From positions 170,120 through 234,119 of the forward strand of contig JBDRRF010000076.1 of assembly GCA_043825875.1 (NCBI GenBank): 64,000 bases of DNA, given 5' to 3'. Origin of the DNA: Pseudomonadota bacterium (GTDB taxonomy: Bacteria > Desulfobacterota > Desulfobacteria > Desulfobacterales > RPRI01). Every line of letters starts with the position of its first letter. Within the stretch, counting starts at the first letter, position 1. The position numbers were made by a program, and so were the translations under genes. The notes beneath the pieces are model-generated. The model was not told where the DNA came from. It was given only the letters and a program-made list of their open reading frames with translations, and did not search any database. Shown in pieces: positions 1 through 64,000 of this stretch.

Positions 1-1380
1 AGCATAAATGATCCTTATCTTAAGGAACGGTCTAATGATATTTCTTATGTTTCAGATCGTATTGTGAAAAAACTGATGGGATCTGAAGAAGTAAATATCG
101 GCAAAATAGACAAGCGCGTCATTCTGGTTGCAAAAGATCTTTCACCTGCCGATACAAGCCAGATCCAGTTGGATAAAATTATGGGTTTTATTACCGACCG
201 TGGCGGTAAGACTTCTCACACAGGAATCATAGCCCGTACACTTGAAATACCTGCTGTTCTCGGCTTGGGTAGTGCTACAAAAATAATACATAATGATGAT
301 ACGTTAATAATAGACGGATCAACAGGGGTTGTAATTGTAAATCCCTCGGAACAAACACTTAAGAAATATAAAGAGATTGAAACCAGAGAAGAAGAGCATA
401 AAGTACATTTATCGTTTGAAAGCCATTTTAAGGCAGAGACTATCGATGGGTTTTCTCTGCCGGTTATGGGGAACATAGAGCTTCCTGAAGAAGTTCCTTC
501 AGTGCTGAACCATGGTGGTGATGGCATAGGGCTTTACAGAACCGAATTTCAATATCTTACACGAAGCGATTTTCCAAGCGAGGAAGAGCTTTTTGATAAG
601 TACAAAAATGTTGTTGAGTCGATAGCTCCGAAACCGGTGACAATCCGTACGCTTGACATAAACGGGGATAAAGCGCTTGTATCTTCCAATGGTTTTGACG
701 AACCAAACCCTGCTCTTGGACTTCGTGCTATAAGATACTGTCTGGAACGGCCTGAAATTTTTATAACACAATTAAAAGCAATATTAAGAGCCGCTGCTTT
801 TGGAAATGTGAGAATCCTGTTTCCAATGATATCAGGCATTGATGAAATACGCGAAACAAAAAAATACCTTAATGAAGCTGCTGATCTGCTTGAAAAAGAA
901 GGAAAGGCTTATAATAAAAACATCCCGTTCGGAATAATGATTGAAGTACCATCCACAGTTATAATGGCCGATGCTATGGCCGATGAAGCTGATTTTTTCA
1001 GTATTGGTACAAATGACCTTATCCAATATACTCTTGCGATAGACAGGGTTAATATGGGAGTCGCCCACCTTTATCAACCCTTTCACCCTGCTATTTTACG
1101 CATGATCAAGCACGTAACTGATGTTTGCAAAGCAAAAGGCATAAAGGTTTTTGTATGCGGGGAAATGGCAGGTGATCCTTTGAATGTGCCGGTTCTGCTC
1201 GGGTTGGGAATAGACGGACTGAGTATGAATCCCCAGTCAATTCCGGCAGTAAAAAATATGATACGATCACTAAAGATCGAGGATACAAAAATATTTATGA
1301 AAGAAATTCTTAATAAGACCACCACAAATGACGTAGCAAAACTTGTTGAAGCCTCTTTCGGAAACATTATTTCAAAATAG
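1..1380 (+). CDS. ptsI: PEP-protein phosphotransferase (PTS enzyme I), 5'-truncated by window
   Basis: GGKTSHTGI phospho-His motif, GIGLYRTEF, EPNPALGLRAIR, DFFSIGTNDLIQY, CGEMAG; frame open from base 1 (SINDPYLKER...). Confidence 0.95.
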   Translation, partial: SINDPYLKERSNDISYVSDRIVKKLMGSEEVNIGKIDKRVILVAKDLSPADTSQIQLDKIMGFITDRGGKTSHTGIIARTLEIPAVLGLGSATKIIHNDDTLIIDGSTGVVIVNPSEQTLKKYKEIETREEEHKVHLSFESHFKAETIDGFSLPVMGNIELPEEVPSVLNHGGDGIGLYRTEFQYLTRSDFPSEEELFDKYKNVVESIAPKPVTIRTLDINGDKALVSSNGFDEPNPALGLRAIRYCLERPEIFITQLKAILRAAAFGNVRILFPMISGIDEIRETKKYLNEAADLLEKEGKAYNKNIPFGIMIEVPSTVIMADAMADEADFFSIGTNDLIQYTLAIDRVNMGVAHLYQPFHPAILRMIKHVTDVCKAKGIKVFVCGEMAGDPLNVPVLLGLGIDGLSMNPQSIPAVKNMIRSLKIEDTKIFMKEILNKTTTNDVAKLVEASFGNIISK

Positions 1381-1481
1381 GATAAAATCGGCACAATTTA
1401 AATTATTTGGAAATATACGGATTGTGACAAATCATAAAGCAGGAGCTGTAAAACCGGAATTTAAGCATTTGGAAGAAATCA

Positions 1482-1940
1482 TTGGAAAATACCCGCAATA
1501 AAAATATCTCAGAAAACAGAAAAGCACGGCATGACTATTTCATTGAAGATGAATATGAAGCAGGCATGGTTCTTCTTGGAACCGAAGTTAAATCTCTAAG
1601 GCTTGGCCGGGCAAACCTCAAGGATTCATACGCAAAAATTAAAAACGGAGAGATTTTTGTTCATCAAATGCATATAGGCCCCTGCCCATTCGCTTATTAT
1701 GCAAATCATGATCCGTTGAGAATAAGAAAACTTCTATTAAACAGGCAGGAGATAAACAAGCTTACAAACAAGGTAAACGAAAAAGGACACTCCCTGATTC
1801 CTTTAAGGTTATATTTCAAAAACGGAAAAGTAAAAATTTCAATCGCACTCGCCAAAGGCAAAAGACAATACGATAAGCGGGAAGCTATCAAAAAACGCGA
1901 TGAAAAAAGGGAAATGGATAGAGATAGAAGCGAAAGATAG
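1482..1940 (+). CDS. smpB: SsrA-binding protein SmpB
   Basis: NRKARHDYFIEDEYEAG, GTEVKSLR, RKLLL, KGKRQYDKRE. Confidence 0.97.
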   Translation: MENTRNKNISENRKARHDYFIEDEYEAGMVLLGTEVKSLRLGRANLKDSYAKIKNGEIFVHQMHIGPCPFAYYANHDPLRIRKLLLNRQEINKLTNKVNEKGHSLIPLRLYFKNGKVKISIALAKGKRQYDKREAIKKRDEKREMDRDRSER

Positions 1941-2102
1941 CCTCTATTTGTGCACAGCAATTCCCGGTGGAATAATAAACTGTCTAATATAACCATCCAA
2001 AACAAAACTGAAATTAAAGACTATAAAGATTGCTGATTTCGGGAAATTTTGCTTGACTTTATAGCCATTCTTTATTAGATAAACAATTCTTTAAAAGACT
2101 GA

Positions 2103-2178
2103 TCCCCAGTAGCTCAGCAGGTAGAGCAAGTGGCTGTTAACCACTTTGTCCGCGGTTCGAGTCCGTGCTGGGGAGCCA
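2103..2178 (+). tRNA. tRNA-Asn (GTT)
   Basis: 76 nt; acceptor stem TCCCCAG/CTGGGGA, D arm AGCTCAG..GGTAGAGC, anticodon GTT at 2136-2138, GGTTCGAGTCC T arm, encoded CCA. Confidence 0.97.
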
Positions 2179-2180
2179 AA
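2128..2180 (+). repeat. att core, left copy (within intact tRNA)
   Basis: Identical to 10414-10466 over 53 bp. Confidence 0.95.
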
Positions 2181-2189
2181 CAAATCAAG

Positions 2190-2223
2190 GGCTTAGATAA
2201 GTTTTAAATCTAAGCCTTTTTTT
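2190..2223 (+). terminator. Element-supplied intrinsic terminator for tRNA-Asn
   Basis: GGCTTAGAT...ATCTAAGCC followed by T run. Confidence 0.7.
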
Positions 2224-2244
2224 ATTCCCCACGTTATTCCCCAC
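2222..2244 (+). repeat. Putative integrase arm-type sites (2x TTATTCCCCAC)
   Basis: Same motif occurs 3x at the other end (10228-10290). Confidence 0.7.
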
Positions 2245-2260
2245 ATTTTAACTTGAAAAT

Positions 2261-2287
2261 AAAAAAAGGCGGATGAAATCACCCGCC
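2261..2287 (-). terminator. Intrinsic terminator after 164-aa ORF
   Basis: Minus strand GGCGGGTGA-TT-TCATCCGCC-TTTTTTT. Confidence 0.7.
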
Positions 2288-2331
2288 CCCTTAAATTCTT
2301 TCAAAAGCCTTTCCGGATCTTTACGCTTATT

Positions 2332-2826
2332 TTATAATGCTTTTGGTGTATTCTTCCGCCGCATTCGAAAATCATCTAAATTTAATACCGGTTCTTTTAT
2401 TTTCAAATCCTCAATTTCAATCAACAAACTATCAAAGTCTTTTAGTAAAATTTGGCAAGCTGCAACGGGTGAAATGTCTTTTTCTGCTAAATCGTTCATT
2501 CTATTTATAATGCCATTAAGAAATTTATATTTATTTAAAACTTCCGCTGAAAAAAGCGGGCCATTTCGACGCATCTTTATGGCTGCAATTATATCTTTAA
2601 AAAACATGTTTGAGTATCTATCCCGCTCGGTTCGGATATTTTTTACATAATTACGATAGGTTTTTAACGTCGATTCTTTTAATGGTTTCCCGTACTTGCT
2701 AACATGGTTTTTAAGCTTCTTTTTTATATTGATATATTTATTGATAACGTTCGTTCGGTAGTAATGTAATTTATGTTTAAGCTCAGCTTCAAGCTCATTT
2801 AAATCCATACTTTGATATTGTTTCAT
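2332..2826 (-). CDS. Hypothetical protein (164 aa, basic)
   Basis: ORF with G-rich RBS and downstream terminator; no recognised motif. Confidence 0.6.
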   Translation of the reverse strand: MKQYQSMDLNELEAELKHKLHYYRTNVINKYINIKKKLKNHVSKYGKPLKESTLKTYRNYVKNIRTERDRYSNMFFKDIIAAIKMRRNGPLFSAEVLNKYKFLNGIINRMNDLAEKDISPVAACQILLKDFDSLLIEIEDLKIKEPVLNLDDFRMRRKNTPKAL

Positions 2827-2851
2827 ATCTTACCCCCCCCTTAAAATAAAA

Positions 2852-2918
2852 AAGCCTGAAGGCGTCCCCGGTCCAGAGAACCGCTCACAATATCACTATT
2901 GCAAGTACCTTCAGGCTT
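2852..2918 (-). ncRNA. C4-like three-way-junction RNA / attenuator
   Basis: Outer stem AAGCCTGAAGG/CCTTCAGGCTT plus U run; inner CAATA-GTGA-TATTG (GNRA) and CGGT-TCTCTGG-ACCG; loop complementary to CCAGAGA at 2941-2947. Confidence 0.6.
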
Positions 2919-3002
2919 ATTTTTAATATTTGTTTTCATGTCTCTGGCTTTGGGGTTTTTATATACTTATATACGTGTATAAGCATTGTCAAGCATTATT
3001 TA

Positions 3003-3031
3003 TTGACTTTTAAGTTTTAAATCCATATAAA
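3003..3031 (+). promoter_or_regulatory. sigma70 promoter for RHH gene
   Basis: TTGACT-N17-TATAAA. Confidence 0.65.
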
Positions 3032-3038
3032 AAAAGTT

Positions 3039-3203
3039 ATGAAAGAACGAAAACCCTTCACAACAAGTTTAAACATATTGCTACTTAAAGATATTAAGAA
3101 GCTTGCAATTGACCATGACAAAGGTGTTAATGATCTTCTCGAAGAAGCTATCCGGGATATTCTAAAAAAGTATGAATTACAGTCTCAAAAACCCACCAAA
3201 TAG
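3039..3203 (+). CDS. Ribbon-helix-helix (CopG-like) DNA-binding protein, 54 aa (not in ORF track)
   Basis: MKERKPFTTSLNILLLKDIKKLAIDHDKGVNDLLEEAIRDILKKYE: beta strand followed by two helices. Confidence 0.8.
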   Translation: MKERKPFTTSLNILLLKDIKKLAIDHDKGVNDLLEEAIRDILKKYELQSQKPTK

Positions 3204-3359
3204 CATAACCTATTAACTAATTGAAATTGCTTATAATATCGGCTTAATTAGAGTCGTTTACAGCGTACTTTATGAAAAAGACATGGTTTAGCATGCCTCG
3301 TTTACGGCCGTTTTTCAGTTTTGAACCCGGATTGCTACGCTTTACCCCAAAAACAGCTT

Positions 3360-3403
3360 GGGTCCTTCCAGAGGTCTTTCGATATTAGGGGTAATTCGCA
3401 CCC
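3360..3403 (+). other. cos-like site A (cosQ-like GGGTCCT + 17 nt + 20-bp core)
   Basis: GGGTCCT 3360-3366; ATTAGGGGTAATTCGCACCC 3384-3403; perfect inverted copy of the core at 3896-3915. Confidence 0.6.
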
Positions 3404-3460
3404 GTCTATTTTTCTACATGTGATGATTTTTCATAAGTACCTAATACCATGACATAATCA

Positions 3461-3814
3461 TTAATCCCCAAATTTAAAAAAACCCAGATCATCATCTGGA
3501 TCATCATCAACGTCATCATCCGGATCATCATCAAAGCCAAATTTGTTTATATTTACAGATAGTTCAGGATAATCATAAACAAAATCTATACACGAATTAT
3601 TTTGTTTTGGCTGTTTCCGGTTTAACAGAAAGCTTTTGCGGCCCCACTCCTGCAAAGCAACTTCAAGATCAATTTTCTTTACATTTTTTATATTAACAAT
3701 AGAGTGGCTTAACTTGCCGGATTTAATCGCGGCGGAGATCCTTTGCCGTGATACTCCTATCAGCCTGGCAAATTGGCTGTTGGTTATAAAGATTCTATCT
3801 TTTTTTCGTGGCAT
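3461..3814 (-). CDS. Nu1/small-terminase-like HTH protein with acidic tail
   Basis: TNSQFARLIGVSRQRISAAIKSGKL...IDLEVALQEW resembles the TerS N-terminal HTH; lies directly downstream of cos-like site B. Confidence 0.6.
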   Translation of the reverse strand: MPRKKDRIFITNSQFARLIGVSRQRISAAIKSGKLSHSIVNIKNVKKIDLEVALQEWGRKSFLLNRKQPKQNNSCIDFVYDYPELSVNINKFGFDDDPDDDVDDDPDDDLGFFKFGD

Positions 3815-3895
3815 GGCATAACTTTTAAAAACTGCTGTTGTTTTTTCTTTAAAATTACAACCCGATTTTGTAACTTTGTGTCTAAAAAAAGGGCA

Positions 3896-3939
3896 GGGTG
3901 CGAATTACCCCTAATGGAAAAAAACTTTTAGGAGGACCC
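3896..3939 (-). other. cos-like site B
   Basis: Minus strand GGGTCCT (3939-3933), 17 nt, then ATTAGGGGTAATTCGCACCC (3915-3896). Confidence 0.6.
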
Positions 3940-3952
3940 GCACCTTTTCCGG

Positions 3953-4699
3953 TTAACTTGCGCTTAAAGTTTCAAGGTATTGGTCATGCAATTCCGGTTG
4001 ATCATGTATAACGGCACGAACAGCCTGTGCCATTGACATGTTATGTTCCGAAGAATACTGATTAACCGCTTCCATAAATGGCTCTGTCGTATGTTCTACC
4101 TTTGCCATAGGTTCACTCTTTGGCGCCTTGGCTTCATCTATCAGGTTGTTAACGTATGATTCATGCAGATCCGGGTTTTCTTCTGACACGGCACGAACAG
4201 CCTGTGCCATTGACAAGTTATGTTCTGAAGCATACTGATTAACAACGTCCATAAAAGATAGTTTGGTTTCTGTCTGGACTGAAGCTTTGCCTTCCTCTTT
4301 TTGTTTGAGACAGATATGATCCGTCCAAAGTTTCGGATATAGCTCTTGACATCTAAGCGTTGCTACGCCCTTTGATTGTTCTTGGTGTTCCCACTGATAC
4401 CTTGAAACAGCCGCCTCAAAAGTCAAAGGGATTCCACCCGGGACACCTTGCTTGCCTGTATCCTTTACTTCTTCAGGCTCAACGGCTGCATCTGTGCTTA
4501 TTAAATGGTTAAAATAACTCTCACCGTTTGGGAATTGTTTCTGAAGCTCTTTATCGCGGAAAAACTCACGATCTGCACTTATTTTTAGCAGTAATTCTGA
4601 CCCTTTAATCTCGCTCGGTTCCCCATTTTCCAGAATATGCCGATAAAAGCTTAATGCTTCCATTGTGTTTTCTGCAGGACTCAAATTATTATCCATCAT
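3953..4699 (-). CDS. Hypothetical protein with repeated ~36-aa helical module (possible scaffold-like protein)
   Basis: FMDVVNQYASEHNLSMAQAVRAVSEENPDLHESY / FMEAVNQYSSEHNMSMAQAVRAVIHDQPELHDQY; DNA repeat at 4011 and 4188. Confidence 0.7.
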   Translation of the reverse strand: MMDNNLSPAENTMEALSFYRHILENGEPSEIKGSELLLKISADREFFRDKELQKQFPNGESYFNHLISTDAAVEPEEVKDTGKQGVPGGIPLTFEAAVSRYQWEHQEQSKGVATLRCQELYPKLWTDHICLKQKEEGKASVQTETKLSFMDVVNQYASEHNLSMAQAVRAVSEENPDLHESYVNNLIDEAKAPKSEPMAKVEHTTEPFMEAVNQYSSEHNMSMAQAVRAVIHDQPELHDQYLETLSAS

Positions 4700-4710
4700 A
4701 ACCCCCTTTA

Positions 4711-5265
4711 TTAAATAAAATGTGAATGTTCGAATTTTCTAAAGACGTCATTCATTTTAAATCGCATGTTTGCATCAAGCCCGGAAAGTGCGTTGGTACT
4801 ATCGGGCAAGCATTCATCCTGAATAATTTTTGCCATGGTTTTAAAAGCTGTTTGACGCTCTTTAATGAACTCGTTTATTTCATCCACGAGCAAATCGCCA
4901 TGAGGAAGAAGCCGGTCAGTCAACTTTTTTAAGATTTGCTGATTGATTTCAAAAATCTGCTGTTCGATTGGTTTTATCTGTGAGTCAATTTCTTCGGGAA
5001 TGTCTTCATACTGCGGAAGTAATTCAAGGATACCGGTCAGCTTTTTCTGGATTTCGGGAACCTTGGCATCATTGCCATCGACAAGAAGATCTTTTATTTG
5101 TTTTTTCAAGTCTTCTGCCTGCTTCTCATATCCAAGAATAGTGTCCTCAACTTTCTTCTTCCGCTCCATAATCTGCTCTTTGTTTTTGATAAGCACCTGT
5201 TTTTGTTCAAGTTCAGTTTTTACTGCTTCAATACATTGGTCCAGACAGCTGTTCTCTTTCTCCAT
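4711..5265 (-). CDS. Hypothetical coiled-coil protein (184 aa)
   Basis: E/K/Q-rich heptads; AGGAG RBS. Confidence 0.7.
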   Translation of the reverse strand: MEKENSCLDQCIEAVKTELEQKQVLIKNKEQIMERKKKVEDTILGYEKQAEDLKKQIKDLLVDGNDAKVPEIQKKLTGILELLPQYEDIPEEIDSQIKPIEQQIFEINQQILKKLTDRLLPHGDLLVDEINEFIKERQTAFKTMAKIIQDECLPDSTNALSGLDANMRFKMNDVFRKFEHSHFI

Positions 5266-5307
5266 GGTCCAATTCTCCTATTTTGTGTAATGGTTATTAA
5301 AATTTTG

Positions 5308-5373
5308 CCGTGTGAATGTGCCGACCGGAAAGGGTTTCGGTTGCCGGGCCTCACGGTTGCCGGATTCACACGG
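5308..5373 (-). ncRNA. C4-like three-way-junction RNA
   Basis: Outer stem CCGTGTGAAT/ATTCACACGG; inner CCGG-CAA-CC-GTGA-GG-C-CCGG and ACCG..CGGT hairpins; GC-rich island in AT-rich DNA. Confidence 0.55.
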
Positions 5374-5608
5374 GCAAACTGTTTAAAGCTGTATTTGCTA
5401 AACTTATTAAAAAATTAACGTGATTTATTTCTTCTTGGTAATCATGCTTTAGCTTTTCTCTTTTCTTAAATTCTTTATAATCAAGATATCCGCTCGGCAA
5501 TTCAGAAAGCTTTGCTCTGGCATCTGCAATCCGCTTGTTATAATTTTCAAGATCAAGAACTGCTTCTTGTGTTAATTGTTCAGAAGTATAAAAAATAGTA
5601 TTCGACAT
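5366..5608 (-). CDS. Hypothetical protein (~80 aa)
   Basis: ORF MSNTIFY...; helical composition; start uncertain. Confidence 0.5.
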   Translation of the reverse strand: MSNTIFYTSEQLTQEAVLDLENYNKRIADARAKLSELPSGYLDYKEFKKREKLKHDYQEEINHVNFLISLANTALNSLPV

Positions 5609-5717
5609 TTTTACTTTTATCTTTTTTGTTTTTAAAAAAACACACAAGTGTGAATCTGGAAGATTCGCACCCTTCTTAAGACCTTCTTAAAAACATACTT
5701 ATAATACCTTCTTAGGG

Positions 5718-5840
5718 GGGAATTTTTTCCCATGTTTTGGAAAAAATCTCCCATGTTCAGGGAAAATTTTCCCGTCATTACGGGGAATTTTTTCCCATGC
5801 TCTTTTTTGATCTTATTTATTACAGGGAATTTTTTCCCAT
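5718..5840. repeat. Iteron-like array (putative origin of replication)
   Basis: Five 16-bp units of consensus GGGAATTTTTTCCCAT at 5718, 5739, 5760, 5783, 5825 (spacings 21, 21, 23, 42). Confidence 0.8.
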
Positions 5841-5849
5841 AAAAAAGCA

Positions 5850-6566
5850 TCATACCGCCACCCGATCTCTTAACTTTTGGTTTAAATAACCCGGCTTCCA
5901 ATGCTTTTTTGGAATAAGAAAAACCCGCCAAACTCTTTCGCCTTCATAGGTATCATATGGTTCAATTAAAAAGTTCTTTTGAAGGCTTTTTATAGCATCC
6001 CCCACACTTCGCCTGTTGATTCCGGCAAATTCAGCTAACCGCCCAATTTCAGCACTACACAACTCCCAGCGTCGTTTTGCAAAACGCTCTTTGAACTCAA
6101 GGTTATCATATTCAACGTTCTCATCTTCTTCGGCATCATAATATGAGAAATATCTCATTACTGGATAAAGTGCTTTTGCTGTTGGTTTGAGTTCTGACCA
6201 TGTGCCGCTTCTAATAATCCCATTATAAAAGAAGAACGACCGGCCATTTTCACCCTTTTGAGGAAATTTCAATTTATAGTACTTACCCCGTTTTCCGTGC
6301 CGGGTCAGAAAATACTCCCATGTAAACCCAGGAAAACCGTCAAGGTCTTTAATACCTTGCCGTACGGTTTTAATATCTAAGCGCGATAGTGCAGCAATTG
6401 TTTCTTGACCCGGAAATGCTTTACCGTGTTCATCACAATGACAAGCAATTACAGGAAGAACCGCCTTTGCTGCTGTTGATATATTTGACCAGTTCATATT
6501 CTCGTTCCATCTTTTATCGAAACGAAAAAACAGCGTCCAATCAATATCAGCCGAAAAATGATACAT
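5850..6566 (-). CDS. Putative replication initiator with two winged-helix-like repeats
   Basis: AFPGQETIAALSRLDIKTVRQGIKDL and IGRLAEFAGINRRSVGDAIKSL; iterons just downstream; GAGG RBS before ATG 6566. Confidence 0.65.
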   Translation of the reverse strand: MYHFSADIDWTLFFRFDKRWNENMNWSNISTAAKAVLPVIACHCDEHGKAFPGQETIAALSRLDIKTVRQGIKDLDGFPGFTWEYFLTRHGKRGKYYKLKFPQKGENGRSFFFYNGIIRSGTWSELKPTAKALYPVMRYFSYYDAEEDENVEYDNLEFKERFAKRRWELCSAEIGRLAEFAGINRRSVGDAIKSLQKNFLIEPYDTYEGERVWRVFLIPKKHWKPGYLNQKLRDRVAV

Positions 6567-6606
6567 TATTATCGCCCTCACAGCGCAACCGCCCCACAAG
6601 AAGTAA

Positions 6607-6668
6607 TCGGAAGAGAAACGAGGTGTGAGGTTCCTTGCCTATCGGCGCGCGCCGCCTATCTCTTCCGA
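6607..6668 (-). ncRNA. Structured cis-regulatory RNA (TAGGC..GCCGATA family) upstream of rep-like gene
   Basis: Outer stem TCGGAAGAGA/TCTCTTCCGA; core shared with 8285-8340; loop CCTCACA complementary to TGTGAGG RBS at 6576-6582. Confidence 0.65.
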
Positions 6669-6809
6669 AATTCAAAATCTGCAACTGGTTTTTGTTTTGG
6701 TTATTAAATGCGTCAAGTGAACGGTTTGAGCAACCCTGGGACATAGTATCAGGCTGACACATGCCGGAAGCTGAAAACCCGCTTCTTAGAACCTCTGGTG
6801 GCTTCATGC

Positions 6810-7007
6810 TTATGCACTCAACGACTTTTCAGGATCAATCCGGTGTGAGTCTATAAAAGACTCAATATCTTTAAGCCGGTATCTGACAGAACGCCCGATT
6901 TTAATAAATGGAAGTCCACGGCTCATAAAACGATCATTTCGTAAAGTGAATACGCTTTTACCGATAATTTTTGCTGCTTCTTTTTCGTTGATAATTCCTA
7001 AGCTCAT
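6810..7007 (-). CDS. AlpA/excisionase-like HTH protein
   Basis: INEKEAAKIIGKSVFTLRNDRFMSRGLPFIKIGRSVRYRLKDIESFI; AGGAG RBS. Confidence 0.85.
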   Translation of the reverse strand: MSLGIINEKEAAKIIGKSVFTLRNDRFMSRGLPFIKIGRSVRYRLKDIESFIDSHRIDPEKSLSA

Positions 7008-7051
7008 ATTTACTCTCCTTTTTTCAATGTACTTCTTTTAAAAAACAAAAA

Positions 7052-7078
7052 AGCCACAAGATTATTTATCCTGTAGCT
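7052..7078 (-). terminator. Intrinsic terminator upstream of alpA-like gene
   Basis: Minus strand AGCTACAGGAT-AAATA-ATCTTGTGGCT followed by TTTTGTTTTTT. Confidence 0.6.
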
Positions 7079-7204
7079 ATAGAGTACTACTATTTTTTTC
7101 TAAGTCAATTATTTAAAATGATTATAGGAAGTTAGCTGATATTTTAAACTTTAGAATATCAGCTTTTCTTTTGATAAATAAGAGGGTTTTACAGTTATTA
7201 AAGT

Positions 7205-8251
7205 TTAAACCCTTTTCAGGTATAATGGTATATATATTAACCGGAGAGTGTTTTCGCTGAGGTATAAGTTGAACTTTTCAATATGAACGGTATCTCTTGT
7301 TATGCTTTTAAGCAAAAAGGGGTTTCTTTTGATCTTTTGTAAAAAAGCATAAAGATCTATTGCAAAACCGCTATTGCTTTTAATCTTATAAGGTTTACTT
7401 CTCTCTTTTAATTTTATTTCACCTTTATTATTTGTAATTGCTTCATTTGCAAGAAAGTATTCTATAATTTTAAAAAGAATTTGATCTCTGGGATTAATTC
7501 TTATTTCTCGTTCTTTTTCTTTTTGCTTTATTTTTGCAATGCTTTTCTTTTTGCTTTCCAGGTATTTCTTTTCGGCTGCTGGCCGTAATTCATCACTTTC
7601 ACTCATAAACCGATGTATTAAAAATGCGTCCATTTTTGCTCTATTAATTGTTGCTGCTCGTTTTGAGTACGTTCGGGCATCTTCAAGATACTTCATAGAA
7701 GAACTATCTTCTTCAAATCTCATACCTTCCACTAAAAAACTTTTTACAGAGAATATTGCCATTTCAATAGCAAACAGATTAAACAGTGCCTCCGAATCGA
7801 TTTTTTCCCTCGCGCCTGGACTTACTCCATTAGTGCAAAGTGCCTCTCGCCATATTACCTCTTCTGGAATGCCACATTCGCCTTTCATCCCTGAATAGTT
7901 GTTACGATATCTTTTAAAAAGTGCTGCTGAAGCATTTAAACTATCCGTGTAAATAGAATCTGCTCCCCGTTTGTAAATAGCGCGTAAATCTTCAAGAAAT
8001 TTTGCAGGAAAACCGATAAGGCTTTCAATAACCTTTGAGGAAGGCCAAAGAGAATTCCCTAAGCATGGCACGTTATCTTCAAGGTGAAAACAAACAATAA
8101 AATTTGTGCGGCATTCTCTTATAATTAAAAGGCATTCTTGGAAGTATTTACTTTCAATTTCCAAAGATTCCAACCGCTGAATATCTCCAAATATCGGGCA
8201 TCGTTCATTATAAAATTCTGTTTTATAAGGATTGTTTTCAAGTTTATTCAT
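7205..8251 (-). CDS. Hypothetical accessory protein (348 aa)
   Basis: Long ORF; no recognised motif. Confidence 0.7.
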   Translation of the reverse strand: MNKLENNPYKTEFYNERCPIFGDIQRLESLEIESKYFQECLLIIRECRTNFIVCFHLEDNVPCLGNSLWPSSKVIESLIGFPAKFLEDLRAIYKRGADSIYTDSLNASAALFKRYRNNYSGMKGECGIPEEVIWREALCTNGVSPGAREKIDSEALFNLFAIEMAIFSVKSFLVEGMRFEEDSSSMKYLEDARTYSKRAATINRAKMDAFLIHRFMSESDELRPAAEKKYLESKKKSIAKIKQKEKEREIRINPRDQILFKIIEYFLANEAITNNKGEIKLKERSKPYKIKSNSGFAIDLYAFLQKIKRNPFLLKSITRDTVHIEKFNLYLSENTLRLIYIPLYLKRV

Positions 8252-8284
8252 TGCTTGTCCATTTGCAATGCGTCCTGAAATTTA

Positions 8285-8340
8285 TTGAGGGAAGCTGGCA
8301 GGACATTTCCAGCTTATCGGCCCGTCGGCCTATCCCTCAA
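8285..8340 (-). ncRNA. Structured cis-regulatory RNA (TAGGC..GCCGATA family)
   Basis: Minus strand TTGAGGGA-TAGGCCGACGGGCCGATA-AGCTGG-AAATGTCCTG-CCAGCT-TCCCTCAA. Confidence 0.65.
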
Positions 8341-8341
8341 A
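8313..8341 (+). repeat. 29-bp direct repeat, left of TA module
   Basis: CTTATCGGCCCGTCGGCCTATCCCTCAAA, identical at 9020-9048. Confidence 0.9.
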
Positions 8342-8352
8342 AGTATTTGTAA

Positions 8353-8703
8353 TCACATAAGCACCCGGTAATCAATCTTGAGTGCATCGCCAAATAACCG
8401 GGCATTTTTCCGGCCTATAACCCTTTTCCCGTTTTCCATTTCAGAAATGTGACGCTGAGGGATTCCGGTCAATTCGGAAAGTTGCCCTTGCGTCAAACCC
8501 TCTTTATGCCTTGCGCCTGATAGGGCGACACCGGGAGAATTGTCTTTAAATTCAGGAAAGGCATCTCTCCAGGGAATAGTATCCGATGCATCCTTATAGC
8601 CGATAGACTTCATCAACTTGACGGCCTTATCTTTCTCCGACACCGGCCCGGAGAACGTTAATACAATGCTTTTAGTACGGCGCTTTTTCGTGTGTTCCAG
8701 CAT
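8353..8703 (-). CDS. XRE-family HTH antitoxin (HigA-like)
   Basis: GLTQGQLSELTGIPQRHISEMENGKR; overlaps upstream toxin. Confidence 0.85.
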   Translation of the reverse strand: MLEHTKKRRTKSIVLTFSGPVSEKDKAVKLMKSIGYKDASDTIPWRDAFPEFKDNSPGVALSGARHKEGLTQGQLSELTGIPQRHISEMENGKRVIGRKNARLFGDALKIDYRVLM

Positions 8704-8953
8704 AAACAACCTCGATCAATTGTATTTCATTATCAATAATCTGCCAAACCGCAACATAGGTCGGCTGACCCTTTTTTAAATGGCAATGGTGCCTCTGATC
8801 TTTCAGTTTGCCATAATTTGGCCAGTTGCCCCTTATCGGCCCTTTGAGTTCAATCTCTCTCAACAGGGCAAAAAGAGATTTCTTCGCCCTGACAGGCAAC
8901 CGGTCAATCATCTTGTTTATCCGCCTGGGAATTACCACCTGCCATTTAATCAT
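8672..8953 (-). CDS. RelE/HigB-superfamily toxin
   Basis: GPIRGNWPNYGKL, HHCHLKKGQPTYVAVW, EVVYAGTHEKAPY; toxin precedes HTH. Confidence 0.8.
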   Translation of the reverse strand: MIKWQVVIPRRINKMIDRLPVRAKKSLFALLREIELKGPIRGNWPNYGKLKDQRHHCHLKKGQPTYVAVWQIIDNEIQLIEVVYAGTHEKAPY

Positions 8954-9019
8954 GATAATAATATACCTTTTTTTAGTATCAAATCAAGATTTATTTTTTA
9001 TCGTTTACATTTGCCGCTT

Positions 9020-9048
9020 CTTATCGGCCCGTCGGCCTATCCCTCAAA
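9020..9048 (+). repeat. 29-bp direct repeat, right of TA module (overlaps integrase stop)
   Basis: Identical to 8313-8341. Confidence 0.9.
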
Positions 9049-10213
9049 CTTCGTTTGCTGCTTTAACCTTTGATGTTTTGTTCGCTGGCTTGTTTATTAT
9101 ATCCCCTGCAAGCGCTGAGGCTCTTTTCAATGCGTCATCTCGCAAGTGTGCATACCTTTGAGTCATTAGCGGGCTCTTATGAGTCAGAAGCCTTTGCAAG
9201 GTGTATAAGTCAACTTGCCCAGAGCTTGCCAACACAGACGCATAAACATGACGGAGCCCATGCATCGGCCTAAATCCAACAGGAAGTCCAGCCTTGTTTC
9301 GGATACGGTCAACGCTTTTTCTATTCAAAGTAGTTAAATGAGATCCTTCCCTTTGCCCTGGGAAAATCCATCCATTACTTCCTGCTTTTTCTATTTTTTC
9401 TAATACAGCTAACGCAGAGCCGTTTAAAGGGATACTCTGATCTTGCCCGCCCTTTGGGTTACGGATTGTAATAAAACCCCGCTCAAAGTCAATGTCCTGC
9501 CATTTTAACCGGAATATTTCGCCCCGTCTCATGCCTGTATAAAGTGCAAGTTTCATAATACTTGCCGTTGTCTGATCTTCATCTCTCTCTAAAACAGCCA
9601 GTAAAGATTTAATCTGATATTCTGTTAGATCTTCTGTTGTTTGGTTGTTCAATCTTGGGATTTCAATTTTAAAAGTAATAGGAGAAGTCTTGCCCTTTTT
9701 CACGCCATAATTGAGAGTCCGGCGAAGGATTTCAAGCACCCTTGCTGCTGTTGTCTTATGTCCCTTTTTTAATAACCCCAAACGGAGCCGATCAACATCA
9801 AGCGGAAGAAGTTGACCCGGTTCTTTATCGCCAAGCACCTGCCTTATGTGAACATCGAATTTTCTTTTCTCCGCATTTATAATTTTATTGTATGGATTAT
9901 TTTCACAGTATGAATCCCAAAGTTTCGCAATAGTCCATCGGGTATTTACAGCTTCCTTCCTTGCCTTTTCAACTTCTCTTTTTTCTGTATTTGAAGTTTG
10001 ATTCCCTTCAATTTTTTGTGCCCGGATACGCGCTGCCTTTGCAGGAGTCATATCATCTTGGAATTGACGCCCCACTTTTTCATCAATTGCTTTCCCTGCT
10101 TTCCGATAACGGATATAATAAATCCTTTCCGGCCGGCCTGTAACTATTCCCTTGCTTTCAATATAATATACTCCAGGATATTTTGTCTTGATTCGTAAAA
10201 ATGATTTTGGCAT
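9044..10213 (-). CDS. int: Tyrosine recombinase/integrase
   Basis: LALYTGMRRGEI, HGLRH, LLTHKSPLMTQRYAH; AGAGG RBS before ATG 10213. Confidence 0.95.
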   Translation of the reverse strand: MPKSFLRIKTKYPGVYYIESKGIVTGRPERIYYIRYRKAGKAIDEKVGRQFQDDMTPAKAARIRAQKIEGNQTSNTEKREVEKARKEAVNTRWTIAKLWDSYCENNPYNKIINAEKRKFDVHIRQVLGDKEPGQLLPLDVDRLRLGLLKKGHKTTAARVLEILRRTLNYGVKKGKTSPITFKIEIPRLNNQTTEDLTEYQIKSLLAVLERDEDQTTASIMKLALYTGMRRGEIFRLKWQDIDFERGFITIRNPKGGQDQSIPLNGSALAVLEKIEKAGSNGWIFPGQREGSHLTTLNRKSVDRIRNKAGLPVGFRPMHGLRHVYASVLASSGQVDLYTLQRLLTHKSPLMTQRYAHLRDDALKRASALAGDIINKPANKTSKVKAANEV

Positions 10214-10227
10214 TTTAAACCTCTTTT

Positions 10228-10290
10228 TGTTCCCCACACTACACAATAATTATAACCACTGCTTTTTATTCCCCACACTATTCCCCACAC
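10228..10290 (+). repeat. Putative integrase arm-type sites (3x TTCCCCACAC)
   Basis: Copies at 10228-10239, 10266-10278, 10279-10290. Confidence 0.7.
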
Positions 10291-10413
10291 ATAAATTAAA
10301 TATACAGGTAATAAAAAGTAAGTCAATAAAAATAATACTCAATAATAATCTATTATTTCAAGGTATTTAATGACATAAATAAAAAGGAAGGTAAATTAAG
10401 GTAAATAGCTTAA

Positions 10414-10466
10414 AAGTGGCTGTTAACCACTTTGTCCGCGGTTCGAGTCCGTGCTGGGGAGCCAAA
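10414..10466 (+). repeat. att core, right copy (3' part of tRNA-Asn)
   Basis: Identical to 2128-2180. Confidence 0.95.
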
Positions 10467-10472
10467 AATTAT

Positions 10473-10502
10473 AGCCCGTTCATTAATTGAGCGGGCTTTT
10501 TT
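10473..10502 (+). terminator. Probable original tRNA-Asn terminator
   Basis: AGCCCGTTCA-TTAAT-TGAGCGGGCT-TTTTT. Confidence 0.75.
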
Positions 10503-10616
10503 ATTGGATTTTATCATGTGATACGTATATATTAGTAATAGTTACGGTTTATAAATAACTTATGTTTTCGGAAATGCGTTCAATCCCATAAGGATGTATT
10601 GAAAAACCAAAATGGG

Positions 10617-10659
10617 AAAAGACGGAAATCGATACGAATTCAAATTCCCGTCTTTTTTT
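10617..10659. terminator. Probable terminator at end of cytochrome operon
   Basis: AAAAGACGGAAAT...ATTCCCGTCTTTT. Confidence 0.5.
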
Positions 10660-10662
10660 GTT

Positions 10663-11349
10663 TTATACTTCTTCAGCAGATGCGCTTTCAGAACATAATC
10701 CGCGAGATGCTTTTTCCCAATCTTCTACTTCTTCGCCTTCTTCGATTTCTTCCCACCCGGTAATCATGGCCTTTATATGTGCAAAAATTGAGTGGCCGGT
10801 TGTAGTCATATAAACATGCACAACGATAAACGCGAGGATGGAGAATGCTCCGGCCAAATGAATCAGCGCCACAACGTTTAAAGAAAGAAAATCAAGTCCC
10901 CAACTCTCCCAGGAATTATATGTCCAGTAGAAAATTCCCGTGAACATCTGGATGGGCAAAAGCATTGCTGCCAGAAAGAGATAGGTCAGTCGTTGTAATG
11001 GATTGTGTTTGGCGCCTTTTCGTTTCGGCACCGGGTGCGATTCGCCTTTAAAAATACCAAAACCATAGTAATGTACGACCTCCAACAGCTTTTTTGTAGT
11101 TGGAATATACTGTTTCCATTCACCGGTCGTAAATATCCAGAACACGAAAAACGCAAAAGCAATCAGCCAGGTAATGCCAAGGAAATTATGCACCTCAACA
11201 GCCCGTTCAAAACCAATTAGCGAGTAAACACCGTGGATTTCAAAACCTGTTATAAGCAGCAAAAAGATCAGAAGCATTTGCAGCCAGTGCCAGAAACGCT
11301 CGTAGCGGGTGTACAGATAGGTGGTTATAAGTTTTATTGAATGCATCAA
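10663..11349 (-). CDS. Cytochrome b (Ni/Fe-hydrogenase/PhsC-like b-type subunit)
   Basis: ERFWHWLQ, TGFEIHG, HNPLQRLTY, HVYMTTTG, AMITGWE. Confidence 0.9.
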   Translation of the reverse strand: MMHSIKLITTYLYTRYERFWHWLQMLLIFLLLITGFEIHGVYSLIGFERAVEVHNFLGITWLIAFAFFVFWIFTTGEWKQYIPTTKKLLEVVHYYGFGIFKGESHPVPKRKGAKHNPLQRLTYLFLAAMLLPIQMFTGIFYWTYNSWESWGLDFLSLNVVALIHLAGAFSILAFIVVHVYMTTTGHSIFAHIKAMITGWEEIEEGEEVEDWEKASRGLCSESASAEEV

Positions 11350-12981
11350 TTACTCCTCCTTCTTACGACCATTGGTAAAGATCCTGCCCAGAGCGTGGAG
11401 AACAATACCACCAAATGAACATAGAACAATGGCCCATCCGGCAAAGTCGATAATATTGACTTTGTCGCGTCCCGGCATATAAAACCCAGCCAGATTGGCC
11501 AGACGGCTGTCAGGCCGTGTGTGACACTGACTGCATTTCAGCGCTTCTTCCCTGGGAGAAACCATATGGGTGCTTGGAAAAACATAGGCAGTTTCTACAA
11601 AGTCAATTTTGCCGCTAAATGGCAGATCCAGATATTTTGCGCCCCGCTGAATGGAATCCTGCCAGTCAAAAGTGGTCCAGTATCCATGTTCTCCTGATAA
11701 AAGCGGCGTTGTCATTGTTTTGTTTACCGTGTCATAGGGCTGTTTGCCCGAATGAATATTAAAGGGGAAAATACGTGCGTTTTTATCATTACGATTTCCA
11801 TTCGGCCAGGCCAGTTTGACTATCTTGCTCGGATCAATCATATCTTTGGCTGTGACCCCTTTGATGGAACCGTTGAACCACAGATATTTTGGGATCACAT
11901 TTTTTTCCCATTTTGTATCTCCTTTGGTCGTTTGATATACGGGCTTTCCGAAAGGACCGTATACATCATAAGGCTTTCCGTCTTTTTTCTTTCCTGCCTT
12001 GGACCAGTCCCACCATCTTTGAACAGGTAAAACTTTCGCAATAACAGGAACATGACAGGCCTGACATGCAACCTTGTCCGTATGGTCATTCATTTTACTG
12101 CTTAACGCATGAGGCTTGTCACTGTGACAGGATTCACACATAATTTTGGGTTCAAGATCGTGCTCAAGAAGGCTGTGACGCGTTTCAGAAGCCGGTGTTC
12201 CGTAAATCCTTCCTGCAACATGGTGCGCAATGGTTGTATGGCATCTGGTGCACTCAAAATCCTGGCCATCATATCCCATATGAACATCGAGTTCTTTGTT
12301 GGGATTAATTAAAGAAGGATCCAGATCACCATGCTTAACACCATCTCCACCTCCACCGGAAAAATGACAGGTACCGCAGTTTTTGCGCGTTGGGCGTCCG
12401 ATACTCTGGACAACTTCGTGGATTTCAGCCTGAGCGTCTTTGGCAAGAGCTTTTTCTTCCGGATCTTTTGACTCAGCAAAATACTTATAATCTCCAAAAA
12501 CCTCTTCCCAGTTGATTTTTTTCCGGCCATGACATTTCAGACAATCGATTTCTGTTTTCTTGCCTTCCTCATTCCATCCAATGTGACATTCGTTGCAGTG
12601 ATGATCATTCATTGCATTGGCTGAAATACAAAAATTGTTTACCGAATATCCGGCCTTGCCCATTTTATTATCCTTTGGTGAATTGGGATCAAGCCACGTC
12701 CAGTGAAGCGTTTTTTTCAACTGGTTGGCCGCTTCTGTATGGCATGAAAGACAGGCTTTACTGATTTCGGGTCCTGATGTAAAATTTTGATTCAATGCTT
12801 TAAACTGTGAATGATCAGCTGTGGTAGTATTCTTTGCTTCTTTAACTACCTGCCGGGCAAGTTCCAAACCGGGTGCATCCTGATCCTGATTTGCAAATAA
12901 AAGTGTAGACGCAAAAAACAGGAAACATATCCACAGGAAGAATAATACATAACTTTTATGTGTTAATTTAAACCTCATCAT
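11350..12981 (-). CDS. Octaheme c-type cytochrome, tetrathionate reductase (OTR) family
   Basis: Eight CxxCH (CLSCH, CNECH, CLKCH, CGTCH, CTRCH, CESCH, CQACH, CSQCH), NNFC, GGGGDGVKHGDLD; signal peptide and C-terminal TM helix. Confidence 0.92.
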   Translation of the reverse strand: MMRFKLTHKSYVLFFLWICFLFFASTLLFANQDQDAPGLELARQVVKEAKNTTTADHSQFKALNQNFTSGPEISKACLSCHTEAANQLKKTLHWTWLDPNSPKDNKMGKAGYSVNNFCISANAMNDHHCNECHIGWNEEGKKTEIDCLKCHGRKKINWEEVFGDYKYFAESKDPEEKALAKDAQAEIHEVVQSIGRPTRKNCGTCHFSGGGGDGVKHGDLDPSLINPNKELDVHMGYDGQDFECTRCHTTIAHHVAGRIYGTPASETRHSLLEHDLEPKIMCESCHSDKPHALSSKMNDHTDKVACQACHVPVIAKVLPVQRWWDWSKAGKKKDGKPYDVYGPFGKPVYQTTKGDTKWEKNVIPKYLWFNGSIKGVTAKDMIDPSKIVKLAWPNGNRNDKNARIFPFNIHSGKQPYDTVNKTMTTPLLSGEHGYWTTFDWQDSIQRGAKYLDLPFSGKIDFVETAYVFPSTHMVSPREEALKCSQCHTRPDSRLANLAGFYMPGRDKVNIIDFAGWAIVLCSFGGIVLHALGRIFTNGRKKEE

Positions 12982-13079
12982 AGTATATCCATTTTTTTAT
13001 TGCTGCCAAGGCACAAGAGACACAAATAAAGAAGTAGAAAATATGTCTTTGCGCCTTTCGACATTCATATCAAATAAAT

Positions 13080-13424
13080 CTACTTGCATTTTGCCGGGGA
13101 TGGAGAATCTGCCGCATGTTCATATAAATACGAATAAATGTCGTTCAAATCTTTTTCTGACAATTTGCTCCATTCTTCACTGCATTTAAACTGATCAAAA
13201 TCTTTTTTTTCGAAAGTCCGCTTCCATTGGGCCTGTGTTTTTGAATCAGGACTCAATAGCGGTTTGGGAGAATCAATTTCACCACGCTTGCTGCACGCTT
13301 TATAAACATTACGATACGTGTATTTACCTTTTCGCGAATTGCCGTCTTCACCGGCAAAACCAATACCGATAGAAGTAAATACAAAACCAATTACCATTAA
13401 AGTTAATACTACTTTTTTTAACAT
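13080..13424 (-). CDS. Periplasmic cytochrome-c-like protein lacking canonical CxxCH
   Basis: Signal peptide; GNSRKGKYTY..YKACS; LSEKDLNDIYSYLYEHAADSPSPAKC. Confidence 0.6.
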   Translation of the reverse strand: MLKKVVLTLMVIGFVFTSIGIGFAGEDGNSRKGKYTYRNVYKACSKRGEIDSPKPLLSPDSKTQAQWKRTFEKKDFDQFKCSEEWSKLSEKDLNDIYSYLYEHAADSPSPAKCK

Positions 13425-13470
13425 GTTACCTCCTTATATTTATTAAAAATTATATTGCTTAGGATTTTAA

Positions 13471-13785
13471 TTAAAAAACCACATATCGATCCATGTTAGC
13501 CACCATTTCAGCATTTTTTGCCTGGGTGGCAAAGTCTTTGAAACCAACGCCAGGAACCTCATCTTCACGCCCGTGCAACCCATTAGCTCTGAAACTGACA
13601 TCACATATTGCCAGTTTTGCTTTTCCCACCAGTTTCTTAAAATCAGGTTTAAGCGTCAGAAGCACACCCTTTCCTGTAAAAAATATATGAACATCTTTTC
13701 CTTTCAAATGGGCGGCCCGTGTCAGGTTGACAACATAATCAAGATGCTTATCAGTATTTACAAGAATACCCAGCGTATCAGCCAT
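13471..13785 (-). CDS. DsrE/TusD-like sulfurtransferase
   Basis: VHIFFTGKGV, LAICDVS, DRYVVF C-terminus. Confidence 0.7.
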   Translation of the reverse strand: MADTLGILVNTDKHLDYVVNLTRAAHLKGKDVHIFFTGKGVLLTLKPDFKKLVGKAKLAICDVSFRANGLHGREDEVPGVGFKDFATQAKNAEMVANMDRYVVF

Positions 13786-13829
13786 AGCCTTTACTCCTTC
13801 CTAAAATTGATATTGATGTCATTTACTTG

Positions 13830-14003
13830 CTACCACCAGCAAATGACCTTATCGTGTAAAAAAATATCATCCACAAGCCCTTCCCAGTCAACATTGCCTT
13901 CATATAGCATTATAACAGATGACTGATTCTCTTTGGAAACAGCTTCGCCAAGTTTTTCAACGGTTTCATCCGGTTCTGATCTTAGGATATTAAGTACTTT
14001 CAT
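13830..14003 (-). CDS. DsrH/TusB-like protein, 57 aa (not in ORF track)
   Basis: MKVLNILRSEPD...VDWEGLVDDIFLHDKVICWW; AGGA RBS. Confidence 0.7.
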   Translation of the reverse strand: MKVLNILRSEPDETVEKLGEAVSKENQSSVIMLYEGNVDWEGLVDDIFLHDKVICWW

Positions 14004-14014
14004 TTTATTATCCT

Positions 14015-14302
14015 TTAAAATGGTATTACAAGGTCAGCTTCATTGATTTTTACACCAACATCCGCCAGGGTAATATATTTAAAGCCGTATTTTTCCACAT
14101 TGGCCGAATTATTTGAAAACCTTTCACCTTCCATTTCATCTAAAAATTCCATATTGTCACTATACGCCTCATCCATGTTGGAAATTTCATGGTGAAGAAC
14201 AAACATCTGAACGTTTGTGTCCTCAAGCAAAAGACCCAGGCTGGTTCTAAGCCCCTCATACTGTTGATCTGTATCTTTGATGATAACTGCAACTTTTTTC
14301 AT
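14015..14302 (-). CDS. DsrF/TusC-like protein
   Basis: MKKVAVII..EGLRTSLGL...EADLVIPF. Confidence 0.65.
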   Translation of the reverse strand: MKKVAVIIKDTDQQYEGLRTSLGLLLEDTNVQMFVLHHEISNMDEAYSDNMEFLDEMEGERFSNNSANVEKYGFKYITLADVGVKINEADLVIPF

Positions 14303-14311
14303 GATTGACTT

Positions 14312-14557
14312 TTACCCCTTTTTAATAAAATATCTTGTGTGGCCTTCTGAAGAATCCAGCATGCCGATAAACTGATTTCCCCCTTTATTTCCAAAATCAG
14401 GTATGTCCTTTTTTGATCCCGGATCAGTTCCTAATATTTCCAGAATTTCACCGGATGCCATTTCTTTTAAGGCTTTTTTTGTCTTTAAAAGCGGCATGGG
14501 GCAAGTAAGGCCACGGGTGTCTAAGACATTGTTTGGTTGAATATTTTCAAGATCCAT
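14312..14557 (-). CDS. tusA: TusA-family sulfurtransferase
   Basis: LDTRGLTCPMPLLKTKKAL, TDPGS. Confidence 0.9.
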   Translation of the reverse strand: MDLENIQPNNVLDTRGLTCPMPLLKTKKALKEMASGEILEILGTDPGSKKDIPDFGNKGGNQFIGMLDSSEGHTRYFIKKG

Positions 14558-14581
14558 AAATATAACTCCTCTTTCCTGTTA

Positions 14582-15751
14582 TCAAAATATAACAAATTTT
14601 TCCGTTTCTTCATTCCACATGGCAACCAGAACCCAGACCAGAAAAAACACCAACATAAAAGGTATAGTAATTTGCCATGTAAGTATATCCGGTATAAACA
14701 TGTCCTGGCCGAGTTTTTCATACAGGTTGCTGTTAAGCAAAACTTTAGACACTAGTGAATTGGTCAGCACAAATGTCACCAGAGTCACCATAAGCTTGGT
14801 TTGCCCTTCACCCACACGCCATAAAGTACCACTGGCACACCCTCCGGCCAGAATCATCCCGATACCGAAAATAAAACCGCCCATCAAGCTGCCTAAAACA
14901 AAAGGATGGTAAACACCCATAGACGGCTCCTGGAGATACGCCCATTTTATTACAGCTGTTCCCGTAAAATAAATGATAATACTAATCACCACCACTTTTA
15001 CCATTTTCGCCTCACCGGTCATGAATGGATCACGAAAGGGGCGCACAAAACAAAATCGCGAACGATGCATAACCATACCGATTAAAAAGCCGAAAAAAAG
15101 CCATCCACCCAACTGTGTCTTGTTTAAAAATGCATAGGTATAAAAAACAACGATTATACCGATGGCCACCACCACCCCTACATACGGTTGGATTTTTAGC
15201 CAATCAAAGGTCTTGGGTTTTGTTGCATCTTTTGGTTTTGCATAAACCGTCTGGCTCGGAATATTCTCCATTTCCCAGAGCAAATAACGAAGGCCCACCC
15301 ATGCACCTGCACCTAAGCCGATCATCATTGCAAATCCGCCTGCCGACATCATGACAACGGCAGAAAAGAAGCCGCCCACATTACAACCCTTGGCCATTGA
15401 AGCCCCGGCGCCCATAAGTATTCCGCCCACAAGACCTTTTGCATATTCAAGTTTGGGCGCCGGATGGATTTTAAATTGACGTGCCATAAGTGCTGAAACA
15501 AAGGCTCCGGTTACGATACCGGCATCGGACAGTGAAACCGGATGAAGCCAGGATGCCACAGGACGTTCTTTGTATGCTCCCACAAGATAGTAAAACCAGT
15601 CACCCCAGTTATTTAAACCTGCTGCAATTCCCCAGGGACTCTGCCAAAGGAACATCATAAGCGCAATGATGGCAACTAATATACCAGCCAACCATGAGGG
15701 CCATTCCTGTTCAAAAACAGCAATGTAGTAATTTCGTATTTCCGTTTTCAT
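14582..15751 (-). CDS. YeeE/YedE thiosulfate/sulfur transporter
   Basis: GCNVGGF, RSRFCF, LAGGCASGTL; multiple TM helices; RBS supports MKTEIRN start. Confidence 0.9.
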   Translation of the reverse strand: MKTEIRNYYIAVFEQEWPSWLAGILVAIIALMMFLWQSPWGIAAGLNNWGDWFYYLVGAYKERPVASWLHPVSLSDAGIVTGAFVSALMARQFKIHPAPKLEYAKGLVGGILMGAGASMAKGCNVGGFFSAVVMMSAGGFAMMIGLGAGAWVGLRYLLWEMENIPSQTVYAKPKDATKPKTFDWLKIQPYVGVVVAIGIIVVFYTYAFLNKTQLGGWLFFGFLIGMVMHRSRFCFVRPFRDPFMTGEAKMVKVVVISIIIYFTGTAVIKWAYLQEPSMGVYHPFVLGSLMGGFIFGIGMILAGGCASGTLWRVGEGQTKLMVTLVTFVLTNSLVSKVLLNSNLYEKLGQDMFIPDILTWQITIPFMLVFFLVWVLVAMWNEETEKFVIF

Positions 15752-15776
15752 ATTCAATAAATCTGTCCCCTTTATA

Positions 15777-17501
15777 CTACCAACGTAATGTAGCCGACAG
15801 ATAAGCATTCCATACCTTGTCGACAACCGGGAATAAGGCATCAAAAGAAGTTAATTTATTGATTCTAACCGGCTCACCCAATGGATTTCCACTTCCGGTA
15901 TAGTCATAATCATAGTACTGACCGCCAAGTTGTATGAAAAAATTTCGGCCGACTATAGGCTGGTTATAATAGATTTCATATACCTGTCCACGGGTAGCAA
16001 GTTTGCTCCCGATAAGTGAATCTTCGGCACCGGTAAAATTAAACCAGTATTTTGATCCATAGTTATATTCCAGGCCAACCTTGGCATCCAGCGGCATGGG
16101 GAAAATGGCCCCCACATAGATCATGTATCCATCCCGGCTTTTCAAGTCTCCGTTGGAACTCAAAAGACCCTGACCCATAATCTCATAAAATGGATTTTCC
16201 GAGATCTGTGATGGGTCCGTATGACTCCATGAACCGGATATAAAGAAATCGATATCTTTATCAAATTTCTCAGTAAGATTTGATCTTACAAGTAATGAAG
16301 CAGCTTGCCAGTCACCGATATTACTAGTTGGCTCAAGCCTGCTGATAAATCCCCCATAATTTTTTTGAAAATAATACTCATTAACACCGTCATTGTTAAG
16401 ATCGTCTTTATAGGCGATAAACGGCATAACCGTCAGACCCGTAAAACCGTCGGTAACATCCCATGCATAGGCATAATTCAATACTGCACTGGTTGTATCG
16501 TTATTAAAAAGCGTTGCAATAAAACCAGCCATGTGGACATCATCTACATCCGCAGTACTGCTCAATGAAGCGCTGTTGCCATATTCGCTTTCAAAACCCA
16601 AACCATAGCAGAATTTTAATTCAAAACCGGGAATGTTTGTGGCATCCTCTAAACCAAAGCTTAAAGAAGCACCATCAAATTGCCAGTTAATAAGCGTAGC
16701 TACGGGTGATCCGCCCTCAAGGCCGTTGTTACGGTATTCAAGCGGTGGACCTTCTGTGGAGGGTCGACGACCCAAAGACAGGTTAAACGGCACTGATCCC
16801 ATATAGTTTTTATAATTAAAATATGCCCGTTCAAGACGAATAGTGTCTCCGTGGGGCAGGCTTGATGTATTGCCGTCAAATGTAGCGTCTCCAAGGCTTC
16901 CATGGTTGAATTTGACACCGGTGCTGTCACCATATACCTTGTATGTTGCTAAACGACCGGCAAAAGCAAGGTTGTCATTAACTTTGGCTTTCATTTCCAA
17001 ACGTATCCTGTTGGTGTAAATGATGTCATTGTTAATATCGTATTGCTCAACAGGCGGAACCATACCGCCTGCTATCATACCAGCAATACCCGCTTGAGCC
17101 TGTGCAAGTGTTGCACCATTAAAGCCTGTTGGAGCGTTAACAAAAAAACCGTTTACCAGAGAGCTTGGCGCCACTCTGAGATCCTGGTAGTGAATGCTTT
17201 CAGCCCTGGTTCTTAAATCAATGCCAAATGAGATTTTGTCGGTGGCCGTATGAAGTTCAGCCTTGTTGAGCCGACTATCCATCTCTTTGATCTGGTCCTT
17301 TTTTTCAGACTCTGTTGTCTCCATGGCTTCAATTCTTTTCTGGAGTTCCTCCATTTGTTGAGACATGGTCTGAAGTTGCTCTTTAAGAGTCTGAATTTCG
17401 TTTTCAGCAAAAACATCAGATACTGAAAACAGAGACAACAGAAAGAACAGACCAAAGATTTCAGCAAAAATTTTTACCCTTAATTTTTTTTTCTGTTTCA
17501 A
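15777..17501 (-). CDS. Outer-membrane beta-barrel protein with N-terminal coiled coil (DUF3373-like porin)
   Basis: Signal peptide, coiled coil, RLERAYF, SLGRRPST, C-terminal YLSATLRW. Confidence 0.75.
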   Translation of the reverse strand: MKQKKKLRVKIFAEIFGLFFLLSLFSVSDVFAENEIQTLKEQLQTMSQQMEELQKRIEAMETTESEKKDQIKEMDSRLNKAELHTATDKISFGIDLRTRAESIHYQDLRVAPSSLVNGFFVNAPTGFNGATLAQAQAGIAGMIAGGMVPPVEQYDINNDIIYTNRIRLEMKAKVNDNLAFAGRLATYKVYGDSTGVKFNHGSLGDATFDGNTSSLPHGDTIRLERAYFNYKNYMGSVPFNLSLGRRPSTEGPPLEYRNNGLEGGSPVATLINWQFDGASLSFGLEDATNIPGFELKFCYGLGFESEYGNSASLSSTADVDDVHMAGFIATLFNNDTTSAVLNYAYAWDVTDGFTGLTVMPFIAYKDDLNNDGVNEYYFQKNYGGFISRLEPTSNIGDWQAASLLVRSNLTEKFDKDIDFFISGSWSHTDPSQISENPFYEIMGQGLLSSNGDLKSRDGYMIYVGAIFPMPLDAKVGLEYNYGSKYWFNFTGAEDSLIGSKLATRGQVYEIYYNQPIVGRNFFIQLGGQYYDYDYTGSGNPLGEPVRINKLTSFDALFPVVDKVWNAYLSATLRW

Positions 17502-17623
17502 TTTTCCCTCCTTTTTAAATGTATAACTGTACCCGATACTTTTGAGGCAGGTGCATGGTTAGTGCATCCAATATGAACCCGAAATATTATCAACACCCGG
17601 AACCAGCAGTAACAGATCACCAG

Positions 17624-17640
17624 AGCAATGATTGTACCAA
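17624..17640 (-). promoter_or_regulatory. sigma54 (-24/-12) promoter
   Basis: Minus strand TTGGTAC-AATCA-TTGCT; divergent from an enhancer-binding protein gene. Confidence 0.8.
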
Positions 17641-17730
17641 ATGAAAAGAAAAAGATAAGCAAATAGTTAATTAATTGAAATAATAATGCAATTTACCATC
17701 TTGTTTTTTTCTTGCATTATTCGGTTTTAT

Positions 17731-17774
17731 TGTTATGTTAACAGGTGTTAACTTTACAGGTTTACAATTAAACG
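17731..17774. promoter_or_regulatory. Putative upstream activator sequences
   Basis: TGTTAACA and TGTTAACT repeats ~100-130 bp upstream of the sigma54 site. Confidence 0.5.
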
Positions 17775-18135
17775 ATAATTTTTTATCCGTTTAATTTCAT
17801 GCATCAGACCAATAGCTCTGTTAGTGCACCCTCAAGAGGTTCAACCGGTCCAGGGTACAATATTTGGAAAGTGGTTATAGGTTCTTCCTTAAGGAAAGGC
17901 CCAAAAAATTAGGGATTAAGTAAAAAGAACCATTTGAAAACTGAAAAATTTTAACACATAAAAAAAAGAACTGCAAATATTATGTAATTGTTGTTTCTTA
18001 ATTTTGAAGTAAAACCATATAAGATTAACTTAGAATAAAGATCTGCATACCACCATCTCTGCTGATAATATATTGATCCTTATGTTGTAATGTATTCATT
18101 CTTTATAAAAACTTCAGATTGGGGAGAAAATCGTT

Positions 18136-19521
18136 ATGGATATCGGAAAGCACTGGGAAACGATTATAGAAACCATACAGGACGGAGTTTTGGTGATCGA
18201 TCCGGAAGGTAATATTATGTCCGCAAATCCTGCGGCTGAGCGTTTGACAGGATATTCATCCAAAGAACTTATCGGTAAGTCTTGCCGTATTTTAAACTGC
18301 ACGGGATGCAAAATTAAAGGAGGGGGTCCCGGGGAAGTATGGTGCAAACTTTTTGTAAAGGGCAAAAGTAAAAACAAGAAATGTTTGATGACTCATAAAG
18401 ATCGCCGCACTGTACACATTATCAAAAGCGCGACCGTTCTGCATGATAAAGACGGAGAGATAATTGGCGCCGTAGAAACCCTGACCGATGTTTCACAATT
18501 GGTGCGCCAACAACAAGAAATTGTATCTTTAAGAAAAACATATCACTTGGATGATGGTTATTACGGGATACTGGGCAAATCTGTAATTATGCAGAACATG
18601 TTTGAACTGATTGATAATGTTGCCCAGTCGGACGCTCCGGTCATGATTCAGGGTCAAAGTGGTACGGGCAAAGAAATGGTGGCCAGGGCAATTCATCAGG
18701 CCAGTGCTCGTTGTGATAAACCTTTTGTAAAAGTAAACTGTGCTGCTTTGAATGAAAACCTTCTGGAAAGCGAACTCTTCGGTCATATCAAAGGGGCTTA
18801 TACCGGAGCCGATAAAACGAGAATCGGACGTTTCGAGGCTGCCCATGAAGGCACCATATTTCTGGATGAAATCGGTGACATACCCCTTTCGATTCAGGTA
18901 AAGCTTCTTCGTGTCTTAGAGGAAAAAGAAATTGAACGGGTCGGCGACCATAACCCTATTCCTGTTAATGTGCGTATAATTACTGCAACAAACAAAAACC
19001 TTGAACAATTAATTGATAAGGGACTTTTCCGGGAAGATTTATTTTTTCGTATAAATGTTTTTCCGCTCCATTGCCCGACTCTTTCGGAAAGGATGGAAGA
19101 TATTCCATTTATAGTTCAGAGTTTTATTAAGCAAAATTCAATCCGGAGCGGCAAAAAAATTCTGGGTGTCACACCTGAAGTAATGGAAATCTTCTCCTCC
19201 TATTCCTGGCCGGGAAATGTCAGAGAGCTTAGAAACGCTATCGAATATGCATTTGTGCTTTGCTCCGGCGGAGCAATTGGAAAACAACATTTACCACTAA
19301 AAATTTTAAAGGCCAAAGGAGCGAGTTCAAAATCAGCAATCTGCTCCCAGAACGATTCTGTGGAACGTGAAAAGCTCATAAAGATTCTTCAAGAAGCCAA
19401 CGGGAATCAGTCCGAAGCTGCCAGGGTCTTAGGCATCAGCCGGGTCACAATTTGGAAAAGGATGAAAAAATACGGTATTAAACCAACAATAGATTTAAAT
19501 GGAGAAAAAAATTTAACATAA
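18136..19521 (+). CDS. sigma54-dependent enhancer-binding protein (PAS-AAA+-Fis HTH)
   Basis: [38 protein letters not shown]; Cys-rich PAS ([11 protein letters not shown]). Confidence 0.95.
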
Positions 19522-20022
19522 ACCGGAAAATATTTTCAGACTTTCAATTCCCCTTTAAATGATATGAAGCTATCTAAAAAGCAGTATTATTGTTATTCAT
19601 ACGCAAACGAATATTTTTTTAACAATAAGTTAAATATCATAGAGTATAAGGCTGATTGTTTGCTTGTTTTCTTATCAATTTATGATATATAGCTGATAAA
19701 TTTATTTATATTTCAAAATAGCCGCGAATTTTTATAATTATAAAAGTTTTTTACAGAATCATGGGCTTGTTTTTTGCTTTGTTTTTCTAAACCTTAAAAT
19801 TAGGTTTGTACCTTATATTGATGGGATACATGGTAACATTATTCAAATTCCTGAGGGCAATGCTTGATATATAATTATTTTAACTTTTTATAAATACTTA
19901 AGAATTACCGGAGTAATCGGCCCGGTTGGAAAGCCGATTTTTTTTACTCTTTTATATATATAATATGAACAACAGTATCATTTTGTTATTCAAATGATCA
20001 AAAAAAGCTGGAGGTAAAAAAA

Positions 20023-20238
20023 ATGAGTCAGGAAGTGCGGTCTCCGATGCAGGGAGTTATTCTGGAGATTAAGGTTAAAGAAGGCGACAAGGTAGCTGAA
20101 GATGATGAGCTTTTTATTCTTGAAGCAATGAAAATGGAAAACCCTATATATGCCCCGTCAAACGGAACGGTAAAGGAGATCAAAGTTAAAAAAAAGGATA
20201 GCGTTGAAGTAGAACAGGTATTAATGGTCTTGGAATAA
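20023..20238 (+). CDS. Biotin carboxyl carrier protein
   Basis: EAMKMEN motif; GGAGG RBS. Confidence 0.92.
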   Translation: MSQEVRSPMQGVILEIKVKEGDKVAEDDELFILEAMKMENPIYAPSNGTVKEIKVKKKDSVEVEQVLMVLE

Positions 20239-20286
20239 ACAAGAAATAAAGTGTATTTTATAAAGGTATTATAATTTACTGTTTTA

Positions 20287-20332
20287 ATAAATTACAAAAA
20301 TCAGCTACATTTAGCTGATTTTTGTAATTTAT
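20287..20332. repeat. Perfect 21-bp inverted repeat
   Basis: ATAAATTACAAAAATCAGCTA-CATT-TAGCTGATTTTTGTAATTTAT. Confidence 0.85.
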
Positions 20333-20383
20333 ATATTTTGCATCTGCAACAGGTTTCAGCATTATTTTTTAAGGAGGTATTTT

Positions 20384-20530
20384 ATGGCTGAAAATATTTG
20401 GGTAACCGCAATCAGGATTTTTATATATGGCTTTGGCACAGTATGTACCAGTTTAATAACATTAATGTTTTGTATCAAACTAATGAGTGCTGCAATCCTG
20501 AGACTGAAAGGCAGTGAAAAAAATGGCTGA
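20384..20530 (+). CDS. OadG-like membrane anchor subunit, 48 aa (not in ORF track)
   Basis: [45 protein letters not shown] single TM helix; overlaps beta-subunit start. Confidence 0.75.
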
Positions 20531-21671
20531 AAATTTTCCTTTATTGAATCAGATTATCTTTAATACAGGTTTTCTTCATTTGCAAATCGGCCACGTAATA
20601 ATGTGGATTATTGCCTTTACCTTTATTTATCTTGCCATAAAAAAAGAATTTGAACCGCTTCTTTTGTTGCCTATCGGTTTTGGAATACTTCTTGTTAATC
20701 TTCCTTTAGCACCAATAATGGGAATGACTGAAGGAGCTGAAGGTCTGCAAAGAGATCTTGTTAAATGGTTTTATGACTTCGGTATAGCTACTGAGATTAT
20801 CCCATGTCTGATTTTTATGGGTGTAGGCGCACTTACTGATTTTGGGCCTTTGATAGCAAACCCTAAAACTTTGCTTCTGGGAGCTGCCGCACAATTTGGA
20901 GTATACATAGCTTTTTTCGGAGCAATAATTTTCGGATTCAACCTGCAGGAAGCCGCATCTATAGGCATTATAGGCGGCGCTGACGGACCCACATGCATAT
21001 ATCTTACTTCAAAACTGGCTCCGCAATTGTTGGGCGCAAATGCTTTGGCTGCGTATTCCTACATGGCAATGGTGCCTCTGATTCAGCCTCCTATTATGAG
21101 ACTGCTCACCACCAAGGCAGAACGAAAAATCAAAATGAAACAAATGCGGCCTGTTTCAAAAACAGAAAAAATAATTTTCCCTTTAATTGGGACAATTCTT
21201 ATCTGTATGCTTGTCCCTCCTGCAGCCCCCTTAATAGGTATGATGTTTCTTGGAAATCTTTTCAAAGAAAGCGGAGTTGTTGAAAGATTAAGCCATGCAG
21301 CACAAAATGAGCTTTTAAATATTGTCACTATATTCCTTGGCTTAGCAATTGGTGCCACAATGAATGCTGAAGCATTTCTTAAACCCCAACCTATTTTCAT
21401 CTTCTTTCTAGGACTTGCTGCTTTTGCTTTCGGCACTGCAAGCGGAATAATAATGGCTAAAGTTATGAATCTGTTTTTAAAAGATAAAATTAACCCCCTT
21501 ATAGGTTCTGCAGGTGTTTCAGCTGTTCCTATGGCAGCCAGGGTATCGCAAATAGAGGGGCAAAAAGCCAATAAGCAAAATTTTCTATTGATGCATGCCA
21601 TGGGGCCTAATGTTGCCGGGGTAATAGGCACAGCAATAGCCGCCGGATTATTTTTGACAATGCTTAAATAA
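20523..21671 (+). CDS. Na+-translocating decarboxylase beta subunit (OadB/GcdB/MmdB family)
   Basis: [47 protein letters not shown]. Confidence 0.95.
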
Positions 21672-21690
21672 AAATTATGGCAGAAACCTG

Positions 21691-22863
21691 ATGATAAATC
21701 AGAAAAATCAGGACAACTTAAAAATTGCAATGCTGGGTTCCTTTCCCCCGCTTCGCGGACTCAGCAGTTATTGTCTGGAGCTTGCCTTGTCTGTCGCAGA
21801 TCTGACTGATATAGAATTTATCTCATTTAAAAAACTATATCCGGCTTTCATGTACCCTGGGGGTGATCTAAAAGAAGACAACACATTCCCTGTTCCGCAC
21901 CATCCGAATCTTAAAATAAAACGCAGGCTAACCTGGTATAATCCATTAACCTGGTTAAAAGAAGGGATGTTTGGCAATGGTGATTTATTGCATGCACAGT
22001 GGTGGAGCCTGCCGCTTTTCCCTGTCTATTTAATAATACTTAGTTTCTTTAAAATACGATGCCGTCCCATAGTAATCACTGTTCATAATGTTGTAGACCA
22101 TGAAAAATCATATACATATAAAAAGTTTTCAGGTTTACTGTTTAAGCTTGCAGACCATCTGATTGTTCATACCGCAAAAAATAAAGAGCAGATGATTACC
22201 GAATATGGAATTTCTCCTGATAAACTGAGTCTTATACCTCATGGGTCTTTAGATTTCCATGTTAAGTATAATATAGACAGAGAAGAAATTCGAAAAGAAT
22301 TGGGATTTGATATAAAAAATAAAATCATTCTTCTTTTTGGCGCAATTCGTCCGTATAAAGGAGTCGATACGGCTCTTAAAGCATTCGCCCAGGTTTTAGC
22401 AAAAGTACCCGATTCCCGTCTTTTGATAGCAGGAAAACTATGGGAGAAGTGGGAGCCTTATCAAAAATTGATAGAGAAGCTTAATATAGAAGAGTATATT
22501 TCAACTTATCTTGATTATATACCTTCAGGTGAAGTATATAGATTTTTTACTGCATCAGATATAGTAATTCTGCCATACCACCATTTTGACAGCCAAAGCG
22601 GTGTGGGGGCTACAGCGGTTTCTTTCCGCAAACCATTAATTGTAACAGATGTAGGTGGATTGCCGGATCTTGTTTGTGATAGGCGTTTCATTGTAAAGCC
22701 AAACGATGAATCTTCCCTTGCATCTGCAATAATCGGATGCATAAATGATCCTGAAAAACTAAAAACAATGGCGAATGCATCAGATACTATTATTGAACAA
22801 CTTGCATGGCCGGAAATAGCAAAAAAAACTTATTCCATTTATAATCAATTGTTGGGTTTTTAA
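21691..22863 (+). CDS. Glycosyltransferase family 4
   Basis: FGAIRPYKG, SQSGV, TDVGGL. Confidence 0.9.
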   Translation: MINQKNQDNLKIAMLGSFPPLRGLSSYCLELALSVADLTDIEFISFKKLYPAFMYPGGDLKEDNTFPVPHHPNLKIKRRLTWYNPLTWLKEGMFGNGDLLHAQWWSLPLFPVYLIILSFFKIRCRPIVITVHNVVDHEKSYTYKKFSGLLFKLADHLIVHTAKNKEQMITEYGISPDKLSLIPHGSLDFHVKYNIDREEIRKELGFDIKNKIILLFGAIRPYKGVDTALKAFAQVLAKVPDSRLLIAGKLWEKWEPYQKLIEKLNIEEYISTYLDYIPSGEVYRFFTASDIVILPYHHFDSQSGVGATAVSFRKPLIVTDVGGLPDLVCDRRFIVKPNDESSLASAIIGCINDPEKLKTMANASDTIIEQLAWPEIAKKTYSIYNQLLGF

Positions 22864-22886
22864 AAAAGCTTTGATGGGGCATAAAA

Positions 22887-24014
22887 GTGAGCTATCTTAA
22901 AGAAGTACTTCCAAAGATTATGCGATATCACCTGGCAAGAAGGAAAATCATATCTTGCGGTTTGCCCTTAAATCTTACATTTTCCGTCACTAATATGTGC
23001 CAGTCCCGTTGCCGCACCTGCAATATCTGGGCTGTATATGAAAAAGATCCAGAAAAACTAAAAGAAGAATTAACAATTGATGAAATTGAAAAAATTTTTC
23101 GTTCGATGGGGCATATCTATATATTTAACATCAGCGGAGGAGAACCCTTTTTACGACCTGATATTACTGATATTATAAAGCTTGCCTGCAAATACTTATC
23201 TCCCGGCATTATTCATATCCCAACAAATGCTATAGATGTTGAACTTGCTTATAATAAAACACGTCAAATTATAGATTTTCTAAAATCAGAGTTTCCAAAC
23301 ACCCATCTGACTGTTAAACCCAGTCTGGATCATATAGGCGAGAAGCATGACAAAATCAGGGGGGTAAAAGGTAATTTTGATAAAGTAATGGAATTGTTTA
23401 ATAAGCTTAAATCCATGCAGCCTGATTTTCCTAACTTTCATGCAGAACTTGGCACTGTCATATCAAAATGGAACGTGAATGACATAGAAGAAATCTCTGC
23501 TTTTGTAACATCGCTTGGTGTTGACAGCTATAGAAATGAAATTGCAGAACAACGCTTTGAAATGTTTAATACACAAAACTCTATAACACCGAAGGTTGAA
23601 GATTACGAAAAGGCTATAGAGCATTTCGTGTCTCATATCAGAGCAAATATGAAAAACCGTTTGTTCTTTCTTCGCATTACAAATGCTTTTCGTCTGGTGT
23701 ATTATTCTCTTGCTATTCAAATCCTTAAAGAAAAGCGTCAGGTCATTACCTGTTACGCAGGCATTTCCAATGCCCATTTATCCCCATACGGCGATATCTG
23801 GGCCTGTTGTACCCTTGCGAATCAGAAATCTATGGGAAATTTGCGCGATTATAATTATAGCTTTAATGACCTTTGGAACAGTAGTCAGGCGGATACTGTC
23901 CGGAAAGACATATACAACAAAACATGCAGTTGTCCTCTCGCGAATCAAACATATTCAAATATGCTTATGCATGGCCCTACCATGCTTAAGGTGCTGCATG
24001 AGATGATAAAATGA
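22887..24014 (+). CDS. Radical SAM protein with SPASM/twitch domain
   Basis: CQSRCRTC, SGGEPFLR, CYAG...GDIWACC...CSC. Confidence 0.9.
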   Translation: MSYLKEVLPKIMRYHLARRKIISCGLPLNLTFSVTNMCQSRCRTCNIWAVYEKDPEKLKEELTIDEIEKIFRSMGHIYIFNISGGEPFLRPDITDIIKLACKYLSPGIIHIPTNAIDVELAYNKTRQIIDFLKSEFPNTHLTVKPSLDHIGEKHDKIRGVKGNFDKVMELFNKLKSMQPDFPNFHAELGTVISKWNVNDIEEISAFVTSLGVDSYRNEIAEQRFEMFNTQNSITPKVEDYEKAIEHFVSHIRANMKNRLFFLRITNAFRLVYYSLAIQILKEKRQVITCYAGISNAHLSPYGDIWACCTLANQKSMGNLRDYNYSFNDLWNSSQADTVRKDIYNKTCSCPLANQTYSNMLMHGPTMLKVLHEMIK

Positions 24015-24035
24015 TACCCTTTAAAAAGGAATGAC

Positions 24036-25022
24036 ATGCGATACTTGGTAACCGGTGCAACCGGTTTTATCGGACCTTATCTTATTCGAAAAGTGACTTC
24101 TCTTGGCCATACTTGCAGATGTCTGATTCGAAAAGGAAGTAATACTGATGCTCTGAAAGAGTTCGATATTGAGTATGTTACTGGTGACATTACTGACCCT
24201 GCGACTCTATGTTATATTGCTGAAAATATAGATTGCCTCATTCATATGGCAACACTCGGGCATATGAACAATTTTACTGTAAGTGAATCCATGTTCGATG
24301 AAGTAAATGTACGGGGAACTTCAAACATAATGAAAGCAGCTCTGTCGGCAGGTATCAGCAAGATCGTGCATTGCAGCTCAGTTGCCGCTATGGGAATCTG
24401 CCAGGATATTCCTGCAACAGAAAAAAGCGAATGCTACCCTCATCATCCTTATGGCAGAAGCAAACTTAAAGCTGAAAAAGAAGTTCAGCAGATGGTTAAG
24501 CAAGAAAAGCTGCCTGCTGTAATAATAAGATTTTCTATGGTATACGGCCCAGGCGATAAAAGAGACATGTTAAAACTTACCCGTATGGCAAAAAAAGGCT
24601 TGTTTCCAAAGGTGGGTAAAAAAGCCAAGCTGACTCCGCTTATACATGTTGAAGATGCTGTAGAAGGAATTCTGGCAGCAGTAGAAAAAGGCACACCTGG
24701 AGAAATCTATCTGATAACAAACACGCGATCCGAAGAGTTTGACAACATACGCAAAATTATTCAAGAAGCATTAGGTATTCATAAAACAGTATTGTACATT
24801 CCTGAGTGGTTGGCATTGGCCGGAGCGTCGCTTGCTGAAAAGACATTTTCAATTTTTGGAAAAACACCTCCGGTTTCCAGAAAAAATATAGAGTCTACTT
24901 TAGCGGACAGAGTTTTTTCAATTGAAAAGGCACAAAAAGAGCTGGGGTTTAATCCTAAAATAAAACCTTATGATGGAATTAAAGATACTGTGGATTGGTA
25001 TAAAAAAAAGGGGTGGATATAA
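24036..25022 (+). CDS. NAD-dependent epimerase/dehydratase
   Basis: TGATGFIG, YGRSK, VYGPGD. Confidence 0.9.
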   Translation: MRYLVTGATGFIGPYLIRKVTSLGHTCRCLIRKGSNTDALKEFDIEYVTGDITDPATLCYIAENIDCLIHMATLGHMNNFTVSESMFDEVNVRGTSNIMKAALSAGISKIVHCSSVAAMGICQDIPATEKSECYPHHPYGRSKLKAEKEVQQMVKQEKLPAVIIRFSMVYGPGDKRDMLKLTRMAKKGLFPKVGKKAKLTPLIHVEDAVEGILAAVEKGTPGEIYLITNTRSEEFDNIRKIIQEALGIHKTVLYIPEWLALAGASLAEKTFSIFGKTPPVSRKNIESTLADRVFSIEKAQKELGFNPKIKPYDGIKDTVDWYKKKGWI

Positions 25023-25023
25023 A

Positions 25024-25821
25024 GTGGGAAAGGAAATAGAAGTATTCGGGGTAACCTACGACAGATATGTACTGCTGAATCTGCACAAAATCTTTGCAAA
25101 GCAATTTAACTTAAAAACCGTAGTTGAAATGCCGAGTCATGGTGCAAAAGCAGCAGGATCTTTGTATTCAATAGGCTTTGGACTTGCTGGTTGCAAGGTG
25201 ACGCTCGTGAACCCCGAATCTGATATGCTTTATGGATGGGAAAAAATAGGAATTAAAAATAAAGTTGAAATGGTTTCAAACATAGATGTTTATAATTCAG
25301 GCTTTAAAGACAATCAGTTTGATCTTGCCTGGAATTTTGTCACATGGACGGAACTTGATAATCCTCCAAAATATCTTGTTGAAATGAAACGGATTTCAAA
25401 AAAATATATTCTTCTTGTCACTTGCAATAATTTTCAGCCAGGATACCCCTGGCACAGGCTAATTCACAAAGCATTTGGGTTCCCGTGGACACACGGACAA
25501 GTAAAGTACAATCATATTACAAAAGTTAAAAAGCTTTTTAAAGAAACCGGAATAAATGTAATTGAATACGGCGCTATCGATACCCCAGGCTGGCCTGACC
25601 CAAGCGGCCCAAGAGATATAAGACTTCACAAAAGATTCGGAAGTAAAAACGAAGAACCGCCAAAAGAAAAACCGGAATGGGAAGTACCTTTTGTTGAATA
25701 TGTACGAACAGGAATTTATCCTGGCTGGATGAAGGCCTTAGGTAAATGGGATATGACTTTCAGGAAAGGAGTTTTCAAACTGCCTATGAGTCATTTGTTT
25801 TATGTGCTGGGGGAAAAGTGA
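25024..25821 (+). CDS. Class I SAM-methyltransferase-like protein
   Basis: FKDNQFDLAWNF...YLVEMKRISKK; atypical motif I. Confidence 0.55.
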   Translation: MGKEIEVFGVTYDRYVLLNLHKIFAKQFNLKTVVEMPSHGAKAAGSLYSIGFGLAGCKVTLVNPESDMLYGWEKIGIKNKVEMVSNIDVYNSGFKDNQFDLAWNFVTWTELDNPPKYLVEMKRISKKYILLVTCNNFQPGYPWHRLIHKAFGFPWTHGQVKYNHITKVKKLFKETGINVIEYGAIDTPGWPDPSGPRDIRLHKRFGSKNEEPPKEKPEWEVPFVEYVRTGIYPGWMKALGKWDMTFRKGVFKLPMSHLFYVLGEK

Positions 25822-25834
25822 TTATACCCAAAAG

Positions 25835-26022
25835 TTATTCATCAAAAGTTAAAACAAAGTCTTCTGTTAAGGCCTTTTTAAAATGAATATCATTGGATAT
25901 TATAAGATCAACGCTATTTATAATTCCTGATGCAATAACTATTTCAAATATATGATGATATTTGTATCCACCAATACGCATTTGCCTGATACAGACTTTT
26001 CTAGAAAGGTGGATTTTATCAC
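25835..26022 (-). pseudogene. Internally deleted VapC/PIN toxin
   Basis: N-terminus ...CVLVDTNIIIYLK* joined out of frame to C-terminus IASGIINSVDLIISNDIHFKK. Confidence 0.75.
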
Positions 26023-26264
26023 ACTGACCTGTCTTTTCTTTCTTTATCTATGTATTCTTTTACATGATCCGCATTTTCCCCAAAACTGCCTTTTGTTAAT
26101 CCTGACAGTTTTTCCGTGAAAGAAGAAACAGGCTGAAGAATAATTTTATTATCTTCCCTGCTTAACAGGATTTTTGTGCCTGATTTTATATTCATCTCTT
26201 TTCGAATGTGTGCTGGCAGAATAATATACCCTCTGTTTGAAACTGTCACACTATCAGTAATCAT
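26019..26264 (-). CDS. AbrB/MazE/SpoVT-family antitoxin
   Basis: VTVSNRGYIILPAHIRKEMNIKSG. Confidence 0.88.
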   Translation of the reverse strand: MITDSVTVSNRGYIILPAHIRKEMNIKSGTKILLSREDNKIILQPVSSFTEKLSGLTKGSFGENADHVKEYIDKERKDRSV

Positions 26265-26346
26265 GCTGTCATTCTCCATAAATGCTGTTAATCTTATTAT
26301 TAATTGCAATATTTATTACTGTCAACAAAAGATAATTTTATACTAT

Positions 26347-26375
26347 TTGACACAATTTAAAATAATGGCTATTAT
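26347..26375 (+). promoter_or_regulatory. sigma70 promoter for phd-vapC
   Basis: TTGACA-N17-TATTAT. Confidence 0.6.
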
Positions 26376-26412
26376 CAAAATCAAACATGTACATAATCAG
26401 GAGTATTCAACC

Positions 26413-26685
26413 ATGGAAAATGTAGGCGTTAAAGAACTTAGAGACAGTCTCAGCATCATCCTTAAGAAAGTGGAAAATGGGGAGATAATAAAAATCATGC
26501 GACACGGAAAAGCTGTTGCAGAGCTTAAGCCGCTGGTAACCCCCAGTGAACAAATGTTACTAAATAACCTAAAAAATAAAGGTGTGTTAGGGGGCGGCAA
26601 TGGCAATATTGGCTTCATAAAGAGTGTTAAGAACAAAATTCCTGATATGCCTGTTTCCGACTTAATTACACAGGATCGTAAATGA
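26413..26685 (+). CDS. Phd/YefM-family antitoxin
   Basis: VGVKELRDSLS..VENGE..RHGKAVAEL; AGGAG RBS. Confidence 0.88.
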   Translation: MENVGVKELRDSLSIILKKVENGEIIKIMRHGKAVAELKPLVTPSEQMLLNNLKNKGVLGGGNGNIGFIKSVKNKIPDMPVSDLITQDRK

Positions 26686-27119
26686 TTTCCTATTTTGACA
26701 GCAGCAGCATAGTAAAATGGTTTTTTGACGAACCATATGCCGAAATTTCACGCTCGCTTAAAGATGAAACGGATATGGCTTTTACCTCATTAATTTCATA
26801 TCCGGAAGTATTTTCTGCCTTCAGACGTGCATGGAAAGAAAAACGATGTTCAAAATACGACATAGAGATTGTTCAAGGAGAGTTTTTGCGGATTTGGCAT
26901 GACTTTCGTTGGATTAAACCAAACGAAATATTGATCTCAAATACCAGAGAATTAATTTTCAGGCATGAATTGAAAGGATATGACGCTGTTCATCTGGCAT
27001 CTTCACTGATGTTGAAAGATCAAAGCAACGGCATAGAAATATTTTTCTCATGTTTTGACAAAACTCTAAATAAGGCGGCTAAGAAAGAAGGATTAATAAT
27101 ACATGAAATTTCAATGTAA
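26682..27119 (+). CDS. VapC/PIN toxin
   Basis: YFDSSSIVK, LKGYDAVHLAS, CFDKTL. Confidence 0.9.
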   Translation: MISYFDSSSIVKWFFDEPYAEISRSLKDETDMAFTSLISYPEVFSAFRRAWKEKRCSKYDIEIVQGEFLRIWHDFRWIKPNEILISNTRELIFRHELKGYDAVHLASSLMLKDQSNGIEIFFSCFDKTLNKAAKKEGLIIHEISM

Positions 27120-27152
27120 TGAATCCGGAAAGGTATATAAGAATGCCTGTAT

Positions 27153-27246
27153 GATGAAGGCATTAGGCAAATGGAATATGGCTTTTAGGAAAGGAGTTTT
27201 CAAGCTGCCTATGAGTCATTTGTTTTATGTGTTGGGGGAGAAATAA
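27153..27246 (+). pseudogene. Diverged duplicate of the 3' end of the 25024-25821 gene
   Basis: 94-nt repeat of 25728-25821 with 10 mismatches, 8 synonymous. Confidence 0.9.
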
Positions 27247-27259
27247 AACATTTTCTCAG

Positions 27260-28465
27260 TTATGTTTCTTTATATTTGTTAATAGTATTATTATATAAAC
27301 TCTCATATTTATCAATCATTTGCACAAATGAAAAATCACTTTGGATTAATTCATATGCCTGTTCTACCACTTCTTCCCTAAGATTCTGGTTAGAAATCAA
27401 TAATTCAATAGAATTTGCTAAAGACTCTGCATCACGCGGCTTGCAAAGAACGCCAGTTTTCCCTTGAATAACAATTTCAGGAATACCGCCAACTGCTGAG
27501 GCAATAACAGGAACTCTACAATTCATAGCCTCCAGAATTGTAAGAGGACTATTATCCCCAAGTGTCGGTAGCACAAAAACATCCGATAGTTTGTAATATT
27601 TTTTCATATCTTCTCTGGTTACCCCATCAACAAGGGTATATGTGAAAGGAAAGTTTTTAGGGAAAGATACCTTGTCTCCTATATACAATAGATGAATATC
27701 CTTTCTTTTCAAACTCAATATCTGAAGAGCAGGCAACAGATATTCCCACCCTTTTCTTACAGCAGGCAATTCTCCGGCTAACCGCTTACCTCCAATAAAT
27801 AGCAAAATTGTTTTTTCTTTCGGCAACTGAATTTCACTAATATTCTGTTTTTCTTCATGCAAATTAAAGCTTGAAGGATCAATTCCGTTATGAATAATTT
27901 GAATCGGGCTGAAAATAATTCCAGATGATTCTAATCTTTCCGCCATCCATTTACTGGGAGAAGCAAATTTTACCTTTGCTATTTTAAAAGCATATCGTTT
28001 TATTGTTCTATTAAGAAATACTATAAAGCTTGGCCATCGAGAACAGTTTTTGCACTGCCTCAACAAGCCGGGACAATCAGGCGGATCAGGCCATCCCGTT
28101 AGACAAACTGGCCACAAATCATGCAGTGTCCAAACCATGGGATATTTTCTTGAAAACAGAAGTGAGCCAAGTGAAAATGTCTGAAGATTTATATTGTGAA
28201 TATGGATGATATCCGGTTTGATATTCTTTAGTAATCTAAATAGCTCCCAAATTAACTGTGGATTGAAATAATGAAATGCCGGATTTTTCCATATTCTTTT
28301 CAAAACTCTAACTGTATACAAATCCTTTTTAAATACGGAATAAGCATCCCCGGAAGTAATAAAAACAACCTCATGTCCCTTCTCAGACATTCCTTTTGCA
28401 ATATCCAGGGCTGCTATTGAGGCACCCCCATGATTGAGGGTAGCTGTGATAACACATATCTTCAT
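27260..28465 (-). CDS. Glycosyltransferase family 4
   Basis: WTLHD, RKG, DNSPLTILEAM, VGGIPEI. Confidence 0.9.
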   Translation of the reverse strand: MKICVITATLNHGGASIAALDIAKGMSEKGHEVVFITSGDAYSVFKKDLYTVRVLKRIWKNPAFHYFNPQLIWELFRLLKNIKPDIIHIHNINLQTFSLGSLLFSRKYPMVWTLHDLWPVCLTGWPDPPDCPGLLRQCKNCSRWPSFIVFLNRTIKRYAFKIAKVKFASPSKWMAERLESSGIIFSPIQIIHNGIDPSSFNLHEEKQNISEIQLPKEKTILLFIGGKRLAGELPAVRKGWEYLLPALQILSLKRKDIHLLYIGDKVSFPKNFPFTYTLVDGVTREDMKKYYKLSDVFVLPTLGDNSPLTILEAMNCRVPVIASAVGGIPEIVIQGKTGVLCKPRDAESLANSIELLISNQNLREEVVEQAYELIQSDFSFVQMIDKYESLYNNTINKYKET

Positions 28466-28525
28466 ATAATAAGTAAATTTGAGGCTTGTGTATAATAGCA
28501 TCAAGCCTCGAAGGGGTATTTTGCT

Positions 28526-29476
28526 TTACTGCAAATATCTATTTATTCTTTTATTTTTAAACCCGTCAATCAAAGCCATTGAATAGGCTTTCATTATTTC
28601 CAGGACTTCTTTTTCTTTAAATATACTTATAAACATCCGAAATACTATCCCCGGAATTGTATGTGTCCAGAAAGAAGCCCCATAATACTTTCGGGAAGTG
28701 ATAATTTTATTTCTTACATCATAATAAACTTTCCATGGAGGTAAACTTTTATAAGGAATACCCCATTTTAATATTCTAATAAATTCATTACTGGTCACTG
28801 GGTGATAAATTAAACTGTTTTTAACAACATATAATCCATATCCAAAAGCTTTTGCTCTTTCACAATACTCTTTATCATCCCAATATATAAAATAATCCGA
28901 TACCGGCAAACCAATTTCATTTACTGCTGATCTATGGATCAAAAACCCAAGAAACGGAGTATATTTCACTTTTTCAACTTCATTTAAATCATCATGCCAC
29001 TCAATATATTTACTTTTATTCTCAGCTTCTATCAACCAACAAAGTTTCTTTTTTCCATCTATATTCCCTACAGCTGCTGAAGCAAATAACGCTTTTTTTT
29101 TATCAGTATTTTTTAATAAATTATCTAACGCATCTTTATCGGGTTTAGCATCATCATCCATTAACCAGAAACATTCCCAATGATGCTCCATTGCATATTT
29201 AATGCCCTCATAGAATCCACCGGATCCACCCAAGTTCTCTTTTAAGCTTAAATAATAAATTTTCTTGTTGGGTAAAATATTTTTTTCATGAAGATAACTT
29301 GATGTTCCATCAGTAGATAAATTGTCTACAATAATAATATCACATGGTAGGGTTTGTTTAAGAAGAGCTTTCATACACTCTAATAGAAGGTATTTCCGGT
29401 TAAAAGTAACAACTATAGCAACATGAATGTCTTTTTTAATACTTTGTACGGTATCTTTTTTTTCCTCTAAATTCAT
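28526..29476 (-). CDS. Glycosyltransferase family 2 (galactofuranosyltransferase-like)
   Basis: VVTFNR, NLGGSGGF, WLMDDD, FIYWDDKEY; adjacent to glf. Confidence 0.85.
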   Translation of the reverse strand: MNLEEKKDTVQSIKKDIHVAIVVTFNRKYLLLECMKALLKQTLPCDIIIVDNLSTDGTSSYLHEKNILPNKKIYYLSLKENLGGSGGFYEGIKYAMEHHWECFWLMDDDAKPDKDALDNLLKNTDKKKALFASAAVGNIDGKKKLCWLIEAENKSKYIEWHDDLNEVEKVKYTPFLGFLIHRSAVNEIGLPVSDYFIYWDDKEYCERAKAFGYGLYVVKNSLIYHPVTSNEFIRILKWGIPYKSLPPWKVYYDVRNKIITSRKYYGASFWTHTIPGIVFRMFISIFKEKEVLEIMKAYSMALIDGFKNKRINRYLQ

Positions 29477-29494
29477 AAAATAATAATTATATAA

Positions 29495-30625
29495 TTACAG
29501 TTTACTTATTGTTTTTTCAAAAAATATTAATGTCGACTCGATAACATCATCCATATCATAGTATTTATAACTTCCTAAACGGCCTCCGAAAAACACATTC
29601 TCTATTTTTTCAGTTTGATATTTTTCAAGTCTTTCCTTATCTTTCCTGGTATTAATTGGATAATACGGCTCATCATTTTCTTTCGAAAATCTTGAATACT
29701 CTTTATCAATTATAGTCTTGCCAGAAGTATAAGTTCTTTCAGGATGTAAATGTTTAAATTCATGAATACGGGTGTACGGTATTGTTTCATCAGCGTAATT
29801 CATAACCGATGTTCCCTGGAAATCTTTAACCTCAGCAACTTCTCTTTCAAAGTCAAGAGTTCTCCATCCTAATTTACCATATTTATAATTAAAAAATTTA
29901 TCTATTGGCCCCGTAAATATAATGCAACTGCTTTTAGGAATTTTATCTTTGATATCAAAAAAGTCCGTGTTTAATTTTACTTCAATTTTTTCATTGCATA
30001 ATAATTTTTTAAATATACTTTCATATCCTTCGATAGGTAAACCTTGAATAGGATCATCAAAATACTCCGAGTTATAGTTATATCTAACAGGAATTCTTGT
30101 AATGATATCTGCCGGCAATTTTTTGGGATCAGTCTCCCATTGTTTCAGGGTATATCCTTTTATAAATGCTTCATACAATGGTTTACCTATAAGAGAAATT
30201 GCTTTTTCTTCAAGATTCTGCGGATCTTTTATACTTTCTTTTCTGATTTCATTTTCTATAAAGGATTTTACTTCATACGGTTTTAAGTTTAAGTTATAAA
30301 ATCGGTTTATTGTAGATAAATTGATAGGCATTTGATAAACATGATTTTGATATGTCGTAAGCACATGATGCCTATAGTAATTAAGAGGCATGAATTTAGA
30401 GATATAATCCCATACTTTTATATTACCAGTATGAAAAATATGAGAACCATATTTATGGGCTTCAATACCGGTTTCTTTATCAAACTCTGAATAACAATTT
30501 CCCCCAATATGGCCCCTTTTATCAATTATTAATACTTTTTCTTTTCTTTGTGAAGCAATCCGTTCAGCTAAAACAGAACCAAAGAAACCGGCTCCTACAA
30601 TACAATATTTAAAATCTTCTATCAT
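29495..30625 (-). CDS. glf: UDP-galactopyranose mutase
   Basis: VGAGFFG, HIGGNCY, HKYGSHIFHT, EPYYP, GRLGSYKYYDMD. Confidence 0.97.
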   Translation of the reverse strand: MIEDFKYCIVGAGFFGSVLAERIASQRKEKVLIIDKRGHIGGNCYSEFDKETGIEAHKYGSHIFHTGNIKVWDYISKFMPLNYYRHHVLTTYQNHVYQMPINLSTINRFYNLNLKPYEVKSFIENEIRKESIKDPQNLEEKAISLIGKPLYEAFIKGYTLKQWETDPKKLPADIITRIPVRYNYNSEYFDDPIQGLPIEGYESIFKKLLCNEKIEVKLNTDFFDIKDKIPKSSCIIFTGPIDKFFNYKYGKLGWRTLDFEREVAEVKDFQGTSVMNYADETIPYTRIHEFKHLHPERTYTSGKTIIDKEYSRFSKENDEPYYPINTRKDKERLEKYQTEKIENVFFGGRLGSYKYYDMDDVIESTLIFFEKTISKL

Positions 30626-31911
30626 AGTTTCTTTTGGGATATAGTAACATTAGGATATCTACCACAACAATATTTATATCTTAATCTTATCAAATTAATA
30701 ATATATAATAGTGCATTTCGTTTTCTGTTATTGCTCAAAACATACCCATTGGTTTTTACAAGACAATTTATTTTACTAAAAAGCATAATTATATGAACAC
30801 GATTTGATATGATTATAGATTTTTTTGTTATTATTTTAATAATAATTTTAATTTTTGCCGGTAAACTCAATGTCTTTTTCCAAATAAATATCTTACAAGC
30901 TTTTATTTTACTTTCTATTGTTTCAGAAGATTTGTGTCCTATTTGGATTATCATGTCTATTCCATTTAGATCTTCATTTCTTCCTTCATCAATTTTCGAA
31001 TTTTTTCTCAACATAGTTTCTATATCTTGACGGCCTCTTATTCCTTTAAAAAAATCGTGTATACCAATATGTACTGCTGCTGCCAATTCGTTAGCCCCAA
31101 GCAATTTGTAAAGCATCAACTTTTGGTATGCTATATATAAATATTTACTAACCCCTTTATTCTTATTTTTATTCGGGTAGTGATAATAAATAAAATAAAG
31201 AGCATTTCTTATGTAATAATAAATACGCCACGGTTCCTCAGGTTTATCACCATGAAAGCTATGAACAACTCTTGATCTTAAATCACAAAGGATAGTGCGG
31301 CCTTGATTTTTTAATCTTGTACAAAATTCAATATCATCCCAGAAGACAAACATTTCGCTATCAAATGATCCAAATTTTTTAATATCTTCAATTCTTACCA
31401 GCATTGAACATGCCGGACAAAAATCAACTTGTTCAATTAGATCCAATATTGGATCGTCTATTTCATCTCTACGATTTAGGCGCGTATCGCACCTATGCCA
31501 ATCAATATAACCTCCACATTCCTGAATTACATTTGTTCCAGCTCTTGCAATTCGACTTCCGCATACTGCTGCATTCGGATTATTAGACAATGTTTCCAAT
31601 AAATAAGTTAAACTCATAGGATCTACTTCAACATCATTATCAAGCAACCATACAAATTCAAATTTCTCTTGTGCAATAATTTGCTCAATACCCGTGTTAA
31701 AGCCTCCAGCACCACCAAGATTCTCATTGTTCCTTAATAAATTAACATCGGGATATAATGACATCACAGCCTCTGATGTACCATCAGTCGATGCATTATC
31801 CACTAAGAAAACCGTAAAATGTGGGTAAGATATTTTTGCAAGAGTTTCGAGCAAACTTAAAACAGCTTTTTTATTATTCCATGTTACAATAACTGCTGCA
31901 ATATTTGTCAG
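30622..31911 (-). CDS. Glycosyltransferase family 2, probable CTG start
   Basis: VIVTWN, VDNASTDG, NLGGAGGFN, LLDND; GAGGAGG 7 nt before CTG 31911. Confidence 0.85.
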   Translation of the reverse strand: MTNIAAVIVTWNNKKAVLSLLETLAKISYPHFTVFLVDNASTDGTSEAVMSLYPDVNLLRNNENLGGAGGFNTGIEQIIAQEKFEFVWLLDNDVEVDPMSLTYLLETLSNNPNAAVCGSRIARAGTNVIQECGGYIDWHRCDTRLNRRDEIDDPILDLIEQVDFCPACSMLVRIEDIKKFGSFDSEMFVFWDDIEFCTRLKNQGRTILCDLRSRVVHSFHGDKPEEPWRIYYYIRNALYFIYYHYPNKNKNKGVSKYLYIAYQKLMLYKLLGANELAAAVHIGIHDFFKGIRGRQDIETMLRKNSKIDEGRNEDLNGIDMIIQIGHKSSETIESKIKACKIFIWKKTLSLPAKIKIIIKIITKKSIIISNRVHIIMLFSKINCLVKTNGYVLSNNRKRNALLYIINLIRLRYKYCCGRYPNVTISQKKL

Positions 31912-31962
31912 TATATATCCTCCTCACTTATAAATTGTTGTATGCAGAAAAATTTTATGGCT

Positions 31963-33147
31963 TTATCCAATATTAATAATAGATCTTATAATTACTTTGA
32001 GATATTTTAATAGTAATCTTCTTAATTCCTGCCTTTCCCAAACAAATTGATTTGAACCTACCAAAGCAGATATTATTATCTCAGCCAGTAAATATGGCCT
32101 TGATATGTTGATATTTAATGATGCTGTAATCTCCTGAATATATTTTTTAATTTTAGCATTTCTATTGGATTTTACAAAACATGAACTAGTCTGGAAACAC
32201 ATTATTCTTAAACAAAACAATGTTAAAAGAATATTCCAGCTTGACTTGTTTGATTTGGCAATTCTCTTTGCCTCATTAAGTCTTTGAAATACATATTCTA
32301 ATAGTTTATAACCACCATCAAGTTGGAAATCATCCAATCGCACAATGGTTTGTAATACACCTGCAGAAAACGCCAAAAGTGCTTCAAGTCTTTGGTTTTC
32401 CGGATAATGTGGATTTTGATCAAGGAGAACAGACAATCTTTTATGGAGGATAGCATCATGAAGATACTGGCGTCTCAAATCGGCAGACATACTTTTATGA
32501 TGACGACGATAATAAACTAATCCGCTATGATTATATTGGGGAATAAAGCCTTTCATAGCAGCTCTCAACCAAAAATCATAATCTTCACAAGCTTTCAGAT
32601 GAGTATCAAACCAACCTGTTTGTATTATAGCTTCTCTTCTAAAAAGAAACGCATGAGGTGGAGCAATATTAAAATAACATAGGTGAACCGCTAAACTCTT
32701 TTTAAAAAGAATCCAAGGTATTGTTGGTTTTGGCCTACCTTCTGGTGTCGTTTCCTGAAAGTAATAACTTTGGCATACAACCACATCCGCGTTTGAATTG
32801 TTTTCTAAATATTTTAGTTGTGAACTTATTACGTCCGGACCAAGAACATCATCAGCATCTAGGAACAATATAAATTCACCTGAGCTGTTTTTGATACCGG
32901 TGTTTCTTGCGGCAGAAAGACCAGCGTTTTCCTTATAAATGTATTTAATATTTTTTTTATATCTTTCCAGAATGTTATATGTTCTATCAGATGATCCGTC
33001 ATCAACAACTATGATTTCTTTGTCAATGCCACACTGTTCCAGCACACTGTCAATAGCGGTTGCAATAAAATTCTGGTAATTATATGTTGGGATAATGACA
33101 GATACACACCCTTCCCGATAATCATAAATAGATTTATTGTCCGGCAT
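31963..33147 (-). CDS. Glycosyltransferase family 2
   Basis: SVIIPTYN, VDDGSSD, FLDADD, EDYDFWLR. Confidence 0.9.
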   Translation of the reverse strand: MPDNKSIYDYREGCVSVIIPTYNYQNFIATAIDSVLEQCGIDKEIIVVDDGSSDRTYNILERYKKNIKYIYKENAGLSAARNTGIKNSSGEFILFLDADDVLGPDVISSQLKYLENNSNADVVVCQSYYFQETTPEGRPKPTIPWILFKKSLAVHLCYFNIAPPHAFLFRREAIIQTGWFDTHLKACEDYDFWLRAAMKGFIPQYNHSGLVYYRRHHKSMSADLRRQYLHDAILHKRLSVLLDQNPHYPENQRLEALLAFSAGVLQTIVRLDDFQLDGGYKLLEYVFQRLNEAKRIAKSNKSSWNILLTLFCLRIMCFQTSSCFVKSNRNAKIKKYIQEITASLNINISRPYLLAEIIISALVGSNQFVWERQELRRLLLKYLKVIIRSIINIG

Positions 33148-33150
33148 GCA

Positions 33151-33627
33151 CTATTTCTTTTTAATATCATCCTTCGGTAAAAACTGGCGCATTATTGGCT
33201 CTAACCAGAACGGGCTTTTGACGTACAACACATTTCGTATGCCAAACGTATCTGATCCCGTTTTATAGCCCAAAAGATGGCCCCGGATATTAACTATTCT
33301 GGAAAAAAAATATTCAATAACAGATTCCCATAATGTCGGATATAGCCAATCCTTACATGTCAATTTTTCCCCACCATAATGATTAATTGAGAATGAATAT
33401 AGTAGTAGTTCTTCGCACCGGTCAAGATTAAACATTATCAATTCTAATGACAGTGGGCTGTCATTAGAATTGCCATTTTCCATTTTTTCTTCCAATATAC
33501 TATCAGCCGTACATATACGCATATTAATCTCATTACAAACGCAAGCATCGGTTTGTGAAAAATCGTAAGTTTCTATTCGTTGTCGAATTTGCTCAATGCG
33601 ATGTTTAATTAAGTCGTTTGCCTGCAT
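33151..33627 (-). CDS. Hypothetical protein
   Basis: ORF coupled within operon. Confidence 0.5.
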   Translation of the reverse strand: MQANDLIKHRIEQIRQRIETYDFSQTDACVCNEINMRICTADSILEEKMENGNSNDSPLSLELIMFNLDRCEELLLYSFSINHYGGEKLTCKDWLYPTLWESVIEYFFSRIVNIRGHLLGYKTGSDTFGIRNVLYVKSPFWLEPIMRQFLPKDDIKKK

Positions 33628-35702
33628 TAAAAAGACCTCTTAGAAATAACCTTATAAAGATTAAACAAAAAAAGCAGCCCAGGATAACCGAGCGAAGCCA
33701 GATACCCTTCTTTCCATAAAACATCATTATTAAACCTCCGCCAGAAATTAATAGAAGAAACAGTTTTAAAACCATTTTCAGGAAACTTCAGCATATAATC
33801 ACTACCAAAATCCTCCACATTTGAAAATTTATTAAAAATCCTACTTTCATAATACCTAGGAAACCGAAAAAATGTATTTATCCGATTAAGAAAATACTGT
33901 GAATATACTTCAGCAGATTCTTCCATAAATGGAATAATATTAGAATAAGCATCGATAAAGTCGAAAATCCCGGCTTGCAGCGATGTTATGAGATTACGGT
34001 CTTCAAGTTCATTAAGTCTGGCTGGTTCATCTTCACTCTTGAAAAGAGGTACAATTGTTCCATTTTTTGTATCCCTATGCAGTCCAATTGTTGTTGCACT
34101 TGGAGAGCGAGTGCATAGTTCGAATAACTGGAAAAATCTATGAAAAGCACTTTGCCCCACAGATTCCCTCTCATGATGATATAATATGCCTTCATAAGTT
34201 GATTTAGGCGTTGAAATATACGGGAGATTTCCGATAAATCCCATATAAAAACCGTATAATTGTGGCCATTCTTTTCGTTCTCTGAAGGCACATGTCAAGG
34301 CATCTTGTACAGTTCCTTGCCAACCCACATCTACCAACGCAACTCGTTGTGTTCTCCAAAAACCGATTTGAGCAAGATAATCATACAGTAGAACTTGATG
34401 TTTCCTGCAGTTTTGTTCTACCATATAGCAGACCTGTGGATGGCGAATAAAACTCAAAAGATTATTGTTTCTGATAGGATTATTTATAATAGCGTCTATA
34501 GATTCCAAGCCACACTCCCTGGCCAGTTGATCAAATTGTTGTGGTTCCAGACCAAGGCGGACCAACATTGTTTTAACAGATGGTTTACTTGTAAAACTAA
34601 ATCCTTTAATAACCTCTCTTATACCAATTGTCATCGCTGAAGCAGGAAAAACGGTTTTTCTGGACAAAAAGCAATATTCACTTTTTATTGGGTTAGAGAT
34701 AAGATGTTTCTTGAATGCATTGAAAATATAATTGAGGACAAAACCTTCCCTGGCAGGAAAGAGAACTAACTGAATTTCTTCTTTTACCACCCGTTCAATT
34801 ACACGGTGAATAAAGTTTGCCAAAACTGGACCTAAAAGCCAAAACCCCATATCATATCTCAAATCCATAAAACGTTCAGGCTGCAATTTGTGAAGGTAAA
34901 CATTGTTGAACATTTCTATGAGAGCTGCTCCAGCCCATGAACTTTTATTTTGAGCTATACGTTTTATACGAACATTCCGTTTTATTGCATGGAAATGATC
35001 ATCAGGCATGAAATGAAATGAACGTCCTTTTAAACTTTTAGGTTGTAAATAATCATCTCTGAAGTTATCGCCAAAATGCATCCAACGGTGGGGCAATATT
35101 TTTTCTTTTGCAAGCATCAGTTTGAATAACCGTCCAGTTTTTTTTCTGAGACTGTAATGAGAAGAAACGTAACAACCGTTAAATAGATTTCTGAAGCCAT
35201 TATTATTAATAATAGACAATACATCCTCTTGCCGAAGATACATATCTGAGATTAAGACCACTCTCTTATTCATTTTTTTGAGTGTTATAAGAACTTCCTT
35301 CATCCCGACAACTGGAAAAGTGGCGGACTTTTCAGCATCAATTTCTGCTTTTATCAACTGATCAAATAAATGTTTATTATTGTTATTTTCCGTAAACGAT
35401 TCTATCCATTCCTCAAAAACCTTATCAATCGGATGTTCCCAATCGTTTCCGGCAGCTTTTGAATTTCGTCCGATCCGTTTTTCAATTTCAAAACGCCGTT
35501 TAATTACTTCTTTTAAAGATATTGATATCCCCTGTTTAGATAATTCAGTTACCAAGGTTTTTGCAGCCGGCACTTTTGATATTTCCGGCGGAGCTACTCG
35601 TCTCCTAATAAGCGTATCAAAAACATCGAAAGAAACCATATCAATTGAATTTTTTAGTGATATAATTATGTTTAATATTTGGTTGGTTGAACGAATCCGC
35701 AT
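33627..35702 (-). CDS. HAD-like hydrolase fusion typical of polysaccharide loci
   Basis: SFDVFDTL, ISDMY, HFGDN, AREG, VDVGWQGTVQ. Confidence 0.85.
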   Translation of the reverse strand: MRIRSTNQILNIIISLKNSIDMVSFDVFDTLIRRRVAPPEISKVPAAKTLVTELSKQGISISLKEVIKRRFEIEKRIGRNSKAAGNDWEHPIDKVFEEWIESFTENNNNKHLFDQLIKAEIDAEKSATFPVVGMKEVLITLKKMNKRVVLISDMYLRQEDVLSIINNNGFRNLFNGCYVSSHYSLRKKTGRLFKLMLAKEKILPHRWMHFGDNFRDDYLQPKSLKGRSFHFMPDDHFHAIKRNVRIKRIAQNKSSWAGAALIEMFNNVYLHKLQPERFMDLRYDMGFWLLGPVLANFIHRVIERVVKEEIQLVLFPAREGFVLNYIFNAFKKHLISNPIKSEYCFLSRKTVFPASAMTIGIREVIKGFSFTSKPSVKTMLVRLGLEPQQFDQLARECGLESIDAIINNPIRNNNLLSFIRHPQVCYMVEQNCRKHQVLLYDYLAQIGFWRTQRVALVDVGWQGTVQDALTCAFRERKEWPQLYGFYMGFIGNLPYISTPKSTYEGILYHHERESVGQSAFHRFFQLFELCTRSPSATTIGLHRDTKNGTIVPLFKSEDEPARLNELEDRNLITSLQAGIFDFIDAYSNIIPFMEESAEVYSQYFLNRINTFFRFPRYYESRIFNKFSNVEDFGSDYMLKFPENGFKTVSSINFWRRFNNDVLWKEGYLASLGYPGLLFLFNLYKVISKRSF

Positions 35703-35714
35703 AAAATACCTGCT

Positions 35715-37046
35715 TTACTTTGATCCTCCCGGAGTTCTAAAGACTTCAAATATACATCTGATACAGCGCCAGATACAAATGGCCGGTTTACCAGGTAAAG
35801 TTACGGACAAAAAATCAAGCAAATTCAATTCTGAAAAAATCTTATTTTTTCTTGGTGCAATCAGAATTACCTTTCGCACAACTATACGGCCATATATCTT
35901 TAGCCCGACCTGAAAAAATGCTCCTGCAAGATTTAATAAAGCATTTACAGTGTTAATACCGATTACTCTCTCTATGGTAATCTTGTTCAATATAGCTTCC
36001 ACCAGCTCTCCAATGAGTTGGCGGCTTTCATTACGTTGCTGATATTCAAAAGAAGATAGAGGTAACGGATGATAGAGAAGCAATCTGCTTAACTGATTGC
36101 ATAACAAAACTCTAGTGGCCAAGGATAGGTTGGCTTCTATCACAATAAGCTTTTTAAGAATTTCATGTAAAATTTCCTCTATTTCATATCGCAGATCAAC
36201 ACTCTTTAACCGCATACAATAACCACCAATTAGATGCAAAAGTGTATCGGCCTGAGGAGGCATTGTAAGTATTTTTTTTACATATCGTATCCAAACAGCC
36301 CTTCGTGTCCGACGCATATTATCCGGTATCTGGGACATACTCTTAGGAGTTTGGCGATAAACACAAACTATGGAATGAAGAACAACGGCTTCAAACCCCA
36401 TACAAGCCAATCGGCACAAAAGATCATAATCTTCATGACCTCCTTTAACATACGTTTCAGTTGCAAATCCACCAGCTTCGCGAACAGCCTCAGTAGGAAA
36501 AAGGAAAGTATGCGGAGGCCCGGTATTCACATAACAGAGTGCATGTCTAAGACGACCAAATTCCGGATAAATATCTTCATCTTCACGGTTTTGCCCATCA
36601 AAATAAAGTCTATATCCGCCAACAGCAATATGCTGGGACATTTCTTTCAAAACATTGTATTGTTCTTCAATACAATTAGGCAACAGCCAGTCATCCGCAT
36701 CGAGAAATTTAATATACTTACCTGTTGCAAATTTAAGACCGGTATTTCTGGCAGCGGAAAGCCCCATATTTTGCTGCTTAACAAATATTATCTTTTTTTC
36801 AAACGGCTCAAGCACTTCATTGACATTATCAGGTGAACCATCATCAATTACAATTATCTCGATATAAGGGTATGTCTGGTCAATACAGGATTGGACCGAT
36901 TGTGATAATAAATTCGATTGTTTATAACACGGAATTACTATAGTAACCAGCTTTTCATTCGGGCTTGGTTCGCTTTGTGTATTTTTTTCTGTCAACAAAG
37001 TTTCAGTTATATTTTTCAGGATCATACACGATTCCATGATCTGCAT
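35715..37046 (-). CDS. Glycosyltransferase family 2 (start uncertain)
   Basis: TIVIPCY, IDDGSPD, FLDADD, EDYD. Confidence 0.88.
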   Translation of the reverse strand: MQIMESCMILKNITETLLTEKNTQSEPSPNEKLVTIVIPCYKQSNLLSQSVQSCIDQTYPYIEIIVIDDGSPDNVNEVLEPFEKKIIFVKQQNMGLSAARNTGLKFATGKYIKFLDADDWLLPNCIEEQYNVLKEMSQHIAVGGYRLYFDGQNREDEDIYPEFGRLRHALCYVNTGPPHTFLFPTEAVREAGGFATETYVKGGHEDYDLLCRLACMGFEAVVLHSIVCVYRQTPKSMSQIPDNMRRTRRAVWIRYVKKILTMPPQADTLLHLIGGYCMRLKSVDLRYEIEEILHEILKKLIVIEANLSLATRVLLCNQLSRLLLYHPLPLSSFEYQQRNESRQLIGELVEAILNKITIERVIGINTVNALLNLAGAFFQVGLKIYGRIVVRKVILIAPRKNKIFSELNLLDFLSVTLPGKPAICIWRCIRCIFEVFRTPGGSK

Positions 37047-37857
37047 ATATTTGATATAGCAATCTTTCCTTCCTTGCTACCATTTCAACAATTTCCGGTG
37101 TTAAATATTTCTTTCGATAACTTGCAGATTGCATAAATGTATTTCGTGGGCGAAGTTTCTTCTTATTTAAAATAAAATCAATTTCACTTTTACGATAACC
37201 CGTTTTGTTTAAAAACTTGTATAAGTCCAGGTTTAATCTTTCAGTAGCAAGAAATTGAATATTATAGATATCATTTCGATATAATCCGGAAAGAACGTAA
37301 TCATCATCAAAGATTGGGAAAATTTTGGAGGGGTTTTTAAAAAAAAACTGAATGAACTGGATCGTCTGATTACCCAGATCAACTCGTAATTTATCGATTC
37401 CAACACGATATTGAATATTAAAATTTTGATATGTCAAAAATTCTTTAAAGGAAAGATCCGGAAATTTGGGAAATTCCCGTTTTAAAATATCTACAGGGGG
37501 AATAGGATGATCAGCCCACCAACGGAATTCATAGGTTGAAATATTTCTGGCATGCGGATTGCGAACAATACTAACGATTGGTTTGTCTCTGTATTCTTCC
37601 GGAATTTCTTCACATCTTCCATGCTGATGAGATAGTGCGTTATTTCCTGTAGCAAATTCTGACTGTGGCAGCATTATAGTTTTAGCAAAAGACCTTTTTG
37701 CAGTAAACCACTGCCCGCACAATAAACTAATAAAAGACTTTTTCTTTTTTCTGTGTGCATATATACCTTTAATTGAATCTGCAGCAAATGTAGACCCTGT
37801 TTTTGGAAAAAGTATCATTACAAAACTGTCGGTAACAAGCATTGAAAAAACCATCAA
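37003..37857 (-). CDS. Sulfotransferase-fold protein
   Basis: PKTGSTF (5'-PSB-like), VRNP..R..S.Y (3'-PB-like). Confidence 0.7.
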   Translation of the reverse strand: MMVFSMLVTDSFVMILFPKTGSTFAADSIKGIYAHRKKKKSFISLLCGQWFTAKRSFAKTIMLPQSEFATGNNALSHQHGRCEEIPEEYRDKPIVSIVRNPHARNISTYEFRWWADHPIPPVDILKREFPKFPDLSFKEFLTYQNFNIQYRVGIDKLRVDLGNQTIQFIQFFFKNPSKIFPIFDDDYVLSGLYRNDIYNIQFLATERLNLDLYKFLNKTGYRKSEIDFILNKKKLRPRNTFMQSASYRKKYLTPEIVEMVARKERLLYQIYADHGIVYDPEKYN

Positions 37858-37878
37858 CCTATAGAGAATATATTCTAA

Positions 37879-38742
37879 CTATTTTTTTGGTATATTTCTA
37901 ATTTTATCCTGAAATTTGGCAAAGGCATTTTGATATAAGGCAAAATCCAATTGATTATGCTCTACAATTTTTTGTTTCAGCCCCGAAGAAATTTCGTCAA
38001 CCAACTGCCGTTTAGGGGTGATATTTACACGGTGATACAAATCGCCCTTCCATCCGAACTTATGTGCAAACAGTTCTATCGAATCATTGAATTTTTCCTG
38101 AAAGCCGACAACATAACATCGTTCGATCAGAGCAAATGCAGCATCAAGAGCTTCTTGTTCATATTGTACTTGGTTTTCATCTCCCGGCAAATTTTCAAAC
38201 CACCTTATCTGATGTCTTAACGGTCTTAAAATTGAACGAATCTGGCCATTAAAAAATTCATTAAATGGTGAATACGGATCATCGGCAGGTATATAGTTTT
38301 TTAAGTCATCACTAAAAATCTGCTCGAGTGTTAAATTGTACTTCTTTATAATTCGGGCAAATTTATATATGGTATCATCCGGCAAAGAAATTCCGTAGTA
38401 ATAAAGTGATAAGGCTCGATCAACAGGGTCCCTGAGCAGTGTAAATACAGTAAAAGGTTGTTGCACAGCACCTGCAAAGCCCCCCGCAGAATGTCCAAGA
38501 ATACATTTTAGTGACTGCTTTTTTTTATTTGGGAGATCATCATAGTATTTTTGATACCAAGCAAAATCTTTTTGGGTTACTCTGTTCTCTATATCATAAA
38601 TATACAATAATTCGTTTTTCTTGTACTGAGACTCAATCGCAAGTTTAAGCGAACTACCTCCAGTTTTTGGTGTGTGCTGATATATATACAGCATATTTTT
38701 TGTTTCAGCAGGTTTTTGTCTTATACTAAAAAAGCCCATCAA
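37879..38742 (-). CDS. Sulfotransferase family protein
   Basis: HTPKTGGSS, LRDPVDRALSLY, HNQLDFALY. Confidence 0.85.
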   Translation of the reverse strand: MMGFFSIRQKPAETKNMLYIYQHTPKTGGSSLKLAIESQYKKNELLYIYDIENRVTQKDFAWYQKYYDDLPNKKKQSLKCILGHSAGGFAGAVQQPFTVFTLLRDPVDRALSLYYYGISLPDDTIYKFARIIKKYNLTLEQIFSDDLKNYIPADDPYSPFNEFFNGQIRSILRPLRHQIRWFENLPGDENQVQYEQEALDAAFALIERCYVVGFQEKFNDSIELFAHKFGWKGDLYHRVNITPKRQLVDEISSGLKQKIVEHNQLDFALYQNAFAKFQDKIRNIPKK

Positions 38743-38753
38743 AAACTCCTTGT

Positions 38754-40199
38754 TTATGATTTTTTTTTGGTTTTTAGCAGGTTATTCAGAAAAGAATAAA
38801 CCTTCCAGTACTTTGAATTTTTAATATTATTAATTTCATCCTTATGTCTATTCAATTCATAAATATTTTTTTCCTTATGTTGATTTAGCTTGCGGACAAG
38901 CACCTCATTTTCATAGTGTTTGGTAACATGATACTGCGGATGATCGGGAAACTCGGAAGGCTGATCCAAAGGTACATGCAAAGGGTACTCATTTTCCCTG
39001 TTATATTCATTAAACGTACTTTCGAGCCATTCCATATCTTTTGGTGCAATGCCTTTTGTTTTAGTGCGTACCTCCGATGTCAAAATACTCTTAAACAAGC
39101 CGCCGTTGTAAACAGTACTTTTAAAGGTTTCATTTGCTACTCCGACTCCCTCGATTTCAGATATCGGCTTCGGCCATGTAATCATATCTCCAATAAAAGA
39201 AATACCAAGCTGTTCACAACATTTGCGCAATACTACCTCTGATTCTGTGATAAGTGATTCAAATCTAATAATAGGCCAATTATTTTCCCTAAACTGTTGC
39301 CAGTCAAAAAGGAATCTTTTAAAACGAATGCGTAAGGGAGGATCTTCAGCAGTAGTACCGTTTAATCCATAAGACTTGTTCCGTAGTGAAGAATATGCTG
39401 AACGAACATCTCGAACAACTAGTAGCGGTCGGACCCGCCATCCCTGATCACTGTAAAAATCAGCAACTTCATTCCACCTAAAACAAGATGTTGTCATTTT
39501 ACACCAAGCCAGTTCCGTATTCGTATAAGGCATCAACAATATCCCTTCACTCCACATATCAAGTATTCCGCTCATATCCGGCCTTTGCAAGAAACACCAC
39601 GAAACCAATGTTGAGCCACCACTTTGCATACCTGTGCATAAAATCATTTCATTCTTGTTGTCATTTTTTTTAAGGCAGCGAAACCGTCCTTCTCCCTGTA
39701 TTGCACGAAACCCTGAATCCGCCCCAATTTTTTTTTCAGACATCCTATATGCAACCTGATCCTCACTTTTATTACATAATAACACAACCCCACCTTCGCA
39801 AAGATATTGCTCCAAATGACCAGCAATCTCAGCGTTGTTATTGTATATATCAATATCTATCACTATTAAATCAAATCCTTCTTTTGAAACAGGATGGTCT
39901 CCAATTTCTGAAAATTTGATATATTTTATTTGTTTTTCAATGGACAAAGAACCAAAAATATTTTTTAATAGATCTTTATTACAATCATTTTCTATACATT
40001 CTTTTATATCAACTGAATTCTTTGAGCATGCAACCAGATAAACAGTCCCGCTACATTCTTTAGCAACCTCTCCCAAACAAACCCCGATAGAAAGGCAGCT
40101 CGTTCCTATCTGAAGCAACGACCCGGTTTTAAAGGAAAGTTTTGACAATTTATACAAATAACACAATTCTTTTTTTGTTAGTAAAGTCAATTCGCTCAT
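38754..40199 (-). CDS. Methyltransferase-like / sulfotransferase-like fusion
   Basis: N-terminal LQIGT..FDLIVID..GGVV; C-terminal GMQSGGSTLV, VRDVR, IRFE; coiled coil ending NSKYWK. Confidence 0.6.
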   Translation of the reverse strand: MSELTLLTKKELCYLYKLSKLSFKTGSLLQIGTSCLSIGVCLGEVAKECSGTVYLVACSKNSVDIKECIENDCNKDLLKNIFGSLSIEKQIKYIKFSEIGDHPVSKEGFDLIVIDIDIYNNNAEIAGHLEQYLCEGGVVLLCNKSEDQVAYRMSEKKIGADSGFRAIQGEGRFRCLKKNDNKNEMILCTGMQSGGSTLVSWCFLQRPDMSGILDMWSEGILLMPYTNTELAWCKMTTSCFRWNEVADFYSDQGWRVRPLLVVRDVRSAYSSLRNKSYGLNGTTAEDPPLRIRFKRFLFDWQQFRENNWPIIRFESLITESEVVLRKCCEQLGISFIGDMITWPKPISEIEGVGVANETFKSTVYNGGLFKSILTSEVRTKTKGIAPKDMEWLESTFNEYNRENEYPLHVPLDQPSEFPDHPQYHVTKHYENEVLVRKLNQHKEKNIYELNRHKDEINNIKNSKYWKVYSFLNNLLKTKKKS

Positions 40200-40206
40200 A
40201 AAAAAT

Positions 40207-41142
40207 CTATTTTCTTTTGTTATTGGAATATATAAAATTACTAAATCGTCTTTTTGCTCTACTTAGCAATTTTTTTTTATCTACAATGCCTCCATTATTT
40301 AACGAAACCAGACTACTATAATAATTTAAATCCACTACAGGTATAGTCTCAAGAAATTTTTCGCATTCAAGGATATCTGCAACTCGGCTTCCTGAAAAGT
40401 TTCTACAGTTTACAATCCAGGACTGTTCCAACCCAGAATAAGGAATTATCCATGAATACCTGTAGCGTGCCATCCTGAGCGTTTTCCTGTCATCTTGCAT
40501 TGGCTCACCAGAACCTTGATGCCACGGATGGTAGACTTTTTTATCAGGAGACCATTTTATTGCCATTCCTGAATTGCGAAGACGTGTATATAGTTCTATA
40601 GCCTGACAACCTGACCCGGCAAAAGCACTATGGGTTTCATATCCATTTACATTTTCAAAGTTATAACGGCTCAATGTCAGGCATCCACTGTAATTTTCCG
40701 GGTTTGTCAACCGGCAGTTTTTCTCCAAATAAGAAAATGCGATTCTTTCTTTTACCCGGGTTTCCCCTATTTCATCATATCGCTGAAAATATAATGCCAG
40801 ATCTCTATGATACTGATGTGAATCCCATATGTACTGTAAAATATTCCGATCAACGGCTATATCACCGTCAGGAATCACCAGCAATTCTCCTAAGCTCAAT
40901 TCTACACCCGCATTAATACATAAACCTAAATGCCAGGGTTCATCATAAGGATGATTTAGGGTCAAAAGCTTTGCATTGGAATATTGGCTTATTGTTTCTT
41001 TGATTTGATTATTTGACTGGTAGAAATCGACCCAGATCAACTCATATTCATTATTTTTAAAATTCTGATCACCAAAAGACCTTATAGTATGATCGCTTTC
41101 CCTGAAATTACCATCCCATGTAATAACCGATATTTTCAGCAT
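40207..41142 (-). CDS. GT2-like glycosyltransferase
   Basis: CINAGV, IPDGDI, VNGYE, YHPWH. Confidence 0.7.
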   Translation of the reverse strand: MLKISVITWDGNFRESDHTIRSFGDQNFKNNEYELIWVDFYQSNNQIKETISQYSNAKLLTLNHPYDEPWHLGLCINAGVELSLGELLVIPDGDIAVDRNILQYIWDSHQYHRDLALYFQRYDEIGETRVKERIAFSYLEKNCRLTNPENYSGCLTLSRYNFENVNGYETHSAFAGSGCQAIELYTRLRNSGMAIKWSPDKKVYHPWHQGSGEPMQDDRKTLRMARYRYSWIIPYSGLEQSWIVNCRNFSGSRVADILECEKFLETIPVVDLNYYSSLVSLNNGGIVDKKKLLSRAKRRFSNFIYSNNKRK

Positions 41143-42143
41143 CCTCGCTCTTCCACGGTTTTCGCAGTTAATCTTTTAAAATCACTTATCCATGCATTGC
41201 AACTTTCCAATTCCATAGATCCAACTAATCCTTTTTTATTCAGCATCTTATATATCCTTAAAATATTATCCGGTTGATCGGAACTTAAATCGATCGATTC
41301 AAGAATATCTACTACCTCTTTCGTCTTGAGATAACATTCTATTTCCTGCTCGAAATCGTCCATAAGATTGTGAGTATTTCTTTCCTGATATACAACCGCT
41401 TTGCTGAAACCTAATCGAAGATCATTAACCCACATCAAACGCTGTGCAATATAACTTCTTAATATATCAGTAAACCTAAAAGTGACACTAACAGGCAGAT
41501 AAAGACAGGGAAAAACGTTGCGAATCCAAAAAGTGTTTTGAGAATTAAACGGACAATAACAACCTTTATCAATAGCAAGTGAAGGATGTTTATCAAATAC
41601 TATCTTTTTGTTAACCGTCAACCGGTATATGGCATCTACATCAGGATCAATATCCACAAGCCCTTGTAAAATACCAATATCAGTTACGATATTAGTTTTT
41701 AGCTTATCACCAAGATATTTTTTTATTTCATCTAACGGAAAACCTCGAGGCCAAACCTTATACCGCGTAAAGTATTTATAGACATTTACAAACCGTTCTG
41801 AAGATACAATCATCCTGTCACAATAAAAATCCGGTAACTGCCAATCGGATGTCGGGAAATTATCGTCATCGGTATCATATATAATTTCAGCACCTTTTTT
41901 GATTGCATACAAATAGCCAATATTTTTTCTCGCATAATGGTTATACGGCAACTTCTCTATAATCGAAAAAGGTAATTTCCTTTGATCCTCTAATGAAAGA
42001 TATGTCAAATTGGCAGTACTTTCAATATGTTTACTTTTTTTGTCACCAACAACCACAATATGCCATCCATCGAATTTTTCAAACTCGGATATAGCCTTTG
42101 TTTTTTCATTAATTGTTGTTATTATAATGAAGTTTTTCATCAT
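41136..42143 (-). CDS. STELLO/DUF288-like glycosyltransferase
   Basis: ITTIN, VVGDKK, RKNIGYLYAI, DTDDDN, WPRGFPL, PDVDAIYRL, PFNSQNT. Confidence 0.85.
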   Translation of the reverse strand: MMKNFIIITTINEKTKAISEFEKFDGWHIVVVGDKKSKHIESTANLTYLSLEDQRKLPFSIIEKLPYNHYARKNIGYLYAIKKGAEIIYDTDDDNFPTSDWQLPDFYCDRMIVSSERFVNVYKYFTRYKVWPRGFPLDEIKKYLGDKLKTNIVTDIGILQGLVDIDPDVDAIYRLTVNKKIVFDKHPSLAIDKGCYCPFNSQNTFWIRNVFPCLYLPVSVTFRFTDILRSYIAQRLMWVNDLRLGFSKAVVYQERNTHNLMDDFEQEIECYLKTKEVVDILESIDLSSDQPDNILRIYKMLNKKGLVGSMELESCNAWISDFKRLTAKTVEERGC

Positions 42144-42144
42144 T

Positions 42145-43371
42145 TCACCAAGAAGAACTTTTTCTATCAATTGCCTTAGAGTTCCATTCCCCTATAATTT
42201 GGACAGGAGAATGACCAATGAATTTACCCGTTACCCTGAAATTACAAAGGTTTTGACACTTATAAACAACCTCACCATGTCTTTCAGTAGTGATGGTCAG
42301 GCAAATTGCATATAAACTTGGATTTAAATAAATTTTGCCTAAGCCAATCTCAAGAGTCATTTCACAGCCTGAATTTATAATCTTAATATCATTAAAAAAT
42401 GAGCTGCACTGTACAATTTCCTGTAACTCTTGGGTAACTATTGTCAAGCAGATATTGGGGTTTTCAATTTCCTTGGCTACGTTAAATTGAATAAGCACAT
42501 AAAGATCTTCCCCAAAGATAACTTCGTTGATATTTGCCTTCTCTCCACTTCGCAATTCAATTTTATTAACAATAGCTTTACCGCTCCCCCCCACCACAAG
42601 CGAGTGTTCCTCTGGCTGAAAGTGGTTGTAATAAATGTCTATTCCAGATGCCACATCTTTCCCATGGTAGCATACTTTACCAAAATCGATCACAATAAGA
42701 TTAGTACATATTCTTGAAACCTGTGGCATTGCGTGAGTAACTAAAATAACAGCCGCCTTCTGCATCATACCATAAATTGCGTTAAAACATTTCGCTCTGA
42801 AGCCAACATCTCCCACAGAAAGTACTTCATCAATAATCAGAATATCCGGATCCATCTGCACTGCTACTGCAAATCCCAACCGTACCTTCATACCCGAGCT
42901 GTAATACTGAACCGGAGTATCAATGAACTCAACAATCTCCGCAAACTCGACAATGTCATCAAACTTCCGGTCAACTTCCTCTTTTGTAAACCCTAATACT
43001 GCTCCATTAACATAGATATTTTCGCGTCCCGTAAGGATAGGATTGAAACCCGCTCCTAACTCAATTAACGCACCTACTCGTCCGTGCATCTCAATTCTGC
43101 CGCTATCCGGCTTAATCAAACCATTTAGCATTTTAAGAAGTGAGCTTTTACCGGCTCCATTAGGCCCAATTAGCCCCAAACATTCACCCCGCTTCAATTC
43201 GAAACTAACATCCTTCACCGCCCAGAACTCATCTTGACGCAGTTCTTCATTTCCGCAGTGTGAGCCGATCAACTCGCTACCCAAATCCTTCATGCCATAC
43301 CATAAAGACCGCTTCAGGCTTCGACAGAATTTTTTTGAAACGTTTTCGACTTTAATTAGAGTTTCAGACAT
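42145..43371 (-). CDS. wzt: Polysaccharide ABC transporter ATPase with C-terminal domain
   Basis: GPNGAGKS, YSSGMKVRLGF, IIDEVLSVGD. Confidence 0.93.
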   Translation of the reverse strand: MSETLIKVENVSKKFCRSLKRSLWYGMKDLGSELIGSHCGNEELRQDEFWAVKDVSFELKRGECLGLIGPNGAGKSSLLKMLNGLIKPDSGRIEMHGRVGALIELGAGFNPILTGRENIYVNGAVLGFTKEEVDRKFDDIVEFAEIVEFIDTPVQYYSSGMKVRLGFAVAVQMDPDILIIDEVLSVGDVGFRAKCFNAIYGMMQKAAVILVTHAMPQVSRICTNLIVIDFGKVCYHGKDVASGIDIYYNHFQPEEHSLVVGGSGKAIVNKIELRSGEKANINEVIFGEDLYVLIQFNVAKEIENPNICLTIVTQELQEIVQCSSFFNDIKIINSGCEMTLEIGLGKIYLNPSLYAICLTITTERHGEVVYKCQNLCNFRVTGKFIGHSPVQIIGEWNSKAIDRKSSSW

Positions 43372-43562
43372 TCGGATACTCTGCCGGAGCCTTCTGCTAT
43401 ATTAAAGACCACCGAAACTGATGATCTTTTTAGTTGGGATGTTAACCCGAATTTTTCTTCCGATGGGAAAGCACCCACAAGACGATAGAGTTGATCCACC
43501 CAGCCCATCGCCTTTATCCAAACATCAAACTTCTCAAATCTAAATCCGGATTCATCTACCAT
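43356..43562 (-). pseudogene. Truncated four-helix-bundle (23S rRNA-IVP-like) protein
   Basis: FEKFDVW, FPSEEKFGLTSQLKRSSVSVVFNIAEGSGR, then runs into wzt start. Confidence 0.8.
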
Positions 43563-43630
43563 ATTAATTCGTGAATCTCACTTTTTATAGCTTTACTTTT
43601 TCGCACCTATCACCTCTCGTCTTTTGTCTC

Positions 43631-44482
43631 TCAGGCGCTCATCCGTTCGATGAGAATAGGCATGGCAATCCGATATATTATCCAAACAATTAGAAGAAGT
43701 ACGATAGATATTGCATTTACCAAAAAGAAGTATCCTAAATACTCCGGGGAATATCCTGTAAGCCAATCTCGAGCCGTCAACACCAATGGAGTTATAGGAT
43801 TAATTTTATAAATGTACAACGCCCAACCGCTTTTCGGCATCGGAAACAAAACCGGAGTAAGATACATCAAAAACTGCATAAGCAAAGGAAGCGCTTTACC
43901 AATATCTGTATATAGCATCCCAACCGGCGTTAACAAAAGGCCTATAGCTGTTCCGGTCATAATAAGAGATATTATTCCAAACGGAAACAAAACAAATGTC
44001 CATGTTGGATAAATGCCAACTATCAGCAGAACAACAAGCATCAAAAGTATTTTAATTGTACTATTAAACAGAGTCTGATAAATTCCGGAAAGTACTATAG
44101 CTTCTTTAGGAAAATTAATTTTTGCCAGCATATGCTTTGCAGCGGTTGTCTGCTGTAAAGGTTTGTTAACCGACTCTATAAATATTGCCCAAAGAATTGT
44201 TCCGGTAAATACATATACCGGATAAGGCAGATTGGTTTTACCTACTTTTACAATGCCTGATCCGCTCAGAAATATCCAGGTAAGTGCATGAGCAAGAGGC
44301 AGTATAAATGCCCAAAGAAAGCCTAATGCAGTTTGCCGATACTGAGCTCGTATATCCCGCTTGGCAAGCTGCGTTGCAAGCTCACGCCCGGCAAACAAAT
44401 CCCTAAACATATCGCGCAGCATATGCATTGGATTTCGCAAAGAAGATTCAGGTGTATAAACAGTAATATTATTTTGTTTCAT
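43631..44482 (-). CDS. wzm: Polysaccharide ABC transporter permease
   Basis: RDIRAQYRQTALGFLW, KINFPKE, YLTPVLFP, INP. Confidence 0.93.
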   Translation of the reverse strand: MKQNNITVYTPESSLRNPMHMLRDMFRDLFAGRELATQLAKRDIRAQYRQTALGFLWAFILPLAHALTWIFLSGSGIVKVGKTNLPYPVYVFTGTILWAIFIESVNKPLQQTTAAKHMLAKINFPKEAIVLSGIYQTLFNSTIKILLMLVVLLIVGIYPTWTFVLFPFGIISLIMTGTAIGLLLTPVGMLYTDIGKALPLLMQFLMYLTPVLFPMPKSGWALYIYKINPITPLVLTARDWLTGYSPEYLGYFFLVNAISIVLLLIVWIIYRIAMPILIERMSA

Positions 44483-44488
44483 GTATTG

Positions 44489-44731
44489 CTACTTATTCAA
44501 AAACATCTTCTTATCATTAATTAAATAATCCACCAGCATATTCACACTCTCTTCTATAGTACTTTCACTTGTGTCAATTACTATATCCGGATTTTCAGGT
44601 TCTTCATAGGAAGAGCCTACACCGGTATAATTTTTTTTTAACTCCCGATCTGGCTTTTGCGTATAAACCTTTGGCATCTCTTGCTTCACATACATCAAGC
44701 GGACAATTACAATAAACTTCAATAAAGCTTT
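44489..44731 (-). pseudogene. Diverged, frameshifted duplicate of cysC 3' end
   Basis: Aligns to 47017-47258 with a +1 insertion in a T tract. Confidence 0.9.
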
Positions 44732-44817
44732 TGGGAAAAATTGGTAATAGAAGGGGTTCTACATCCCGTGGCTATGGGGCAAGCGAAGGGCACAAAAAAT
44801 AAAATATAACTATCGAT

Positions 44818-45216
44818 CTAACAGAGGGACTTTAAAGCCTGCCTGAAATGCACATCAAAACACAACGCAACCTTCAACCGTTCCTCCTTCATTACCACAA
44901 ACGAAAAACAGTCCACAAGCCCCCATGCTTTATCAGAATGTCCCTTATACAGAGCGAGCGCTTTCTCCATGTCTTCAGAATCAAAAGGAACAACCTTGGT
45001 ATTCCTGTCCGACCTTATCTTCTCAATAACAGCCACAGCGGTTGCACGATAAGGAGGCTTTGCAAGGCAATTGGCAAGTTCGACAAGCACCAGATCAGTC
45101 GTTATAAAAGGACCGGCATGGTTGGCTGATGCAGAAAGGGCATCTTCATGCCGTGCATCCTTTTTTCTGATTAGCGCAAGAAGATAGCTCGTATCAAGAA
45201 ATATCGCCTGCATCAC
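44818..45216 (-). CDS. VapC/PIN toxin
   Basis: FLDTSYLLAL, VLVE, WGLVDCFSFVVM, FDVHF. Confidence 0.88.
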   Translation of the reverse strand: MMQAIFLDTSYLLALIRKKDARHEDALSASANHAGPFITTDLVLVELANCLAKPPYRATAVAVIEKIRSDRNTKVVPFDSEDMEKALALYKGHSDKAWGLVDCFSFVVMKEERLKVALCFDVHFRQALKSLC

Positions 45217-45434
45217 TTCTTAGATACCCCGTAGAGATAGTGGTCATGTTGCTCCGCCAAGTCGGCTGGGAGGTCATCCTCTATGGCATAAGCAGCGACC
45301 TCGGAAAGAAGGGTTACGGGTTTCCCGGTCGTTTTATATTGCCTTTTCAGTTTTTTAACGAGATGTTCAACCTCAACCAACATTGAAGCCGGCAACAGAT
45401 CAAGGTCTTTTTTTAGTATTTCCAGTTTATTCAT
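45213..45434 (-). CDS. Probable antitoxin partner of the PIN toxin
   Basis: C-terminal PADLAEQHDHYLYG; overlaps toxin start; GAGG RBS. Confidence 0.75.
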   Translation of the reverse strand: MNKLEILKKDLDLLPASMLVEVEHLVKKLKRQYKTTGKPVTLLSEVAAYAIEDDLPADLAEQHDHYLYGVSKK

Positions 45435-45486
45435 ACAGTAACCTCTGTAAAAAAAATTCACTATTAAAGCTCTCTCTGAATAAAAA

Positions 45487-45804
45487 TCAATGAGCCCGGT
45501 ACGCCTGATCATGCGGCCCAAGCAATACAAACTTGACTGTCTGGTCAAGGGTCGTTCCGCAGTCTGAACAGAGGATAACGGCATCATCACCTTTTTTCCG
45601 GCAGATCTCACAGAACAGGTAAATGATAATGAAATTACGTTTGACATGGCAGGAATAGAACCCTTGCCAGTTTCCCTTCAAGGGTTCACCCATTGAAATG
45701 GGGTTCTCAAGAATCATGTCGACTTTGTTTTTCACCAGTTTCCTGATGGAAGCATGCTTCTTTAAAGCTTTGAGAAAAGCTGCTTCGAAACGCGCTTCAA
45801 TCAT
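45487..45804 (-). CDS. RelE/ParE-family toxin with Cys-rich insert
   Basis: GEPLKGNWQGFYSCH, CEICRK..CSDC, LGPHDQAY. Confidence 0.75.
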   Translation of the reverse strand: MIEARFEAAFLKALKKHASIRKLVKNKVDMILENPISMGEPLKGNWQGFYSCHVKRNFIIIYLFCEICRKKGDDAVILCSDCGTTLDQTVKFVLLGPHDQAYRAH

Positions 45805-46058
45805 TCCGCGAACACCTCGTCGTAGGTATGCCACACAGTCGAGCCGTCCTTGAGACGGATCATAACTTCCTGCATGGCGGTCTGAAACGCCGGGTCTGCA
45901 AAAATGAACTCAGCGTTTCTGCCTTCAACCTTTCTTTTCAGGTTGAGCAAATACTGCGTCATCAAATCGGCAACAGTAACGCGGTTTTCCGCGGCAAACA
46001 CCCGGGCGAAATCTGCAATATCCTGATCGAGACTGATGTTGATACGTGTTTTGGGCAT
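45801..46058 (-). CDS. RHH-like antitoxin
   Basis: KTRINISLDQD..., C-terminal WHTYDEVF; overlaps toxin start. Confidence 0.7.
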   Translation of the reverse strand: MPKTRINISLDQDIADFARVFAAENRVTVADLMTQYLLNLKRKVEGRNAEFIFADPAFQTAMQEVMIRLKDGSTVWHTYDEVFAE

Positions 46059-46267
46059 GATGTACCTCCTTATGATATGTTCCCAGCATACACACGAATG
46101 GATCAGATGTCAAACAATTTTAGGAGGAAAATAGAGGAACGTACAAAAGGTTCTTAAACCACTCCGGAAACATAGAAACAAGAAACGGTTCCTCGCTATT
46201 TCGTGTGGGTAACTCTCACCCTTGGATGCAATTCGATAAACATAGGGCCACAACAAAACCTTATCTG

Positions 46268-46294
46268 ACAGGATTTACATGATTAACAGGATGA
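46268..46294. repeat. 9-bp periodic repeat downstream of GxxExxY remnant
   Basis: ACAGGATTT-ACATGATTA-ACAGGATGA. Confidence 0.6.
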
Positions 46295-46389
46295 TTTATC
46301 AGACCGCTCCAAAAAGAGCGGCCTGAAACATGCAGCCGCTTCACGGAGGGTGAAACGCCAATGGTGTCCGGACCACTCCGATCGGCAAC

Positions 46390-46590
46390 TCATTGCTTTC
46401 CCTTCGCTGTACGATACTTGCGTTTGACATAAACACCCATTAAACCAAAATTGATCAGCAGGCCAACCTCAATTCCAGTTGCCACCAAATAGTTCACCAA
46501 CTGTTTTCGATAGACGCTTTCCAAAAATCCGAATCCCAAGTTGTTATAGACTTGGTAAGCACAGCCGATTACTTTGTGGATTTCAAAGCC
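46390..46590 (-). pseudogene. Internally deleted GxxExxY protein
   Basis: HKVIGCAYQVYNNLGFGFLESVY fused directly to QLVNYLVATGIEVGLLINFG. Confidence 0.8.
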
Positions 46591-46600
46591 CCATAGTCCA

Positions 46601-46924
46601 TTATAATGAGAAAATTTCCTGCCCGGTGCTCTTAATCTCATCAATAAGTATTCCACCTTTTGCATAGTCCTCAGGAGTAAAAGGGATGGGTTCAATCCTG
46701 CTGTCTATTCCACGTCTTAAGGGAACGATAAGCCTCCTGTCTGAATACCTGTCACCTTTAAATGCGGATGAAATAACAGCAATATCTATATCACTGTCTT
46801 CCCTTGGTGTTTTTTTCATGTAAGAACCAAACAACAACACTTTTTCAACAGAAATGTTATTTTCTTTTAATCGTACTATATATTTTTTTATTAAATTAAT
46901 AATTAAAGATTTTGAAGAAGCCAT
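46601..46924 (-). CDS. Minimal nucleotidyltransferase (MNT)
   Basis: LLFGSY...SDIDIAVIS. Confidence 0.88.
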   Translation of the reverse strand: MASSKSLIINLIKKYIVRLKENNISVEKVLLFGSYMKKTPREDSDIDIAVISSAFKGDRYSDRRLIVPLRRGIDSRIEPIPFTPEDYAKGGILIDEIKSTGQEIFSL

Positions 46925-47016
46925 TTTTTTAACCTCTCAATTTGTTCAAGTTTATTTATAGCACAATCATTATTTTAATATATTTTATACTATTCCGATA
47001 TCATCTGCAAGGATTC

Positions 47017-47649
47017 CTACTTATTCAAAAACATCTTCTTATCATTAACCAAATAATCCACCAGCAAATTTACACTCTCTTCAATAGTGCTCACACTGGT
47101 ATCAATCACCAGATCAGGATTTTCAGGTTCTTCATAGGAAGAGCCTACACCGGTATAATTTTTTATAACTCCCGAACGGGCTTTTGCGTATAAACCTTTG
47201 GCATCTCTTGCTTCACATACATCAAGTGGACAACTGCAATAAACTTCTATAAAACTTTCTGGAGATATCAGCTGACGAAGCCACTTTCTGTTTGATTTAT
47301 ACGGCGAAATAAAAGCGGTTAACACAATTATTCCTGCTTCCAAAAAAAGCTTTACGGTTTCTCCTATACGTCTGATATTTTCGTGACGGTCTTTTTCCGA
47401 AAAGCCAAGATCACCGCATAATCCGTGTCTTACATTGTCACCATCAAAAACTATCGTTCTGCTCCCCATGTCATACAGTTTTTTTTCAAGGTTATGAGCA
47501 ATAGTGGATTTTCCTGAACCGGAAAGCCCGGTAAACCAGACGGCTATACTTTTATGCCCATTAAGGATAGTTCGATCCTCTCGACTTACTAAAGATCTAT
47601 GCCAGACAGTATTTTCACTTTTAGGAACTGAATTTGATTTTGTGTTCAT
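47017..47649 (-). CDS. cysC: Adenylyl-sulfate kinase
   Basis: WFTGLSGSGKSTIA, DGDNVRHGL, RDAKGLY, YEEPENP. Confidence 0.96.
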   Translation of the reverse strand: MNTKSNSVPKSENTVWHRSLVSREDRTILNGHKSIAVWFTGLSGSGKSTIAHNLEKKLYDMGSRTIVFDGDNVRHGLCGDLGFSEKDRHENIRRIGETVKLFLEAGIIVLTAFISPYKSNRKWLRQLISPESFIEVYCSCPLDVCEARDAKGLYAKARSGVIKNYTGVGSSYEEPENPDLVIDTSVSTIEESVNLLVDYLVNDKKMFLNK

Positions 47650-47690
47650 GAGAACCTTTATCTATTCTGGAACATCCCAATTAATATATT

Positions 47691-48629
47691 TTAGCCAAAT
47701 ACACCAAAAGAACAAATATTCAGATAATGCATACGTTTCATCTCCCGTCTTCCTCTTGTTACACTGTCTAAAATAATGCCTATAGTCAGATTAATAAAAG
47801 CTAAAAGCATTAATCCTGTACATAATATTGCGGTAGGAAAACGGGGGACAAGACCTGTCTCAAGATATGTTATTATAATAGGCCATGCTAAACCAAAAGA
47901 CATAGCTGTAAAAACAACAAAAAATATACCGAAAAAAAATAGCGGCCTTACTTCTTTTAGAAGTAATATTATAGCAGCTAAAATACGAATACCATCTCTG
48001 AATGTTTTCAATTTGCTTTCAGAGCCAGCAGGCCTTGCATTATATGGAGCCTCAATTTCCAACACTGGCATTCGTAATTCCAGAGCATGTATGGCTAATT
48101 CAGTCTCTATTTCAAAACCTCTGGATAATGCAGGAAATGATTTGACAAAACGACGTGAAAAAACTCTATAGCCGGTCAAAATATCTTTAAACCTATTGCC
48201 AAACAGCCGGGCTACCAAAGTTGTAAAAAGCCGGTTACCGAACTGGTGGCCAACACGAAAGGCATCATCTACTTCGGTTTTATTGCGTGAGCACGAAACC
48301 ATATCCAAATTGTTTCGCACAAGTTCATTGATCAAAATAGGTGCTTGTTCTGCATCGTACGTACCATCTCCATCTGCTAAAAGATATATGTCAGCATCTA
48401 TATCGGCAAACATCCGCCTGACCACATTACCCTTACCCTGTAACGGTTCTTTACGTACAATTGCCCCTGCTGATTCGGCAACCTGAAAAGTGAAATCGGT
48501 TGAGTTGTTATCATAAACGTAAATAGAAGCATCCGGCACAGCTTTTTTAAAAGACTTAACAACATCTGCAATAGTCGATTCTTCATTATAACAAGGTAAT
48601 AATACTGCAATAGTATGGGTTTTATTCAT
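47691..48629 (-). CDS. GT2 polyprenol-phosphate glycosyltransferase (GtrB/DPM-like)
   Basis: LPCYNEE, DGDGTY, FEIETE; two C-terminal TM helices. Confidence 0.88.
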   Translation of the reverse strand: MNKTHTIAVLLPCYNEESTIADVVKSFKKAVPDASIYVYDNNSTDFTFQVAESAGAIVRKEPLQGKGNVVRRMFADIDADIYLLADGDGTYDAEQAPILINELVRNNLDMVSCSRNKTEVDDAFRVGHQFGNRLFTTLVARLFGNRFKDILTGYRVFSRRFVKSFPALSRGFEIETELAIHALELRMPVLEIEAPYNARPAGSESKLKTFRDGIRILAAIILLLKEVRPLFFFGIFFVVFTAMSFGLAWPIIITYLETGLVPRFPTAILCTGLMLLAFINLTIGIILDSVTRGRREMKRMHYLNICSFGVFG

Positions 48630-48652
48630 ATACTTATTTTCTCCATATTATT

Positions 48653-49981
48653 TTATGCTGATAATGCTGTTGTTTTGAATTTTTCTTTAAGTAAGGCAAA
48701 GCATTGCGAACAGGCAAATATCGCTAAGCCATAAATAACAGGCCTTAACGGAATGCTGTAACGAGGATAAGGAGCACCAATAATATGTAAAGCAATAAAA
48801 TAAACTATCAATAATGATAGGAGTCGTACGGCAAAGATAGTTTTATCGGATAGATTTTTTGTATAGAATTTCATCCATACAAGAAGCATAGATATAAACG
48901 CAGATATGACCAAAAACCAGTGCATACTCTTCATAAAAAAATATGTAATAGTAAAAAGTATTTTGTCAAAATAAGGAGAATATTTTACCGGATAAACAAA
49001 TACATCCCCAGCACCTCCGACAATACTCCATGAAAACAATGTTAATGGCTTGTCAAGCAAATACCATTTAAAGTATTTGTAAGGTTCATTGCTGAAACGA
49101 CGGATGATTTCTGAAATTATTGTTTTATAGTCTTGAGAAATTTTTTGGCTGTCTGGATCAAACCGATATGGCATTCCCCGGCTGGATGGAATGTCTTTAT
49201 ATGTAAAATCCGGATATATACCATGGTATATTGTGTTTTTAGTTAGTGTTGAATCCGAGATTTTTCCTATAACAGAAAGGTTATATAGAATCCAGGGAGA
49301 AAAAAGAATCAAAAAGCCCAATATCAAGGGCAAGGTTAAACGCAATGAGGCTTTAAAATTAGTTTGGCAAATAAACAATCCAATAGGAAATACAATAAAA
49401 TACTGTAAGGTAGGCCTGGTTAATGTTGCACACGCAAAAACAATTCCGGTTATAAATGCAAGAACTATTTTATTTTTCGAATGTGTTTCAATTAAAAGCC
49501 AAATAGAAAGTGCCATAAGAAAAGTAAATAAAGTTTCACTCAGCATATAAGTATTCATAGAAATCAAGTGAGGTGAAATAGCCGTTAGCAAGGCTGCAAT
49601 AAAAGCAGGTATTTGAGAAACAAAATATCGAAAAATTCGATATGCCAAAAAAACAGTCAAAGTATCTAAAAAGGCCTGAACTATATTTATTATAAACAAC
49701 ATTGAATCAGAAGGAGGATACTTGACAAAAGGTATTAAGAAAACAGGGTACCCTGGTGATCTCATTGTATCCGGCTTTATATTATGACCTGCAAAGCTTT
49801 GGCGTGAGTATGTATGTTTATATTTTAAATTCAGGGCATAATTATAATATTCGGAAGCATCACTGCGAATGGGCTTGTCTATTACCGTATGAATAACAGC
49901 ATACATCCGCAAACCAAATGATAAAACAATAATTACTGTCAAGCCGATAAATCTCAGATAGTTTGGCTGATTTGAAACCAT
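48653..49981 (-). CDS. ArnT/GT-C-type membrane glycosyltransferase
   Basis: DASEY, RSPGYP, SETLF, TRP, PRY; multiple TM helices. Confidence 0.8.
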   Translation of the reverse strand: MVSNQPNYLRFIGLTVIIVLSFGLRMYAVIHTVIDKPIRSDASEYYNYALNLKYKHTYSRQSFAGHNIKPDTMRSPGYPVFLIPFVKYPPSDSMLFIINIVQAFLDTLTVFLAYRIFRYFVSQIPAFIAALLTAISPHLISMNTYMLSETLFTFLMALSIWLLIETHSKNKIVLAFITGIVFACATLTRPTLQYFIVFPIGLFICQTNFKASLRLTLPLILGFLILFSPWILYNLSVIGKISDSTLTKNTIYHGIYPDFTYKDIPSSRGMPYRFDPDSQKISQDYKTIISEIIRRFSNEPYKYFKWYLLDKPLTLFSWSIVGGAGDVFVYPVKYSPYFDKILFTITYFFMKSMHWFLVISAFISMLLVWMKFYTKNLSDKTIFAVRLLSLLIVYFIALHIIGAPYPRYSIPLRPVIYGLAIFACSQCFALLKEKFKTTALSA

Positions 49982-50110
49982 ATGTTTTATTCTGTTACCT
50001 AAAAAAGATTTTTACTTGGACAACATTTTAAAAATATAGTATTAAACAAAAAAATTAATCTCGAATTTTACTACTTGGAAAATAAACTCATACAATCTTC
50101 TTAAAAGGGC

Positions 50111-52225
50111 TTGGATAAACACTTATACTCTGTGAATATGCGAAAAAATAATATCTGGCTGTTAATTATAGCCTCCGCATTTATTATATTGTTTTCATTT
50201 TATTCAAACGTCAGCCGTTCATACCCTTATTATTTTATATGGGATATGGATCACGTCACATCACTTGATGTTATACTAATTCAAAGCAGTTTGCTACCGG
50301 ATCATATATGCCACCCCGGCTTTGGAATGTATTTCCCGCTTGTTTTCAGCACAAAAATAGCATCTTTTTTTAATATTATATCTATTATAAATTTAGAAGA
50401 ACTGGCTGCTTCAATAAATCCAATAGGAGGGTATGCGGAACTTACTGATTATATCAGAGCTCATTCGCCATTTATTGCTGTCGGTATTGTAATCATACTC
50501 ACAAGCACGTTATGCTTTCTTCTTAACCTTCCGGGATGGTTTGCCTTACTTATTGCTTTATCCATAGGTACCCAAGAATCATTAGTTTATCATTCCAGTA
50601 TGATACGCACTGATTTCTACAGTGTTTTCTGGTGGGCTGCTTCACTGCCTATGCTTACAGCTCAAACGCACACAATGAAAGCAAAAAGCATCTTTTTATT
50701 CATTGGTGGTATTTTGCTCGGACTTTCGTTTCTTGCAAAGGTACAATCTCTTTTTTTAATTCCTTTAGCCATAATAATTTGCATTTTTGGATATTCATTT
50801 TCTCAATATAAAAATAAATTCTCAGTAGAAATATCCAGACACACTGCGATTATAATAACCTCAATAAGCCTTGCTGGATTTTTAATTTTTATATTTTTTA
50901 TATCCGCAGCTAATTTAGTTATCATACCACCAGGTGTGCCAACGTGGGCAAAAGTTTTTGGCATAACACCTATTGTTTTTCTTTTCGGCACAGTTCTTTT
51001 TTTGCTGTTTGTTTACCAATTGTTCTTTACTGTCACAGGCAAATTCATATCAAAATATTTTCTATTATCATCATTTATCACTATTATTGCCGCCGGTTTT
51101 CTTGCTTCATTTTTTCTTCATTTTGCAATCTACCCAGAATTAGGTATTTCCTTCAAGTACCTGCTGTTAGATTTCAAAATGATGTTTCTAAGAGATTCCA
51201 AGCTGATGGAGCTTAAACATATCTCTATATATTTCAATGATTTCATATCTTATATTTTATACAATCCAGTGCCTTTTGTTGTAAATTTTATTCTCCTTGC
51301 CACACTTGCCATCAGTTACCGCTTCAAACTTATTAATCTATCATCCAATCAACTTCTGTTGTGCTTTCTGGCTACCGCTATTGTATTCACTAATATGTTC
51401 GTTGCAACCAGGTTTATTATAAGAGATATTTTATGGAAGGAAATACCTCTTAACTTCTTAAACCTTCTGTTCTTAGCTATTATACTTACACGTGCAATGC
51501 GATATGAAAAAGCGGTTAAATGGATTGGAAGCGGATTGATCATTTTGTTTCTTATTACAAATTGCATACATTCTGCAAAAATGCCGAGCCGCATCGCTGC
51601 AAACTATAATCATTACGGCTGGGATAAAACTCAATTTTTTAATGGCACTTATGGCGGCAACCATCGTCTTTATACTAAACTTATAAGAAATAGATATACT
51701 CCTAATACCGCCATGTTCGCAGCAACTAAGGCGGTCAACCATAACTTGATTAAAAATACATTAAAATTCGTATTCCAGAATCAAATAATTACCCACCAAA
51801 ATATTGGAATCGTACTTGAAGGTATGAGTGTATATACAACCAATTTAAACTACAAAATAATACAAGCACCTGCACCGTTACGCGGTGCAATAATTTTTGA
51901 CAGTGCAAATGCCAAAATTGTTAAAAACCACTTTCTGAAACAAAAATATGTTCTTAGACATTCGGAATATCTTGATAAATTAACATCAGGATCAGACAAA
52001 AGCATTTCAGTTCTTCCACGGACTGATTTGAATATTTTCTTATTTGTCAAACCAAAGTCCATTCCTTCACTGCTAAGTAAATATATAACTGAATCGTCCT
52101 ATTCAATAACGCTTCAAAAAAATGGACAATCTTTTAATTATAAAGGCCTTGAAATAATAAATTACTGCGAGATAGCGTTGGAAAATTTGGGAAAAAACTA
52201 TTTCTTTGTAATTCAAAAAACATAA
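50111..52225 (+). CDS. Polytopic membrane protein (possible GT-C fold)
   Basis: 704 aa with many TM segments; WDMD, HPG, RTD motifs. Confidence 0.6.
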   Translation: MDKHLYSVNMRKNNIWLLIIASAFIILFSFYSNVSRSYPYYFIWDMDHVTSLDVILIQSSLLPDHICHPGFGMYFPLVFSTKIASFFNIISIINLEELAASINPIGGYAELTDYIRAHSPFIAVGIVIILTSTLCFLLNLPGWFALLIALSIGTQESLVYHSSMIRTDFYSVFWWAASLPMLTAQTHTMKAKSIFLFIGGILLGLSFLAKVQSLFLIPLAIIICIFGYSFSQYKNKFSVEISRHTAIIITSISLAGFLIFIFFISAANLVIIPPGVPTWAKVFGITPIVFLFGTVLFLLFVYQLFFTVTGKFISKYFLLSSFITIIAAGFLASFFLHFAIYPELGISFKYLLLDFKMMFLRDSKLMELKHISIYFNDFISYILYNPVPFVVNFILLATLAISYRFKLINLSSNQLLLCFLATAIVFTNMFVATRFIIRDILWKEIPLNFLNLLFLAIILTRAMRYEKAVKWIGSGLIILFLITNCIHSAKMPSRIAANYNHYGWDKTQFFNGTYGGNHRLYTKLIRNRYTPNTAMFAATKAVNHNLIKNTLKFVFQNQIITHQNIGIVLEGMSVYTTNLNYKIIQAPAPLRGAIIFDSANAKIVKNHFLKQKYVLRHSEYLDKLTSGSDKSISVLPRTDLNIFLFVKPKSIPSLLSKYITESSYSITLQKNGQSFNYKGLEIINYCEIALENLGKNYFFVIQKT

Positions 52226-52336
52226 AGATACCATCAAACAGATCATATAATTGTTATACAGCTCCGCCCCTTAAATTACAGATGGCAAATAATTTATTTA
52301 TTATAATACAATTAGTTAACAGTATTAACTAAAAAA

Positions 52337-52885
52337 TTATTTCTTCTTATTTTCCCATATCAAAATACTTGGGCGGTTCTTTAATTTCGGGAAAAAATCA
52401 TTAAACTCTTCTTTACTTACAACCATTGATCTGATTTTTCTTTTTATATAACGTTCAGTTTTTCTGCTCAAATCATTTAGGTGAAACTGATCGATATTGC
52501 CTACAAGCAGCAGATCTATAATTCCGCTGTCTTTACCTTCTGCATAATCATCAATAAGGTATGCACGTTCAAGTTCTCCAAGCCTTTCCACTATACCGTC
52601 TATAACCTGGTCAATTCCCATTACCTTGCCAACCATTGATTTAAGTTCAGGAAATATCGGATGTTTAATATTTGCCATATAATGAATCTTACGGCCTATT
52701 TTCTCTGATTTCAGAAGGTTGGTATTGGTAAGTTGATTTAATTCTTCACGTATTGAATTGCTTGAAACATCAAATTCTCTGGCAAGTTCTCTAAGATATG
52801 ATTTGGCTTCAGGATTAAAGAAAAATCTTGTCAAAAGTTTGATTCTTGTTTTGGATGATATTAATCCTGAAAACAAATTTTCCAC
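52337..52885 (-). CDS. Winged-helix / nucleotidyltransferase-like fusion regulator
   Basis: SKTRIKLL..YLRELAR..IREEL; DIDLL-like IIDLLLVG. Confidence 0.75.
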   Translation of the reverse strand: MENLFSGLISSKTRIKLLTRFFFNPEAKSYLRELAREFDVSSNSIREELNQLTNTNLLKSEKIGRKIHYMANIKHPIFPELKSMVGKVMGIDQVIDGIVERLGELERAYLIDDYAEGKDSGIIDLLLVGNIDQFHLNDLSRKTERYIKRKIRSMVVSKEEFNDFFPKLKNRPSILIWENKKK

Positions 52886-52969
52886 AAAAAACTCCTTTAT
52901 GAGTAGTTATCTTACTCATAAAGGAGTTGGAGACGCTTGTCAAGTATTTTGTAATTTTTATATTGCATT

Positions 52970-53317
52970 TTAAGCTTTATATAATAGTTGGTCATTTTTA
53001 TATTTCTTAATAGTATAGAATTCAAATATTTCCCTTCTTTCGTTCTCATCAAGTATTCCTGTAAACGGGCTTGAAGAACGAAGCCTGACTGATTCTTCGT
53101 TATCACCCTCAAGAATGGATAATATTTCTTCTTTGGTTTTTATTTTAAAAATGTTTTCCCATTCATTGATAGCGGTAGACTCCTCACCTCTATTTTTTTT
53201 CCATTTAGTTAAATTACGTTTCGGTATATCCCACAATTCATTATATATTCTAAGTTTTTTTGCAATCTCTCTGTGAAGCGATGCTGATCTTTTATCGGCA
53301 CGTTGCTGCATATTCAT
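52970..53317 (-). CDS. Hypothetical protein, probable partner of upstream nucleotidyltransferase
   Basis: RSASLHREIA..EW..RLRSSSPF; overlaps upstream stop. Confidence 0.6.
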   Translation of the reverse strand: MNMQQRADKRSASLHREIAKKLRIYNELWDIPKRNLTKWKKNRGEESTAINEWENIFKIKTKEEILSILEGDNEESVRLRSSSPFTGILDENERREIFEFYTIKKYKNDQLLYKA

Positions 53318-53868
53318 TTCATAAAACCTCTTTCTACTTCTCTCTCAATGACATTTCTTCTTTCTTCCGACATCAATGTTTTATGTAGCCTATTCAGCAG
53401 TGTCTTCTTTGATAATAACCCAAGCTTTACGGCCGCATAAAAAAATTCAGCATCTTTTTCCCGTCCCGCATAAAGTTTAGATATTATCAGGTCATGAATT
53501 TCAAGACATAGCCCAGATATATTATTTGTATTCTCATTGCGTATTCTTACGAGTCGTTCTTCCCAACCTTCAGGGAGATTTGATGTCGTATGATCAACAC
53601 CTTGTGCATAATAACCGAAAGTATCATGAAATGATGAAAGTTCTCCCATTATTGTTTCAACAAGTTCTACCTTCTCTCCTGATTCGGGAATCATAATATC
53701 CGCTTCCATTGATCTAATCATTATTTTACAACTCTCCGAATCATCTGTTTTGTGGCTTAGTTCAGGATATTGTCCTAAAACAGACTGACTGCCCAGTATG
53801 ATAACCTTCTGTACTTTGGCTATCTCTCCTGATGCTCTGATTATATGCTCCAACTCTTTCCTGTTCAA
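53314..53868 (-). CDS. DUF6036-like nucleotidyltransferase
   Basis: ILGSQS, RSMEAD, FHDTFGYY, LPEGWEERL, SKLYAGREKD. Confidence 0.75.
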   Translation of the reverse strand: MNRKELEHIIRASGEIAKVQKVIILGSQSVLGQYPELSHKTDDSESCKIMIRSMEADIMIPESGEKVELVETIMGELSSFHDTFGYYAQGVDHTTSNLPEGWEERLVRIRNENTNNISGLCLEIHDLIISKLYAGREKDAEFFYAAVKLGLLSKKTLLNRLHKTLMSEERRNVIEREVERGFMK

Positions 53869-53950
53869 CGTAATCTGCTCTTCTATTTTTTGGGTAGGCT
53901 AACAATTATAATGTGTTTATTTTGAACAAAAAATGTTTGACAAACAATCT

Positions 53951-54394
53951 TTATTTTTTAATCAGGCCGGATATCGCCTCAAGGGCCATATAATACCCCA
54001 AGTGACCGAAACCAAACATGCCTGCTGTTGCAATATCCGATACCATGGATTTATGGCGAAAAGGTTCTCTTTTGAAAATATTTGAAAGATGTACTTCTAT
54101 TATTGGAACTTTAAGCAGTAGAAGAGAATCTCTTATTGCAATACTTGTATGGGTAAATGCCGCAGGATTAATTATAACTCCATGGTATATTCGCGAAGCT
54201 TCCTGAATTTTATCAACGATCAATCCTTCATGATTCGATTGAAAAGTATCCACCCCAAGGCCAAGCTTTTTTCCTAGCTTGACAAGTTCTTTATTAATAT
54301 CAGTAAGAGTTGTAGTTCCATATTTATCCGGCTCTCTTTCCCCAAGCATATTAAGATTTGGACCATGAATAACTATAATCTTCTGCAATTTCAT
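53951..54394 (-). CDS. aroQ: Type II 3-dehydroquinate dehydratase
   Basis: HGPNLNMLG.REP..YG, QSNHEG, EVHLSN. Confidence 0.96.
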   Translation of the reverse strand: MKLQKIIVIHGPNLNMLGEREPDKYGTTTLTDINKELVKLGKKLGLGVDTFQSNHEGLIVDKIQEASRIYHGVIINPAAFTHTSIAIRDSLLLLKVPIIEVHLSNIFKREPFRHKSMVSDIATAGMFGFGHLGYYMALEAISGLIKK

Positions 54395-54412
54395 CCCCCT
54401 TTTTTCCATCTG

Positions 54413-54784
54413 TTAACTTAATATGTTTCGTATATCAATTAACTCCTTACGAAGTTCTTTTACTACATCGGTTATTGCATCTGATGTTTTTAGAGAAGAT
54501 TTATTTTCACTTTTATCTGAACCAAGATGATTTATTGCCCCCTGGATAGTAAACTTTTTATCGTAAAGGAGGTGTTTTATTTTTAGAATAAGCTCAACAT
54601 CGCTTCTTTTGTAATGACGCTGCCCGGCAGGAGTTCGTTTAGGATTGATTTTTGAAAATTCAGTTTCCCAGAACCTGATAACAGAAGAAGGCAGACCGGT
54701 TATTTTGCCGACCTCCCCTATTTTAAAATATAGCTTATCAGGTATCTTTATTTCAGGATATGAATTGTCTTGCATCTTGATCAC
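54413..54784 (-). CDS. MerR-family transcriptional regulator
   Basis: IPDKLYFKIGEV..VIRFWETEF..FTIQGA. Confidence 0.9.
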   Translation of the reverse strand: MIKMQDNSYPEIKIPDKLYFKIGEVGKITGLPSSVIRFWETEFSKINPKRTPAGQRHYKRSDVELILKIKHLLYDKKFTIQGAINHLGSDKSENKSSLKTSDAITDVVKELRKELIDIRNILS

Positions 54785-54805
54785 TCAGGCTTGAATACTT
54801 GTTTA

Positions 54806-57220
54806 TCAGGCCGGCAATGATGCACCAAATTTCTTGATTAGCCTGTCTGTAATATTTTTATGTATATTGTTAACCTCATCATCTTCAAGAGTTTTTTCCG
54901 AAGATCTGTAGGTTATTCTTATTGAAACACTTTTTTTTGCAGGCGGAATTGGAGCCCCTTCGAAGATATCAAACAGCAAAGTCTTTTCTATAAGTGTTTC
55001 ACCGAAACTGTTAATATTTTCTAGGATAGACATAGCTTCGATATCTTGATCTATTATAATAGTAATATCTCTTGTTGCCAAAGGAAATCTTGGCTGTTGT
55101 TTAGATTTTATTGCAAGGTTTGAAAGCTTAAGAAGGCTGTGGCCATTTAATTCAAAAATAAAAGCTGTCTGTTTTAAATCGAAGTTAGCAAGAACTTCAG
55201 GGTGTATTTCTCCAACATGCCCTATTGATTCTTTACCTGCCATAATGCCAGCGGTATATCCATACCTTGTATAATTACATAATTCAAATGGCAGTTTTTT
55301 AAATTTAATATCGTTTATTTGTAAAGAGGCCAGAAGGGCTTCAACAACACCTTTTATATCATAAAAATCACAATTTGTCTCTTTGGCATACCAGGCTAAA
55401 TTATAACGGTCGCCGGTCCACAGGCCCGTAATCATTTCTGTTTCTTCGGGAAGGCTGTCTTTGCCTTTGCTTAAAAATATTTTCCCGATTTCATAAATCT
55501 TAAGGTTTTTTACCTGATAAGACAAATTGCGCCGCATGGTTTCAAGAAGGCCTGGGACAAGAGACGGCCTCATAACATTCTGTTCTTCGGAAAGAGGATT
55601 TAGCACATGAACCATTTTTCTTTTTGGATCATCGAAAGAAAGTTTAAGACGATCACATGCTGATTCATTTATGAAACTATAATTAATAGCCTCTGTGAAC
55701 GAAAGTCCTGTCATTATATTTCTGATATTTTCTCTTAAAACCCGGTTTTTTAAGGGATGTACAGCTTCTGCCTGCATAAGAGGCTGTGTAGTGGGAATGT
55801 TATTATATCCATATAAACGCGCCGCTTCCTCCATAAGGTCAACAGACCTTGAAATATCAACCCTGAAAGAAGGCGGAGTTACTTTGATTGTATCTGAATC
55901 ATTGTTTTCCACTTTAAATTCGATAGATTCAAGCAAAGATTTTATTTTGTCTTTATCCAGTTCTATGCCAAGCAAATTATTGGTCTTACTTACACTAAGC
56001 TCAATCACATCGCTTTTTTGTTTTAAAGGATATTCGTCAATAATTGATTCAGTAATTTTACCTTTGCCGATCTCTGCAATGAGTTCGGCAGCTCTTGAAA
56101 GTGCTCTTAATGTTCCATCAGGATCTACACCCCGTTCGAACCGATATGAGGATTCAGTACTAAGACCAAGTTTTTTTGAAGTTTTACGGATGCTTAAGGG
56201 ATTAAAATATGCGCTTTCTATTAAAACCTGTTTTGTTGTACCAGCGATTTCGGAATTTTCTCCTCCCATTACACCTGCTATTGCGACAGGTTTTTTGCCG
56301 TCACAAATAAGAAGCATTTCTTCATCCATAACCCGGTTTTTCCCATCAAGGGTTACAAAAACTTCGCCTTTTTTTGCCGTACGAACTACAATTTTGTTTT
56401 CTGCCAACTGGTCAAAGTCAAATGTATGAAGAGGTTGCCCGCATTCCAGCATCACAAAATTACTTATATCTACGATATTGTTTATTGGTCTTTGCCCTAC
56501 TGATAAAAGACGTTTCCTGAGCCAGAAAGGAGACGGAGCAACTGTTATATCTCTTACAAGTCCTGCGGCATATCTTGGGCAATGATCGGGTGCTTCTATC
56601 TCTACTGAAATCAAATTGCTTTGCTTCTTATCATTACAAATTTGATTTACAAAAGGATATTTTATTTTCGTTTTTTGTATCGCAGCTACTTCTCTTGCTA
56701 TTCCTATAACACTTGTGCAATCGGAGCGGTTTGGCGTTAAGCCTATTTCAAGAGTATAATCCGATAAACCAAGAGCAGCGGAAAGACTGCTGCCTGCCCG
56801 GCAGTTATCAGAAAGAACCAATACACCGCTTTTATCATCACCAAGTTCAAGTTCTTTTTCGCTGCAAAGCATTCCTTCGGATCTTTGCCCGCGTACTTCA
56901 CATGCTTGGATCAACGTCCCATCAGGAAGAAGCGTTCCGTGCATGGCAAACGGGACAAGCATATTTTCTTTTATATTCGGCGCACCGCAAACAACCTGTA
57001 AAAGCGCATCTCCTACAGCAACACGACATATTCTTAATTTATCTGCATTGGGATGAGGATTAATTTCTATAATACGACCAACAACTACCTTTTCAAGATA
57101 GTCAAATGTATTAGTAACAGATTCGACCTCAAGTCCTGTCATTGTAAGCGCAGATGCCAGATCGTTAATATCTGTTTCTATAGTAACATAATCTTTAAGC
57201 CAGCTTAAACTAACTTTCAT
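54806..57220 (-). CDS. pheT: Phenylalanyl-tRNA synthetase beta subunit
   Basis: HPNADKL, VCGAPN, TPNR, RFERGVD. Confidence 0.98.
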   Translation of the reverse strand: MKVSLSWLKDYVTIETDINDLASALTMTGLEVESVTNTFDYLEKVVVGRIIEINPHPNADKLRICRVAVGDALLQVVCGAPNIKENMLVPFAMHGTLLPDGTLIQACEVRGQRSEGMLCSEKELELGDDKSGVLVLSDNCRAGSSLSAALGLSDYTLEIGLTPNRSDCTSVIGIAREVAAIQKTKIKYPFVNQICNDKKQSNLISVEIEAPDHCPRYAAGLVRDITVAPSPFWLRKRLLSVGQRPINNIVDISNFVMLECGQPLHTFDFDQLAENKIVVRTAKKGEVFVTLDGKNRVMDEEMLLICDGKKPVAIAGVMGGENSEIAGTTKQVLIESAYFNPLSIRKTSKKLGLSTESSYRFERGVDPDGTLRALSRAAELIAEIGKGKITESIIDEYPLKQKSDVIELSVSKTNNLLGIELDKDKIKSLLESIEFKVENNDSDTIKVTPPSFRVDISRSVDLMEEAARLYGYNNIPTTQPLMQAEAVHPLKNRVLRENIRNIMTGLSFTEAINYSFINESACDRLKLSFDDPKRKMVHVLNPLSEEQNVMRPSLVPGLLETMRRNLSYQVKNLKIYEIGKIFLSKGKDSLPEETEMITGLWTGDRYNLAWYAKETNCDFYDIKGVVEALLASLQINDIKFKKLPFELCNYTRYGYTAGIMAGKESIGHVGEIHPEVLANFDLKQTAFIFELNGHSLLKLSNLAIKSKQQPRFPLATRDITIIIDQDIEAMSILENINSFGETLIEKTLLFDIFEGAPIPPAKKSVSIRITYRSSEKTLEDDEVNNIHKNITDRLIKKFGASLPA

Positions 57221-57221
57221 A

Positions 57222-58229
57222 TCAGAACTGCCTTAAGAATCTTAAATCGTTTTCGAAAAATTTGCGGATATCATCAATACCATATTTCAGCATTGTAATG
57301 CGCTCAACTCCCATTCCAAAAGCAAATCCGGTTATTTGAGATGTGTCATATCCTACATTTTCAAATACCGCAGGATGAACCATGCCGGAACCAAGCACTT
57401 CAAGCCATCCGGTATATGAGCAAACTCTACAACCTTTGCCTCTGCACATAACACAAAGAATATCCACCTCAGCACTTGGCTCTGTAAAAGGGAAAAAGCT
57501 TGGCCGGAATCTTAAACTCGTATTATCATCAAACAACAGATGGATAAAATTGGTAAGAATTCCTTTCAGATCTCCAAAAGATATGTTTTCGCCAACCATC
57601 AAGCCTTCCACCTGATGAAACATAGGTGTATGAGTAATATCGGAATCACTGCGATATACTTTTCCGGGAGCAATTATTTTAATAGGAGGTTTTCGTTTTT
57701 CCATAACACGCACCTGCATAGGTGAGGTGTGTGTTCTTAAGACGATATTATCCGAAACATAAAAAGTATCCTGCATATCTCTTGCAGGATGATATTTTGG
57801 TATGTTGAGCGCCTCAAAATTATAATAGTCGCTCTCTATTTCCGGCCCTTCCGCAATATCAAAACCCATTCGGGTAAATATATCGCAAATTTGCCTCATA
57901 ATCTGTGTAACAGGATGAAGCGATCCGGGGTTAACAGCTCTTCCAGGCAATGAAACATCTATAAAGTCATCTGATTCTGAGGCATTAGATTCAAATTTGT
58001 TTATTGCATCTTTTATTGCAATATCTAAAATCTTCTTTGCTTCGTTAGCTTTTTCCCCTGCTCTTGGTCTTTCTTCGGAAGGTAGCTTTGATATGCTTCT
58101 AAGAAATTGAGTAATAACCCCTTTTCTTCCCAGATATTTTACGGAAATTGCATTTAAGCTTTCGCTGCTTTTTGCAATTTCAATTTCTTTAAAAGCTTCG
58201 ACACAAATCTCTTCTATTGTTTTTTCCAC
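57222..58229 (-). CDS. pheS: Phenylalanyl-tRNA synthetase alpha subunit
   Basis: [31 protein letters not shown]. Confidence 0.98.
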
Positions 58230-58350
58230 TTTAATCGTCTTGCTATAATTTTGCTTGAGATGATCCGAATAAAACTAGTGAAAAGCGCATCAAAAAACCG
58301 GCATAAATTTATTTTTGATACATCATCAATTTTCTATGCAAGCTGTATTT

Positions 58351-58701
58351 TCAAGCCTGCTGCAAAGCAATACCAGCCAATTGTGCAAATCCGCTGGGAT
58401 CCGATATTGCCAGATCTGCAAGAACTTTACGATCAAGATCAATATTTGCAAGTTTAAGCCCATGCATAAACTTGCTGTATGATAAATTGTTCATTCGCGC
58501 AGCAGCATTTATTCTTATTATCCACAATTTGCGAAAATCACGTTTACAAGACCTGCGATCACGGTATGCATATGCTAAAGCTCTGTCAACCGTATCAGCT
58601 GCTGTCCGGAATAATTTACTGTGACCTCCGCGAAAACCCTTGGCAAGCTTTAAAACCTTTTTTCTTCTGTGCCTTGCCTTGAAACCTCTTTTAACACGCA
58701 T
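58351..58701 (-). CDS. rplT: 50S ribosomal protein L20
   Basis: [27 protein letters not shown]. Confidence 0.98.
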
Positions 58702-58778
58702 TTCTAATCTCCTTACTTATATACAAATAAAACAAATAACTCATAATATTTAAAATAATTATATTTAATCCTATCAAA

Positions 58779-58976
58779 TCAACTATTAGGAAGAAGCAAT
58801 CTAATCTCTCTTTGATTTGTTTTGTCTATCATATTTTTCTTACGCAACGAACGCTTACGTTTTGTTGTCTTTTTCGTAAGTATGTGGCTTCCATTAGACT
58901 TGGCAAATTTAAATTTTCCTGAGCCTGTTTTTTTAAATCGTTTTGCTGCGCCACGATTAGTCTTTATCTTGGGCAT
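58779..58976 (-). CDS. rpmI: 50S ribosomal protein L35
   Basis: [27 protein letters not shown]. Confidence 0.97.
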
Positions 58977-59043
58977 AACCTTCTCCTTCATTTTAACTGC
59001 TTTATAACTTTATAAATAATCTCATTTTCTACATGAATAATAA

Positions 59044-59583
59044 TCACTTGGGAGCTAAAATCATTATCATGGCACGGCCTTCGAATTTTGGCATTTGCTC
59101 AACCACAGCAATATCTGAGGTACTGTTTACAATTTTCTCAAGCAGTTCCCTGCCTAGCTGCGTCAGCGTAATCTCACGACCTCTGAAAACAACCGTAACT
59201 TTTACCTTATCTTTTTTTCCGATGAACTTTTTTATATGATCTATTTTTACACTAAGATCATGATCACTGGTTTTGGGTCGCACCTTTATTTCTTTAACCT
59301 GAAATGTGCTTTGTTTCTTTTTTGCTTCCTGTTTTTTCTTTACCAGTTCATACTTATACCGTCCATAATCCATGATTTTGCATACAGGCGGATTTGCGGT
59401 TGGCGAAACCTCAACCAGATCAAATCCAAAATCGGCTGCCGCTGCAAGAGCTCTATATGTAGGCAGAATACCTAACTGATTTCCATCAGGATCTATTACT
59501 CTTACCTCTTTGGCCCGTATCTCCTGGTTAATGTTTGTTTTGTCTGCTTTCTCCGGTCTGCTTGCTTGTCTGAATATAGCTAT
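59044..59583 (-). CDS. infC: Translation initiation factor IF-3, probable ATA start
   Basis: INQEIR, PPVCKIMDYG, FRGRE; GGAGG 7 nt before ATA. Confidence 0.96.
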   Translation of the reverse strand: MAIFRQASRPEKADKTNINQEIRAKEVRVIDPDGNQLGILPTYRALAAAADFGFDLVEVSPTANPPVCKIMDYGRYKYELVKKKQEAKKKQSTFQVKEIKVRPKTSDHDLSVKIDHIKKFIGKKDKVKVTVVFRGREITLTQLGRELLEKIVNSTSDIAVVEQMPKFEGRAMIMILAPK

Positions 59584-59793
59584 ACCGACACCTCCCGCGG
59601 TCATATTTGTTTATAATGGCATTAAGTCTTATAAGTAATAATGATATGTTATCAGACTGCTGCAAATAGTATACACTTAATTTAATCCGAGAAATTTATA
59701 TTACAACTTAAAGAAATGCAAGAAAAATATTAAAATGGTTTCGCTCTCAAATGAGACCAGGTGTTTTTTAACCCGGCCTGTTTAAAAGGCTGT

Positions 59794-60666
59794 TCAGGAA
59801 TCCATAATTTTATGTGTATTGTTTATAATTTCTTTAAGTTTTTCAATCTCTTGCTGATTCATCGAAAAGCCATGCTTTTCCTCCGGAAACTGTAAGTTTT
59901 CAACATCGGATTTATATTGGCTGACTGATGAAAATATAATGTCGCTTATTTTTGCATATTGCTTAACAAATTTTGGTGTAAATTTATCAAATAATCCTAT
60001 CAAATCATGAGTCACAAGAACCTGGCCATCGCAATCTATACCTGCACCAATTCCTATTGTGGGAATCGAGATCGATTCTGTGATTATCTTTGCAATAGGA
60101 GAAGGAATAGCCTCAAGAACAATAGAAAAGCAACCTGCATCTTCAAGCGCTTTTGCATCTTCGACAAGCGCAAGAGCAGCTTCAAAACTCTTTCCCTGCA
60201 CCTTGAATCCGCCCAGAGATGATGCAGTCTGAGGAGTAAGACCAATATGTCCCTGAACCGGAATTCCAGCTTCAACAATCGCCTTTGCGACAGGAGCCAT
60301 CCTGCATCCCCCCTCAAGTTTGATACAGTCTGCTTTTGCCTCCTTCATCATTCGGTTGGCATTATAAATCGCTTCTTTGATTGAAACATTATATGATCCG
60401 AAAGGCATATCCCCTATTACCAAAGCTCTTTGTACCGCACCCGATACTGCCTTTATATGATGAAGCATCTCTTCCATAGTAACAGAAACAGTATCTTTAT
60501 AACCAAGCACCACCATTGCAAGAGAATCACCTACAAGTATGATATCAATTTCCGCCTTATCTACAAGAAGTGCTGTAGGATAATCATATGCGGTAAGCAT
60601 TGTTATCTTTTTTCCGCTTTTTTTTCTTTCCTTTATATCAGGCACAGTTATTTTATTCTGTTCCAT
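59794..60666 (-). CDS. panB: 3-methyl-2-oxobutanoate hydroxymethyltransferase
   Basis: MLTAYD, LVGDSL, DMPFGSY, KLEGG, GHIGLTPQ. Confidence 0.97.
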   Translation of the reverse strand: MEQNKITVPDIKERKKSGKKITMLTAYDYPTALLVDKAEIDIILVGDSLAMVVLGYKDTVSVTMEEMLHHIKAVSGAVQRALVIGDMPFGSYNVSIKEAIYNANRMMKEAKADCIKLEGGCRMAPVAKAIVEAGIPVQGHIGLTPQTASSLGGFKVQGKSFEAALALVEDAKALEDAGCFSIVLEAIPSPIAKIITESISIPTIGIGAGIDCDGQVLVTHDLIGLFDKFTPKFVKQYAKISDIIFSSVSQYKSDVENLQFPEEKHGFSMNQQEIEKLKEIINNTHKIMDS

Positions 60667-60746
60667 ATTACGTCTCCTTTCGGCATCTACGTTTTATCTT
60701 TAGCAAATAACAAGTAAGATAAGTTATAACATATCAGGCTTTCCTG

Positions 60747-63725
60747 TTAAATCCTAAAAAGCTTAAGCGGTGATTCTTTCAGTTGTTCGTTTGCCGATTT
60801 AAGCTTATCCTCCCCTGATATCACAGCAATTCCGCAAGAATTATCTTTATCTTCAAGATACCTGTTTGAAACATCAATTATTTTTTCGCGGGTAACAGCA
60901 AGAACCCCCTTTTTAAAACGTTTTCTCATTTCATCCGAAAGTGATACAATTTTTCTGTAAAAAGCTTTTATTGCTGCAATACCAGGAGTATCAGGCCTGT
61001 CGATTTCGGAACAAACCTGCAAAATTGCTTCCTTGACATCTTCATTGCTAAAATTTCCCTTTTTGATAAATGCAGGAGCTTTTTTGAAAACATTTAAAGT
61101 ATTTACTATATGCGGATCTCTGTAAGAAGCGTAAGAAAAAATCCCGTCTTCAATATTATATGTTGAATACCCGCCGTATGCCCCACCTTTTTCGCGGATT
61201 TCCCTGTGAATATACATTGACTTTAAAAGTTTGCTTAAAACCGCAAGCGCAGGCGCATCTTCGTGCTCCATTCTAACCACATCAAAATTATATGCCACAA
61301 AAGAAACTGCCGATGATGTACTCCAGCCCTCATTCGGCAAAACTTCTTCTACAAAAATATCATTTGCCAAATAATGATCTGAAATATTTTCCGGAAGGTT
61401 ATTTAGAAATAAGGAAGTTTTTGGAAGCGCTTCGGATAGCAAATGACTATCGGCTATAAGCGCTGTTTTAAAATTATTTTTGGCCATAATCTTTGATGCT
61501 ATCAAAGACAGGTCATCAGCAATTGTTTTTACTTTTTCATCACAAAGATCTTCTGTTATTTTTTTCATGAAAAGCAATTGATGGATTCCATGCCATATTT
61601 CACTTAGTTTTGATGCTTTATTAAAGTTTCTAGATGCTAGCGAAATAGCCAGTCTGTGACCATTTGGAACAATCATTGATTCAAAACCTGCCCGGTATTC
61701 TAAAAGAAGCTTCTCTAAACGGATATAATCGGAAAAATTGTTTTCAAAAACAAGTTCATTTATAATATCAAACATCATATCAACATTTCTTTCAAGGCAT
61801 TTACCATTAAAAGAAAGAAAAGGAATATACGAGCCGATACTATCATATCCTGTTCTTACATTTGATGAAAGTCCGATTCCACCCGTATAAAGATCGATGC
61901 GCTGAGCCATATCCGAGTAATCCCTTAAGGATGTTCCCATTTTAGAAAATGCAAAACAGAAAAACGGAACAAGGGGGATAAGTCTTTCTTCAAGCGTTTG
62001 AGTTTCTGCCACCGCGGTAAAGTATAAAATTCCCCCGGTTGGCTGTTCATAACATGAAACCGGAGTATCGCCATATAAAGAGCTTTCTTTAACACTTTCA
62101 ATAGATGGTGGAATATCAGAAATTTCAAGTGTCGGAAGACAAGAGAGATCTTCCTTTTTTACCTGAAGCGTTTCAAGACGCTTTGTATCTTCACAGATTT
62201 TCTCAATGTTTTCTTTTGTCAAACCGGCTCTAATGTTTTCAAGCTCGGCTGTAACACGCTCTTTTTCTCTTTGTTCCATATCCTGATCAGGGGCAAGTGT
62301 TAAAAGCACTCTGTGATTATTTGCTAAAAAATATTTATTTATCCTGTTTTCAAAAAGAAGTTCTTTTGATAATTCTTCCCGTAATCTTTGAAGGTCGGCA
62401 TCAAGATTCAGTATCCTGGCAGGATCTCCTTCATGAAGCCAGCTTCCCGCAAAAGTAAGCAAGAGTTTTATACCGAAAGGATACGGAGTATTTGTTATTT
62501 CCTTGCGGTTAAACTCCAACTGATGAATAGCAGATTCGATAAGATTGTTATCTATACCGTTTTTGAAAAGATCTGAAAGTGTATCAAAGAAAATCTTTTC
62601 AATGACATCGGCATCCGATTCCTTGACATCCTTAAGGCCACAGACAAACATCGTATCTTTGTTTCCAGTGTCATATCCTGATGAATCGGAAAGTGAAGAA
62701 CCAAGACCGGAATCTATCAAAGCTTTGCGAAGAGGAGAAGAAGCATTCCCGATAAGGATATGCTCTAAAAGCACAAGAATGAGCAATTCAAAAGTATCGG
62801 TTATATCCGACATAAGCCATGCCATGCATATCTGGTATTTTTTCAGCGGCTCCTCATTCTTTGCAATAGGATAAAAATAGTGCATCTTTTTCGGCTCGTT
62901 CCAGCGGGGATGCGAAGGAACAGATGTTTGCGGATCTATAAGGCTAAATTTATCAAGTACTTTTTCATCAATAAACGAAAGGCTTTCGTCTAAAGGAATA
63001 TTTCCATATGTATAGAAGTAAGCATTACTGGGATGATAATATCTACTGTGAAATTTCTTAAGATCTTCATAGGTAAGAGTCGGAATAACGGCAGGATCTC
63101 CTCCGGAATTGAAACCATATGTGGTTTCGGGATAAAGAGCATTTAATATTGAACGCCCCATAATCTGATCTGGAGAAGACATTGCTCCTTTCATCTCATT
63201 ATAAACAACCCCTTTATACACAAGGCTTGGTTCCTTGGAAGAAGACAAATCCATTTCAATGCGGTATCCTTCCTGTTTGAAATTAAGTTCTTCTATAAGG
63301 GGAAAAAAAGCAGCATCAAGATATACTTCCATAAGATTATAATAATCTTTTTTGTTCTGAGTTGAAAAAGGATACATAGTCCAATCGGATGCGGTAAAAG
63401 CATTCATAAATGTATTAAGACTTCTCTTTATCATGGAAAAAAAAGGATCACGTACCGGATAATTTTTTGACCCGCATAAAACCGTATGTTCCAGTATATG
63501 TGCTACTCCGGTTGAGTCCGCAGGAACTGTCTTGAAAGTTACTGAAAAGGTATTTTCTTTATCGCTATTGCTTATATGAATATGCCTTGAACCTGTTTTA
63601 ATATGGTTCAATTCATAAAAAAAAGATTTAATATCGGAAAGCTCGACTATTCTATTTACTGTGTAGCCGGAAATCGTATCCCCTTGGTCAATGTTTTTAT
63701 TAATACAATCGGTAGTTCTATTCAT
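60747..63725 (-). CDS. M16C (presequence protease/insulinase-like) metallopeptidase
   Basis: HILEH inverted zincin, FMNAFT, GVVYNEMKG, REKGGAYGG, SYRDP. Confidence 0.93.
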   Translation of the reverse strand: MNRTTDCINKNIDQGDTISGYTVNRIVELSDIKSFFYELNHIKTGSRHIHISNSDKENTFSVTFKTVPADSTGVAHILEHTVLCGSKNYPVRDPFFSMIKRSLNTFMNAFTASDWTMYPFSTQNKKDYYNLMEVYLDAAFFPLIEELNFKQEGYRIEMDLSSSKEPSLVYKGVVYNEMKGAMSSPDQIMGRSILNALYPETTYGFNSGGDPAVIPTLTYEDLKKFHSRYYHPSNAYFYTYGNIPLDESLSFIDEKVLDKFSLIDPQTSVPSHPRWNEPKKMHYFYPIAKNEEPLKKYQICMAWLMSDITDTFELLILVLLEHILIGNASSPLRKALIDSGLGSSLSDSSGYDTGNKDTMFVCGLKDVKESDADVIEKIFFDTLSDLFKNGIDNNLIESAIHQLEFNRKEITNTPYPFGIKLLLTFAGSWLHEGDPARILNLDADLQRLREELSKELLFENRINKYFLANNHRVLLTLAPDQDMEQREKERVTAELENIRAGLTKENIEKICEDTKRLETLQVKKEDLSCLPTLEISDIPPSIESVKESSLYGDTPVSCYEQPTGGILYFTAVAETQTLEERLIPLVPFFCFAFSKMGTSLRDYSDMAQRIDLYTGGIGLSSNVRTGYDSIGSYIPFLSFNGKCLERNVDMMFDIINELVFENNFSDYIRLEKLLLEYRAGFESMIVPNGHRLAISLASRNFNKASKLSEIWHGIHQLLFMKKITEDLCDEKVKTIADDLSLIASKIMAKNNFKTALIADSHLLSEALPKTSLFLNNLPENISDHYLANDIFVEEVLPNEGWSTSSAVSFVAYNFDVVRMEHEDAPALAVLSKLLKSMYIHREIREKGGAYGGYSTYNIEDGIFSYASYRDPHIVNTLNVFKKAPAFIKKGNFSNEDVKEAILQVCSEIDRPDTPGIAAIKAFYRKIVSLSDEMRKRFKKGVLAVTREKIIDVSNRYLEDKDNSCGIAVISGEDKLKSANEQLKESPLKLFRI

Positions 63726-63864
63726 CTAACCCTCTGTTTACTAAATGTTTTACTCCTGTCTCGACACTTCCAAAATTTTTATATACCCAAAATCCGGATG
63801 CAGTTTAAGCTATTTTGAATTAGCTACACTTACCATATATAAGCAAAGAACTTTAAGGCACTGA

Positions 63865-64000
63865 GCCACTTTCAAAACGTTTCAGTTTGGTCAAGCTCAA
63901 GGCGGGAGAAAATTTCAACCACAGGAATACATTGAGTATTTCGAGGATTGAAATTTGAGCCCAACGCAGAGATCGGCCAAAATGGGGCGTTTTGAAACTG
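63865..64000. repeat. Long nested imperfect palindrome (MITE/REP-like), cut by window edge
   Basis: TTTCAAAACG/CGTTTTGAAA, TTTGGTC/GGCCAAA, AAATTTCAA/TTGAAATTT, GAATAC/GTATTT. Confidence 0.7.

Follow-up and report, generated by a model that had tools for sequence, protein, structure and literature searches.

What kind of element occupies the 8.2 kb between two copies of a tRNA-Asn 3′ part in this sulfate-reducer-type bacterium, and could it be a phage satellite? Within the window, by which we mean the whole 64,000-nucleotide stretch of DNA analysed, ARAGORN calls a single tRNA gene, tRNA-Asn(GTT), at 2103–2178 on the plus strand (Rfam tRNA, 65.3 bits). A repeat search places a 53-nt direct repeat, 100% identical between its copies, at 2128–2180 (attL) and 10414–10466 (attR). 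The repeat consists of the 3′ part of tRNA-Asn plus 2 nt and encloses an island of 8,233 bp (2181–10413), in line with the insertion at tRNA-Asn proposed in the earlier note. That note had also suggested looking for an unoccupied site in relatives, and the congener G008 provides an exact one, in which tRNA-Asn directly abuts the sequence of the island's right flank: on contig C16, 69300–69452, containing the tRNA gene, is 97% identical to window positions 2029–2180, and the adjoining 69453–70385 is 96% identical to 10467–11400. A tyrosine integrase placed the island in the 3′ end of tRNA-Asn and so created the 53-bp duplication; the perfect att repeats together with the exact empty site mark the island as discrete and recently integrated. 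It is present once in its own genome, with none of its sequence recurring elsewhere there. The island contig (8,291 bp, spanning 2153 to 10443) ends inside each att repeat, where an assembly graph would break; read depth in the probable source run (26.5 for this contig, 27.6 and 27 for the flanks) gives no sign of excision or amplification.

Two other genomes, G011 and G013, carry about 65 bp resembling the island's left end after tRNA-Asn, followed by ordinary genes, which suggests that elements of this kind may decay there. Decay could be invoked for the island itself, as a small prophage or capsid-forming island that has lost its capsid, portal and terminase genes. We consider this quite improbable: besides the perfect att repeats, the integrase, the replication gene and all listed ORFs are uninterrupted, the genes are tightly packed without pseudogene-like gaps, and the empty site in G008 points to the 8.2-kb unit having been inserted recently in its present form.

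The island's genes lie almost entirely on the minus strand, in the order described earlier from the integrase through to a small helix-turn-helix (HTH) gene; the single plus-strand ORF (3039–3203) encodes a ribbon-helix-helix (RHH) protein, and all other genes given below are on the minus strand. The described lack of phage structural functions also stands, as none of the 14 island ORFs matches capsid, tail, large terminase or lysis families in Pfam, PHROGs or NCBIfam, and there is no portal gene among them. The integrase gene (9044–10246; PF00589 Phage_integrase, 4.7e-30; phrog_1, 2.5e-55) lies towards attR. The pattern TTATTCCCCAC, which we take as putative arm-type sites bound by the integrase, occurs seven times in the window, where 1.5 matches are expected, and five of the seven fall at the island ends: two in tandem at 2222–2244 (plus strand) and three more of the same type at 10227–10288 (plus strand), in the interval between int and attR. 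A hairpin followed by a T-run (about 2187–2222) sits just upstream of the tandem pair. At the same end of the island, the last of the leftward genes (2332–2826) encodes a 164-aa protein with no family found and no relative in 400 other genomes of the phylum, and is followed by a terminator-like hairpin (2292–2263).

The RNA-control element suggested in the earlier note proved to be an int-alpA RNA motif (Rfam RF02996) at 8273–8340 on the minus strand, with a score of 39.3 bits (gathering score 35.8; E 1.8e-5), a minimum-free-energy fold that matches the consensus (z −2.67) and no second copy in the genome. The motif is attributed to Weinberg et al (2017, NAR, PMC5737381), whose main text does not mention it. 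Across the phylum the RNA scores above its cut-off in 18 of 151 genomes, compared with none of 14 control genomes. Among 14 loci inspected, an integrase lies just upstream in six, a family-less ORF of 262–381 aa directly downstream in seven, and an HTH_17/AlpA ORF beyond the downstream ORF in four, so that the order int, int-alpA RNA, variable unknown ORF and AlpA-type HTH recurs within the phylum. The island RNA shares with RF02996 its position, with an integrase on one side and an alpA-type gene on the other, but differs in the non-conserved ORF of about 260–380 aa that separates RNA and alpA, as in the seven phylum loci. In the island this slot downstream of the RNA, which leads it, holds a 348-aa orphan ORF (7205–8251) with no family found, whose only match among 5.8 billion proteins is itself and whose Atlas model (pLDDT 0.46) gave no usable structural match; a terminator-like hairpin (7078–7052) lies 3′ of it.

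A further difference from RF02996 is a toxin–antitoxin (TA)-like cassette of two overlapping small genes (8353–8953) that parts int from the RNA. A perfect direct repeat of 29 nt (8313–8341 and 9020–9048) flanks it on both sides and represents a duplication of the RNA's 5′ end; the int stop codon sits within the upstream copy. The 118-aa Xre/HTH_3 ORF (8353–8709; HTH_3, 5.7e-8) matches the TIGR03070 antitoxin subfamily at 2.1e-8, below the cut-off of that model, and the 93-aa ORF (8672–8953) matches only phrog_32175. The two genes are adjacent in loci of at least seven relatives. Of the TA pair proposed earlier, the putative toxin matches no named family.

Beyond the orphan ORF, a 65-aa HTH_17 protein (6810–7007; PF12728, 2.4e-6; 28.1 bits, cut-off 27) is of the AlpA or excisionase (RDF) type, with matches to phrog_66 (excisionase/regulator, 3.5e-5) and, weakly, to the RDF RdfS (PDB 8dgl, E 0.049). 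The 54-aa plus-strand RHH protein is a candidate repressor (phrog_3180, Arc-like repressor, 1.5e-6; Antitox_RHH, 2.4e-5); it has a homologue with 48% identity in an element of G011 (L044).

Replication is served by an HTH_36 initiator, Rep (5850–6599; 238 aa from the ATG at 6566), which matches PF13730 (1.4e-13; 50.9 bits, cut-off 25) and, among the PHROGs, the replication initiation protein family phrog_1032 (5e-10). Just past its stop codon lie five iteron units of about 21 nt (5718–5840) with the palindromic core GGGAAAAAATTCCC; three exact cores and one copy with two mismatches were scored at 5718–5838, and the fifth, more degenerate unit was read by eye. The earlier claim of an HTH-type Rep with iterons in place of a primase is thereby confirmed, and the position of the array beside Rep makes it the putative origin. 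An 86-aa ORF overlapping the Rep start (6547–6807) is weakly conserved: in 8 of 80 metagenome loci, tblastn finds a counterpart with 36–44% identity immediately 5′ of Rep. The family-less small ORF at 5366–5647 (93 aa if translation starts at a TTG, 80 aa if at the ATG of 5608) has a 54% identical homologue in a 7.4-kb tRNA-Val element of G011, a congener. The island is, in sum, a real integrative replicon.

A database search with Rep recovered 53 protein clusters, one of them Rep itself. Members of the family mostly adjoin integrases, and their settings are diverse; several are phage-related islands, and 16 of the 80 metagenome loci have an integrase close to Rep. In Desulfosarcina variabilis, locus L061 is a 10.4-kb unit with 60-bp repeats and the order int-Rep-TerL-capsid-portal; in Desulforhopalus singaporensis, L059 reads tRNA-int-AlpA-Rep (AlpA PF05930, 4.6e-20); in L095, Rep is followed by a capsid gene; and L101 is a circular 10.7-kb plasmid with ParA, RepA_C and a resolvase (127-nt terminal overlap). 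Seven loci in Desulfocapsaceae, Desulfobulbaceae and related MAGs carry the family as a non-mobile chromosomal gene, and in some others a reverse transcriptase, methyltransferase or CRISPR-Cas system adjoins int-Rep. None of the 80 Rep-related metagenome loci encodes the 164-aa or 348-aa protein, or the coiled-coil and 117-aa HTH proteins described below.

The plasmid relative, the neighbours of int-Rep just listed and an accessory slot filled by a TA-like cassette and an orphan ORF would all suit a phage-independent integrative replicon, for example a plasmid-like element that has integrated, or a small island of genomic or defence type. Such an element would excise, replicate from its iterons and spread through transformation, in vesicles or with the help of a mobilising conjugative element, its phage-like pieces being incidental acquisitions. 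The lack of a helper prophage is compatible with it as well: TerL_ATPase, Terminase_6N, TerL_nuclease, Phage_portal and Phage_capsid have no match in the host genome (99.8% complete). We nevertheless regard this reading as rather unlikely, as relaxase, oriT-type, partition and conjugation genes are absent from the 14 ORFs and two of the Rep relatives (L061 and L095) have capsid genes. Those same two relatives, with TerL and portal retained in L061, could be cited in favour of a decayed prophage.

The argument for a phage connection centres on a 248-aa protein (3953–4699). Its residues 146–245 comprise two copies of a repeat, F..V..Y....CS..A......P.LH..Y, that phage head-maturation proteases of the S49 type otherwise carry at their C-terminus. 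A phmmer search of 1.84 billion representatives gave 30 matches; of the 27 scanned, 10 hit head-maturation protease PHROGs and 5 carry Peptidase_S49 N-terminal to the matched region. By alignment, its C-terminal half is homologous to the extension that follows the protease domain in S49 head proteases, and the protein has no such domain of its own. The AF2 model is confident in both repeat units (pLDDT 95–98), and a fold search with it found nothing. The N-terminal 145 residues were considered as a truncated S49 domain and ruled out, since they give no Peptidase_S49 match; they include a third, degenerate copy of the repeat. That composition speaks against a leftover of a protease/scaffold gene, as decay from a prophage would require, although the repeat module is normally part of a full head protease. 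For a phage-independent replicon, a protease-tail repeat protein would have no obvious use outside head assembly.

In the head proteases lambda gpC/Nu3 and HK97 gp4, the C-terminal part has a scaffold or capsid-targeting role, and by analogy we assume a docking function for the island repeats. These are homologous to the segment that follows the Peptidase_S49 domain in phages, but here they stand in a separate, protease-less gene, and the element has no gene for a capsid. CpmB of the SaPIs acts as an alternative internal scaffold. Like it, the repeat protein is a small protein of a probable satellite and would redirect procapsid assembly by turning the capsid-docking end of a helper head-assembly protein to its own use; the island differs in that the borrowed module is the repeat tail of an S49 protease, in two to three copies and unrelated in sequence to CpmB. 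Twelve nucleotides upstream of the repeat protein gene, and co-oriented, lies the gene for a 184-aa coiled-coil protein (4711–5265) with weak coiled-coil-type matches only and no relative in 400 other genomes of the phylum. Between it and the ORF at 5366–5647, a long imperfect minus-strand hairpin with 25-nt arms (5303–5378) folds at −30.7 kcal/mol (z −2.5).

On the other side of the repeat protein gene, an HTH protein of 117 aa whose C-terminal tail is acidic (3461–3814) had been called TerS-like. Its best PHROG match is indeed a terminase small subunit family (phrog_57, 4.7e-6), confined to residues 7–67, but the assignment to TerS itself does not follow, because Phage_Cox (1e-3) competes; the protein may be TerS-like or Cox/Xis-like. 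It has no homologues in our searches, and its AF2 model has a pLDDT of 42.5. The two "cos-like sites" of the earlier note are real sequence features, though the cos label is not supported: they form a perfect 20-nt inverted repeat, GGGTGCGAATTACCCCTAAT, whose left (3384–3403; the second such site) and right (3896–3915; the first) arms bracket the HTH gene, with 0 expected in shuffles and with 57-nt wider arms (3360–3416 and 3883–3939) that are 75% complementary.

TerS proteins normally carry an oligomerisation region. The 117-aa protein lacks one, the right repeat arm falls within its own gene's promoter region, and excisionase and transcriptional-regulator PHROGs, like Phage_Cox, match the same residues as phrog_57. 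Gene and repeats could accordingly form an autoregulated repressor, excisionase or Cox-type switch instead of a packaging device, in a late operon with some unrelated function. To this we give appreciable weight while thinking it the less probable option, as the TerS family remains the top match. The same doubt about TerS would also suit a phage-independent replicon.

Two tRNA-bounded elements in genome G392 (C1, C2), of 17.7 and 20.5 kb, offer a parallel. Both encode an integrase, replication genes, an S49 protease whose tail repeats are homologous to those of the island, a coiled-coil ORF roughly 200 aa long and an HTH protein of the phrog_57 type; TerL, portal, capsid and tail genes have no match in either. 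The island's coiled-coil protein resembles the protease-adjacent coiled-coil ORF of C2 (E 7e-4, 28% identity across 74 aa) and is not similar to that of C1, which does have an RHH ORF in a similar place. The 117-aa protein is 44–52% identical over 25–27 aa to the phrog_57-type proteins of these elements, which sit alike relative to the protease gene; this argues against a mere switch, and the similar type of module argues against a phage-independent origin.

Gram-negative PICIs such as EcCICFT073, as defined by de Sousa et al (2023, NAR, PMC10085698), have an integrase at one end, followed by an accessory slot, an AlpA-type regulator, a replication module and a module acting on helper capsids and packaging; they are below 15 kb and lack tail, holin, portal and connector genes. 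The island agrees on each of these points, its capsid/packaging module being a candidate one. It departs from them in replicating through an iteron-binding HTH_36 initiator instead of a primase-replicase, in a regulator that matches HTH_17 and not the Phage_AlpA profile, in a candidate capsid-morphogenesis gene that mimics a head-protease C-terminus and is not of the enterobacterial type, and in a TerS that is a candidate from its HTH match. Its host phylum, moreover, lies outside Proteobacteria and Firmicutes, which according to the same source hold more than 99.9% of PICIs. With cf-PICIs the island shares integration at a tRNA gene, and its Rep family occurs in the tail-less L061; unlike them it has no core capsid, portal, TerL or head–tail connector genes.

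The earlier proposal of a PICI-like satellite is thus upheld in its order of integrase, regulator and replication genes and its lack of structural genes, while evidence of a helper, of excision or of packaging was not found. Judging from gene content, we lean towards reading 2128–10466 as an intact 8.2-kb integrative, self-replicating island, most likely a PICI-like phage satellite of a new kind, because it combines its own integrase, a putative replication origin and a protease-less head-protease tail domain. On this model, infection by a helper phage, or the lifting of RHH repression, would trigger excision by the HTH_17 protein together with the integrase, and Rep would start replication at the iterons. 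The products of the late operon (coiled-coil protein, protease-tail mimic and small HTH protein) would then target helper head assembly: the mimic would enter or remodel helper procapsids through its protease/scaffold docking repeats, and the small HTH protein would bind the 20-bp inverted repeats bracketing its own gene, marking the island DNA to be packaged by the helper terminase. In the accessory slot between integrase and regulator, the TA-like cassette and the 348-aa ORF would be carried as cargo for stabilisation, possibly for defence.

The island occupies positions 2181-10413 of the window and lies between two copies of a 53-nt direct repeat (attL, 2128-2180; attR, 10414-10466) that enclose 8,233 bp and are 100% identical, in line with the perfect att repeats at tRNA-Asn reported in the earlier note. 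The target gene, tRNA-Asn(GTT) at 2103-2178, is the sole tRNA that ARAGORN detects in the window. Housekeeping genes make up both flanks, with ptsI and smpB to the left and, to the right, genes for a cytochrome b and for a cytochrome of the octaheme tetrathionate-reductase type, and the island sequence is single-copy in its own 4.77-Mb genome. The note had proposed a search of relatives for an empty tRNA-Asn site, and an exact one is present in a congener (G008). On contig 16 of this genome, the tRNA-Asn region (69300-69452; 97% identical to window positions 2029-2180) immediately adjoins 69453-70385, which shows 96% identity to 10467-11400, and an alignment of the island and congener junctions (A3) shows the empty site at every base. 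In two further congeners, the tRNA-Asn gene is followed by about 65 bp resembling the left end of the island (L042 2185-2260 on G011:C60 and L043 2253-2330 on G013:C91), including a hairpin and ATTCCCCAC sites, and then by ordinary chromosomal genes. Neither an integrase nor a second att copy was found in the remainder of these two contigs, and the stretches may be scars of related islands. At the ends of the island itself, TTATTCCCCAC repeats occur twice by attL and three times by attR (7 matches in the window versus 1.5 expected), and they are putative arm sites of the integrase. That the island is intact and integrative, and that it brings its own initiator and predicted origin, is near certain.

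The order of genes, mostly on the minus strand, is as described previously. Pfam, PHROGs, and NCBIfam profiles recognize a tyrosine integrase, an Xre-type HTH protein beside a 93-aa ORF, an HTH_17 protein, an HTH_36 initiator, and an Arc-like RHH protein. None of the 14 ORFs matches a capsid, portal, large terminase, tail, or lysis family in these three collections, which agrees with the reported absence of capsid, tail, large terminase, and lysis genes. PADLOC returned nothing convincing in the island, only coiled-coil noise and HTH matches. In the available portions of a satellite survey, the PICI core is described as five components, namely an integrase, an alpA/merR/stl-homologous regulator, a primase-replicase, capsid morphogenesis genes, and a small terminase, and tail, holin, portal, and head-tail connector genes are named as "forbidden" (de Sousa et al, 2023; PMC10085698). 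The island carries the integrase (9044-10246; PF00589, 4.7e-30; phrog_1, 2.5e-55), and its 14 ORFs are free of tail, holin, portal, and connector families (Pfam, PHROGs, NCBIfam). Its 65-aa regulator (6810-7007) scores 28.1 bits against HTH_17 (cut-off 27) and stays below Phage_AlpA; the equivalents in the related loci L059 and L179 do match PF05930. The island ORFs contain no recognized primase or helicase domain (Pfam, PHROGs), and, in contrast to PICIs, the HTH_36 initiator and its iterons are a functional analog only of the primase-replicase. The island also differs from capsid-forming PICIs, as it has no capsid, portal, TerL, or head-tail adaptor/connector genes, and from P4-like satellites, as the 14 ORFs show no match to the psu-delta-sid operon, the alpha primase, or epsilon (Pfam, PHROGs). 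Because the primase-replicase is missing, and the TerS and capsid-morphogenesis genes are candidates only, we describe the island as PICI-like in its way of working and not as a PICI member. The earlier proposal of a PICI-like satellite thus holds with regard to gene order and the lack of structural genes, but the strict PICI definition fails on the primase-replicase.

An int-alpA RNA (Rfam RF02996) at 8273-8340 on the minus strand scores 39.3 bits (gathering score 35.8) and covers model positions 1-71; its fold agrees with the consensus, and the motif is single-copy in the genome. The RNA ends in AGGA at its 3' end, and the 348-aa ORF p348 (7205-8251) starts 21 nt downstream. A mini-ORF of four codons (MDKQ; 8251-8265, minus strand) lies between the AGGA and p348, with its stop overlapping the p348 start codon (ATGA). 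The first 29 nt of the RNA are perfectly repeated (8313-8341 and 9020-9048), the second copy spanning the stop codon of the integrase, and the two-gene TA-like cassette (8353-8953) therefore lies between a truncated RNA copy and the complete motif. Judging from this duplication, the cassette looks like an insertion into the original int-RNA junction; a partial second RNA copy was found in none of 15 other motif-bearing loci. The cassette combines an antitoxin-like HTH_3 ORF of 118 aa (5.7e-8) with the 93-aa partner upstream of it (8672-8953). This partner matches only phrog_32175, whose function is unknown; Pfam, NCBIfam, PADLOC, and the PDB gave no match for it. As a candidate type II toxin-antitoxin pair, the two genes have a HigBA-like order, and they are kept adjacent in the loci of at least seven relatives. 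One of the congeners also contains a 7.4-kb element between 46-bp repeats at a tRNA-Val (L044 on G011:C203, 4593-12075), which encodes a 178-aa ORF, an HTH_17 protein, a 330-aa ORF, an AAA_25 helicase with wHTH, a SHOCT protein, and an integrase, together with homologs of the island's other 93-aa ORF (5366-5647; 54%) and of its Arc-like RHH protein (48%).

Matches to RF02996 above the cut-off occur in 18 of the 151 phylum genomes, counting G000, and in none of the 14 controls. Among 14 inspected loci (L169-L182), an integrase ends just upstream of the RNA in the same orientation in six, an ORF of 262-381 aa without a Pfam family starts at the RNA 3' end in seven, an HTH_17 or AlpA ORF comes next in four, and an HTH_3 gene or toxin-antitoxin pair lies directly upstream of the RNA in three. 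Based on this comparison, the order found in the island, int, (TA), RNA, variable ORF, and alpA, is the canonical local order. In BLASTP, p348 resembled none of the ORFs that come after the RNA in other loci, and these ORFs yielded a single weak pair among themselves; given so little similarity, the position is a hypervariable one-gene slot. Among 5.8 billion proteins, p348 matched only itself, and no usable result came from the Atlas. According to the available text of the satellite survey, accessory genes of PICIs occupy the position that matches this variable ORF (PMC10085698). A metagenome locus (L144) carries the RNA motif (54.9 bits) directly upstream of Rep and encodes an integrase 43% identical to that of the island. 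In this arrangement, the int-alpA RNA would gain a defined context, that of a leader to a variable gene located between int and alpA, and the function of this orphan motif would become testable.

Rep (5850-6599) matches PF13730 with 50.9 bits and adjoins an array of five ~21-nt units with the palindromic core GGGAAAAAATTCCC (5718-5840), which starts 10 nt past the Rep stop codon. An initiator adjoining tandem direct repeats is the layout of an iteron-controlled replicon, and the array is the predicted origin of replication; a Rep-like gene with iterons in place of a primase had also been the earlier interpretation, which is retained. The 5.8-billion-protein collection holds 53 Rep clusters, with the island's own counted, and all relatives from named genomes belong to Desulfobacterota-type organisms. 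Viral contigs gave no match when searched with Rep alone and a single distant locus (29%) when searched with the Rep alignment. On the chromosome of Desulfosarcina variabilis (L061, 7179-17624), 10.4 kb between 60-bp repeats at a tRNA-Leu encode, in this order, an integrase, 252-aa and 130-aa ORFs, Rep, a 135-aa ORF, TerL, a capsid-family protein (572 aa), a portal, and a 212-aa ORF; tail genes are absent, and the locus looks like a capsid-forming PICI-like element. A Phage_capsid gene lies downstream of Rep in a second locus (L095), and in Desulforhopalus singaporensis (L059), a tRNA-Leu is followed by an integrase, a 75-aa ORF, AlpA (PF05930, 4.6e-20), and Rep. The island could itself be a capsid-forming element in decay, but this reading is a poorer fit to its perfect repeats and intact genes, and we consider it improbable. 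Across metagenomes, an integrase is close to Rep in 16 of 80 loci, a count in which absences carry little weight because many contigs are shorter than 3 kb.

Relatives of Rep are also found in other settings. A metagenome contig of 10,826 bp (L101) is probably circular (10.7 kb), since its ends overlap by 127 nt, and it resembles a small plasmid in that its Rep-family gene stands alongside RepA_C, ParA, and resolvase genes; it also encodes a Rap1a immunity protein. L062-L068, seven loci of Desulfocapsaceae, Desulfobulbaceae, and related MAGs, contain a Rep paralog with 35-38% identity around position 10000. Its chromosomal setting is conserved, with mfd and a HAD hydrolase gene upstream and an acetyl-CoA synthetase-type gene nearby. 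Neither an integrase nor a tRNA lies near this paralog, which may be a domesticated initiator. Both cases count against a purely phage-linked Rep family. The main rival to a satellite is an integrative replicon or defense island that is independent of phages, a reading that we regard as rather unlikely.

The repeat protein (248 aa; 3953-4699) connects the island to phage head proteases. A search over 1.84 billion representatives retrieved 30 proteins at E <= 0.001, 27 of which were scanned, leaving out the protein itself and two giants of about 3,700 aa each (P0064, P0065). In these giants, 13-14 stretches match the motif of the repeat protein. Head-maturation protease PHROGs (phrog_53 or phrog_3244) are matched by 10 of the 27 scanned relatives, and a Peptidase_S49 domain is present in five, with the match C-terminal to this domain in all four full-length ones (for example, protease 131-277 and match 388-475 in P0070, or protease 122-265 and match 292-394 in P0087). 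The remaining 17 are without a head-protease match and mostly small (98-196 aa). The repeat-protein alignment (A2) features the repeat motif F..V..Y....CS..A......P.LH..Y. F149, A167, P176, and H179 are near-invariant in one copy, the near-invariant residues of the copy that follows are F208, A226, and P235, and a third, degenerate copy lies at about residues 92-130. In the AlphaFold2 model, the C-terminal repeats each form a three-helix unit predicted with confidence (pLDDT 95-98), with the N-terminal half poorly modeled; a fold search of this model against BFVD returned nothing at E <= 0.001. In phage lambda, the C-terminal part of gpC is the Nu3 scaffold, and in HK97, the protease tail directs the protease into the procapsid. 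With its head-protease C-terminal repeats, the 248-aa protein is a candidate for the PICI capsid-morphogenesis component and may act on capsids.

The adjacent HTH protein (117 aa; 3461-3814) had been called TerS-like. Its N-terminal HTH (residues 7-67) does match phrog_57 (4.7e-6), but the match does not extend beyond the HTH, Phage_Cox and excisionase profiles compete for the same residues, and no homologs were found; its model, built from a single sequence, is unusable (pLDDT 42.5). Searched with tblastn against GenBank phages, neither this protein nor the repeat protein gave a match. The "cos-like" label given to the two sites around the HTH gene is not supported; they form a perfect 20-nt inverted repeat flanking the gene, and no island segment recurs elsewhere in the genome. 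Mimicry of a cos site was discarded, with island matches elsewhere in the genome reaching at most 25 nt. PDB sequence searches (A1, A2, and the HTH, coiled-coil, 93-aa, and HTH_17 ORFs) yielded only weak wHTH matches and RdfS (E 0.049).

The A2 domain is present in 3 of 400 other genomes of the phylum. Genome G392 has two copies, each within the S49 protease of a tRNA-bounded element (G392:C1:857987-875737 and G392:C2:2003423-2023995; L160-L165); one spans 17.7 kb between 50-bp repeats at a tRNA-Arg and the other 20.5 kb between 55-bp repeats at a tRNA-Pro. Besides an integrase and the S49 protease, both encode replication genes (Rep or DnaD-like plus DnaB), nucleases, a ~200-aa coiled-coil ORF, and a phrog_57-type HTH protein (177 and 202 aa), and one has an RHH ORF near attL. 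At the thresholds used, their ORFs do not match TerL, portal, capsid, or tail families. A 355-aa ORF of the C1 element matched only unnamed clusters in the Atlas, and a DUF3800-VIII RNA occurs in one of the elements (L161 12281-12344). The trio of protease repeats, coiled coil, and phrog_57 HTH protein parallels the coiled coil (184 aa; 4711-5265), repeat protein, and HTH gene of the island. Direct gene similarity is modest, with 44-52% identity across 25-27 residues for the HTH and 28% over 74 residues between the island coiled coil and one of the coiled-coil ORFs (E 7e-4); the second showed no similarity.

No helper phage was detected in the island's own genome (99.8% complete, 118 contigs), where five head/packaging families had no match and phrog_53 is uninformative because it is also matched in 14 of 14 control genomes. 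Depths and joints in sequencing runs were read from assembled contigs, and no RNA run is listed as containing the island. The island contig of the probable source run reaches a depth of 26.5, compared with 27.6 and 27 for the flanks. This 8,291-bp Logan contig, which spans 2153-10443 with each end inside an att repeat, was considered as a free circle and discarded, its ends being expected assembly-graph breaks and its depth that of the flanks; a second contig, 8,276 bp long and from a Rep relative, had initially suggested a free circle as well. Given the equal depth and the contig ends within att repeats, the contigs contain no sign of free circles. The one long "joint" in run X1, from 4944 to 10658 (side 23, depth 165), did not reach the 30-letter guide and was interpreted as a repeat from another organism. 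Two marine/seawater metagenomes (X2 and X3), which have the same size and are possibly one data set filed twice, contain fragments about 88-100% identical to the island within 3232-6217 and 8814-8919, at a depth of 3.6-6.3. These cover the intergenic repeat arm, repeat protein, iterons, Rep, and 93-aa ORF, so that the element has a close relative elsewhere.

A phage satellite is the best single explanation of the island, and we hold it with slightly better than even confidence. This reading is favored by the PICI-like order, by the lack of structural genes, and by a Rep family in common with mini-elements that carry capsid genes, but most of all by a protease-less copy of a head-protease tail that adjoins a TerS-type HTH gene. 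More tentatively, the island and the two G392 elements could represent an undescribed satellite lineage of sulfate-reducer-type bacteria. Such a lineage would hijack its helpers via the head protease, and not via capsid, Sid-like, or TerS-only tricks. The larger G392 elements would supply their own S49 protease, and the 8.2-kb island would have reduced the protease to a protease-less decoy of capsid-docking repeats, which would load into helper procapsids and cause their resizing or block maturation. In this lineage, the int-alpA RNA would act as the leader of the hypervariable one-gene slot, and the slot, here occupied by p348, would carry anti-phage cargo.

In the available portions of the satellite survey, more than 99.9% of PICIs come from Proteobacteria or Firmicutes (PMC10085698), and a full-text literature search returned no paper pairing a phage satellite with Desulfobacterota. 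If the island is a satellite, the PICI lifestyle would reach bacteria of anaerobic sediment and groundwater in the Desulfobacterota, and the island would add a new replication module, HTH_36 plus iterons. It would also suggest a new handle for hijacking, the docking repeats of the head-maturation protease.

Follow-up and report, generated by a model that had tools for sequence, protein, structure and literature searches.

A 580-bp segment of an 8.3-kb island integrated at tRNA-Asn carries two inverted copies of a lambda-type cos motif around a small gene, and we consider it probable, with odds of about two in three (0.68), that this segment is the DNA-packaging module of a helper-dependent PICI-like satellite working by a hijack of the Rpp type. 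The best reading is that a different cos allele and a protein without sequence similarity to Rpp would here serve an Rpp-type module in a low-GC bacterium, probably a member of the Thermodesulfobacteriota; the genome that carries the island is 99.8% complete and has a GC content of 37%. All coordinates refer to the 64,000-nucleotide stretch of DNA that was analysed (the window), and the features are collected in Table 1.

Table 1. Features of the island and of its twin cos sites, in window order.
Feature	Position	Strand	Details
tRNA-Asn (2103-2178; ARAGORN, Rfam) and attL (2128-2180)	2103-2180	+	53-nt direct repeat, 100% identical
164-aa ORF	2332-2826	-	No significant family; island end far from int
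54-aa ribbon-helix-helix (Arc-like) ORF	3039-3203	+	phrog_3180 E 1.5e-6; Antitox_RHH E 2.4e-5 (below Pfam cut-off)
cos site A (cos2-like)	3360-3416	+	cosQ GGGTCCTTCC 3360-3369, cosN core 3388-3403, T-run 3409-3413
117-aa gene	3461-3814	-	Predicted TerS/Nu1-type winged helix-turn-helix and disordered acidic tail
Candidate cosB of site B	3815-3895	-	T-run, TTACAA-N7-TTGTAA, upstream region of 117-aa gene
cos site B (cos1-like)	3883-3939	-	cosQ GGGTCCTCCT 3939-3930, cosN core 3911-3896
Three ORFs	3953-5647	-	No family above threshold; between origin and cos module
Candidate replication origin	5712-5840		Three 22-nt iterons (82-100% identical) and adjoining 28-nt inverted repeat
249-aa replication-initiator-like protein (HTH_36)	5850-6599	-	PF13730 E 1.4e-13; phrog_1032 E 5e-10
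65-aa AlpA/excisionase-like HTH_17	6810-7007	-	PF12728 E 2.4e-6 (above cut-off); phrog_66 E 3.5e-5
348-aa ORF	7205-8251	-	No family matched
int-alpA RNA motif RF02996	8273-8340	-	39.3 bits against a gathering score of 35.8, E 1.8e-5
HigB/RelE-like (93 aa) and XRE-HTH antitoxin-like (118 aa) pair	8353-8953	-	phrog_32175 E 8e-18; HTH_3
400-aa tyrosine integrase	9044-10246	-	PF00589 E 4.7e-30; phrog_1 E 2.5e-55; adjoins attR
attR	10414-10466	+	Copy of 53-nt repeat, 3' part of tRNA-Asn

The motif, GGGTCCT-N17-ATTAGGGGTAATTCGCACCC, can be read directly at 3360-3403 on the plus strand and at 3939-3896 on the minus strand. In site A, GGGTCCT (3360-3366) is followed by a 17-nt spacer and by ATTAGGGGTAATTCGCACCC (3384-3403), and in site B the same blocks lie at 3939-3933 and 3915-3896 with a spacer sequence unlike that of site A. 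The 20-mer has exactly two matches in the window at up to three mismatches, and two or more matches were seen in none of 100 shuffles; in the whole 4.77-Mb genome it again has exactly two matches, both of them the island sites, and the reversed control has none. GGGTCCT occurs three times in the window (both strands), twice as part of the cos sites. The inverted pair with differing spacers that the sequence-only reading had described is thereby confirmed, and as a pair it is unique in the genome. In a repeat search of the window the inverted arms reach a length of 57 nt with 75% complementarity (3360-3416 and 3883-3939). The cosQ and cosN blocks are identical between the arms and the spacer has diverged, which is the pattern expected with selection on those blocks.

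The two sites differ in their relation to the gene between them. Site B, its candidate cosB and the 117-aa gene stand in the canonical order cosQ-cosN-cosB-gene, and site A is directed towards the 3' end of the gene and is inverted relative to it; by analogy, site B may be likened to cos1 and site A to cos2 of the E. coli island EcCICFT073. The position of the candidate cosB is taken from lambda and from EcCICFT073 cos1. A search for TerS-binding repeats and an IHF site found, beside site B, just a T-run and one inverted repeat, TTACAA-N7-TTGTAA, and inspection of the sequence beside site A found nothing comparable as cosB signals. The repeat had been noted before between site B and the gene and was located at 3855-3873, where it is single in the window, although it is not significant alone because 8 of 100 shuffles also contained a match.

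Judged by its sequence, the island motif is a real lambda-type cosQ-cosN site, and the lambda-type identity proposed earlier is borne out, since many phages carry the motif ahead of their Nu1/gpA terminase genes. GGGTCC stands at the same distance before the 16-mer core GGGGTAATTCGCACCC in 31 of 35 viral loci and in 40 of 113 genome loci, the remaining 73 of which look like chance matches, and a search with the combined cosQ and cosN pattern identified 21 metagenome loci. The extended cosQ before the 16-mer in these loci is GGGTCC(T/C)TCC. All six of the loci that were profiled have the site ~50 bp upstream of terS (phrog_141/57 or Nu1/DUF1441), followed by a TerL with GpA_ATPase and GpA_nuclease; the motif is thus present at the terminase locus of phages, a point on which the sequence-only reading had made its proposal depend. 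The distance from GGGTCC to the core is 22 nt in both island sites, inside the range of 19-23 nt found in 71 of 72 unique phage sites (21 nt in 41 and 22 nt in 21), and a T-run follows cosN in phages and island alike. A variant of the motif is located before terS in Psul1 and Pben1, which are described as induced Paracoccus siphoviruses (PMC6536676). The Pben1 motif holds an internal 12-nt tandem duplication that would fit a filled-in 12-nt cohesive end, a hint of staggered cleavage. Comparison of the cos region with 50,697 phage records by BLASTN gave matches at chance level among named phages; records that start at cos would split the site.

The island is PICI-like in its gene content, as it combines an integrase, an AlpA-like gene, and a Rep gene with iterons in the absence of structural genes. 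AlpA is the PICI activator. The element is much smaller than a phage genome, has a GC content of 38%, and is bordered by the att repeats; the AlpA-type regulator is near int, and the iterons lie directly downstream of the Rep-like gene. The ribbon-helix-helix ORF is the only plus-strand gene of the island. The three ORFs between the origin and the cos module code for products of 248 aa (with an internal 105-nt repeat), 184 aa (coiled-coil-like) and 93 aa. The XRE-HTH antitoxin-like ORF has a match to TIGR03070 below the cut-off, and 29-nt direct repeats (8313-8341 and 9020-9048) lie on either side of the pair to which it belongs. None of the 12 island ORFs matches a structural or lysis family with a significant E value in Pfam, phrog, NCBIfam or the defence profiles, and for the ORFs without a family the NCBIfam and defence profiles gave nothing above threshold. 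Rep homologues occur in seven of the 400 further genomes searched from this order; the inverted cosQ-like pair is absent from the three of these loci with enough flank, and one locus has a different origin with the iterons inside the gene.

The sequence-only reading had called the convergent orientation of the sites unusual, and this does not hold, since E. coli islands with rpp genes have the same arrangement. In the genome of E. coli CFT073 the 144-aa rppA gene lies between two lambda-type cos sites that have the GGGTCCT heptamer, one at 1387528-69 (+) and the other at 1388338-297 (-), and the published cos1 primer maps to the (+) site; cos1 and cos2 of EcCICFT073 are therefore an inverted pair, in the order cos1 -> rppA <- cos2. 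Inverted cos-like arms also enclose the rpp gene of two more E. coli islands. A gene between cos1 and an inverted cos2 is thus a layout feature derived here, and the island described above has it. The inverted orientation is not stated in the accessible parts of the main texts of the E. coli papers or of the supplement file of PMC6092414, and no publication on PICI cos sites in opposite orientation was among the matches listed.

The product of the 117-aa gene appears to consist of a TerS-type winged helix (residues 1-65) and a disordered acidic tail (residues 66-117) encoded in part by a 24-nt tandem repeat (3489-3536). The phrog_57 TerS profile matches only its N-terminus (E 4.7e-6), and RppA matches phrog_57 in the same profile region only. 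No homologue was found in 60 related genomes, and a search of 5.8 billion proteins, which reports near-length matches only, returned nothing other than the protein itself. A HMMER search of 1.84 billion representatives identified seven weak relatives, and five of these are full-length phrog_57 TerS proteins of 162-199 aa with 41-50% identity over ~55 residues. The AF2 model has a winged helix-turn-helix (pLDDT 83-91 for residues 11-60), and residues 66-117 are aspartate-rich and are modelled with no secondary structure (pLDDT 39-50) and no C-terminal helices. The best structural match by VIA-align is 6hn7_B (Z 8.2, with 62 residues aligned at 1.7 A); this entry is a complex of RppC with lambda TerS, and its chain B is the lambda TerS domain, not RppC. 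Several unrelated winged-helix entries are within one Z unit of this match, RppC's own chain is absent among the best 50 matches listed, and a Foldseek search of the PDB with the model returned nothing at E ≤0.001 (best 0.06). A sequence search of the PDB gave nothing meaningful and did not match RppC, and BLASTP against RppA showed no similarity (E 3.3 over 14 tail residues). The profile, the nearest relatives and the predicted fold together support a TerS-like N-terminal domain. Of the description as TerS/Rpp-like, the TerS part therefore stands for the N-terminus; its sequence shows no homology to RppA/B/C, and the C-terminal helical dimerisation domain of Rpp is missing from the model.

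These properties bear on two alternative accounts of the protein. In the first, it replaces the helper TerS outright, with the winged helix binding cosB and the acidic, aromatic-tipped tail recruiting TerL, in analogy to the SaPI-encoded TerS proteins that redirect phage TerL. The genuine TerS proteins among its nearest relatives, the 52-residue acidic tail in place of the Rpp dimerisation helices, and the lack of sequence similarity to Rpp would all suit such a role. However, the full-length relatives have ~100 more residues, comprising the oligomerisation and TerL-binding regions that they need and that are missing here, and the placement of the gene between a cos1-like and a cos2-like site copies the Rpp system; we consider this account unlikely. 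In the second, the two cos copies let the island be packaged in the manner of a natural cosmid, and the protein is merely a Cox/Xis-type regulator or excision factor. The predicted fold is the common MerR/Xis winged helix, present also in Cox and AlpA, and the protein weakly resembles Phage_Cox (E 1.1e-3), phrogs for excisionases (E 0.01-0.08) and Xis structures (Z 7.3-7.6). The best profile match and five of the seven relatives are nevertheless TerS, an AlpA/Xis-like gene is already present beside the int-alpA motif, and in E. coli it is rppA that occupies the same position between inverted cos sites, all of which make this second account improbable.

Several observations count against the packaging-module reading itself. 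Bases that phages conserve on either side of the core (C at -2 in 0.94 of their sites, C at +16 in 0.86 and G at +17 in 0.97) are not kept in the island, which has T/G/T at these positions in site A and T/T/G in site B, and site B also deviates at two cosQ-extension positions that are each 0.99 conserved in phages. A second inverted copy of this cos allele is absent from all 169 other loci (35 viral, 113 genome and 21 metagenome). The protein, too, has neither BLASTP similarity to RppA nor a near-length homologue nor Rpp-like C-terminal helices in its model, and its predicted fold is a common one. The contigs of the probable source run gave no sign of excision, replication or cutting. The phage carriers found all have a GC content of at least 0.52, save variants without GGGTCC, in contrast to the 38% of the island. 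Finally, no helper was found in the genome or its relatives: the island's genome has no gpA-type TerL and no third copy of the motif, and this cosN is not present within four substitutions at a cos-like place in any of 30 gpA loci, which come from 26 genomes among 251 of the same order; in about ten of these loci GGGTCC(T/C)T seems to precede another G-rich core. A relaxed scan of viral contigs with cosQ and a 12-mer gave 53 loci, all with GC of at least 0.52 except for one likely chance match.

The missing helper, the deviating core flanks, the uniqueness of the twin arrangement within this allele, and the score of cosN plus T-run as a weak terminator-like hairpin could also be accommodated if the segment were an inert remnant of a decayed prophage packaging region, or if the arms were inversion sites or terminal repeats of a mobile cassette, with no packaging today. 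In the probable source run the island is one 8,291-nt contig with a depth of 26.5, compared with 27-27.6 in the flanks, and the assembly graph breaks at both copies of the 53-nt repeat. We found no excision joint, depth excess or second orientation in the source-run contigs, which drop rare variants. Two marine runs contain island fragments of 85-100% similarity in which the 117-aa gene and site B are barely covered, and no RNA run was among those listed as containing the island. An inert segment is nonetheless very improbable, given that the functional blocks are identical between the arms despite spacer drift, the island ORFs are all open and the att repeats 100% identical, the integrase is the sole recombinase with no transposase or invertase found, the motif is single-copy at phage terminase loci and so is not a transposon end, one orientation is assembled (with the same limit of the contigs), and the E. 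coli satellites with the same inverted layout are functional according to the accessible portion of PMC6092414.

The packaging-hijack module that was proposed from the sequence is instead supported by the phage cos match, the TerS-like domain and the PICI-like island, and a mechanism can be outlined. Each arm is a lambda-type packaging site, with cosQ (GGGTCCT...), a free spacer of ~22 nt, the cosN core GGGGTAATTCGCACCC and a T-run, and both arms copy the cos of a siphovirus family with Nu1/gpA terminases. During helper growth, the large terminase subunit of the helper would cut concatemers of the island at the arms and fill helper capsids with them. The 117-aa protein amounts to the DNA-binding domain of a small terminase with the remainder of TerS missing. 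Its most likely role is to bind the candidate cosB by site B, a sequence specific to the island, and so to direct the helper terminase there; it could do this by forming a pair with the helper TerS, like Rpp in E. coli, or by means of the acidic tail. Site A may be a second entry point, for packaging in the opposite direction.

To date, Rpp-type cos piracy has been elucidated in enterobacterial PICIs, and the locus suggests that the same strategy, including the inverted second cos, is used in a distant low-GC bacterium from groundwater, probably of the sulfate-reducer type. The comparisons also define a widespread cos family, GGGTCC(T/C)TCC, ~21 nt, GGGGTAATTCGC(A/G/T)CCC, a pattern with which cos ends and satellites of the cos type can be located in prophages of Rhodobacterales and Acetobacteraceae and beyond, and a small winged-helix gene enclosed by inverted cos twins offers a sequence-independent satellite signature where protein homology fails. 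More tentatively, and as less likely than not, we raise the possibility that the convergent arrangement of cos, TerS-mimic gene and cos is a selected functional architecture of cos satellites that arose independently or was kept across phyla. It would then have been found in E. coli with the lambda cosN, in E. coli with a second cosN allele, and here with yet another allele and a protein unrelated to Rpp, and the inverted second site would have a job of its own rather than being a spare copy. Such jobs could include packaging in the opposite direction, by which adjacent host DNA or the remaining half of a concatemer would be mobilised, trapping of the helper terminase as a form of interference, or bridging to cos1 by a complex of mimic and TerS, and the acidic-tailed protein would represent another, structurally different way of redirecting terminase. 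The purpose of cos2 is called into question again, as the layout is kept in very different elements even though deletion of cos2 in E. coli raised transfer in the laboratory, as reported in the available part of PMC6092414.

Among known systems, the arms resemble lambda cos in that a GGGTCCT cosQ is found ~20-25 nt before a 12-16-bp core framed by G and C, followed by a T-run, and in the Nu1-type winged-helix gene downstream; the phages that carry the motif have a Nu1-like TerS and a gpA-type TerL. Unlike lambda, the core has another sequence, the island has no terminase, there are two opposed sites rather than one, and neither R-site repeats nor an IHF site are recognisable in the candidate cosB. 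SaPIbov5 and SaPIbov4 are also satellites with a copy of the helper's cos instead of terS, and SaPIbov4 has two putative cos sites in the account given in PMC6092414. By description, however, these use HNH/TerS/TerL cos helpers of Firmicutes with unrelated cos sequences, and the accessible parts of the descriptions include no Rpp-like protein.

EcCICFT073 is the closest parallel, although there are departures in sequence and gene content. Its cosN is GGGCGGCGACCT rather than GGGGTAATTCGCACCC, the host GC here is 37%, and the 117-aa protein is without sequence similarity to RppA, compared with Rpp proteins of 144-153 aa. The C-terminus of Rpp is described in the accessible text as helices alpha4-alpha6 forming a coiled-coil dimerisation domain, and in the model of the 117-aa protein a disordered acidic tail replaces them. 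The island lacks the capsid or decoration genes present in EcCICFT073, and it has a Rep of the HTH_36 type with iterons rather than a primase. In their organization the two elements are alike. Both are small integrase-bearing islands with the cos module at the end far from int and one or two small ORFs before att; in both a site of canonical order (cosQ-cosN and then cosB, which is a candidate here) is situated ~80-90 bp upstream of a small gene for a protein with a TerS-type winged helix at its N-terminus, and a second, inverted cosQ-cosN follows downstream, spanning 580 bp here and 811 bp in E. coli. In each, the similarity of the arms passes cosN into the T-run and then ends, and cosQ and cosN copy helper-type sites whereas the cosB region does not.

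The sequence-only reading had described an inverted pair of cos-like blocks with differing spacers, and both direct reading of the arms (sites A and B) and counts in the window and the genome confirm it. The 20-mer ATTAGGGGTAATTCGCACCC, which contains the 16-mer core of the cosN block, has exactly two matches in the window with up to three mismatches allowed (at least two matches were seen in none of 100 shuffles), and no third occurrence in the rest of the genome (4.77 Mb, 99.8% complete). The cosQ block GGGTCCT occurs three times on the two strands of the window, two of these being in sites A and B. Aligned without gaps the arms reach 57 nt at 75% complementarity (3360-3416 and 3883-3939), running beyond the core as far as a T-run, and they enclose a single ORF encoding a 117-aa protein. 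A small inverted repeat, TTACAA-N7-TTGTAA, is present as described, although alone it is not significant, being matched in 8 of 100 shuffles.

Features of the tRNA-Asn island and its cos module, in window positions
Feature	Position	Strand	Remark
Perfect 53-nt direct repeat	2128-2180 / 10414-10466		Bounds the 8.3-kb island; left copy is the 3' part of tRNA-Asn
Ribbon-helix-helix ORF, then 164-aa ORF			Between cos module and attL
Site A	GGGTCCT 3360-3366; ATTAGGGGTAATTCGCACCC 3384-3403	+	17-nt spacer; sequence read directly
117-aa ORF	3461-3814	-	Between the arms
TTACAA-N7-TTGTAA	3855-3873		Inverted repeat
Site B	Same two blocks, 3939-3933 and 3915-3896	-	Spacer unrelated to that of site A
Three ORFs of unassigned function			Between iterons and cos module
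HTH_36 replication-initiator-like protein, then three 22-nt iterons	Iterons 5712-5840
65-aa AlpA/excisionase-type HTH_17 protein			Leftward of the 348-aa ORF
348-aa ORF, function unassigned			Between int-alpA motif and AlpA/excisionase-type gene
int-alpA RNA motif	8273-8340		Rfam, score above gathering score
HigB/HigA-like pair	8353-8953		After integrase; 29-nt direct repeats on both sides
Tyrosine integrase	9044-10246		First gene reading leftwards from attR

The same motif is found at the terminase loci of phages, and the absence proposed as a refutation of the cos assignment is not what we see. Thirty-five viral contigs have the exact 16-mer core, with GGGTCC(T/C)TCC at the same distance upstream in 31 of them. 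With one genome scanned per species, the 16-mer was found at 113 loci; 40 of these have the cosQ block, nearly all of them in Rhodobacterales and Acetobacteraceae. The remaining 73 are flanked by unrelated sequence and are about as many as expected by chance for a 16-mer in 596 Gb. A further 21 metagenome loci match the combined cosQ and core pattern. In all six of the loci profiled, a Nu1-like small terminase (phrog_141/phrog_57, Phage_Nu1 or DUF1441) and then a gpA-type large terminase (GpA_ATPase and GpA_nuclease) follow ~50 bp downstream of the site, and in four of the six a phrog_1924 tail gene directly precedes it. GGGTCC is followed by a spacer of 21 nt in 41 of 72 unique phage sites and of 22 nt in 21; in both island sites its length is 22 nt. 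A T-run after the core is common to the phage sites and both island sites, as it is in lambda.

Psul1 and Pben1, reported as induced, TEM-verified siphoviruses of Paracoccus (PMC6536676), have a close variant of the motif ahead of terS, and their large terminases are 67-68% identical to that of one motif-carrying phage. Pben1 (MK291441, a virion-derived record; ~740-770 of locus L041) has a 12-nt tandem duplication exactly within the core that is absent from Psul1. This is probably an assembly trace of filled-in 12-nt cohesive ends and thus a read-out of the overhang, from which we infer the island cut sites as GG/GGTAATTCGCAC/CC (slashes marking the cuts). Together, these sequence comparisons support the island arms as genuine lambda-type cos sites, at which cutting would be expected.

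Several metagenome and genome contigs are unusual in form. Two assemblies contain contigs of equal length (10,981 bp) in which the same cosQ-cosN site is differently placed (L195, 263-6304; L197, 4492-10533), which suggests a circular element of ~11 kb carrying this cos allele. A third metagenome contig (L199) stops 5 nt past the core. One 22-kb Pseudooceanicola contig (L089 and L105) has two cos motifs in the same orientation ~10.4 kb apart, as does the contig with L015 and L021, and ORFs of terS and terL size are next downstream of both copies in each pair; such pairs may represent small phage-like or capsid-forming-satellite-like elements in tandem.

Among 5.8 billion proteins there is no near-length homologue of the 117-aa protein, and 60 related genomes have none. 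Only its N-terminus (residues 7-67) matches phrog_57, a PHROG terminase small subunit (E 4.7e-6), and RppA, the packaging-redirection protein of the E. coli island EcCICFT073, likewise matches phrog_57 through its N-terminal HTH only; by BLASTP the 117-aa protein and RppA show no similarity. Of seven weak matches from HMMER against 1.84 billion representatives, five (162-199 aa) clearly belong to the phrog_57 small terminases (E 1e-22 to 5e-31); they have 41-50% identity to the first ~55 residues of the 117-aa protein and extend for ~100 residues that it lacks. AlphaFold2, using a small alignment, predicts a strand-helix-helix-hairpin-helix winged helix at residues 9-65 (block pLDDT 83-91) and no order at 66-117, a tail that is aspartate-rich with aromatic residues at its end and is in part encoded by a 24-nt tandem repeat. 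The earlier description of a TerS/Rpp-like gene therefore stands for its N-terminal TerS-type winged helix (phrog_57, AlphaFold2), but not for sequence homology or the C-terminal domain, two of the tests that define the Rpp family. That the protein takes the place of the helper's TerS instead of pairing with it we consider unlikely.

The structural comparison suggested by the sequence-only reading was divided: Foldseek gave no PDB match for the model at E ≤ 0.001, whereas VIA-align ranks 6hn7_B first (Z 8.2, 1.7 Å over 62 residues). The 6hn7 entry is described as a complex of RppC and lambda TerS(1-98), and because RppC is its 153-residue chain, 6hn7_B is the lambda TerS domain. Xis, MerR and other TerS winged helices are less than one Z unit behind, and the fold is therefore assigned to a TerS/Xis/MerR-type DNA-binding domain with no finer call. 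These scores bear on a doubtful alternative, that the protein is a mere Cox/Xis-type regulator and the island is packaged in a cosmid-like manner; in the profile searches the Cox, excisionase and MerR family matches are weaker than that to phrog_57.

No island ORF matches capsid, tail, terminase or lysis families in family profile searches. A reading of the segment as a scar without function, an inverton or the end of a cassette is very improbable, because the functional blocks are identical between the arms though the spacers have drifted, the ORFs are all intact and the att repeats perfect, the island has no transposase or invertase, the phage motif is single-copy and at terminase loci, and E. 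coli satellites of the same layout are functional. The probable source run yields the island as a single 8,291-nt contig, in one orientation and with the same depth as its flanks; neither excision nor inversion is visible in the contigs of this run, which drop rare forms. Short contigs from two marine metagenome runs are 85-100% similar to parts of 2299-6738 and barely cover the cos module, with no differences in the iteron region (5647-5863) and 13 in the segment that contains site A (3232-3448). Relatives of the island therefore exist outside the source habitat.

A perfect 29-nt direct repeat (8313-8341 and 9020-9048) brackets the HigB/HigA-like toxin-antitoxin pair, one copy overlapping the int-alpA RNA match and the other the integrase stop codon; the pair appears to have been inserted between int and the int-alpA motif. 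A 248-aa ORF upstream of site B has a 105-nt internal repeat (3974-4078 and 4151-4255, 81% identical), which gives a short helical-looking segment twice in the protein. A related Rep-bearing island in another genome (G323, L224 9190-9600) has ~20 GGTTAAAT-type iterons within a 236-aa ORF, an origin layout that differs from that here.

No helper phage was found in this genome or its relatives, and several observations count against a helper-dependent packaging role. The host genome has no gpA terminase. Of 251 genomes belonging to the same order, 26 have gpA-type prophages (30 loci), none with this core. About ten of these loci (within L162-L191) have GGGTCC(T/C)T and then another G-rich core ~20 nt on (e.g. 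CAGGGGTC...), and a few others have AGGTACT in its place; among gpA-type phages from widely differing hosts it appears that cosQ is kept and the core varies. All phages found to carry this cos allele have a GC content much above that of the island, which at 0.379 is close to its surroundings (0.368 for the rest of the window), so that the island is not recently arrived from a high-GC donor. As a mere lead on the host phylum, the Atlas cluster nearest to the SmpB encoded next to the island is most frequent in Thermodesulfobacteriota. Core-flanking positions that are 86-97% conserved in the phages differ in the island, and site B departs from the cosQ extension at two positions that are 99% conserved; the true helper may therefore have a slightly different site, or the island sites may be suboptimal. 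A second inverted copy is present in none of 169 other loci with this cos allele.

We propose that a helper siphovirus carrying this cos allele and a Nu1/gpA terminase would infect or be induced, and, judging from gene content, the leftward island operon would be switched on, Int would excise the island and the Rep-like protein would replicate it from the iterons. The helper's large terminase would recognize and presumably cut the island cosQ and cosN, because both are copies of its own and identical to the phage cos. By analogy with Rpp, the 117-aa protein would give specificity at a candidate cosB beside site B, favoring the island over the helper, either paired with the helper's TerS in a mixed dimer or perhaps alone through its acidic tail. 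Starting at site B, the terminase would package leftwards across the gene and on along the concatemer until the next site B; from site A, packaging would begin in the opposite direction. In lambda, a translocating terminase that reaches an inverted cos meets cosN ahead of cosQ, and packaging should not end there.

The closest parallel is EcCICFT073, the island of E. coli CFT073. According to the two papers on this system it has two functional cos sites, which are copies of the helper's cosQ and cosN and not of its cosB, and transfer needs cos1 and rises when cos2 is deleted (PMC6092414). RppA is described in these papers as a 144-aa protein with a TerS-like DNA-binding domain that pairs with the helper's TerS, the complex recognizing the cosB of cos1 in place of that of the phage. 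In the main texts of both, the words 'orientation' and 'inverted' are absent. The CFT073 chromosome has five lambda-type cos pattern matches, three of them solitary and two on opposite strands 770 bp apart (1387528-1387569, +; 1388338-1388297, -), with a 144-aa gene between (1387659-1388093, +) whose R21-T22 fit the published RppA. The published 'cosB-cos.1' chimera primer ends in the sequence after the (+) site, and cos1 is therefore the canonical site upstream of rppA and cos2 the inverted site downstream. In two further E. coli islands, with rpp genes 86-87% identical in DNA and a different core, inverted cos-like arms also surround the gene (77 nt at 77%; 40 nt at 95% plus GGGTCCT arms). 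The convergent orientation had been called unusual, but with inverted arms in all three E. coli rpp loci examined it is the rule. The module here follows the EcCICFT073 order: an 82-bp candidate cosB lies between site B and the gene, and the inverted site A is 58 bp beyond the gene. It too is at the int-distal end of its island, one or two small ORFs separating it from att. Phage-type cos sites, a TerS-domain gene and this layout support the proposed packaging-hijack module. The locus is best filed as an Rpp-type cos-PICI packaging module with its own cos allele and mimic protein; it would work in the Rpp manner by analogy, and the protein itself is not filed in the Rpp family. Relative to the E. 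coli system, it has the same architecture and logic, with another cos allele and in a distant host.

Follow-up and report, generated by a model that had tools for sequence, protein, structure and literature searches.

Two int-alpA-type leaders in one integrated element, each with a loop matched to sites before its own gene

The int-alpA motif and known RNAs that pair with ribosome-binding sites

Cis-acting pairing to the Shine-Dalgarno (SD) sequence is familiar from IS10/IS50 fold-back inhibition, RNA thermometers and SD-sequestering pseudoknot riboswitches. The int-alpA motif reportedly comes from the 2017 survey by Weinberg et al., and we presume from the family name that it is placed with an integrase on its 5' side and alpA on its 3' side. 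Among small immunity RNAs, C4 is released by RNase P as a free species about 77 nt long, and the P4 CI RNA is of a comparable kind. As described in the available parts of PMC5320573, C4 of P1/P7 is a small multi-hairpin RNA of a mobile element, located just upstream of its target and processed from a longer transcript, with duplicated target sites and with loops that give specificity and cover the ribosome-binding site. The main text of PMC5737381 does not mention int-alpA, and the literature searched gave no function for it, the name occurring in 2 papers, neither of them functional, and the identifier RF02996 being absent. A cis leader, a second site at the SD, an additional hairpin (P4) and diverse downstream genes were likewise absent from the searchable texts; the 2017 supplement, or Rfam itself, may already show the pseudoknot.

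Two leaders in one integrated element

In the window (the whole 64-kb stretch of DNA analysed), direct-repeat and tRNA evidence delimits an 8.3-kb element integrated at tRNA-Asn, which encodes several HTH proteins and contains two leaders, RNA1 and RNA2 (Table 1). RNA1 sits between the integrase gene and the HTH_17 gene, a toxin-antitoxin-like cassette and a 348-aa ORF intervening; this ORF has no match in Pfam, PHROGs, NCBIfam or PADLOC. A truncated third copy, which repeats the 5' half of RNA1 (the P1 5' strand, P2 and J23) without a mismatch over 29 nt, is the mark of a cassette insertion. An 86-aa ORF overlapping RNA2 (6547-6807), with no Pfam family and 0 homologues among 400 further genomes from the same order, was taken as non-coding, and a scan of genome contigs with the rep-like protein gave 95 pattern matches with no relative among them.

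Table 1. Features of the element and its leaders (window positions)
Feature	Position	Strand	Basis or remark
att repeat in tRNA-Asn	2128..2180	+	53-nt perfect direct repeat D2; tRNA-Asn call
Partner att repeat	10414-10466		identical copy; bounds the element together with 2128..2180
Replication-initiator-like gene (HTH_36), behind RNA2	5850..6566	-	PF13730 1.2e-13; phrog_1032 replication initiation protein
RNA2 S2 region	6573..6585	-	UGUGAGG 6582-6576 = Shine-Dalgarno region; duplex -11.9 kcal/mol
RNA2 site S1 UGUGGGG	6592..6598	-	7 pairs with L3, one G-U; duplex -10.5 kcal/mol
RNA2 three-way junction	6607..6668	-	R2 match; no Rfam match
RNA2 P1	6668-6659 / 6616-6607	-	UCGGAAGAGA / UCUCUUCCGA
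RNA2 P2	6656-6644	-	
RNA2 J23	6643-6639	-	GAUAG
RNA2 P3	6638-6618	-	weak
RNA2 P3 loop L3	6632-6624	-	AACCUCACA
AlpA/excisionase-like HTH_17 gene, upstream of RNA2	6810..7007	-	PF12728 2.4e-6; phrog_66
348-aa ORF, behind RNA1	7205..8251	-	family not found
RNA1 hairpin P4 (CAUUGC/GCAAUG)	8249..8270	-	MFE fold; 6-bp enclosing stem
RNA1 site S1 CAGGACG	8271..8277	-	proximal L3 partner; coincides with Rfam model 3' end
RNA1 three-way junction	8285..8340	-	RF02996 match; model R2; MFE fold
RNA1 P1	8340-8333 / 8292-8285	-	UUGAGGGA / UCCCUCAA
RNA1 P2	8330-8319	-	
RNA1 J23	8318-8314	-	GAUAA
RNA1 P3	8313-8294	-	
RNA1 P3 loop L3	8308-8299	-	AAAUGUCCUG
Truncated third leader copy	9020..9048	-	perfect direct repeat D6; overlaps integrase stop codon
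Tyrosine integrase	9044..10246	-	PF00589 4.7e-30

RNA1 (8340-8273, minus strand) is a full-length match to the Rfam family int-alpA (RF02996), reaching 39.3 bits over model positions 1-71 where the gathering score is 35.8, and it scores 43.1 bits with our covariance model R2. An earlier note on this DNA had proposed an RNA switch family, had itself named a full Rfam match as what would remove the novelty, and had pointed to C4 and int-alpA as families to check; as RNA1 is such a match, the family is not new. At a permissive threshold covering 5500-9500, int-alpA for RNA1 was the sole Rfam match, C4 giving none at E<=10 and RNA2 matching nothing. MFE folding recovers the three-way junction of RNA1 (z -2.97). 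Its junction bases, UAG and GA(A/U)AAG, its CCU-type P3 loop and its G-rich 3' tail are as in int-alpA. The P3 loop, L3, can form six Watson-Crick pairs and one G-U with the proximal site S1 (about -10 kcal/mol), while the second site, S2 (GGACA, 8260-8256), lies in the loop of P4, whose 3' strand contains the ATG (8251-8249) of the 348-aa ORF. By duplex energy, the sole measure by which L3 pairings were compared since the folding tools used cannot score pseudoknots, the 5-bp L3:S2 duplex (-7.4 kcal/mol) is short and weaker than L3:S1, so the default state of RNA1 could be ON. Two non-overlapping sites at least equal to those observed arise in 91 of 20000 composition-preserving shuffles of the RNA1 tail and in 33 of 20000 for RNA2.

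RNA2 (6668-6593) has no Rfam family at E<=10 and thus does not by itself reach the RF02996 gathering score. Model R2, trained on 40 relatives with RNA2 excluded, nevertheless recognises it at 20.9 bits (E roughly 0.001, with the filters switched off) as the second-best match in the window, the next lying at 10.5 bits; the preceding model, R1, did not detect it at E<=10 with default filters. RNA2 aligns to all three helices of R2 with two non-standard pairs, its P2 hairpin is identical to that of a bona fide member (L009), and it has GAUAGGC-N6/7-GCCGAUA-R-GC in common with RNA1. Its MFE is not better than that of shuffles (z 0.51 for a 116-nt stretch), and its centroid structure has no robust helix besides P1, P3 and P4 being weak; S2 is bordered by a weak 3-bp stem, CGC/GCG, and the ATG follows at 6566-6564. 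No terminator was found after either junction. The earlier note had given the coordinates and sequences of both motifs correctly on the minus strand, had held them to be related, as the RF02996 and R2 scores bear out, and had called for a covariance model to be built; it had also matched each loop to its own downstream sites, which are CAGGACG and GGACA for RNA1 and UGUGGGG and UGUGAGG for RNA2.

Structure and loop-site covariation among relatives

From the MAFFT alignments of the matches (A1, A2), whose columns were too shifted, RNAalifold could recover P1 alone; the structure of R1 was supplied by hand, and the matches were re-aligned to R1 and R2 then built. In alignment A4 of 40 members, which is fitted to the model structure so that pair counts are biased towards it, 86.4% of the cells of the three-way junction are paired versus 61.6% in shuffles, and both partners vary in 14 of 16 pairs, with 0 of 500 shuffles reaching the observed score. 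The junction nucleotides are highly conserved. A further R2 candidate in the same genome (G000:C26; 18.3 bits, E 0.39), in which P2 and P3 were absent by eye, was taken as chance.

Across relatives, L3, S1 and S2 change together. In 34 non-redundant members, L3 scores 5.71 with its own S1 window (the site 6-11 nt after P1) versus 4.15 with the windows of other members, and 5.51 versus 4.43 for the S2 window (the site at the SD sequence), with 0 of 20000 permutations in either case, a test that corrects for generic SD-like complementarity but is inflated by related sequences. Part of the complementarity is generic, because L3 is often CCU-rich and S1 and S2 are both SD-like. The covariation of S2 with L3 takes in non-SD bases (AGCAG, GUGG, GAUGG, GGACA). 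The P2 loop has no advantage with its own tail (16898 of 20000 permutations), nor has L3 with the upstream 40-nt flank (15860 of 20000), in which there is no target copy. Own duplexes contain 10 G-U and 2 A-C positions, versus 50 and 48 in non-own pairings, and their mean energies are -9.2 kcal/mol for S1 and -9.0 kcal/mol for S2, S1 being the stronger partner in 18 of 34 members, RNA1 included. S2 is located in the loop of an extra hairpin immediately 5' of the start codon, with 4 bp or more of stem (P4) around it in 30 of 34 members versus 46% with shuffled flanks. The family-wide permutation makes the case for pairing much stronger than the single-tail shuffles do, and it upholds the earlier note's claim that the loop varies with the ribosome-binding region, homologues having the complementarity whose lack would have told against it. 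Such joint change of L3, S1 and S2 implies a gene-specific address for each leader: the 348-aa ORF for RNA1 and the replication-like gene for RNA2.

The leaders of relatives occupy a consistent cis position: the start codon follows P1 by 24-50 nt in 38 of 43 parsed members and the end of S2 by 1-16 nt, and in 16 of 34 members the leader lies directly after an upstream stop codon, inside operons. In RNA1 the stop codon of the upstream gene is 12 nt 5' of P1. The genes downstream are very diverse and mutually unrelated, which fits the earlier description of a modular, programmable element; integrases account for 7 of 27 upstream ORFs, and the 38 downstream ORFs include 8 integrases and no HTH_17 gene. 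Reading S1 as the SD of a leader peptide is not general, because a start codon lies 3-12 nt after S1 in only 9 of 34 members.

Before related rep-like genes, R2 matches stand at the orthologous position in 9 of 67 loci (24.5-56.4 bits), and one of eight R2-matched loci rescanned, L066, passes the Rfam int-alpA gathering score at 38.1 bits. One ortholog, L064, has P1 as in RNA2, but its loop is ACCCACA and its sites are GUGGGG and GUGGGAG. In a per-locus shuffle test of loop:SD complementarity, which is too weak for pairings of 5-6 nt, 0 of 8 R2-match loci reached p<=0.05. We also identified a second leader type before this gene family, a three-way junction unmatched in Rfam and without S1, whose 8-10 nt loop is complementary to the SD; this suggests that loop:SD pairing is the conserved core.

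Proposed gating, its alternatives and known systems

We hypothesize, with a probability of roughly 60%, that RNA1 and RNA2 are int-alpA-type cis leaders in which L3 balances between S1, as a decoy, and S2, at the SD, to gate translation. Because the loop matches both a nearby decoy and the ribosome-binding site of its own gene, the leader most likely sets the amount of protein. Pairing of L3 with S1 would form a pseudoknot, an internal decoy leaving the ribosome-binding site free, whereas pairing with S2, which overlaps the SD sequence and would be presented in the P4 loop just 5' of the start codon, would mask that site and turn translation off. The balance between the two could then set or gate downstream translation independently of transcription from upstream genes.

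The main rival, which we consider unlikely, is a processed trans-acting antisense RNA of the C4 or P4 CI kind that gives element-specific immunity: the junction would be cut from the operon transcript, for instance by RNase P at P1, accumulate, and attach at S1 and S2 to transcripts still being made from its own or an incoming element, blocking their translation. Rfam types int-alpA as Gene; sRNA and not as cis-regulatory, the topology of a closing stem with internal hairpins and specificity loops resembles C4 in the accessible account (PMC5320573), and immunity RNAs would be a good fit for the duplicated target sites and for the two specificities within a single island. The members that directly follow upstream stop codons inside operons can also be read this way, since a free RNA there would need processing. 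Yet the fixed short spacing to the start codon and the absence of a terminator better suit a cis element, and the C4 analogy of the earlier note fails on membership, as there is no C4 match at E<=10, a single pairing loop with no signal from the P2 loop, and no upstream target.

That only the L3:S1 pseudoknot is selected, as a compact fold that serves mRNA stability, processing or the binding of a protein, appears less probable still; the likeness of S2 would then come from the SD-like character of both sites or from local duplication, and S2 would have no part in regulating translation. The Rfam model stops precisely at S1, with S2 outside it, the S1 duplex is the stronger in slightly over half of the members, and the junction nucleotides are conserved, all of which would fit such a fold. 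S2 covaries with L3 on its own, however, non-SD bases included, it is kept in a conserved hairpin loop, and the S1-less leaders retain long loop:SD complementarity. We regard it as highly improbable that L3, S1 and S2 are DNA repeats, one inverted and two direct, for a DNA-binding protein of the element (a repressor, AlpA, or the integrase at an arm site). Short repeats near promoters are a common operator layout and the element has HTH proteins to offer, but the motifs lie in RNA helices and loops with covarying stems, favour G-U over A-C on the transcribed strand, and differ between elements with unrelated neighbouring proteins.

More generally, and only tentatively, int-alpA and the Rfam-unmatched leaders might together make up a single widespread class of translational gates that are portable, re-addressable and two-state, or the excised junction might also serve as a trans immunity RNA. 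Integrative elements, satellites and phages could thereby prevent read-through transcripts from expressing integrase, replication and other early genes, with the decoy making each gate a true two-state switch whose candidate signals include upstream translation reaching P1 and a helper or host factor. While int-alpA is catalogued in Rfam, the comparative data give a concrete, testable mechanism of one loop, a decoy and a ribosome-binding site, re-addressed for each gene. If true, cis gating would explain how small mobile elements make the translation of their genes, those for integrase and replication among them, independent of read-through transcription, and would provide a compact programmable part for translational control. 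The window adds two differently addressed leader copies in one 8.3-kb element, the truncated third copy marking a cassette insertion, and evidence for a second, uncatalogued leader on the same principle in the rep-like gene family.

As int-alpA is already known, we describe a new member and a mechanistic lead and not a new system. RNA1 shares with int-alpA the P1/P2/P3 junction, junction bases, CCU-type loop, G-rich tail and possibly the integrase/AlpA-like setting, whereas RNA2 lies below Rfam detection, after an alpA-like gene and before a replication-like gene. Like C4, the leaders are small multi-hairpin RNAs with a loop matched to a ribosome-binding site and with duplicated sites; C4, however, has two pairing loops (a', b') and targets on both sides, while the leaders have one loop and both sites downstream. 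Two alternative L3 partners and conserved junction bases are the only riboswitch-like hints, and gene context offers no clue to a ligand because the downstream genes are unrelated. With the cis anti-SD systems the leaders share an upstream mRNA segment that is complementary, on sequence grounds, to the SD; such pairing would uncouple translation from transcription and suit mobile-element genes under read-through. They differ from those systems in that the anti-SD is carried on a conserved three-way junction, is accompanied by a second, decoy version of its target, and changes its address from gene to gene.

The int-alpA-type leaders RNA1 and RNA2

Two small three-way-junction RNAs (helices P1, P2 and P3) were located on the minus strand of the window, RNA1 before a 348-aa ORF and RNA2 before a replication-initiator-like (HTH_36; "rep-like") gene. 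In each, the P3 loop (L3) is complementary to a proximal site after P1 (S1) and to a distal site at the Shine-Dalgarno (SD) sequence (S2), and every coordinate assigned to these elements in the earlier note proved correct. Two sites matching the observed quality arose in 91 of 20000 composition-preserving shuffles of the RNA1 tail and in 33 of 20000 of the RNA2 tail. We also observed a mini-ORF of four codons (ATG GAC AAG CAA TGA; 8262-8248) inside P4, the hairpin before the RNA1 start codon; the mini-ORF lies 8 nt downstream of S1, and its stop codon and the main start codon overlap in an ATGA. As a family-wide trait the mini-ORF was rejected, not being general among family members.

Positions of the leader elements and associated island features, with the loci bearing second-type leaders
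Feature	Position	Strand	Details
att-type repeats	2128-2180 and 10414-10466		53-nt perfect repeat
Small-terminase/Cox-like ORF	3461-3814		
RNA1 junction	8340-8285	minus	P1 UUGAGGGA/UCCCUCAA, UA junction, P2 GGCC-GACG-GGCC
RNA1 P2-P3 junction (J23) and P3	within 8340-8285	minus	junction GAUAA; P3 GCUGG/CCAGC, loop AAAUGUCCUG
RNA1 S1	8277-8271	minus	CAGGACG, 7-nt linker after junction
RNA1 P4 hairpin	8270-8249	minus	CAUUGC/GCAAUG; 3' strand contains ATG of 348-aa ORF
RNA1 S2	8260-8256	minus	GGACA, within P4 loop
RNA2 junction	6668-6607	minus	10-bp P1, UA, P2 GGCG-GCGCG-CGCC, junction GAUAG
RNA2 P3	within 6668-6607	minus	weak helix, loop AACCUCACA
RNA2 S1	6598-6592	minus	UGUGGGG
RNA2 S2	6582-6576	minus	UGUGAGG, 9 nt ahead of rep-like ATG at 6566
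Second-type leader loci	~105 nt before rep-like gene		L069, L072, L079, L080, L090, L091, L094, L102, L116, L124, L132, L070; also L054, L056, L053

RNA1 matches the Rfam family int-alpA (RF02996) at full length (39.3 bits vs a gathering score of 35.8) and is the sole above-cut-off match to that family across the whole genome. The earlier note had proposed an RNA switch family, granting that a full Rfam match would remove the novelty; int-alpA is already known, and for RNA1 this condition holds. RNA2 matched no Rfam family at E<=10. Matches to RF02996 were collected from relatives (21 of 101 genomes positive at E<=0.1) and from a phylum sample (24 of 151 genomes at E<=0.01), 50 in total. The covariance model R2, whose training set excluded RNA2, was obtained by building a first model from 9 matches and a hand-given structure, re-aligning 40 matches and rebuilding. 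With filters off, R2 gave 43.1 bits for RNA1 and 20.9 bits for RNA2 (rough E 0.001), the next match in the 64 kb reaching 10.5 bits. In the 40-member alignment 86.4% of cells were paired vs 61.6% in shuffles, and both-sided changes occurred in 14 of 16 pairs, with the observed score reached by 0 of 500 shuffles; since the alignment was fitted to the model, these pair counts are biased in favour of the structure.

Covariation of the loop with its two sites

From the 50 parsed matches we left out four badly parsed ones (L017, L020, L022 and L047), an identical copy (L024) and two with weak P1 or P3 (L018 and L021). In 38 of the 43 remaining members, P1 is followed at 24-50 nt by the start of an ORF no shorter than 45 codons, with GG present in the window from -16 to -3; these 38 form 34 clusters at 80% identity. 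Across the clusters, mean contiguous complementarity of L3 was 5.71 to its own proximal (S1) window vs 4.15 to those of other members, and 5.51 vs 4.43 for the distal (SD) window. Neither observed mean was reached in 20000 permutations, which relatedness may have inflated, and duplex energies gave the same outcome for both windows. Controls on the same sequences gave no signal, either for the P2 loop against the tail (16898 of 20000) or for L3 against the 40 nt upstream (15860 of 20000). Loop bases outside the SD complement covary as well, CCACUG occurring with CAGUGG and GUGG, CUCCAUC with GAUGGAG twice, and CUGCUG with CAGCAG and AGCAG. Own duplexes contain 10 G-U and 2 A-C positions, non-own pairings 50 and 48; this excess, in small numbers, leans the way that RNA pairing on the transcribed strand would predict.

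The Rfam int-alpA model stops at S1, and S2 lies past it in the loop of the additional hairpin P4. In 30 of 34 members S2 is enclosed by a stem of 4 bp or more (46% with shuffled flanks), and in 21 of 34 by one of 5 bp or more (21%). The enclosing stems vary widely by member (GCCAUU/AAUGGC, CAAGC/GCUUG, GAAAG/CUUUC and CCACC/GGUGG, for example), and the distance from the end of S2 to the start codon is 1-16 nt. The two duplexes are of about equal strength (mean -9.2 kcal/mol for S1 and -9.0 for S2), the stronger being S1 in 18 of the 34 members and S2 in 13, with 3 ties.

Gene context and mode of action

The leaders are often intercistronic: in 16 of 34 members, P1 begins 4-22 nt after the end of a same-strand ORF. 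The 27 upstream ORFs comprise 7 integrases, 4 HTH_3/HTH_37, 2 ParE, 1 resolvase, 1 DUF932, 3 host-type genes and 9 without family; the gene immediately preceding the leader encodes HTH_3 or ParE in 6 of 27 relatives. Downstream, 38 ORFs include 8 integrases (7 with PF00589 and a cut copy with N-terminal integrase domains only), one weak DUF7562 match and 29 without family at E<=0.001; none was HTH_17. With the rep-like gene added, these 39 proteins fall into 28 BLASTP clusters, and no terminator-like site was found after the junction of RNA1 or RNA2. Because of this intercistronic position, the diverse downstream genes and the absent terminators, the layout reads as a portable cis leader rather than a free-standing sRNA gene. 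The main rival is an RNA like C4 of P1/P7, described in the available passages of PMC5320573 as processed and trans-acting. Against it stand the lack of a C4 match, a single pairing loop, the absence of an upstream target and a spacing to the gene that is fixed in cis.

Seven of the 400 other genomes searched from the order encode a relative of the rep-like protein, as do 74 metagenome loci, 7 of which were left out, the match beginning at the locus edge. An R2 match ends just before the gene in 9 of the 67 loci with upstream sequence (24.5-56.4 bits). Rfam's own int-alpA model gives 38.1 bits for the L066 leader, above the cut-off, 34.1 for L081, 27.5 for L057 and 26-27 for four others. The nearest protein relative (L064, 64% identity) has the same P1 as RNA2, with loop ACCCACA and sites GUGGGG and GUGGGAG; L057 and L065 pair loop CCCGUC with GACGGG-type sites, and L081, L083-85 and L109 combine loop UCCUGG with sites CCAGG and CAGGA. 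Hence RNA2 is a divergent int-alpA leader, and its loop and sites covary among orthologues.

Our best reading is that the int-alpA RNA would act in cis as an anti-Shine-Dalgarno leader and carry an internal decoy. Pairing of L3 with S2 would mask the ribosome-binding site, pairing with S1 would compete with it, and translation would be set or gated by how the two balance, irrespective of upstream transcription. That loop:SD pairing may be the core of such a mechanism is supported by a further type of leader that precedes the same rep-like family and whose loop is likewise complementary to the SD. Of 51 loci with a match from residue 1, we kept the 39 that were usable and non-redundant, 31 of them lacking an R2 match. 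Ten of the 31 carry, at -42 to -50, a loop whose complementarity to the SD region extends over 8-10 nt (8-10 Watson-Crick pairs, half with one G-U; p<=0.05 per locus). The sequences of this loop, which is that of P3, differ between loci. Of 11 second-type leaders folded, 10 formed a three-way junction whose J23 is rich in A; S1 is missing. They lack the UAG junction, and 0 of 11 matched Rfam. Their P2 loop often bears GGGAA-like bases, potentially pairing with the P3 loop.

The island at tRNA-Asn and known elements

Both leaders lie on an island of 8.3 kb bounded on either side by a 53-nt segment from the 3' part of tRNA-Asn, repeated directly and without mismatch. On the minus strand it carries, in order, an integrase, a 93-aa ORF plus an HTH_3 gene (toxin-antitoxin-like), RNA1 and the 348-aa ORF, followed by an AlpA-like HTH_17 gene, RNA2 and the rep-like gene, and then by several unknown ORFs and the Cox/small-terminase-like ORF. 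The 5' half of RNA1 (8313-8341) recurs perfectly, as a direct repeat of 29 nt, at 9048-9020, where it overlaps the integrase stop codon; between the copies lies the 93-aa ORF/HTH_3 cassette with its own promoter-like site (8982-8955). This suggests insertion of the cassette into an ancestral int-leader junction, or recombination there. Within the 93-aa ORF, 23 nt (8820-8842) share 78% identity with the P2-J23-P3 portion of RNA1 (GGGCCGAUAAG...), which may be a remnant or chance.

Other repeats were observed on the island. Just downstream of the rep-like gene, three 22-nt repeats (5712-5840; consensus ATTACGGGGAATTTTTTCCCAT), each with an inverted repeat, are iteron-like and may mark a replication origin, while TTATTCCCCACA-type repeats beside both att copies (2219-2245, 10212-10238 and 10263-10289) are possibly integrase arm-type binding sites. 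The interval from the 348-aa ORF to the alpA-like gene (7052-7164) combines a long inverted repeat (7134-7164) with a promoter-like site (7148-7121) and, at 7078-7052, a hairpin and U run resembling a terminator; it is probably the boundary of two transcription units. In a 248-aa ORF (3953-4699) a 105-nt repeat is present twice (3974-4255; copies 81% identical), implying an internally repeated protein.

In the literature searched, int-alpA is named only as a list entry and as a gene-order label; neither RF02996 nor the combination of anti-Shine-Dalgarno, three-way junction, integrase and leader was found there. The main text of the 2017 survey does not mention the int-alpA motif; the L3:S1 pseudoknot may already be drawn in its supplement. 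The island's integrase, AlpA-like, rep-like and small-terminase/Cox-like genes make up a set that appears satellite- or PICI-like. Classical PICIs are described in a table legend of PMC13612085 as int-alpA-pri elements, and the island resembles them in gene order, the one property compared.
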